From Candidatus Saccharimonadota bacterium (lineage in GTDB: Bacteria > Patescibacteriota > Gracilibacteria > Absconditabacterales > Absconditicoccaceae): a stretch of 32,000 nt of DNA. The stretch is from contig JAUIDC010000001.1 of assembly GCA_030429145.1 (NCBI GenBank), forward strand, positions 420,001-452,000, given 5' to 3'. The notes below the pieces were generated by a model. That model did not search any database. It was given only the letters and a program-made list of their open reading frames with translations, and was not told the origin of the DNA. This document shows positions 1 to 32,000 of the stretch, piece by piece (positions within the stretch are counted from its first letter, which is position 1; every line of letters begins with the position of its first letter). Both the position numbers and the translations under genes were made by a program.

Positions 1-687
1 GTGCTCAAGATAGTTGATGAGCTCGTCAAGTGAGTTGGTGCGTCTCGATAGCACCACTTCTTCGCTTTCGCCTCTACTGAACATATAGTAGATGTCGCTA
101 TGCCAAAGAGAGTACGCCTTTCCATTGGCTGTATAGTAGCGCTGGATAAACGTTAAACCATCTGTTGATCCTGTGGTTTCTTTCGGAGGAATATAGGGAC
201 CATCATACTGAGCGTCGTCACTCTTTCCTTCAAGTGCGTTTACGACAGCAAAGTTGAGAAAATAAAGATATGCAAACTTGATTCTGTCGTCAAAAGTGAG
301 TAGTTCATCCTTATATTTCGCCCACATATCTGGGAGGAGAGCTCTCAATGATGATCTCAGCTTTGAGGTTGAGCTTCTGTCTTGCTCTACTCGAAGAGTA
401 TACACAAGACCAGTATAGAGAGCTTCGTACTCTCTTTTTTGCGCATCGTTTGGCACTCCAAGATAGTTGATGTTTGTGTCCCACTCTTTCATGTAGGCCT
501 GAAAATGTGCTTTGCTGTCGATTTCTTCCTTGATAATCATGACAGCTGAAGGGACATTGCAGTTTTTATCTGCAAAATTATATTGCCGTCCGGCACTTGG
601 AGCGATATTGCAGGCGGCACTGATGCCAAAAATACCAATAATAAAGCTTGCTGCTGAAAATATTCATTTTACGAGATGGCGAGACAT
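1..687 (-). CDS. Secreted or lipoprotein-like hypothetical protein (3' end lies outside the window)
   Basis: The minus-strand frame is open from ATG 685-687 to the window edge (229 codons). The N-terminus MSRHLVK-G(TGA 664-666)-IFSAASFIIGIFGISAAC looks like a signal peptide ending in Cys. I recognise no domain. The gene is absent from the ORF track because of the TGA and the window edge. Confidence 0.55.
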
Positions 688-768
688 CATCGATCTCTTA
701 GAGAATAAATACTGGTAATCTACGGTTTTTTACTGGCAATGCAACGCTAACTCACTATACTCTCGTAC

Positions 769-1164
769 ATGAAGCAAAAGTCATCAATCCTCGCGCTTGA
801 CTGGGGTAAGAAATATATAGGAGCCGCATATGTGCTGGAAGGGACCAGCATTGTTTTTCCGATAGGATATATACTCAATGATGCTGCACTGATAGGGGCT
901 CTTTCGGAGATAGTGTCTCGTTATAGAGTGAGGCATATCGTGATATGATTGCCTCATGATGATCGAGCAAAAGGACAGATAGAGCGCTTTGCAAAGACGC
1001 TCTCTAGGGTGACTGATGAGAAGATGGAGATAGAACTCGTTGATGAGGACTATACAAGTGTGCAGGCGTGAGAAACAACAGGGAACTATAAGAAAAATGT
1101 TGCTGAAGATACTATAGCTGCCATGATCATACTAGAGCGTCGATTGGAGCTCAACAAGAAATAA
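769..1164 (+). CDS. ruvX: Putative pre-16S rRNA nuclease / Holliday-junction-resolvase-like protein, YqgF (RuvX) family
   Basis: 132 codons from ATG 769 to TAA 1162-1164. The N-terminus SILALDWGKKYIGAAY is typical of YqgF. There are two in-frame TGA codons (946-948, 1069-1071). The first one completes the conserved IVI-G-LP motif if read as Gly. Confidence 0.85.
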
Positions 1165-1166
1165 GA

Positions 1167-1192
1167 AAAAAGCCCCTTTGGGAGCTTTTTTT
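1167..1192. terminator. Bidirectional intrinsic terminator between the convergent ruvX and PKD-protein genes
   Basis: AAAAGCCCC-TTTG-GGAGCTTTT hairpin (8 of 9 bp) flanked by an A-run and a T-run. It lies between the ruvX stop (1164) and the minus-strand stop at 1194-1196. Confidence 0.6.
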
Positions 1193-1193
1193 A

Positions 1194-4100
1194 TTATTTC
1201 TGTTGTTTATCTCACTGATTGTTTTGTGTTCCTGCTGTTGGCTTTGGCGTCGGTGCCGGAGTTGGTGTTGGTGTCGGAATGCTTGTAGGAGTGGCCCCTT
1301 GTTCAGGGTTTTCTTCTTCCTTTCTTTGCATTCTTGCTTTTACCGCAAAGATAACAACAAGAAGAACAAATCACCCTCCTAGTATGCCGACTACTCGTAA
1401 GATAATCTTAACGACTGTGCTGAGGCCTCCGGAACTACCACCTGTGTTCGTTGGAATGTCTGTCGTCGGTGCATCTGGGTTGACACAGCTCGTTCCCTCT
1501 ATTGAGTAGTAAAAGATGATTTCACATCTTTGTTGCTGTACTTGAGAGAGGTCGTCGGCATCTATCTCATTGTTGTCATGAGCTGCCTGTGCGATGGCAA
1601 GTATTTGGTCTAGTGTGTCTCTCACGACTCCCTTGTCTCCGTCCGATGATTCGATAGAGATGAAGAGCTGTTCTGCTTCTAGTCTTCTGTTTGCTGGGAG
1701 AAGGTAGAGTATTCCTTGTTTAGCATTGTTGTATACTGTTCCACCAAGAGCAGACTGTCCGCTTTCATTGGTGAGAGGAACGATTGCTTCTATGATGCTG
1801 TCTCTGAGGTTTGAACCTATGCTATTTGGGTTCATCTCCAAGTAGTCGTAGATCTGTACGATAATAGACTGAGCTGCTGCTGGATCTATCAGATTGTTTC
1901 TCAGATTGAGTAGGAGAGTCTTCAAGAATGCTGCGTCTTCAGGTGTTTGATCGATAAGCACATTCAGATCTCCATATGTTCTTTTGAGCTCTTCTGGGAG
2001 TGTATTGTCAAAATCGAGGAACTCGATAGTGATGTCTTTGCTAAGAAGTAGTCCGTCTTTCTCAAAGTAGACTCTTGCTATAGATGAGTCGAACTGTGGC
2101 GTGTATTTGATCATGGTCTCCTGGTTACATGCCATATCTCTATCTTGATCAGGTGAGCCATCTTTGTTGCTATCGAGAGCAATGTCTTTGTCTACGAAAC
2201 AATCTCCTTCTCACTCGTAGTGTGTGTAAAAGAGGACAGTGTTGTCTAGTCACTTTCCAACTTGGACGCGAGCATTTCCTCCTGTTGTCGAACTTGGTCA
2301 AGGAAGAGTAACGATGAGTGCTTCCTCTTCTGGTGCTGATCCAGTGATATCTACAACACCTCTTTGTCTAGACGTATTTCCATATCTGTCTGCTACATCG
2401 TACTGTATGGCAAACTTGCCCTGCTCAGGATAGGTCGCTACAAAGTAACTTCTGTTTTCTATGAGTAGATTGCTGTTAGTTTGACAGGTTTTGACATCTA
2501 GACAGAACACCTTAGATGTGATGTCTCCCAGGCTTATGTCTCTAATGACAATCTTGTCGTCTACTGTCGCATAGAGGAACTGCGCTTTTGTTCCTTTTTC
2601 GACATGGACGGTCTGTCATCTTGCGGTTCCTGTGCGTCATCTGTAGGTCACCTTTACTCTTGGTGTGTAGACGCCATCTTTTTCGTAGACATATGTTACT
2701 TTGGTGTCTTTCGTTGATAAGTCGTCAATACCATCACCGTCGAAGTCGTATTTGATGATTCTGTTTGCAACGAAGTCACTACTATTTGTCAGTACGTTTG
2801 CTTTTACTTCAAGTGTCAACTGTTCTCCAACTTTTGCATTTGGTCTGTCGACAAGTAATGTTACGACTGGGATGTCTGGTGTTTTACTGTCAGGAGGGAA
2901 GACTACGATAGGGCCATTGCCAATAATTTCTTCACTCGTGATTCCCACAGTGTCGTCATTGTCGTAGAGCTCTACACCAAATCTATATTCTCCGGCAAGT
3001 CTTGGGACAGAGAAGTATACATATGGAGTGCTTCCTGGAGTGACTTTCACTTCGAGGATCCTTTCAGGGTCTTGGGTGTTATAGTAGTACCATCTGAATT
3101 TACTGATACCTTGATATCCTCCGTCGAGGTCTCTTGCATTCACTGCATCAACTCTGACGATGAGCGGATCGTACTCTTGTGTGAAGATGTCCTGCTGTGC
3201 ATTCTGACCGAACCCAATACCTTGGATATTTCCGTATTGAGGAAATGAGACACGAAGGTTGTCGAGAGTTGGCTTGCTATTTTGTACATTGAACCAGATT
3301 TTTCTACTATCTGTTTTTCCTGCTTGTGTGTCTTCTACAGTAAGGTCTACGACCTGACATCCGAGAACATCAAAGTTGAATCTAAGCTGTTGGTTGACAG
3401 TCACGTTTTCATTTTGCGGTTTGAAGTAGTGTCTGAGGCCGTTCTTGTCTCCATTGATATTTACTGAGTCACTCGCATCGAGTGTAATGTCTTCATATCT
3501 GGCGACATTGTATGCAGGAACTGTGCCTAGTCATGGTTGATCACAAAATGCTTCAGGCATGACGATAGTTCCTTGTCTATTGAATACTTTATATGCTGGT
3601 ATTGGTGTCGCTCTTTCTCCGATAAACGCGAGAGCCTCTACCTCATTTTGTTCTCCTGAAGGAGTCGTTACTCTGAGGGTGATCTTGTAAGCGCCAGTTC
3701 TTTTATATGTGTGAGATATTCTATCTTCTTGTACTATGTTCTTTGATTGATCTCCGAAGTCCCACTCGTAGCTAGCCACACTCTTATTTGTTTTCACGAG
3801 GAAGTTCGTTGTATTTCCTAGCGTGGTTGCAATAGGTGTTACGAATACGTAAGGTCTGAGCGAAGACTCAATAACTACCTGTTTCTCTGTTGTTTCTATC
3901 TTGCCGTATCTGTCAGTAACAGTAAGTCTTATCGTATAGGTTCCTTTTTCGTTGAATGAAACGAGAACTCTTTTGCCATCGTCATATCTTTGCTCTACAG
4001 TTGTGTTTTCTCCATTGGAGAACGACCAATCATACGTAAGAGCGTCGTTGCCATTGGTTGCGTCGTAGTCGCTTGTTGCTGAGGCATTGAAAATATATTG

Positions 4101-5456
4101 CGATGGATGCTTCCACTGCTGGGTAGGCTCCATCGTGAATTGAGGAACTGGTGGGGTAGAATCTACAAACACTTTTGCCATGTCCTGATTTTCTTGTCCT
4201 TGTTCGTCAATGACTCTCAGTACAACGGTATAGTTACCAGGTGCGGGGAATCTTTTTTGTATAGTTTTTTGATTTTGAATAGATTCGAGAATATTTCCAT
4301 CTTCATCGTAGATAGTTCGAGAAAATGTTTTGAGGTTTGATATCACTGAGTATGATGTGCTTGCATCAAATGAGTACGTTGTTGATGTGTTTCCGCCATT
4401 GGCTGGAGACTGTTTGATCGTTGCGACAGGGTCTGATACCACAAGTTGGAAGTCTTTGGTAACGGTATTTCCTTCGTTGTCTCTCACGCTCAGCTGTACA
4501 TTGTAGAGCCCATTGTTTCCGATAGGTAGCACATATGCACTAGGCGGCGTGTTTGAAGCAGAGCGCTGAGAAAATCCGTTCTCTCATTCAACGGTCCACT
4601 CGTGCCAGAGGATCTGTCTTCCTCCGAGCGGCGTTGTTGCTGAACCATCTAGTCTGATCCCTCTCTGCGCTTCCTGTGTTCCTATTTTGGTTGGAACTTG
4701 ATCATTCATCCTTTTGCCATTTGCAAAGATGGTGATGTTCGCTGCTTGTGGAGCGACGCTAATGTCGAGGACCTGTTCGCCATCGAATATACCTTCGTCA
4801 GCATTGTTGATGCTTCTGACCGTGAGACGAACTTTGTAGTTTCCTTGTTCAGTAAAAGTATGTTTTACCACACTTCCTTTTCCGATGATTTTTTCTTCAC
4901 CATCTACGTCTCTGTAGTACCAAAAGAAATTGTTTGCTGGTATGGTAGTGTTTGAAGGATCCTGACTTTGTCTCGCATCAAAAGTCACGGTAAGAGGAGC
5001 AGAGTTAGATGACTGGTCATAGAGTGCTTCTGCTCTTGGTTGCACGGTGTATGTAGTATTAATCTCTTTGATGATAGCTTGCAGTGGATCAAAACAGTTA
5101 TTGCTGAAAAGAGAGAAATTGTTGTAGTCGAAGCTACGTGAAAGAGTCTGTGAAGTGATGAGGCACTGTTCATAGACGGTTTTAAATTCCGGCTTTTTAG
5201 GAAAGTAGTCAAAGACATACTGGAAGTTTGTATAAAGCCTACTGAAGAGGTTCGTATCGATATTGCTACCAACCTGCTTGGCTGCTTGAATCTTTACCAA
5301 GATGTCCTGTACATCATTTCGCTGTGATGCGATCTTGAAGTTTGGTCTGTATTCAACAGGGATTGCCGCTTGAACGAAGTTGACAGGTTGGAATGCCTGC
5401 AGTAGCACTAAGCTTATTCGTCCGGCAGTGATAATGTGCTTTACGCGAGATCTCAT
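1194..5456 (-). CDS. Giant membrane-anchored surface protein with PKD/Ig-like repeats and a thrombospondin-type-3-like Ca-binding repeat (1420 aa)
   Basis: Five track fragments (4584-5456, 3531-4532, 2637-3404, 2298-2510, 1371-2135) share one frame. I walked every gap codon by codon and found only TGA (4584, 3531, 2637, 2616, 2298, 2250, 2211, 1371, 1212), with no TAA/TAG before TAA 1194-1196. ATG 5454-5456 is preceded by AGAAGG. PKD-type motifs are VTFDARQSQDP, YSFDASTSYS, LTYDWSFSNGE, YEWDFGDQS and KYDFDGDGIDD. An Asp-rich repeat DGDCFVDKDIALDSNKDGSPDQDRD lies at about 2136-2210. The C-terminus has a TM helix (ILRVVGILGGGFVLLVVIFAV) followed by a tail PTPTPTPAPTPKPT. Confidence 0.85.
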
Positions 5457-5548
5457 AGAAGAACCTTCTAAAAAATAAATTTACTTTAGTATATGCATAA
5501 ATAGAGAAAACAACAAAAAGTGTCTCTATTTATAGTGGTTTTTATCAT

Positions 5549-5577
5549 AAAACAAAAAACTGTCAATGGTTTGACAG
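5549..5577 (-). terminator. Intrinsic terminator downstream of the VPETG surface-protein gene
   Basis: On the minus strand the sequence reads CTGTCAA-ACCA-TTGACAG, a perfect 7-bp stem, followed by TTTTTTGTTTT. It starts 31 nt after the TAA at 5608-5610. Confidence 0.75.
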
Positions 5578-5607
5578 CTTTTTGCCGGACTGTTAGAGAA
5601 AATAGGA

Positions 5608-6510
5608 TTATTTTGCTCCTCTGAACTTATAGACGACGTAGATAAGCATCATGAGGAAGGTACTCATAAGGATGATGTTTAATCCAGGCCCTGTCTCAGG
5701 GACTCCCTTTCCTGGAGGAGTAGAAATTTCGTCAATTTTCATATTCATAACTCTTTCTGAACCAATCGTATTTCCATTTGCATCGATGCCGATGATTCTG
5801 ATGTTGTATGAACCAACTGCGCTGACTACAAATGAGAACATTTCGTCAGAGGCGTTTGCGCTACCGAGAAGCGTGTAGTTTGTATCATTGAGATTTTTCA
5901 ATGAGAACTCGTACTTACTGACTGCGTCAGTGTTGTTCCACTTTACAGTGATGTTGTTGCCAGAGACAACGTAGGTGAAGTTTGCGTCGGCGTCACTTGG
6001 TGCGCCAAGTGTATTGTCTTGATTGTTTGACGCAGTGTTATCTGCTGTAACTCCTGGCGTAGTAAATGATTCTTCAGTCGAAAAGTCTCCAGAAATTCCA
6101 TCTTTGTTTGTTGGTTTGATGATGAAATAGTAGAGTGTTCCCGGCTTGAGATCAGTGAGTCTTAGCTCTATCATATTGTTTTCAATGTCTGAGCTTTCGA
6201 GTGTGAACTTCTCCTCAAAGAGATCCTGAGGTTCTGCGATACTAATGCTTTTTCCTTCGCTATACACAACAGAGTACTGGAGTATGTACTCACCGTTTGC
6301 TTGTACGACAGGAGCCTTGATGGTCATGCCTGTTGAGGTTCCCCCAGTGGTGACAATAATGTCAGACGGAGTGAATCCCCATGATGTAGTGCTTCCAAAA
6401 ATGGAATCTATAGAACTATCTTCAGCAGCAAGTGAAACAGAGGTAACAAGTGCGATACCAGCTGTTGCAGCGAGCATGTATCAAAGGAGCTTTTTCGACC
6501 ATGTCTGCAT
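5608..6510 (-). CDS. Sortase-substrate surface protein with FN3/Ig-like modules and a VPETG sorting signal (300 aa)
   Basis: ATG 6508-6510 extends track ORF 5608-6477 upstream through TGA 6481-6483. This gives the signal peptide MQTWSKKLLGYMLAATAGIALVTSVSLAAE. An FN3-like signature is TLYYFIIKPTNKDGISGDFSTEESFTT. The C-terminus is VPETG (5689-5703), then the hydrophobic stretch LNIILMSTFLMMLIYVVY, then the basic tail KFRGAK. The stop is TAA 5608-5610. Confidence 0.8.
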
Positions 6511-6748
6511 GGCTACAATTTCTATAAAGGGATAAAAAGAGGTGTTATCTACTCCAGTTTGATATGTATACGCATAGAAAAATCAAGTGCCTTTGTGAAA
6601 AGAATGTGCAATATTTGGGGAAAATTTGTGGATTTTGTATGGTAACCCCTTTTTCCACCTGCTATTTCTCTCTTTATTATAAAATGAAAAAAATGATTTA
6701 CAAAATGGGTAATTACTGTCTAGTAGCGGTTGTTTTTTGTGTAATCAA

Positions 6749-6776
6749 TTGCATTTATCAGTCTTTTCCATACGAT
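6749..6776 (+). promoter_or_regulatory. Candidate sigma70-type promoter of frr
   Basis: TTGCAT (6749-6754), a 16-nt spacer, then TACGAT (6771-6776), 35 nt upstream of the frr ATG. The same architecture occurs at several other gene starts in the window. Confidence 0.4.
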
Positions 6777-6810
6777 ACAGACATCTTTTACTCATCTTGT
6801 ATACAAAAAT

Positions 6811-7365
6811 ATGGACATAGGATCATATAAGGCAAATATGGAAAAAGTGCTTCAGCACTTGCAGCATGAATTTACGACTCTTCAGATTGGAAGAGCATCT
6901 ACAGGCATCGTGGAAAATATAGATGTATTTATTCCTGCGTATGGGATGACGCAAAAACTCCCTCAGCTTGGTAATGTCTCACTTATGGACAGCCAGACAA
7001 TTAAAATAGAGGCTTGGGATAAGAGCGTCTATTCTTCTATAGAGAAAGCGATTTATGATGCTGACATTGGTCTTACTCCACAAAATCAGGGGGAGTATAT
7101 TATCATCCAAATTCCTCCACTGACGACAGAAAGAAGAAAGGAACTTACGAAACTTGTTGCAAGAATGGGTGAAGAGTCTAAGGTGAGACTCAGAAATGTC
7201 CGTCACGATATTATAGATGCAATCAAAAAGGAATTTGCTGAAAAGGCTATCTCAGAGGATCAAAAAAAGGCATTTGAAGGAGAGGCTGATGACATGACAA
7301 AAGAGTTTGTAGCGAAGATAGATACAGCTGTGAAAGCAAAATCGGAAGATATTATGAAAGTATAG
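6811..7365 (+). CDS. frr: Ribosome recycling factor
   Basis: 184 codons with no internal TGA, ending in TAG. It matches the Frr family over its full length in size and sequence character (LQIGRASTGIVENIDV ... LTTERRKELTKLV ... VRLRNVRHD). Confidence 0.95.
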   Translation: MDIGSYKANMEKVLQHLQHEFTTLQIGRASTGIVENIDVFIPAYGMTQKLPQLGNVSLMDSQTIKIEAWDKSVYSSIEKAIYDADIGLTPQNQGEYIIIQIPPLTTERRKELTKLVARMGEESKVRLRNVRHDIIDAIKKEFAEKAISEDQKKAFEGEADDMTKEFVAKIDTAVKAKSEDIMKV

Positions 7366-7398
7366 TCCGCTATTCGTTACTCGGAGAGAAAAAAGGAA

Positions 7399-7428
7399 AG
7401 AGTTTGCGCCTCGCAAAACTCTTTTTTT
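7399..7428 (+). terminator. Intrinsic terminator after frr
   Basis: AGAGTTTGCG-CC-TCGCAAAACTC imperfect hairpin followed by TTTTTTT, about 35 nt after the frr stop. Confidence 0.7.
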
Positions 7429-7441
7429 AGTTTTTTGTTAT

Positions 7442-7469
7442 TTGCATTTTTTTTCTAAACAGATACAAT
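7442..7469 (+). promoter_or_regulatory. Candidate promoter of the 1631-aa giant gene
   Basis: TTGCAT (7442-7447), a 16-nt spacer, then TACAAT (7464-7469). The Shine-Dalgarno-like GAGGGAG lies just upstream of ATG 7509. Confidence 0.45.
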
Positions 7470-7508
7470 AATAGGGATTATGTTTTTTACACATTCTGAG
7501 GGAGAAAT

Positions 7509-10500
7509 ATGGCAAATAAACGCCCTGATGAAGAGCAAAATGAACAGGAAAAAAAACAGGAGCAGGAAAAGAAAAAGTCGCATGCGGAGCTCTTGCAAAA
7601 GTGAATAGCAGAGCGCGTGACAGAATTTTTGTCTACTCAGGAATGAAAAAATGCCCTTGCCAAGGGGAAGGACTCTTTCGTTGAAGCTTTCTTACAGACG
7701 CGGGAAAAGGCAGATGAAAATATGCTCACCTCTTATAAGGAGTTGATAGGAAAGAAGGCGGATGAAGAGTTGACTCTAGATGATTTGAAAGATGTTCGTA
7801 TCAATTATGAACAGACACTGGATAGTTATATAACTACTGCAGAGAGTTCTCATATTGCTGAGTTGCAGGAGAAGAGCGTTGCTCATGCATTTATGCAGAA
7901 GATGAGTGACGAGATTGCCTCGAAGCACTTCTCGCAGGAACATCGTGATGCATGGCAACAATACGTACTTTCTCATGAAAAACAGATAGACGATCGCTCG
8001 GATCTTGAACGCCTCTTGAAGAAATTTTTTGAACAGACGGGAGTGGTTATCTCTGCTGAGCAAAAGAAGCGCCTGCAGAAAGTGTCGATAGATTTTCGCG
8101 ATGTGGCTGACTACATGAAGACACAAGATGGCTTTGAAAAGGAGGCGCTCGACAAACTCAATAAGAAAGGAATTATCACTGCGAATACCGACGCTGAGAG
8201 TATGGTAAAGTCTTTCCTTCGTACATATGTAAAAACGGAAGTTGCCCCTGCCTACCAGCGTCAACAGGAGAAACTGTACAATATACAGTCGATCTACAAG
8301 GTGCCATGATTTCAAAAGGTACTACAAGAGTACGACCTTTCTGTTGATAATCTTCGTGCGCACGATAAGGCATTTAATATCGTCTATGCAAATGAGACGA
8401 AGAGTAATGAGGAGAAGCTCATTGCACAGCAGAAGGCTATCGTTTCTTTGGTGGGCAAGAAGGATCCTACATTAGCTTCACTTATGGAGAAGCTTTTTCA
8501 TAGCAATTATAATCTTGCAAAACTTGATGCAAAACAGCAGCAAGAGTATATAGACCGTTTCCATCATATGTGGACGAATAGCTCTGAGATGAAGGTGTTT
8601 GATGAGCTACTTGAACAGTTTGGTAGTTCGGCGCAAGAGCGTCAGGAGCTTATGAAGCAGGCGTTCGATCTTTCACAAAAAGAGCTTCGCATCAAAGATA
8701 AACAAGGAGTAGATCGCGTTATTTCACTTGATAAAAAGATCGTTGATCGCAATCGAAGTGCGGAAAACATGTCTGAGTCTTTGGCTCATGCCGTGCCATT
8801 GGTATTTTTGATCCAGCCGAATGAAACTCTAGAGAAAGAGTATGTACAACAACTAGCTAATGTAGACGACAAAAATTTTCAGCTCAAAGATGCGGATGGA
8901 AAAGACATCGAGTTGTTTCCTGGAAATCATGTAGAGATAACAACAAAGGACGGGAAGAAACACACAGGATATATCTACAAGGACCCTGAAGGAAATGTCT
9001 TTCTGAGTGAACAGCCTTGAAGCGATAAGAAGATAGAAATTTCACAAAAAGAGCTTCAGGAGTCAAAAAGTCGTCTCTTGGACGAAACCTACGTACTTGA
9101 GCCAGAAGCGCTGCCTGCACTTATGACCCACATGGCCCTGTTGAAAGAAGTGAATGCTCGTGACGAACAGGAAAATCGCGATGCCATAGACGAAAGAAAT
9201 CATGACATAGCTCAAAATGCCCTACATAAGGACTTTGATAAGGAGGAGTCTCTGGCTTCTCATGAGAGTCCGACCGACGAACAAATAGAAAATACCAACT
9301 GGGACAATGAAGAGGCTGTTGATGGCATCAGTGATGAACAGAAAAAAGAACGAATAGCTTATACAGATGCTCGCCTTAAAGAGAACAATAAAAAGATTGA
9401 GAAACTTGATAAACAGATCAGAGAACAAGATAACATCATCAAGGATTTGCAAAAAGAACTCAAGGTTGCACACGCGAAAAAGCCTCTTGATGAGGAACAA
9501 GTGCAACGCCTTGAGCATAATTTACATGAGGCTGAAAAGAAAAGAGATAGTCTCATAGATGACAAGTACGTTCTTTCGGCAAAAAATGACAGCCTAGAAA
9601 AAGCAAACAAGAAGCTGCGTGAGCAGAAAAAAGAAAAAACTGATGATAAACAGGAAGAGGCTGCCAGAGAACAATCTGAGGGGAAAAACTTTCATGAAAT
9701 CTGGTCTGAGCTTCTCGGAGACAAGACGATAGATGAGCCGATCCCTGGCAAGACGACTTTTATGGCTCTGCTTCCTGATGCTACCTCTTCTCGCAGTGGT
9801 GGCGGTGGCGTTTGGGTCAGAGGTGAAATCATAGGGTACGACAAAGACACTCATACGATCCAGGTAAAATGGCACGGAACAGAAGGAAAACTTTCAAGCA
9901 AAGAAACAGGAGAGAACCTAGAATGAGCGGTTTCTACCGTGCATGGTGCGGAAGGGCTGAGTGCTCTCAAACGTGCCATGGGAAAGGTCTACAAATTCAA
10001 AAAATATTCAACGATTACACAGTGGGGACTCGATCTTAAAGGTGGAGTAACTACTGCGGACGATGATACCACGACGACTGGAACTCACTTCCATTTTGAT
10101 AAGAAATATGAGGGATGGCGAAATCATCTTAAGGAGGATATCAATTTTTCAAGTATGAAAAACCAACAGACAGGAAAAGATATTAGATATTTTGGTAAAA
10201 AAATTGGAGATACGAGAGCGTGGTATGAGATAGATTTGAAGGGCGACGCGGTGAGCGTAAGAGAGATCCAGATAGAAGATGAGAAGAATGATGATGATCA
10301 GATTGTCAAAAGAACAAAGAAGATTATGTACGAGCAGACCATGCCTGTCAATGATTTTATGATGTTTGCTATGGAGAAAGACCTCAGAGGGTATACGCAA
10401 GAGGATGTCGATAAGGCGAATGGTGCGGATGAGGATAAGAGCAAGGCGTGAAAAGATTATATTGATGATGTTGTTGAAGAGGTTGCTCAACCAGCGAGTA

Positions 10501-12404
10501 AGTTTGGAGGTGGTTTGTTTGGTTTGAAGCGAGGTAGTATAGCTGGTGTTATGTCTTCATGGGATGTGGTGAAGAAAGGGATGAAGAACTACTTTGATGA
10601 GAAAGGGAAAAAGGAGAAATCAAAGGTTGAAAATGCGATGCTTAACTCATCGTGGTTTAAGTGATTGGAGAAGATGCCGATCTTAGGAAAGGGATTTGAG
10701 GACATTAGATGAGGTATAGAAAGCAAACTCGATAGTGAAAAGAAAAAAAGGATCAATGAGTATAAGGATGAGGTTGGAACGAAGAAAGACTCAAGTTCGT
10801 CAGGCGCGAGTAATTTTATCAAGAACATGCTTGAGGATGGAAAGACTGCTCGCAAGGAGCCTGAGAAGGCTGCAGGCTACTATTTGCACGCACTTGAGCA
10901 AGGAAATCCATACTTTAGAACACTGAAGGAGTTCGAAGGAACTGGTTGGTGGATAAAACAAATTCTTGGTGACGACTATCAGAAACAGTACTTAGCATAC
11001 ATCAAAACGGTTGAAGAGGATCTGAAGAAAAATCCAGATAGTAAGGAGCTTCAAAATGACTTTTCGATGGGAGAGCTCTGATTTATGCAGAAGGTGTTCA
11101 ACACAGGCTCAAAAAAGATGAAGACGCATTTGACGGATATGCTTGGTAACTGGTTCTTTACTGGTGGACTATGACAGGCGCAGTATGGTATGCGATATAA
11201 CTCTTCTAAGATAGAAGAGGTAGTGAAAAATGAATGAGCGAAGCCGTTCCATCAGCTCATGAAAGACTCACGAACGGGTCATTATGAGGCCTTTAGAGTC
11301 AATGACTATATGGGTATCTTGAAACTTCTTTCAGAGAAGGTAGGTAGCAATGAGGACTACTATTATCAGTGGGCGGGCTCTATGCTCCTGCCATTGCTCA
11401 ATGGCCAATATAGAAGCGATATGAGTGCTTCATATAAGTCCATCTATCAGCAGCTTGCTAGACAAAACGCCTTCCCATTTGCTGCATATATTACAGAAGG
11501 AAATGCGACAGAAAAGATAACAGACCTTATCGATATCTTTGCTGGTGGTTCGCTCTCGTCAGCCATGAAAGATGCCAAGAAGCCGATAGATCGTACGAAG
11601 GCATTTAAGAAATGGCGAGAGAATCCAAATGGACAAGCTCGCTCTGTTCTTGATGCGCTCCAAAATCCAAAGGAGCTCTTTGCGATGAAAGAGAAGCTGA
11701 AGAAAGAGTCAGCAGACCAAGAGAAACTCAATCAGTACAACATCCTTTCAGACTATATCAACAATAAGTTTAATGATGATGATCGTAGTGGTATCACTGA
11801 GCAGGTAGACGGAGAGTCTATCATCTACCAGAAGAATATCTTCTCTGCACCGACGGGTTTTGTGAAGGAGCAGATGTTGAACTTTAGTAACGGACAGTTT
11901 AGGGGAAGGTCTGAGAAAAATGGACCAGAACTTTGGTCTGCGCTTAAAACAAAGCTTAATGAGATCAATAGTTTGCCGGAAGATCAGATGACACCGGACT
12001 TCTTTGAGTTTATACTCAAGAGGTATTTTGCCATGTTTAGTCAAAAATACAATGGTACGGCAAAGAGAACATTCATCGGTACTTTAAAATACCCAGATCT
12101 ACCAGGAATATTCCAGCTTAACGTGAGAGGTGTCTTTGATAAAAAATGGTGAGGCGTAGACCTTCCGAGTGAGGTGGAAGATTCGTTAGTGATATTTGAG
12201 CAGATCTTCAAAAAGTTTTCGGGACTGATAAAACAGCATCCTGAAATGCTTGGTGACGTCTTTGATGATGCCAGAATGGTTGATTATTATAAAGAACTTA
12301 CTCCTCAAGAGATGGCTAAAAAAGCAGACAATATGAAAACGCTACAAAATAAAGTGAAGGAAGCGAGTGAGCTCTATGGCGATGAAGGTAGTCGGTACGA
12401 ATAA
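7509..12404 (+). CDS. Giant orphan protein (1631 aa), coiled-coil and charge-rich, with no recognisable domain, signal peptide or TM helix
   Basis: Seven track fragments (7722-8309, 8448-9020, 9078-9926, 9939-10451, 10827-11081, 11259-12152, 12174-12404) plus the 7509-7721 leader are all in frame 0. I read every junction and found only TGA (12 in total) until TAA 12402-12404. ATG 7509 has a GAGGGAG RBS. The product is Lys/Glu/Asp/Gln-rich, with a long heptad-like stretch at about 9330-9690. Confidence 0.8.
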
Positions 12405-12549
12405 CAATCTATAAATATCATATATTTTCTGTCACAAAAGGGGGCATTATTCGTATATCCGAGTGTGAAAAGGTAACTGATATTGCTGACAAATAGGAGA
12501 AAAGGTAGATAAATAAGCCATTTATGACCTCTTTTTGTGTATTGATTTG

Positions 12550-13824
12550 ATGAAACTTCGTGATTATTTTATCTCACAGAAAAAGCTTTCTATAGAGCCG
12601 GAGCGTAAGGTTTCGATCTATGAGAGCGTCATGCAGAAAACTCACGCTCCCGTGAGTATTTTTGCGAGGATGAGTTTTTATACGAAGGTTTCTCTCTATA
12701 CATTTGTTGGTTTGGTGTTCTTGGCATCACTCTATATCCCATATTTTTCTTCACTTGTTCGTCAGTCAGACGGAGTGATCACAACGACTCCTGGAGGTGT
12801 CGGAGTACAGGCAGACTATATAGCACAGATTATCGAAACGAAGGGAGACATAGATATCTACAATGAGGGACAAAAGGTGGAAAGTAAGCTCTTCCGCGCA
12901 GGAGATAGGATTGTTCTTTCCGAAGGGACAGAGATCGTCTTTCATATAACGACCATCGCACAGGCGAAAGTGATTGGACCTGCAGAGTTTCACATCGAGA
13001 AAAATGACGCTGGTTATACTATTCAGCTCGTGAGAGGACAATATGTGGAACTACAATCATTGAAAGATCAGCAGCAAGCTGAGCAGCAAAAGAAAGAGTC
13101 TGTCGCTTTACGCTCTTCACGTGTTTCTATAAAGGCAAAAGAGGGAGAAAATATACACTTTACCTATACGGAGGACGGAGAAAAAGCTATTATTGATAAT
13201 CAGTGAGATGGCTCGCTCGTAGTAGCAAAGGCTGATGATGAAACGACTCAGGAGGAGTTGGCACAACACTCTACTGCGGAGCTTGGTACAGGAACAGACA
13301 TTTTCGTGCAAACAGGAACAAGGATGACTCCATCTCAGGTTGCAAATGTGCTACGTAATGCCCCACAGGAACCAGAAGATACAAAGATTTTGATTTCAGG
13401 CGATCAGCACAATACTATCAAGGCTATCTTATCTGCAGAGTTTCTTGCAGCAGATGTCCAGAATGTGACAGAGGCGTATCTAAAGGGAGATGATCGTGCT
13501 TATGAGGTTGCATATCTTAACCTCTACAATAAGGTGAATCAAATCTATAACCTTATGGGTATAACGGTGCCAAACAAGATTTCAGATGCTCGCTATACGC
13601 ACTCGCTCAGTGTTGTTATCAGTATGATAGAGCATCTCTTGCAGCAGATGGACCAACACTTTTACGTGGCTCAGTCGCACCAGGCAAGATTGAAGAAACT
13701 CCTTGGATGGCTCTATGCTCTTCGCGAAGAAAACTATAGTAGTCAAGCTGGCTCAACATTGACAGGATCAGCTCTTGTCGGCACGCTCAATTTAGACGAC
13801 TATAAGGATCTTTTGGGCAATTAG
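12550..13824 (+). CDS. Bitopic membrane protein with a FecR-like (anti-sigma sensor-like) beta-rich domain (424 aa)
   Basis: Track ORFs 12535-13206 and 13258-13824 are in the same frame and are joined by TGA 13204-13206. The first ATG is at 12550. There is one TM helix (VSLYTFVGLVFLASLYIPYF). It is followed by GDRIVLSEGTEIVFHITTIAQAKVIGPAEFHI, which resembles FecR-domain strands. The stop is TAG 13822-13824. The family assignment is tentative. Confidence 0.65.
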
Positions 13825-13858
13825 TTTCGTAAAATAAAAAGAATAAAAGAGGAAAGGA

Positions 13859-13885
13859 GGATGTCTGTTATGGACATTCTTTTTT
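13859..13885 (+). terminator. Probable intrinsic terminator after the FecR-like gene
   Basis: GGATGTC-TGTTATG-GACATTC hairpin (one mismatch) followed by TTTTTT, 35 nt after the stop. Confidence 0.5.
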
Positions 13886-14064
13886 GTATATGTCAATTAT
13901 TTTATATAAAAATATGAAAACTGTGTGCCCATTAGACTTTCTTTTACAGAGAGGCGGGGGCTTTTTTGACAAAGCTGAAACGCAGAGATACAATAGGTTA
14001 AGAGTAAAAAGTAGCTCTTCTCAAAAACCTAAAAACAATTTATTAAACCTAAACAGAAAAAGCT

Positions 14065-14955
14065 ATGCAGTATATCACGCTGGAGCACATCGACCAGTAT
14101 ATCGCAGACAAAATAAAACAAAAAAAATATCTTTTCCGAAATATCTGTAAAGAGGTATTTCAGTTTGGAGCGGTATTTTTGTCTGTTTTCTTGCTTAGTA
14201 CGATCATCGTCAATGCAAACCTTTTCTATCATACGGTAAAAAATATCTTTACGCCAGTAAGTGCAGATAATACACCAGTTATCTCTGCTACTCTTTCACA
14301 AAGTGGTGATGAGAAGAGAGAGGCGCTTGCAGAGCAATCTCGCAATATCGAAGAGAAGGTACAACAGTCTGTGAGATCACAACCAGTGTTGCCTGACCAT
14401 AGAGAGACGATGAGTTACTATCTCTCTGCTAAGGCGAAAACGTATGCGTTTGAGTACAATACGCTGCCGCCGGAAAACAGATTGATCATCCCTGCTATCG
14501 GTGTAAACGCGCCTATCGTGGATGTTTCGGCGGCGACTGAAGAGAAACTAAGAAAAGGAGATTTTGACCAGGAGCTCTACAGCGGAGTGGTAAAATATCC
14601 ATCTACTCCAGAGCCAGGAAGCACAGGAAATGCTCTTATCTTTGGACATACAAGTTACTACCGATGGAAGAATAATCCATTTGCTGAGATCTTTTCAAAG
14701 CTTACTGCCTTGAAAGAAGGAGATCTTATCCAGACGCTTTGGCATGGGCAACTTGCTGAGTTTGAAGTGGTAGCAAAGATCGTTGTTAATCCAGGTCAGG
14801 TAGATGATGCCTATATGAAATATACAGACGGTAAATATATTACACTGATGGGATGTTACCCTATCGGATCAGATGCGAGAAGAATACTTATTGTCGCAAA
14901 AAAGAAAGAAACAACTTCACTCTCTACAACTAATTTATCTCTTGCTCAGAAATAG
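14065..14955 (+). CDS. Sortase-family transpeptidase, membrane anchored
   Basis: 296 codons with no internal TGA, ending in TAG 14953-14955. The N-terminal TM anchor is FQFGAVFLSVFLLSTIIV. The catalytic residues sit in typical contexts: LIFGHTSYY (His), ITLMGCYP (TLxTC-type Cys) and RRILIVAKK (Arg). Confidence 0.85.
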   Translation: MQYITLEHIDQYIADKIKQKKYLFRNICKEVFQFGAVFLSVFLLSTIIVNANLFYHTVKNIFTPVSADNTPVISATLSQSGDEKREALAEQSRNIEEKVQQSVRSQPVLPDHRETMSYYLSAKAKTYAFEYNTLPPENRLIIPAIGVNAPIVDVSAATEEKLRKGDFDQELYSGVVKYPSTPEPGSTGNALIFGHTSYYRWKNNPFAEIFSKLTALKEGDLIQTLWHGQLAEFEVVAKIVVNPGQVDDAYMKYTDGKYITLMGCYPIGSDARRILIVAKKKETTSLSTTNLSLAQK

Positions 14956-14961
14956 GTAACG

Positions 14962-16878
14962 ATGAAAAAGATACTAACATGCATGAGTTTGCTATGTGTG
15001 AGTGCTGTGGCATTGCTTCAGCCATCATTGGCGGATAATGACTCTTTGGAGAGACGCATCCAAGAGACTCTTTCTCGTTATGAGCAGATCAGATGAGTGG
15101 AAACCTATGTTGATGATAGTGATATGGCTGGTTTTGACACAAAACAGGCCATCAGAAAGATAAATGAGCTAGGTGGTGATGTTTCAGGGATTATTGCAGA
15201 GATAGAATCTGTACAGCAAGAAAAGAAAGAGAATGAGGGGAAGTATCAAGCGATGCTCAGACAGGTAAAAAAAGTGATTATTGATATCAATGAGACAAAG
15301 AAAACTGTTGGAGATGCAGTCATGAAGATGAATGTGTACAATAAAGAAATTGCAGAGACGCTTCGTAGTCTACAGGCTACTAGATCGTATATCATTGCTT
15401 CAAAGGAGTCGCTCAGTCAACTTGTGCAGCTTCTCTACCTCGTACAAAACGACTACTATATGGGAGGAGGAGAACAGATAGATGATATCAAACTTTTGCT
15501 TAAATCAGACAACATTAGTGAGACGCTTTCAACTGATGAGATCATGAACTCATTGATTACGCAGTTCGATACGCTTGTAGAAGATCTAACTGATCATCAG
15601 GAGACATACACAAAGAACTATCATGCGCTTATGGATTTAAGAGCTGACTATAAAAATACGGTGCTCGCTTATGAGGATAAGATCATGACGCTTGAGGAAC
15701 AAAAGGCATATCTCATGGACTTCTTGAGATTGTATAAGTCAAACAAAGCGGTACTGGACGCTCAGATGAATGATCTTTTCCAAACAAGATCGCAACTCAA
15801 AGAGAAGATTTCTACTGTTGTTCGCTCTATCCGTGACCACTCACACAATCAGGCCTTTCTCAACTCAGAGAACTATCAAACATTTAGCAAGCAATCAGAC
15901 ATTAGAGAGGAAAGAAGAAACTTCTTCCTTTGGCCCGTGCTGCCAGTCTCTCGTATAAAGAGCTACTTTGCAACAGGGACAACAGCAGATGAATTTGCTG
16001 GTATTACCATAGAAGCAAAGCAGTTTGATCCAATCTACGCGCCAGCTGATGCTATTGTCTACAAGGTGGCAGACCAAGATGGTATCGCTGTAAATCGGTT
16101 GATGTTGGCACACCGCGAAGGATATGTTACCGTGTTTACCAATATCAATAAAGCTCTTGTGAAAGAGGGTGATATCATCAAGCGTGGGCAAATCATTGGG
16201 CTCGTTGGTGGACAGGAAGGAACAAGAGGTGCAGGATTTGAGGCGAAATGAGAAGCTCTCTATATGCAGCTTTATGAAAATGGTATCCCTATTGACCCAC
16301 TCACAGAGTTCGACCTTAGTGTTATGAACAAAGATGTACTTTCGTCGACATATCGAGCAAAATATGAGTTTGATCTCTCAGAAAGAGACAAGCCTATTAA
16401 GATCTCAGATGTACCATTCATTACAGAAGGGAAAACTGCTCGTGATAGGTCAAAAGCATTCTTAGAGAAATATGCAGCAGGACCATATGCTGACATTGCT
16501 CTTTGGGAGCAGGCAGCAAAGGATACATACGTAGATCTCGATATGGGTATCTGTATCGGTCTGGCAGAAACATCGCTAGGAAGATACTTTGCCTCTTCGA
16601 ATAATATTGGTAACGTCGGAAATAACGACCGTGGTGATAGAGTTGATAAAGACTCTCCACTCGCTGGAGCAAAAGCTATCTACCAGACACTCAATAACTC
16701 ATTCCTCGGAGGATACCACACTATCTATGAACTCTCTGGGTATGGGAATAAAGAAGGAGCTATCTATGCATCTTCTCCATATAACTGGCAGAAAAATGTG
16801 AGTAGGTGTCTATCAAGCATTAAGTGATACATCGTCCCAGAGGACTACCCATTTAGACTCCACAAAGAGAATAAATAG
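14962..16878 (+). CDS. EnvC-like secreted protein: coiled coil, degenerate LytM/M23 domain, and a C-terminal lysozyme-like domain (638 aa)
   Basis: ATG 14962 lies 7 nt after the sortase stop. Fragments 15097-16251 and 16264-16827 are in the same frame, with TGA at 15094, 16249 and 16825, and the gene ends in TAG 16876-16878. The signal peptide is MKKILTCMSLLCVSAVALLQPSLA. The M23-like region (about 15925-16310) has the metal/catalytic His positions replaced: FAGITIEA in place of HxGID, and GEALYMQLYENG in place of GPHLHFE. The C-terminal motifs GLAETSLG and YASSPYNW hint at a lysozyme/transglycosylase-like fold (tentative). Confidence 0.75.
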
Positions 16879-16932
16879 ACCTTATATACAAAAGGAAATA
16901 AAGAAAAGTCGACCGTTTTTGGCCGGCTTTCC

Positions 16933-16960
16933 TTGTAATAAAGAGAAACGTGGTTATAGT
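16933..16960 (+). promoter_or_regulatory. Candidate promoter of the cupin gene
   Basis: TTGTAA (16933-16938), a 16-nt spacer, then TATAGT (16955-16960), 36 nt upstream of ATG 16996. Confidence 0.4.
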
Positions 16961-16995
16961 AGAAAGTAGTTTTATTTGTTAAATAATATATTGCC

Positions 16996-17388
16996 ATGCA
17001 ACAACCATTTCACGGTAATATGGAGCAATTGACGCTCGAGAACACTTTTTTTAGAAAGGTATTGTATACTGGGCCTCACTCTCAGCTTGTGGTAATGTGT
17101 TTGCAGCCAAATGAAGAGATTGGTATGGAAGTACACGACAAGGAAGATCAGTTTATCAGAGTAGAGAAAGGGACAGCAAAGGCTATTCTCGCTGGGCAAG
17201 AGTATGAGCTTGGTGCGGATATGGCGATCATCGTTCCTGCAGGCATGGAGCACAATGTGATCAACACGTCGGGAACTGATACTCTTCAGCTCTATACGAT
17301 CTACTCTCCAGCGCATCATCCGGAGAACACGATCCACAAGACAAAAGCTGAAGCTGACGCAGCAGAGGCTGAAGAACATGGTCACTAA
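16996..17388 (+). CDS. Cupin-domain protein
   Basis: 130 codons ending in TAA. It has a typical single-domain cupin layout (GMEVHDKEDQFIRVEKGTAKAIL ... IIVPAGMEHNVINTS) and an acidic, His-containing tail. Confidence 0.75.
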   Translation: MQQPFHGNMEQLTLENTFFRKVLYTGPHSQLVVMCLQPNEEIGMEVHDKEDQFIRVEKGTAKAILAGQEYELGADMAIIVPAGMEHNVINTSGTDTLQLYTIYSPAHHPENTIHKTKAEADAAEAEEHGH

Positions 17389-17403
17389 AAAATGACCAAA
17401 AAG

Positions 17404-17432
17404 AAAAGCGGCTCCAATCGGGTCGCTTTTTT
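17404..17432. terminator. Bidirectional intrinsic terminator between the cupin and SemiSWEET genes
   Basis: AAAAGCGGC-TCCAATCGG-GTCGCTTTT, a 9-bp stem with one G-U pair, with an A-run before it and a T-run after it. It lies between the convergent stops at 17388 and 17439. Confidence 0.7.
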
Positions 17433-17438
17433 GCATTG

Positions 17439-17699
17439 TTAAAGAAAGTAAGTGATAATGGATGCTAATGATGCAAAGATACCGACAGCATTGCATATCA
17501 TGAGCGGACGGTCTTTCCTTTGTTGAGCATAGATAGTCCAGAGAATACAGTTGAAGAATGTTGCAATAGGAAGAATGATGGATCCCTTGCTCCCTTGTAA
17601 GTTGAGCCTTGCTTGATCTAGATTAGACAAAAACATAATGATAGCCAGAACGGAACCAGTTCGCCCAATGATGCCAATTGTTTTCTTTGAGAGCTGCAT
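17439..17699 (-). CDS. SemiSWEET-like (single MtN3/PQ-loop repeat) small transporter
   Basis: 86 codons ending in TAA 17439-17441, with three hydrophobic helices. The size, topology and conserved Trp/Asn contexts (ILWTIYAQQ, ICNAVGIF) fit bacterial SemiSWEET sugar transporters. Confidence 0.6.
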   Translation of the reverse strand: MQLSKKTIGIIGRTGSVLAIIMFLSNLDQARLNLQGSKGSIILPIATFFNCILWTIYAQQRKDRPLMICNAVGIFASLASIITYFL

Positions 17700-17736
17700 G
17701 ATTATTGTGTAACCAAGTAAATATGACTGGATGTAG

Positions 17737-18288
17737 TTATTTTTTATAGAAAAACAATCTTTCTTTTCCTTTTTTATCTGTAACTATCTTGGTCGGTTGG
17801 CGGTTTAAAAAAGGAAAGGCATTGCATATTACTACCGTTTCTGGGTCAATGCGCTCAAATAGTCGTGGCTCAACTTTTTCCATGAAATCAGGTAGTAAAA
17901 ACAGGTAGACATAGTCGTATCATGTGAGATCTGCACGAAAAAGGTCATCATGTATCAGTGTTATATTCTTTTTTCATAAAATCTTATTTATAAACTTTCA
18001 CCGACGAATGGCGAAATTATTGATATCATATCCTACTGCTTTTTTACATCCATACTCCTTCTCAAATAGTCTGAGCATTGTTCCATCTCCACAGCCGAGA
18101 TCAAGTATCGTAGAACCTTTATGAACAGGAAGGTTCTTGCGAAAAAGGTATCTTTGTCGAGGATAGGTGTTGAGATAGGGTGGCAGTCCCTTTTTGCTTG
18201 CCTGAAAAGAATTTCGGAGATACGATCCGAGAAAAATGATAAAAACACTAAGGACGACGATGAGAATCATCGAAATAATGGCTGACAT
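17737..18288 (-). CDS. Membrane-anchored class I SAM-dependent methyltransferase (183 aa)
   Basis: Track ORF 17998-18288 continues through TGA 17998, 17974 and 17920 to TAA 17737-17739. It has an N-terminal TM helix and SAM motif I, ILDLGCGDG. Downstream it reads YDYVYLFLLP. Confidence 0.75.
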
Positions 18289-18360
18289 ACGAGATGTATA
18301 TTGATTTTTCTCTCAAGTTTAATAGAATGTTCAAACAGCAAAACGAGAGTATAAAATAGC

Positions 18361-18435
18361 GCCGCAGTAGCTCAGCTGGTAGGCGATTCCCCATTGCAAG
18401 GGTGAGCTCTAAGGGTTCAATCCCCGTCAGAATAT
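18361..18435 (+). pseudogene. Degenerate tRNA-like element, a decayed paralog of the adjacent tRNA-Thr
   Basis: The first 22 nt (GCCGCAGTAGCTCAGCTGGTAG) and the T-arm segment GGGTTCAATCCCCGTC are identical to the tRNA at 18448-18523. However, the 3' acceptor strand (CAGAATA) cannot pair with GCCGCAG. The D-stem partner is GGCG instead of GAGC. The anticodon stem has only 3 good pairs around the loop ATTGCAA, which would give anticodon UGC. Confidence 0.35.
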
Positions 18436-18447
18436 AGTAAGTAAGAT

Positions 18448-18523
18448 GCCGCAGTAGCTCAGCTGGTAGAGCGCACCCATGGTAAGGGTGAGGCCGCGGG
18501 TTCAATCCCCGTCTGTGGCTCCA
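18448..18523 (+). tRNA. tRNA-Thr (anticodon GGU), with encoded CCA
   Basis: The cloverleaf was folded by hand. Acceptor GCCGCAG/CTGTGGC (one G-U pair). D arm GCTC-AGCTGGTA-GAGC. Anticodon arm CACCC-ATGGTAA-GGGTG. T arm GCGGG-TTCAATC-CCCGT. Discriminator T followed by CCA. Confidence 0.9.
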
Positions 18524-18525
18524 TA

Positions 18526-18549
18526 TATCGCACTAAGCGGTATTTTTTT
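18526..18549 (+). terminator. Intrinsic terminator after tRNA-Thr
   Basis: TATCGC-ACTAA-GCGGTA hairpin (one G-U pair) followed by TTTTTTT. Confidence 0.55.
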
Positions 18550-18558
18550 AAACCTCTG

Positions 18559-18587
18559 TTGCAAAAGTGGCAGAAGATGAGTACAAA
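18559..18587 (+). promoter_or_regulatory. Candidate promoter of argS
   Basis: TTGCAA (18559-18564), a 17-nt spacer, then TACAAA (18582-18587), 30 nt upstream of ATG 18617. Confidence 0.4.
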
Positions 18588-18616
18588 CAAGGCATATTTA
18601 CTATAGATGGAAAGAA

Positions 18617-20506
18617 ATGATCCTAGAAAATTATAAAAAACAGTTTGCGGAGCTTTTGGCAAAGAAGGTAGAGCTGTCCGCTGAAGAGATAGAAGGGCTT
18701 ATCGAGTATCCGCCACAGACGGATATGGGAGATTTGGCGTTTCCGTGTTTTTCATTGGCAAAGACAATGAAGAAGGCGCCGCCGATGATTGCACAGGAGC
18801 TCTCAGAGTGACTAGAGGCAGAGTGATTTACAAAGATTGTGCAGATGGGGCCGTATGTAAATGCATTCATTGATAAGTCTGTTTTTGTGAAAGATATACT
18901 GACTAGCGAAGCGAAACAGCAAAAAAACAGTCAGAAAGTACTCCTTGAGTACATGGGATGAAATCCCAATAAGCCACTGCATGTAGGACATGCGAGAAAT
19001 GTATGTTTGGGTGATACACTGCGCCGTACATTTCAGTATTTGTGATATGATATTACGTGTTCGCACTATGGAGATGATAGTGGTGTGAATGTTGGATATA
19101 ATATTGTGGGACATTTGTATTATGACATTCCATTGGAGAGTGAAAAGAAGTTTGATCACTACTGTGGAGATGTTTACCTGAAGATGCGTCAGCAGGATGA
19201 AGATCCAGTGTTTAAGGAGCGCTTGAGCAAGGTACTACTGGCTATAGAAAAGGCGAATGACCCTGAGATAACCAAGCTTCACAAAGAGTACGTAAAGAAA
19301 TGTACGATAGAACAACTTCGTACCTGTTGGAGACTTGGTGCGTCATTTGATATGATTAACTGGGAGACAGACATATTACATCTCGATCTCTTTGCAGAGG
19401 CTTTGGAGATGCTCAAAAAAGATGGGCATGTGAAGTTTATGGAAGAGGGAGACGCAAAAGGATGTTGGATCATTGATCTTTCGTCGCTACCTGAATATGC
19501 AAAAGAAGAAAAGCAGTATCAGATACTCGTAAAGTCAGACGGTGTCGCTACCTATGTGGCAAAAGATATCGCTTTTGCGATGTGGAAGCTCGGCTTTCTG
19601 CAGAAACAGTTTCATTTTCACTCGTTCACGAAAGAACCTTCGGGAAATGTTGTCTACTCGACGACCTCTGATGCGTCTCTTGATGAGAATAAAGAGTTTG
19701 GGAACGCTGATATAGCTATTACTATCATAGACAATCGTCAACTCCCTGCGCAGTCGGTAGTAAGATCGTCTATGCAGCTGATGCACTTGTTGACAGAGAA
19801 AAAAGACTATCAACCGCTTGGCTATGGTGTACTTTATCTGACTCCAAAGACACTGTTACAGTCAGGGTTTTCGCTTACTGATGAGGAGAAAGAGCAAAGC
19901 CGTCTTCCATTTGCTTCGCGTAAATGATGGACAGTAACGGTTGATCAAATGCTTGACCTCCTACAAGAGAGAGCCTATGAGGAAACAAAGAAGCGTAATG
20001 CTGACAAGGATGAAGAGCGGCTTCGTGCAACTGCAGAGAAGATTGCCATCTCGTCGCTCAGATTTTTCCTTACGAAGACCGATCTGATAAAAGATATTAC
20101 ATTTGATATCGATGAGGTGCTGGATATGGAAGGAGAGACCGGTGCGTATGTGCTCTATACCTATGCCAGACTTCTTAGCGTGCTCAACCAAAATGGTTAT
20201 AGCGCAGATGCAACAAAAGATATCGACTACTCACTCCTCACTGATGAGACAGAGCGGGAGATTGTCAAAGAAATTGATTCGTTTTCTCATGTGATGAGCC
20301 AGGCAAAAGAGGGACTTGCGCCACACCTTGTGTGTCGTTATGTGCTTGGTATGGCGTCATTGTTTAATAAGTACTATAGCAAGGTGAACATTAAGCAAAG
20401 CGATGAGGCGAATAGGTCAGCAAGACTTATGTTGCTCGGGAAACTACAAGAGACATTGCTACAGGCAATGCATATCATAGGGTTGCAGGAAGTAGAGAGA
20501 ATGTAA
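18617..20506 (+). CDS. argS: Arginyl-tRNA synthetase (629 aa)
   Basis: Track fragments 18617-18811, 19085-19927 and 19949-20506 are in one frame. Five in-frame TGA codons are the only interruptions, and the gene ends in TAA 20504-20506. The HIGH-type motif is NPNKPLHVGHARN. Other signatures are FASRK-G-WTV at the 19925 junction and a class I anticodon-binding C-terminus ending QEVERM. Confidence 0.95.
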
Positions 20507-20582
20507 AAATTTTCGTCACATTTCAATAGTAGAGTCGTTTGAGATAGTAAGAAGATATTTTTATCCTTTTATTGTAATAAAA

Positions 20583-21524
20583 ATGACAAAAAAACTTTTG
20601 GTTGGAGCGTTTCTCGCCTTTTTTGGGCTAGCTATGGTTAACGTAACATTCGCAAATCATGAAAATATCGCATGTACCATGCAGTATGATCCTGTATGTG
20701 GAACCGATGGGAAGACTTATGGTAACGCATGTACAGCAGGTGCGGCTCATGCAGAGATTGCTTATGAGGGAGAGTGTAAAGCAGAAGACAAACCAGCTGT
20801 ATGTACAAAAGAGTACAGACCAGTGTGTGGAGAGGTGCAGGTACAGTGTGTGACAGCGCCTTGTTATCCAGTACAGCAGACTTTTGGAAACAGATGTATG
20901 GCTGAGGCAGCTGATGCTATGAACATCCAAGAAGGAGCATGTGATGCTCAGTCTCAAGATCTCGTAGGAACGCAATGGGAGCTCAAGATGTTCAATGGTG
21001 AGCCAGTGGAAGGAAAGAGTACATTGCAGTTTGAAGCTGACTCTTTCTCAGCAAAGGTATGTAACAATAAAGGTGGAGATTATCAGCTTTCAGGTAACAT
21101 CATCTTTGCAGACAGGGTATTTACGACTGAGATGTTTTGTCTTGGACCAGTAGGCACATATGAGGCGGCTTTTGATCTCAATGGCTCTCTCTACAATGTC
21201 TTTGGTAACAGACTCACTATTGATACGGTCGATGGAGATAGATTTACATGGAAGAAAGCAAGAGCGAGAGTTGAACTTCCTGTTTCAAGAGAGTGGAAGA
21301 GGTACGGACGTACTATCTGGCAACTCAATCAAATTGCTGAAGCAAAAGGATATGACACTGTAGAAGAGAAAAAGTCTATGGCGACAGATATCCTTGAGAG
21401 AATTAACTACTTCCTTTCGGTAAGCACTATGACTCGTCTAGGAAATATAAGAATCATGTATATCAAAGCTGCTGTACAGTTCTATCACGACCATATTGGT
21501 GAAGGGGTGTTTGATAACTTCTAA
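20583..21524 (+). CDS. Secreted protein with two Kazal-type inhibitor-like modules, a META (HslJ-like) domain, and an unknown C-terminal domain
   Basis: 313 codons with no internal TGA, ending in TAA. The signal peptide is MTKKLLVGAFLAFFGLAMVNVTFA. The first Kazal module is CTMQYDPVCGTDGKTYGNACTAGAAHAEIAYEGEC. The second Cys-rich module is CTKEYRPVCGE...CYPVQQTFGNRCMAEAADAMNIQEGAC. The META-like region is LVGTQWELKMFNG...KVCNNKGGDYQLSG...TTEMFCLGP...LTIDT. Confidence 0.8.
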   Translation: MTKKLLVGAFLAFFGLAMVNVTFANHENIACTMQYDPVCGTDGKTYGNACTAGAAHAEIAYEGECKAEDKPAVCTKEYRPVCGEVQVQCVTAPCYPVQQTFGNRCMAEAADAMNIQEGACDAQSQDLVGTQWELKMFNGEPVEGKSTLQFEADSFSAKVCNNKGGDYQLSGNIIFADRVFTTEMFCLGPVGTYEAAFDLNGSLYNVFGNRLTIDTVDGDRFTWKKARARVELPVSREWKRYGRTIWQLNQIAEAKGYDTVEEKKSMATDILERINYFLSVSTMTRLGNIRIMYIKAAVQFYHDHIGEGVFDNF

Positions 21525-21640
21525 ACGAAAAACCGACTCCGCTGAGTACAGAAGAGCCGGTGTTCGGATAGTTAGTAAGCACAATCCAACAAAAATAGTA
21601 CATATTATATGGAGGAATACAAGAAGAGCTAGTTGTAAGA

Positions 21641-21667
21641 AAACCCTGTCCTCAAGACAGGGTTTTT
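21641..21667. terminator. Bidirectional intrinsic terminator between the Kazal/META and MIP genes
   Basis: AAACCCTGTC-CTCAA-GACAGGGTTT, a perfect 10-bp stem followed by a T-run. It lies between the convergent stops at 21524 and 21690. Confidence 0.8.
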
Positions 21668-21689
21668 CTCTTATTTGAGCAATTATTCT

Positions 21690-22310
21690 TTATTTGTCTT
21701 TACAGTTGCACGCATTCACCCATCCTGCTACTGCGCCTCCAGCAACTGTTGCTACGAGGAACATCCACAGATAAGGAAGTGTGATTCCTCCGTCGAGTGC
21801 ATCGATGAGGATCGGTCCTACTGCTACGGCAGGGTTGAACACACCAGCACTTATTGCGCCGACGGACATGATACCAACAAATACGGTTAAGCCGATAGCA
21901 AGTCCCCGGTAGCTATTTTCTTTCACTTCTTTAGCGAAAGCTGTTCGATAAACAACCATAGCAAGGAGAAATGTGAAGATAAACTCAGCTACGAGTATCT
22001 GCCATACAGCTACGCCGTCATTTGGGAGAACAAGCATCGTTGATCCTCTGAGGAGCCGGTAGATAAGAGCGCCAAGCAGACCTCCGATCAACTGCCAAAT
22101 CCAATACTTTGCTGCCACAGACCAAGTCACTTTCTTGCTAATAGCGAGGGAGAGTGTTACTGCTGGATTGAGATGTCCGCCAGATAGTGGTCCTGTCACA
22201 TAGACCAAGATAGCTAGTGCGATACCGACAGTCAGTGCATCGCCACCACTCAGTCCAATAATCAATACGAAGAGCATGACACCCAAAAACTCTGCAATAT
22301 ACTTCTTCAT
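21690..22310 (-). CDS. MIP-family channel (aquaporin/glycerol-facilitator type)
   Basis: It has two NPA boxes (GGHLNPAVTL and GVFNPAVAVG) and six hydrophobic helices, and ends in TAA 21690-21692. The track ORF starts at 22412, but the family-typical N-terminus MKKYIAEFLGV begins at ATG 22308-22310. ATG 22317-22319 is an alternative start. Confidence 0.85.
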   Translation of the reverse strand: MKKYIAEFLGVMLFVLIIGLSGGDALTVGIALAILVYVTGPLSGGHLNPAVTLSLAISKKVTWSVAAKYWIWQLIGGLLGALIYRLLRGSTMLVLPNDGVAVWQILVAEFIFTFLLAMVVYRTAFAKEVKENSYRGLAIGLTVFVGIMSVGAISAGVFNPAVAVGPILIDALDGGITLPYLWMFLVATVAGGAVAGWVNACNCKDK

Positions 22311-22424
22311 GAAAAACATAGATAAAAAATAAATACTAACTTCATATCTATCCTGCGCACTGTTGCAATACCAAATCAAATCATTACAACTAATATACTT
22401 CTTTATTACCAATATTATTCAAGG

Positions 22425-22835
22425 ATGTCAGATGGACTTAAAAGAACGATAGCGGCTATTATAGGAACGGCTGGTATTGCATACATAGCGTGGCTTATTG
22501 CGCAGGGACAAAGATTCGTTCCAGAGCAGTATGCCGCTAATGAACTTGTTATAGGCATTGTCTTTATTGCTCTTTTCTTTTTCTTTGTACTCTGGCTAGC
22601 AATCAGACCGCTTGCTATAAAAAGAGTGAAGCGATGGGTAGTGCTTTATGCGATTGTGCTTATCTTGCTTGCAAACTACTTCCTTATCGACAAAGCCGAT
22701 CAAGGAATCTATGCTGGAGATATCGTTTCAGTTATAGGGGTCATTATCTTCTTCCTCGCTATCTCAGGTGTGATCCTCACAAAGAAAGCAAAGAAGAAGT
22801 TGGAGTCAAGAATACAGGAGGTTATAGAGGTGTAG
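22425..22835 (+). CDS. Hypothetical integral membrane protein (4 TM helices)
   Basis: 136 codons ending in TAG. It has four long hydrophobic segments and a basic C-terminal tail (KKAKKKLESR). I recognise no family. Confidence 0.55.
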   Translation: MSDGLKRTIAAIIGTAGIAYIAWLIAQGQRFVPEQYAANELVIGIVFIALFFFFVLWLAIRPLAIKRVKRWVVLYAIVLILLANYFLIDKADQGIYAGDIVSVIGVIIFFLAISGVILTKKAKKKLESRIQEVIEV

Positions 22836-22902
22836 GTCCTTGTTAATCTTGCACTTTCGGAGAAAATCACTATAAGTTTCTTCCCCGAGCAATCGGGGCT
22901 AT

Positions 22903-22979
22903 GCGGAATTAGCTCAATTGGCTAGAGCGTGTCCTTGCCAAGGACAAGGTTGCGAGTTCGAGCCTCGTATTCCGCTCCA
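22903..22979 (+). tRNA. tRNA-Gly (anticodon GCC), with encoded CCA
   Basis: Acceptor GCGGAAT/ATTCCGC. D arm GCTC-AATTGGCTA-GAGC. Anticodon arm TGTCC-TTGCCAA-GGACA. T arm GCGAG-TTCGAGC-CTCGT. Discriminator T followed by CCA. This is the ordinary GGY reader, not the UCA tRNA needed to decode UGA. Confidence 0.9.
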
Positions 22980-22980
22980 A

Positions 22981-23007
22981 AAAAACGACCTGTATGAGTC
23001 GTTTTTT
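22981..23007 (+). terminator. Intrinsic terminator after tRNA-Gly
   Basis: AAAACGAC-CTGTATGA-GTCGTTTT hairpin followed by a run of T. Confidence 0.75.
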
Positions 23008-23083
23008 TGATTGTCGAGAAGCCTTGCAAACGAGATTATAAGTATTATACAATAGGTGTTTTTATCTTTTCTCAATATTTATT

Positions 23084-23338
23084 ATGGCAGAAAGACATAA
23101 TAGCGGAGGAAATTTGATTGTAGCATTGATCATTGCGATCATTGTCGGTTTAGTGGTTTTCTTCCTCCTTGATAGCAAACCAGTTGGTCAGCCTGACGAC
23201 CAAAATCCTTTGATGACAGGTAATGAAGCAATGATGGAAGACGACACTAATACTGAAGACACGAATAATGAAGGAGACGAGATGATGTCAGGAGAGATTG
23301 ATGCTGGGATTGAAGTAGATGCGGGAGTAACTCCATAA
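23084..23338 (+). CDS. Small N-terminally anchored acidic protein (84 aa)
   Basis: ATG 23084 to a TAA stop. It has one TM helix (LIVALIIAIIVGLVVFFLL) followed by a very acidic, Met/Asp/Glu-rich tail. I recognise no family. Confidence 0.5.
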   Translation: MAERHNSGGNLIVALIIAIIVGLVVFFLLDSKPVGQPDDQNPLMTGNEAMMEDDTNTEDTNNEGDEMMSGEIDAGIEVDAGVTP

Positions 23339-23424
23339 TAGTAAGTTTTTTGGAGAGTAGAGAGATTCCTGTAGTGGAGTTGTTATTTGTTGTGTGATAA
23401 AATTTATATTATTATTTTTCTTTC

Positions 23425-23946
23425 ATGAACGAACAGCATGGTGCCAGTCATTCGCACCACACACATCATTTCCGTCATAGACGGGGATTTTTACATGACC
23501 TAGAGAAACTAGGTGACGAGCATCTGGTAAGGAAAGCTCCTTTGCAGATACCACATAAGTGGAAAGCTATCATAGCGAAATTGCTACCGATACTTGTTTT
23601 GGTGGTGGCTATTGTATCGGTTCCAGGTATCGTTGCGTGAGCGTTGTTTGTGCTTGGCTTTGCTGGTCATGGTATGATGGGGTACGGAGGTGTCTATAAT
23701 TCGTATCGAGCGGCGGCATATCCGATAGTGTTGATCCAGTTGGCCATCACGATAGCGATTACAGTCTTCTACTTTAAGGCATTCAACCTGCTCAGAGCAA
23801 AGAAATATCTGGGGTGGGTCTATGTATTTTATGGTGGACTTTTGGGCCTTGTGGTCAATCTGATAGATGGAGGGATCGTATGAGCCTTAGTGTGATTTTT
23901 GATAAGTATGTACCTGCTGTTTCAGGCGAAAGAATTGTATCATTAA
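23425..23946 (+). CDS. Hypothetical membrane protein with a His-rich N-terminus (173 aa)
   Basis: Track ORFs 23425-23640 and 23644-23883 are in the same frame. TGA at 23638, 23881 and 23893 are read through to TAA 23944-23946. The N-terminus is HGASHSHHTHHFRHRR, followed by four hydrophobic helices. Confidence 0.6.
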
Positions 23947-23960
23947 ATATGACATTATAA

Positions 23961-23986
23961 AAAATCCGACCAGCTGGTCGGATTTT
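23961..23986. terminator. Bidirectional intrinsic terminator between the convergent genes ending at 23946 and 23989
   Basis: AAAATCCGACCA-GC-TGGTCGGATTTT, a perfect 12-bp palindromic stem that includes the A/T runs. Confidence 0.75.
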
Positions 23987-23988
23987 TC

Positions 23989-24435
23989 TTATTGAGCGTC
24001 TTCTGTATTCATCTGTCTTCATTTTAGTGATAGTATCAGGATGGTGATGATGATACCCGTGCAGAGCAAACAGAGGAGGCAAAATGATTTGATGACAATA
24101 GCTTCTGTGAAAATGAAGTAGGTATTGAAGAGTAATCCTGCAGCTGAAAGATAGGTGAGAATATCATATGCCTTTGCTGATCTTCTCTTTTTGAGCCCCC
24201 AGATAGCTATGGCTATGAGAACAGGATAGACGACTAGTGCTATCGCGGGAAATGGAATGGAACCAAACCATGCCTGCGGAGTCGTAAAGACATTTGAGCA
24301 CGAGATAGTGCTTGATATGTCGCAGAATCATTTTGCATCAGTGTTATCCCTCACTTTGAGCGCAAGCTCGGTGAGATATGATGCATTGATGAATGCAACG
24401 ATGCTGAGTATGATGATAACGTGTAGTTTTCTCAT
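23989..24435 (-). CDS. Vitamin K epoxide reductase (VKOR)-family thiol oxidoreductase homolog (148 aa)
   Basis: This gene is not in the ORF track because it is broken by two TGA codons. Reading the minus strand from ATG 24433-24435 to TAA 23989-23991 gives MRKLHVIIILSIVAFINASYLTELALK...AK-G-FCDISSTISCSNVFTTPQAW...IKSFCLLCLLCTG. That is four TM helices, a loop Cys pair, and a CxxC motif (CLLC) at the start of the last helix, as in VKOR. Confidence 0.7.
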
Positions 24436-24497
24436 GGCGGAGACATTAATGCTGTAAATTGCTTTGTTTTTACGTTTCTATTAAGCATTTTCAATCT

Positions 24498-24527
24498 AAA
24501 AAGTAGCGCATAGATAAAGCGCTACTT
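24498..24527 (-). terminator. Intrinsic terminator downstream of the 151-aa gene
   Basis: AAAGTAGCGC-loop-GCGCTACTTT, a perfect 10-bp stem flanked by A and T runs, 15 nt after the stop at 24542. Confidence 0.7.
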
Positions 24528-24541
24528 TGATAGTCTCTGGC

Positions 24542-24997
24542 TTACTCATTGACTGCCTTGATGGTTGTTTTTGAGAAAACTCGTTTGTTCTCATCGGAGA
24601 TGATAAATTCCCATGTCTCCTTGTTGTCTTCGGTGATGTTAAGAGTTGCGGTAAACTCGTAACTCATGTCGGGCTCTAGGGGGATATATATGTCAGATGA
24701 TATTCTATACCCTTTTTGTTTTGTTTGTGTGATAGCTTCTCTGCGTATTCTCCCTGCGTTCCATGCCGCACCAAGCGTTACAAAGATCTGCTGTAAAAAC
24801 TCTACAATGCTGACATAGTTGATGTGTCCTCTCTGTGCTATTTTGATGTCTTTTGCCGGAAATACACAAATCCCTTTGATGCTTTCTGTTTTGTCTTGCC
24901 TTGTGTAAACAATTGGACTGTCTGGATCGAGGTAGTGTGGTGCAGGAATCTTGTCTGCATAGTCCTTAAAGTACAATGTTGTTGTTTCTGTTATCAT
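24542..24997 (-). CDS. Hypothetical protein, possibly hotdog-fold-like (151 aa)
   Basis: An intact ORF with ATG 24995-24997 and no TGA. The segment GHINYVSIVEFLQQIFVTLGAAW is vaguely reminiscent of the central-helix region of hotdog dehydratases/thioesterases. The assignment is weak. Confidence 0.5.
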   Translation of the reverse strand: MITETTTLYFKDYADKIPAPHYLDPDSPIVYTRQDKTESIKGICVFPAKDIKIAQRGHINYVSIVEFLQQIFVTLGAAWNAGRIRREAITQTKQKGYRISSDIYIPLEPDMSYEFTATLNITEDNKETWEFIISDENKRVFSKTTIKAVNE

Positions 24998-25074
24998 ATT
25001 CTTTTGTTTTAGTTATACGGCAAATTATGTATCAAAGTGAATAGATATCAATACTTAATATGTAAAATATGCCG

Positions 25075-25102
25075 TTGAAAAATATCGGCAATATTCTATA
25101 AT
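25075..25102 (+). promoter_or_regulatory. Candidate promoter of the TrmB-family regulator gene
   Basis: TTGAAA (25075-25080), a 16-nt spacer, then TATAAT (25097-25102). The spacer contains a short inverted repeat, AATAT-CGGCA-ATATT, which could be an operator. Confidence 0.4.
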
Positions 25103-25129
25103 AAATTTATTTAGCCATAAGTATATTAT

Positions 25130-25873
25130 ATGGAGCTTGAAAAAATACTGTCAGAATTTGGCTTTTCAGAAAGAGAGGCAAAGATTTATTTAGCTATTTT
25201 ATCTTTGCCGGAGGCGACGATAGCTGCGATCGTAAGAAAGTGTAAAGAGAAGAGGTCGACGGTATATAGTGTTGTTAAAGAGTTGGTGCGTAAAAATTTT
25301 GTTTCAGAGGTTTCTAAAAATAAAGTGCTTTCTTATAAGGCCGTAGAGCCTAGTAGAATCTTAGATGCTTTTGAGGAGCGTTCAGCTTTATTTAAATCGC
25401 TCTTGCCCCTTTTTAGCGTATATATGGAAAAAGAGTGAGTCGCTCCCAAGGTCGAATTCTATGAGTGAATAGAGGGTGTAAAAAGTATGTATAATGACAT
25501 ACTCACTTCCTTGGAACCAGTAAAGGCTTTCTTGTGAACGTTGGTATTTCCAGAGGAGATAAAACGTTATATTTATAATAGTTATTACCCTGTAAAGGTA
25601 AAAAATAATGTGTTCTCGCAAACTATTGTTGCAGATTCTATAAAGAACAAAACCTTAATAAAAAAAGAAAAAGACTCCTTATATAAGAGAGATAGGAGAA
25701 TTGTGGCAGGATTGTCGTTTCCTAGCGATATTATTATAAATATGTATGGTCCCAACAAGATTATGTTGGTGGCATTCGCTAATAACCGCCCCTTTGGGGT
25801 GGTTATTTCTAGTATATATTTTTATGAGACTATGGTCAGCATGTTTGATTTTTTGTGGAAGCTGGGTAGGTAA
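25130..25873 (+). CDS. TrmB-family transcriptional regulator (247 aa)
   Basis: Track ORFs 25130-25438 and 25541-25873 are in the same frame. TGA at 25436, 25466 and 25538 are the only interruptions, and the gene ends in TAA. The N-terminal winged HTH, LSEFGFSEREAKIYLAILSLPEATIAAIVRKCKEKRSTVYSVVKELVRKNFV, is classic TrmB. Confidence 0.75.
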
Positions 25874-25887
25874 GCGGCCAATATTGA

Positions 25888-26868
25888 CTATTTCACAGCA
25901 ACGAAATAAGCAATGTCACAGTTGTTAACATAGTTGAGCCAGTACTCTGACGGATATTCGTTGATACCTTCAGGGGAGATGAGAGGCTTTTTTCGTTCTA
26001 CAGAGCTGTATCAAAGATCGAGAAGGGTTTTTTCGATGGTCTGTTTCCTATAGAAGCAAGAATAGAGTGTACACAAGAGATTGTTACCGTTGAACAGTTG
26101 GAGTTCGAGAAGCGCCCCATCGTTCATCTTGCCAGAAGGAATGGTTTTTATAGATCAGTACTCTTTGTTGTTGTGTACGATGTCATGAGGAGCGTCAATA
26201 AGTCCAACTAATTTACCTCACTTCTTTAAAGAGTCGTAAAAGTTTTTAAATAATAGTTTGAGTTCTTTTGTGCTTTTCGAGTAGTTGATGACAAAAGGTG
26301 CACAAATGCTGTCGAGTCATGCTGGTGGATAGTTATACTGTCGCATGTCAGAGAGGATGTAGTCAACATTGGGGACTCATAGGTGTTTGCCAATCTTCTT
26401 TGCTCATTCAATCTGTTTAAAAGTGTTGTCTATCGCCAGTATCTTTTTGCTGTATTTTGCCAATGCGTGTGTAAAATATCCGGTTCAGCATCCTATGTCT
26501 GCTATGATATCTTCGGTTTGTGGGTTGAGGTAGTGGAGCATCGTATAGAGCATGCTATATTGTTTGTCTGGTTTGATGTCGGTTTGTAGATAGGATGAAA
26601 AAAGCGCAGTGTAGTTGTTGATGTGAGACATTCCAATGTCTTTCTTCAAGAGAAGATTGAAAATGTTTGTGTATTGTTGTATTCTTATTTGAATGGTGTT
26701 GGTAATAATGTCTTCGTCGTCGCTTTGTGAAAGATCTTTTTGTGTACGCAAAAATCTGCTGATTGTAGAGGGATTTCTTTGCATTTGACGAGCGATACCT
26801 CTGTGCGAAACTCCTGCATGAAAGAGGCTGATAATTTGTTGCTTTTCGGTGTCAGTAAGATGGGTCAT
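25888..26868 (-). CDS. Fusion protein: N-terminal IS30-like/sigma-region-4-like HTH and a class I SAM-dependent methyltransferase (326 aa)
   Basis: Track ORF 26485-26868 continues through seven TGA codons (26485, 26404, 26377, 26317, 26218, 26155, 26011) to TAG 25888-25890. I walked it codon by codon. The HTH is MTHLTDTEKQQIISLFHAGVSHRGIARQMQRNPSTISRFL. Methyltransferase motif I is IADIGC-G-TGYFTHALA. Later segments are LDSICAPFVINY and GGKLVGLIDAP. Confidence 0.7.
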
Positions 26869-26944
26869 AATAAGGGAAGTGTTGATTAAATACGTTATGG
26901 CAACTGGTTAATCATGATGTGAGAAATTATATATTGCTGTAAAT

Positions 26945-26976
26945 AAAAAACAACACCTTTGTTGGTCAAAGTGTTG
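26945..26976 (-). terminator. Minus-strand intrinsic terminator, the likely end of the thrS transcript
   Basis: On the minus strand the sequence reads CAACACTTTG-ACCAA-CAAAGGTGTTG (one bulged G) followed by TTTTTTATTT. It lies about 160 nt downstream of the thrS stop. Confidence 0.6.
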
Positions 26977-27042
26977 CTTTTGCTGGTGCTATTATCATGA
27001 GAAAACGCTTGTAATCTTTCTATATTACTCTATAATCTCCTT

Positions 27043-27133
27043 GCATCTCATAAGACGCAGGGGAGAGAAAGGGGTGTTGAGTAAACATAGGTAAACGGCA
27101 CGAGGCTTCGGGTTTTCCCGGCCTCGTTTTTTT
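27043..27133 (+). ncRNA. Candidate ~90-nt small RNA, defined by a promoter and a terminator, antisense to the thrS 3' region
   Basis: A plus-strand promoter, TTGTAA (27009-27014), 16-nt spacer, TATAAT (27031-27036), is followed about 60 nt later by a strong GC hairpin ACGAGGC-TT-CGGG-TTTT-CCCG-GCCTCGT (27100-27127) and a T7 tract (27127-27133). There is no plus-strand ORF or gene downstream. The body is purine-rich (CAGGGGAGAGAAAGGGGTG). The class is unknown. Confidence 0.3.
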
Positions 27134-27138
27134 ATTGC

Positions 27139-29022
27139 CTATAAACTTCTCTCAGTGTACTCTTTTACTCTCTCTGCAATGAACTCGTTTGCTGAAAGAG
27201 TGGCTTGCTCTTTTGTTTTGTAGACACGAATAGAAACAGTCTTGTCGTTTACTTCTTTTTCTCCGATAATGGCGATGTAAGGTATCTTATCGAGCTCTGC
27301 ATTACGAATTTTTTTGCTAAAGCTGTCATCGCTTGTGTCGACTTTTGCTCTGAGATTGTTCTTTGCACACTCTTCTTGGAGCTCCTGGCAGTAGTCGGTG
27401 AACTTTTCTGCAACTGGTACGAACATGATTTGTGTTGGAGCGAGCCAGAGCGGGAATACTCCTGCAAAGTGTTCTATCATGACACCCATAAACCTTTCGA
27501 GTGATCCTGAGATAGCACGATGTATCACAACAGGTCTTTCTCTTTCGTTATTTTCATTGATAAATGCGAGGTCGAATCTTTCGGGAAGATTGAAATCACA
27601 CTGGATAGTCGCTAGTTGCCACTCACGACCGATAGCATCTTTGAACATAAAGTCGAGTTTGGGACCATAGAATGCAGCTTCATCAACTCCCACTTTGTAT
27701 GGAAGGTCATATTTTTCAGCAGCATCTTTGAGCGCTGTTTCTGCCTTTTCCCATACTTCATCGCTTCCGAGATATTTTCCTTCAGGGCCTCTGATAGAGA
27801 GTCTTACCCAGTAGCCATCAATCATCCCCATAGTAGTATAGAACTCTTTGATGATGCTTGCTACTGTTCCTACCTCCTGTGATATCTGGCTTACACGACA
27901 GAAGAGATGACCATCGTCTTGTGTGATAGCTCTTACGCGAGTAAGTCATGAAAGTTGTCCTGTTTTTTCATCACGATAGACAGTTGCAGGTTCGAAGTAT
28001 CTTACTGGCATGTCACGATATGAGAAAAGATTGTCAGAGAATATCTGCATGTGGTGAGGACAGTTCATCGGTTTCATGAAGAAGTCATCATCGCTTCCTT
28101 TTACTCTAAAGAGCTCGTCACCGAACTTGTCTGCATGGCCTGATGTCTTATAGAGGTCTTCTTTTGCAAGGTGGGGAGTTCGGACTCTGCTATATCCCTT
28201 ATTTTTATGTAACTCCCAAAGATATTCTTCAATCTCGCGTCTGATGATCATACCATTTGGCTGGAGAAGCGGTAGTCCAGCTCCAACAAGAGGAGAGATA
28301 GAAAAGAGCTTCATCTTTTGACCGATTACTCTGTGGTCTCTTTTTCTTGCTTCTTCCAGCATCTCTTGATGTTTTTTTAGTTCATCTTTCGACGCAAAAG
28401 CAAGCCCGTAGATACGAGTCATCATAGGATTGCCTTCTTTTGCTTGCCAGTATGCACCAGCAACTGTATCTAGTACAAACGAACCTGGGTCAATCTCTTT
28501 GGTTGTCTCTACGTGAGGACCTTCACAAAGGTCGAGAAATGTCACAAATTGATCATCATTGATAGCTCCTTGTTTTGCAAAGTAGTCAGAAATGTCTTGG
28601 TAGATATTCATGTATTCTTCTCTTGCGTAGCTGAGTACTTTAGGAGCTGCGGCAGCAGGGATTACATTGAGATAGAAGGTGTAGTCAGTGATGCCTTTGT
28701 CGGCAAACTTTGTTATAAGCTCTTTTTTGAAACGAGAAGCATCGCCATAGAAGTTCATGATTTTTTCAGCTTCAGCTTTGTCTTTTGCCTTGTAGAAAAT
28801 GAAAGACTGGTTTTGTTTCACAAGTCATTGGATAGTCTTTGTGAGGTCTTTGAGGTTGTCCTCACCGAACTCGATTCATTCGCTGAGTAGTACATCATAG
28901 TAAAATCAGTCTTCGACCGCAGGTCATGTTCCGAGGGCAACATGTGGGTCGATAGTTTGTTGTACCGCCTGCGCAAGGAGATGTGCGAGGGAGTGGCGGG
29001 GTTTAAGTATTTCAAGTTCCAT
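27139..29022 (-). CDS. thrS: Threonyl-tRNA synthetase (627 aa) lacking the N-terminal TGS domain
   Basis: Track ORFs 27139-27831 and 27946-28821 are in the same frame. An N-terminal extension runs through TGA 28825, 28876, 28906 and 28924 to ATG 29020-29022, and the gene ends in TAG 27139-27141. Family motifs are [12 protein letters not shown] and DLCEGPHV (editing domain), MNCPHHMQIF, GQLS-G(TGA 27946)-LTRVRAITQDDGHLFC, and RPVVIHRAISGS. The protein starts at the position equivalent to E. coli residue ~70. Confidence 0.95.
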
Positions 29023-29044
29023 GGTTACTATTCGTGATAAATGA

Positions 29045-29078
29045 TAAAGAAAAACCTCATACCGCGATGGCAAGAGGT
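29045..29078 (-). terminator. Leader (attenuator) terminator between the thrS promoter and the thrS start codon
   Basis: The minus-strand RNA reads ACCUCUUGCC (29078-29069), AUCGC, GGUAUGAGGU (29063-29054), which gives 9 of 10 pairs, followed by UUUUCUUUAUC. It ends about 22 nt before the thrS ATG. Confidence 0.65.
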
Positions 29079-29109
29079 CTTTTGCTAGCAATGAGAAACT
29101 CTTACCAAA

Positions 29110-29157
29110 CTATTGGGTTGACGTAGTCGTTGTGGTAAGCGTAGGCTGTCGGAGCAT
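29110..29157 (-). CDS. Candidate thrS leader peptide MLRQPTLTTTTTSTQ (15 aa, 7 Thr)
   Basis: The minus strand reads ATG CTC CGA CAG CCT ACG CTT ACC ACA ACG ACT ACG TCA ACC CAA TAG. It contains five consecutive Thr codons that use all four ACN codons. The ORF overlaps attenuator segment 1 (CUUACCA, 29139-29133). Its stop codon lies 2 nt before segment 2 (UGGUAAGAG, 29107-29099). Confidence 0.6.
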   Translation of the reverse strand: MLRQPTLTTTTTSTQ

Positions 29158-29190
29158 TGGTTGGCTAGCGAATGGATAAATATTAGCTCA

Positions 29191-29219
29191 TTTATAGGGA
29201 AGTGTCGTTGAGGTTGCAA
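29191..29219 (-). promoter_or_regulatory. Candidate promoter of the thrS leader transcript
   Basis: On the minus strand: TTGCAA (29219-29214), a 17-nt spacer, then TATAAA (29196-29191). This predicts a leader of about 160 nt before the thrS ATG. Confidence 0.5.
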
Positions 29220-29300
29220 CAGTTTTTTTACTCTGTTTCTGCATTGAAAAAGAAGAAAGAAACACTAGATTTACGGTAGTTTACTATTGATGCGATAGAA

Positions 29301-29654
29301 ATGGCGAAACTGCTTGCTACAAGTACGCTTGGTATAGATTGCGGAGACAATGCACAGAATTTGGCCAATGGTCAATGTTCTTTCAATATCTATGAAACGG
29401 TTGGTATCAGAAAAGATCAGCCTGATACGGAGGTGGGAACTTTCGTGCAAGACGCGTTTCTTGCGGCGACATTTTTTATCGGTACGGTAGTGGCTGTTGC
29501 GCTGATCTACTCAGGCATCATGTATATCATGGCGAAGGATGACAGCGCTGCTAGCAAGGCGAAAAATGGTATCAAATGGTCGCTTATTGGTCTTGCGCTT
29601 GTGATGTTCAGTTACACGATTGTGAGACTCGTGCAGTACATCGCTAAGGGATAA
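29301..29654 (+). CDS. Small two-TM protein resembling the CPR-type TrbC/VirB2-like 'T4SS pilin' family
   Basis: 117 codons ending in TAA. The C-terminal two-thirds (FLAATFFIGTVVAVALIYSGIMYIMAKDDSAASKAKNGIKWSLIGLALVMFSYTIVRLV) has the hallmark layout of hydrophobic helix, short charged loop with an AKxxI motif, then second helix. An upstream in-frame TAG at 29277 fixes the start. Confidence 0.6.
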   Translation: MAKLLATSTLGIDCGDNAQNLANGQCSFNIYETVGIRKDQPDTEVGTFVQDAFLAATFFIGTVVAVALIYSGIMYIMAKDDSAASKAKNGIKWSLIGLALVMFSYTIVRLVQYIAKG

Positions 29655-29677
29655 TTTTCATCATTACATTATACTAT

Positions 29678-30259
29678 ATGTTATTTGCTAATATTTCTGC
29701 GGACAAGATACAGTTCATCATAGACGGAAAGGAGACGCTCGTGGAGCATGGAGATCTGGAAAAGAGTATTGCTGATTTTATGTATGCTCAAAAGGCTATT
29801 CCGTCGGTATTTATCATCAATGGTCCTGGTTCTTTCACTAATCTACGTATCTGTAGCCTCGCATTTAACATGTACAATTTTCTTCATGGTGGGCAAGCAG
29901 ACTACTATTCTCTAGATAAACTCTCTCTCTATAAAAAACTATATCAACAAAATATACTTCCACGTCATGGCTATATCTATATCGGGCAGAAAAAAAACCG
30001 ACGAAAGGTCGATCTCGATACTATGGAGCATGAGGTGGTACAAGAGATGAATGATGAGACAGTATTCGTTGATCAGGTATTTGAGGGAGAAGAGAGAGAG
30101 AATAGCGTGCAGTTTGCATGGAAGAACGATACGTTGATCGTACATTATCAATGAAAGGAGCATGAAGTTGCCTTTAATGACCTCTGAGTAGAGCCTGAGA
30201 AGACCATAGAAGCAAATTATATGATGAAGCCAAATGTGACCGTAAAGAAATTTCACTAA
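29678..30259 (+). CDS. tsaB: TsaB (YeaZ)-like t6A biosynthesis protein (193 aa)
   Basis: Track ORF 29678-30154 continues through TGA 30152 and 30185 to TAA 30257-30259. The diagnostic motif is INGPGSFTNLRICSLAFN (family consensus GPGSFTGLRIG). The N-terminus is divergent. Confidence 0.6.
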
Positions 30260-30263
30260 GCAG

Positions 30264-30291
30264 AAAGCCCTGGATATGCCAGGGCTTTTTT
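30264..30291 (+). terminator. Intrinsic terminator after the tsaB-like gene
   Basis: AAAGCCCTGG-ATATG-CCAGGGCTTT, a perfect 10-bp stem followed by TTTTTT. Confidence 0.8.
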
Positions 30292-30386
30292 GTGTCAGTG
30301 ATTTACGTAAAAGATATATGACTACAAGTTGAATTTGGTGGGTTGTCAGATATATTTGCGTGGTATTTACTCTATAGTCAGATGAA

Positions 30387-30953
30387 ATGGAAATAGATAA
30401 AAGAGTTCCTGCACATGCTAAAATAATGTATAAAGGCCAAAGACGAACAATCTGGCAGCGAGAACAACAGGGATTCAATGGAGAGAGTGAACTATATGAG
30501 GTGGCACAGAGATTTGATAGTGTACAATGAATAGTCATAGATGGAGATAAGATTTTATTGCCACAGGAGTTACATCCCCGCCGAGAAAGGGAGCAGATAG
30601 GGATGTTTGGTGGAATGATTGATGAGTGAGAAGAACCCTTGGTTGCCATCAAAAGAGAGTTTTTAGAAGAGGCAGGAATGACGGGTGATGTTTCCCATTG
30701 GATGACTAGGTCTAAAACGGGTAATATGATAATGGATATGCACTATTATATCATTAGAAATCCAATTAAAATACAAGAGCCTCGCCATGAACCAGGAGAA
30801 AAGATTGAGCTCGTCCGTTTTTCATTTGAAGAATTTTTACATGAGGTGGCACAACCTAGGTTTAGAAATAGTGATTTTGCTATGTATATCATTACAGAGT
30901 ATATCCTGCCAGGGAAACAAAATGAGCTTAAAGAGCTATTATTTAGCGAGTAG
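30387..30953 (+). CDS. Nudix hydrolase (188 aa)
   Basis: ATG 30387 is in frame with track ORF 30639-30953, with TGA at 30525 and 30627, ending in TAG. The Nudix box GGMIDE-G(TGA 30627)-EEPLVAIKREFLEEAGM matches GX5EX7REUXEEXGU. Confidence 0.85.
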
Positions 30954-30993
30954 ATTGTTATTATATCTTAGTATTTAATTTGAAGAAAAATTG

Positions 30994-32000
30994 ATGTCAG
31001 TAGAATTAGCAAACTTATTGTTTCCAAATGTGGAAGAGACATTAGAGGACTTGATGAAGCGTTATCCAAGACGTCCTGAGGGACAGATGGTGACGCGTTT
31101 TGCGCCTAGTCCTACATGATTTTTGCATATTGGTGGGGTGTCTACTTGATTGATTGCAGAGAGATTTGTGCATCAAGACAATGCTAACGGAATTGTATTC
31201 TTGCGTATTGAAGATACCGATCAGGAGAGATCTCTTGAAGGAGGAATAGATCTTATCATTCAAGGATTAAAGAATTTCCATATTCAGTTTGATGAAGGTC
31301 CATTGGGTGAAAACAATCAGGATGCTGGCAATTATGGGCCATATATTCAGTCGCAACGCAAAAACCTTTACCATGTTGTAGCGAAACATCTGGTAGCACA
31401 AGGAGATGCATATCCGTGTCGGATGACCTCTGAAGAGCTAGAAGCGACAAGAAAAAGCCAGCAGGACAATAAGAAAATTCCTGGTATCTATGGTTCTTAC
31501 TCTAAGTGGCGTGATGCATCGTTTGATGAACAGAAGAAGATGGTAGAGTCAGGAACTCCTTTTGTTATTCGCCTACGTTCTCATGGAGACATGACGAAGA
31601 GGGTGAAGGTATCAGATATTATTAGATGAGATATTGAGATGCAGGATAATTTCTTAGATGTTGTCCTTATTAAGGCAAAAGATAGTCTGCCAACCTATCA
31701 TCTGGCTCATCTAGTTGATGACTATCTTATGGGAACAACTCATATCATTCGTAGTGATGAGTGGTTGGCTAGTTTGCCATTGCACCTGCAGCTTTTTTCG
31801 CTCCTTGGTGTAAAACCACTACAATATGCACATGTCTCGCCGCTGCTCAAATTGGATGATGGAAAGAAGAGAAAACTTTCGAAGCGTAAAGATCCAGAGG
31901 CAAATATTGAGTGGTTTTTTGAACAAGGTTATCCAGTCGATGCGATCATAGAGTTTCTTATGAATATCATTGATCCTTCATTTGAAGAACGACAAAAGAA
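30994..32000 (+). CDS. gltX: Glutamyl-tRNA synthetase (3' end outside the window)
   Basis: ATG 30994 is in frame with track ORF 31150-31629. TGA occurs at 31117, 31147 and 31627. The HIGH region is RFAPSPT-G(TGA 31117)-FLHIGG. Later motifs are TYHLAHLVDD and KLSKRK (KMSKS-type) near 31880. The frame is open to the window edge. Confidence 0.95.

Follow-up and report, generated by a model that had tools for sequence, protein, structure and literature searches.

A candidate threonine-responsive leader-peptide attenuator upstream of thrS in UGA-recoded Absconditabacteria and Gracilibacteria

How might a bacterium that reads UGA as a sense codon keep the expression of its threonyl-tRNA synthetase in step with the charging of tRNA-Thr? 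The question is raised by the region upstream of thrS in the stretch of DNA analysed here (the window, 32,000 nucleotides). UGA-recoded CPR bacteria are reported to be reliant on their hosts for amino acids. For the Patescibacteria as a whole, a 2024 perspective describes the molecular mechanisms of growth on hosts and of cell-cycle regulation as "virtually unknown" (PMC11665869). The gene proposed to be regulated, thrS, occupies positions 27139–29022 of the minus strand, with its ATG at 29022, and its frame of 627 codons is broken by TGA. With translation table 25, by which the in-frame UGA is read as Gly, the product is a full-length threonine–tRNA ligase of 627 amino acids, which scores 607 bits against TIGR00418 (cut-off 384) and matches the domains tRNA-synt_2b, HGTP_anticodon, and tRNA_SAD. 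The neighbour upstream of the thrS leader is a T4SS pilin gene on the plus strand (29301–29654); because this gene is divergent, the hairpin described below is not the terminator of another gene. No leader was found at the window gltX, where the upstream spacer is only 37 nt.

Transcription of the leader could begin from a promoter-like site that was read from the sequence alone as TTGCAA-17-TATAAA at 29219–29191, and that is present as claimed. The −35-like hexamer TTGCAA (29214–29219, minus strand) and the −10-like hexamer TATAAA (29191–29196, minus strand) are separated by a 17-nt spacer, and 33 nt lie between the end of the −10 hexamer and the leader ATG. Most homologous loci carry a comparable sigma-70-like pair, with a −10 hexamer ending 24–34 nt 5′ of the leader ATG. 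A consensus promoter and terminator scanner run with strict rules listed neither the window promoter nor the window terminator, the former because TATAAA lacks the required final T (position 6 is A) and the latter because the stem carries an internal mismatch; given these rules, the silence of the scanner is uninformative for both. Abutting the leader AUG on its 5′ side, where a Shine–Dalgarno sequence would be expected, is the motif CCAACCA (29158–29164, minus strand), which is also found 5′ of the leader ATG in eight other loci (L004, L005, L034, L039, L056, L067, L069, and L076). A Shine–Dalgarno sequence is absent before both the leader ORF and thrS. Since Shine–Dalgarno-like 4-mers precede only 2 of 30 window ORFs, this absence seems to be typical of the genome and uninformative about the leader.

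The leader ORF itself, MLRQPTLTTTTTSTQ followed by a UAG stop, spans 29110–29157 on the minus strand, with its ATG at 29157 and its TAG at 29112–29110. Seven of its 15 codons specify Thr (ACG ACC ACA ACG ACU ACG ACC), and the five that are consecutive (ACC ACA ACG ACU ACG; 29122–29136, minus strand) form the proposed stalling site. To gauge how readily such an ORF arises, the 278-nt intergenic region was subjected to 5000 dinucleotide-preserving shuffles. None of them returned an ATG ORF that reached the observed density of 6 or more Thr in 8 residues, and a single shuffle gave 6 or more of 8 for any one amino acid. The 15-codon ORF with 7 Thr codons that the sequence-only reading had placed at 29157–29110 is therefore an exact match, with a Thr run that none of the 5000 shuffles reproduced.

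That reading had also divided the leader RNA into four pairing segments, all of which lie on the minus strand at the coordinates it gave and pair as it described. Segment 1, CUUACCA (29133–29139), pairs over 7 bp with UGGUAAG (29107–29101), and does so in the minimum-free-energy fold. The latter stretch belongs to segment 2, UGGUAAGAG (29099–29107; also written GGUAAGAG), the 5′ strand of the putative antiterminator, which starts 5 nt past the first base of the leader stop codon. Alternatively, UGGUAAGAG (29107–29099) can pair with CUCUUGCCA (29076–29068) over 9 bp, including one G-U. Segment 3, ACCUCUUGCCA (29068–29078), is both the 3′ strand of the antiterminator and the 5′ arm of the terminator: ACCUCUUGCC (29078–29069) pairs with segment 4, GGUAUGAGGU (29054–29063), the terminator 3′ arm, with one U-U mismatch, and UUUUCUUUAUC follows. 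This 3:4 helix extends into a longer stem, AAAGACCUC-U-UGCC / GGUA-U-GAGGUUUUU, so that the whole intrinsic terminator (29043–29082, minus strand) consists of an A-tract, a 13-bp interrupted stem, the loop AUCGC, and the U-tract UUUUUCUUUAUC.

Folding of the window leader was then considered with and without a ribosome. The unconstrained minimum-free-energy fold of 29190–29020 contains the 1:2 hairpin and the 3:4 terminator (z = −1.9 versus shuffles), and the simulated fold without a ribosome likewise gives the 1:2 helix plus the terminator. When the A-site of a simulated ribosome was set on Thr codon 8, 10, or 12 and the transcript was kept short of segment 4, the 2:3 hairpin formed at −13.0 kcal/mol. 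Moving the ribosome to the stop codon blocked the 2:3 hairpin (−3.0 kcal/mol) and let the terminator form. These constrained folds of the window bear out the switch proposed for this leader: the 5′ strand of the antiterminator is hidden once the ribosome has reached the stop codon and accessible while it sits on the Thr codons. As isolated helices, the terminator is the more stable at equilibrium (−15.1 versus −12.2 kcal/mol for the antiterminator), and antitermination would consequently have to be kinetic, as is usual for classical attenuators.

To establish how widely this arrangement occurs, GTDB species representatives were scanned with the ThrRS protein. This yielded 80 loci of 54–75% identity, all from Absconditabacteria (SR1), Gracilibacteria, and neighbouring CPR lineages, of which L001 is the closest relative (ThrRS 75% identical). 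A scan of metagenomes contributed 80 further thrS loci, none of them with a ThrRS above 66% identity to that of the window. When 350 nt upstream of thrS were examined in the first 78 loci, about 30 contained a short ATG ORF with a Thr run that ended 70–115 nt before thrS; the peptides include MKQARQLTTTTTTGTTP (L001), MQQLTTTTSTTTD (L009, SR1 oral taxon HOT-345), MSYSTTTTTTTTTD (L018), MKHIHSTTTTTTTTTIV (L022), and MVAQLVTTTTNLTSS (L042). Another 27 Thr-run leaders were found in the metagenome loci. Under looser criteria for the Thr ORF combined with the requirement for a terminator, at least 54 of about 155 thrS loci contain both parts, with 39 distinct peptides, and the element is present in Absconditabacteria (SR1) as well as in Gracilibacteria. 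The Thr-rich ORF, whose conservation had been put forward for checking, is thus present upstream of thrS in dozens of relatives.

This enrichment is specific both to Thr and to the zone upstream of thrS. Under a strict criterion (an ATG ORF of 8–30 codons, 40–220 nt upstream of thrS, in which one amino acid fills 5 or more of 8 residues), Thr ORFs were found in 20 of 76 loci, a Leu ORF in 1, and ORFs rich in any other amino acid in none. Both strands of the remaining 924 kb of the same loci gave 7 strict Thr ORFs, a frequency about 190-fold lower. The element is by no means universal: approximately two-thirds of the sampled thrS loci are without it, including the close relatives L002 and L003, in which thrS is preceded by a co-directional gene, and it is absent from most of the more distant CPR loci that lack an in-frame TGA in thrS. 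Eight loci have their leader and attenuator 650–1760 nt upstream, with one to three small unrelated genes before thrS. Genes found inserted behind the attenuator in several genomes encode Doc toxin, KilA-N, RAYT-like, and HD-domain proteins.

These data also bear on whether the ORF and its pairings could have come together by chance in an A/C-rich intergenic region. Helices of 7–10 bp are easily found, and the z value of the whole-leader fold is only −1.9, both of which would be expected of a coincidence. The failure of 5000 shuffles to produce the Thr ORF, and the recurrence of the arrangement, encoding 39 different peptides, across at least 54 loci, leave such an origin scarcely credible, and we regard it as refuted by the conservation data.

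Conservation of the two alternative helices was assessed across the family. In 33 of 35 leaders, a single hairpin begins 20–50 nt after the leader stop and leads into four or more consecutive U, and in most loci it ends 15–60 nt before the thrS start; the loop sequences are not conserved. Two alignments were used, a MAFFT alignment of 19 diverse members (A1) and a model alignment of 51 rows (A2). Across the 13 terminator pairs, 79% of cells are paired in A1, as compared with 44–62% when the partner column was slid, and in A2 the figure is 87% (44–61% slid). In the latter, 45 terminator cells have changed on both sides, versus 14 ± 3 in shuffles.

For the antiterminator, each locus was searched for the best duplex that the terminator 5′ arm can form with the region from 12 nt before the stop codon to the terminator. 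Compared with shuffles, this 2:3 duplex averages z = −2.4 over 33 loci and falls below z = −2 in 61% of loci; counted from the first base of the stop codon, segment 2 mostly begins no more than 7 nt away (range −12 to +11). Twelve antiterminator pairs are formed in 83% of cells in A1 (33–64% slid), and in A2 the figure is 84% (29–60% slid); since A2 was fitted to the terminator alone, it carries no bias towards the antiterminator helix. Changes on both sides of antiterminator pairs were counted in 24 cells of A2 versus 11.6 ± 3.8 in shuffles, a level reached by 0 of 500 shuffles. Pair 28:68, for example, occurs as GC (21), AU (12), and GU (4), and pair 25:70 as CG (15), UG (10), and UA (6). 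Segments 2 and 4 are near-copies of one another, with the consensus GGYAGGAGUUU, and both are complementary to segment 3 (AAACUCCURCC), so the two helices are mutually exclusive. The sequence-only reading had named compensatory changes in 2:3 and 3:4 as something to be looked for, and both helices are conserved with such changes. A covariance model (R1) built from A1 was searched against 870 kb; it recovered the window leader at 29048–29124 with 61.8 bits (E = 1.2e-8), and every match with E < 1e-3 lay on the thrS strand, upstream of thrS.

The 1:2 helix fared less evenly. In the window it stands as described, with 7 bp in the minimum-free-energy fold; in the family as a whole, shuffled sequence does as well as the best 1:2 duplexes (mean z = −0.5), and the helix is statistically indistinguishable from an effect of composition. 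In the oral SR1 clade, Thr codons take part in a helix of 15–16 bp whose other strand lies immediately 3′ of GGCAAGG; RNAalifold reported for this clade solely an invariant CCGA/UCGG stem. A smaller hairpin of 5 bp, which places the stop codon in its loop (ACC..GGU core), is paired in 65% of cells versus at most 51% slid, a marginal excess, and does not vary within the oral clade. From these comparisons a 1:2 helix is plausible but weakly supported across the family, and, as judged from the aligned loci, the position that segment 2 takes at the stop codon is better conserved than this helix.

If the Thr codons matter as codons, the leader ORFs should bear the marks of translation. All four Thr codons are used across the leader family (ACA 75, ACU 68, ACC 61, and ACG 41). 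For ten distinct 13-codon leaders, the column entropies add up to 8.8 at codon position 3, compared with 2.2 at position 1 and 5.1 at position 2; with third positions varying most, the leader ORFs evolve, by this sequence measure, like coding sequence. Three leaders (L038, L053, and L095) have an in-frame TGA ahead of the Thr run, and their translation is compatible only with UGA as a sense codon; in the genomes concerned, UGA is read as a sense codon in thrS itself. The leader of the window contains no UGA and is thus readable by E. coli ribosomes as well. Several Gracilibacteria leaders have only 3–4 scattered Thr codons.

A leader RNA that binds either tRNA-Thr, in the manner of a T-box, or ThrRS, in the manner of the E. 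coli operator, would turn the ACN repeats into RNA motifs rather than codons. Both modes have precedent in the control of thrS, in Bacillus and E. coli respectively, and some segment sequences, such as GGUAGGAG, are conserved. The coding signature points the other way: the AC-N repeat has a period of three with free third positions and is always in the frame that runs from AUG to stop. The loop sequences vary, as noted above, and the leader is too short to accommodate a Stem I together with an antiterminator bulge. Searches of Rfam 15 agree with this. At gathering score the whole window returned two tRNAs and nothing else; the leader region (28900–29400), searched at E up to 10, gave no T-box (RF00230) and no Thr_leader (RF00506); and 20 homologous leader-bearing loci gave no family match at gathering score. 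A T-box riboswitch, Thr_leader, and other curated families are ruled out by these searches of the window and the 20 loci. We consider direct sensing by the leader RNA to be very unlikely. One further candidate, the trpB motif (RF04312), was rejected; although the best match on the leader at E up to 10, it scored 22.9 bits (E = 0.74) against a threshold of 59 and reflects a generic stem plus terminator.

The most satisfactory account of the thrS leader, and on this comparative sequence evidence a probable one, is a ribosome-mediated leader-peptide transcription attenuator tied to the supply of charged tRNA-Thr. Threonine-sensing attenuation of thrS had been proposed from the window sequence, and it is supported by the recurring order and spacing of the parts, the synonymous Thr codons, the compensatory helices, and the window folds. 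From these we infer ribosome stalling, transcription–translation coupling, and the regulatory outcome, which would proceed as follows. The transcript would begin some 27 nt ahead of the leader ORF, which a ribosome would translate while RNA polymerase moves on. When Thr-tRNA(Thr) is ample, the ribosome would get to the UAG, where its footprint would cover segment 2; the 3:4 terminator and U-tract could then form, and transcription would end about 21 nt before thrS. When Thr-tRNA(Thr) is scarce, the ribosome would be expected to stall in the Thr run, 10–24 nt upstream of the stop. Segment 2, left exposed, would pair with segment 3 before segment 4 has been made, so that no terminator would form and polymerase would read through into thrS. 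Should the leader go untranslated, segment 1, which consists of Thr-codon sequence, may hold segment 2, and termination would be favoured.

Two other ways of reading the same parts were weighed against this scheme. The hairpin might be a constitutive leaky terminator or a 5′ stabilising stem, with a Thr-rich peptide that is independent of it or inconsequential, and with no sensing of Thr. A terminator that is thermodynamically favoured over the antiterminator would suit this explanation, as would the N-terminal residues of the leader peptide, which are conserved among relatives (M-x-Q-L / MVAQL). It would leave three features unexplained: an enriched residue that in every case matches the amino acid of the downstream synthetase, a segment placed at the stop codon whose complementarity to the terminator 5′ arm is accompanied by compensatory changes, and the free variation of peptide length and of the non-Thr residues across the family. 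For these reasons we think it improbable.

The leader might instead act through Rho, through translation-dependent polarity, or at the translational level, in which case the terminator/antiterminator switch would not be decisive. The clear conservation of the leader ORF would be expected here too. Against such a route, a canonical hairpin and U-tract are kept in 33 of 35 leaders and the alternative 2:3 pairing is conserved; furthermore, a hairpin that ends well short of thrS in most loci (by the 15–60 nt given above) does not occlude the start. On balance, this possibility appears slightly less likely still than a leaky terminator, and attenuation in response to charged tRNA-Thr remains our preferred explanation.

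Does the lineage use leader peptides beyond thrS? The examined sequence was put through a generic scan for any ORF rich in a single amino acid that is accompanied by a terminator, which returned 44 Thr leaders and 25 others. Only one of the 25 was biologically sensible: a Leu-run leader and terminator upstream of a leuA-like gene of the isopropylmalate-synthase family in a Gracilibacteria locus (L068). On the strength of this Leu leader, the lineage appears to use leader-peptide attenuation elsewhere too. No T-box matches were found in the sequence examined from UGA-recoded CPR bacteria. It is conceivable, though we put it forward tentatively, that the thrS leader is the first visible member of a general means of sensing amino-acid supply in these organisms; several synthetase and amino-acid genes might, on an equally speculative footing, be controlled by cognate leader peptides. 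Such a general system is favoured by the pairing of Thr with thrS in at least 54 loci and of Leu with a leuA-like gene in one, and by the leaders with an in-frame UGA, in which only code-25 ribosomes reach the codon run. If it were true, genes inserted behind the attenuator would fall under starvation control.

Confirmation of the attenuator would provide a defined cis-regulatory mechanism for Absconditabacteria and Gracilibacteria and would imply that transcription and translation are coupled in them. Host-dependent cells would then be seen to track the charging of tRNA-Thr and to tune ThrRS to match. Firmicutes reach the same end by means of T-boxes, and E. coli by means of a protein-binding operator; the present leader, if confirmed, would be a third, independent solution to feedback control of thrS. 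A natural starvation-responsive switch of about 140 nt might also be of use as an expression tool in Absconditabacteria or Gracilibacteria.

Among known systems, E. coli pheST is an established case in which synthetase genes are controlled by leader-peptide attenuation. The pheST attenuator (pheM; Rfam Phe_leader) and the thrS leader share a downstream synthetase, a leader ORF of cognate codons, and alternative antiterminator and terminator hairpins, and at pheST a stalled ribosome gives read-through, as is proposed here. Unlike the thrS leader, the pheST attenuator uses Phe codons, belongs to proteobacteria, precedes a two-gene operon, and has been proven experimentally; the two have no similarity in sequence or in Rfam. 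Enterobacterial thrL (RF00506) likewise has a leader peptide rich in Thr codons and a classical four-segment attenuator, but it controls the biosynthetic operon thrABC rather than a synthetase and contains Ile codons too. Given that RF00506 was not matched even at E up to 10, the thrS leader is, as far as these sequence searches reach, analogous and not homologous to thrL. With the Bacillus thrS T-box, the proposed element would share the outcome that low charging of tRNA-Thr brings antitermination and more ThrRS; the T-box RNA binds uncharged tRNA directly, whereas the proposed sensor here is the translating ribosome. The E. coli thrS operator resembles our proposal in exerting feedback on thrS through the 5′ leader. 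It differs in having neither a leader ORF nor a terminator: translation is blocked by the ThrRS protein, which attaches beside the ribosome-binding site to a structure that mimics the anticodon arm of the tRNA.

Closer in kind are leader ORFs of cognate codons before synthetase genes of other bacteria, recognised through comparative genomics or RNA-seq. Leader-peptide attenuation has been predicted for trpS and leuS of Streptomyces (PMC1262725) and His leaders for hisS paralogues in Bacillus (PMC2965389), and RNA-seq of Streptomyces lividans led to proposals of leader peptides for alaS, leuS, trpS, and thrS (PMC8079986). The claim that such control of thrS was undescribed therefore holds in part: a thrS leader peptide had already been proposed in S. 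lividans (PMC8079986), and our literature search found no description of this or any other leader-peptide attenuator in CPR bacteria. With only two Thr codons, a leaderless start, and no clear U-tract terminator (PMC8079986), the S. lividans thrL is unlike the leaders described here, which have long Thr runs and canonical terminators; it also belongs to another phylum with the standard genetic code, whereas the present leaders come from UGA-recoded genomes. This class of control has not been convincingly documented before for this lineage or for this gene. The mechanism is one of a known class, and the thrS leader is a new family within it, unrelated in sequence to the others.

The leader ORF of the Thr leader/attenuator in the window (minus strand, 29110-29157) is preceded directly, 5' of its AUG, by the motif CCAACC(A) (29158-29164, minus strand). 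The motif stands at the same position in many members of the family of loci with a Thr-run leader ORF upstream of thrS, among them L004, L005, L034, L039, L056, L067, L069 and L076, and it was not seen upstream of ordinary genes within the window. It may be a non-Shine–Dalgarno (SD) initiation signal or a further pairing partner for the UUGG of segment 2, the 5' strand of the antiterminator. Of the 30 ORFs in the window that are 90 codons or longer, only 2 have an SD-like 4-mer upstream; therefore, translation initiation in this genome seems to proceed largely without SD pairing. In the predicted minimum-free-energy fold of the window element, two copies of the palindrome GCUAGC (29164-29169 and 29084-29089, minus strand) are paired with each other, and this pairing encloses the entire leader ORF together with segment 2.

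The leader ORFs of L038, L053 and L095 contain in-frame TGA codons upstream of the Thr run. Judged by their sequences, these leaders are readable as far as the Thr codons only with UGA as a sense codon, as in code 25. The window carries genes for tRNA-Thr(GGU) (18448-18523) and tRNA-Gly(GCC) (22903-22979), both on the plus strand; in the leader, ACC and ACU codons would be read by the former tRNA.

Divergent from the thrS leader lies a T4SS pilin gene (PF18895; 29301-29654, plus strand), and the 140-nt region at 29160-29300 is common to the putative promoters of the two. On the thrS side, one to three small unrelated genes separate the attenuator from thrS in eight loci (L014, L020, L021, L038, L050, L051, L065 and L128), which suggests that this interval is an insertion hotspot. 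By eye, translations of the intervening genes resemble a four-helix-bundle protein, an HD-domain protein, a RAYT-like transposase, Doc/Fic and KilA-N. If the insertion reading is true, such cargo would fall under Thr-starvation control.

A candidate Leu leader element was observed in L068, a Gracilibacteria MAG (6323-6391 in plus-strand coordinates, minus strand), upstream of a gene (5030-6256, minus strand) that is HMGL-like and belongs to the 2-isopropylmalate-synthase family. Its short ORF, MHNFSHISLALLLLLGFSERLL, holds a Leu run and, after this run, an in-frame UGA; 3' of this ORF are a hairpin and a U-tract, the end of which is 27 nt upstream of the HMGL-like gene. From its sequence, the element has the appearance of a classical leader attenuator for Leu, and it comes from the lineage that also carries the thrS leader.
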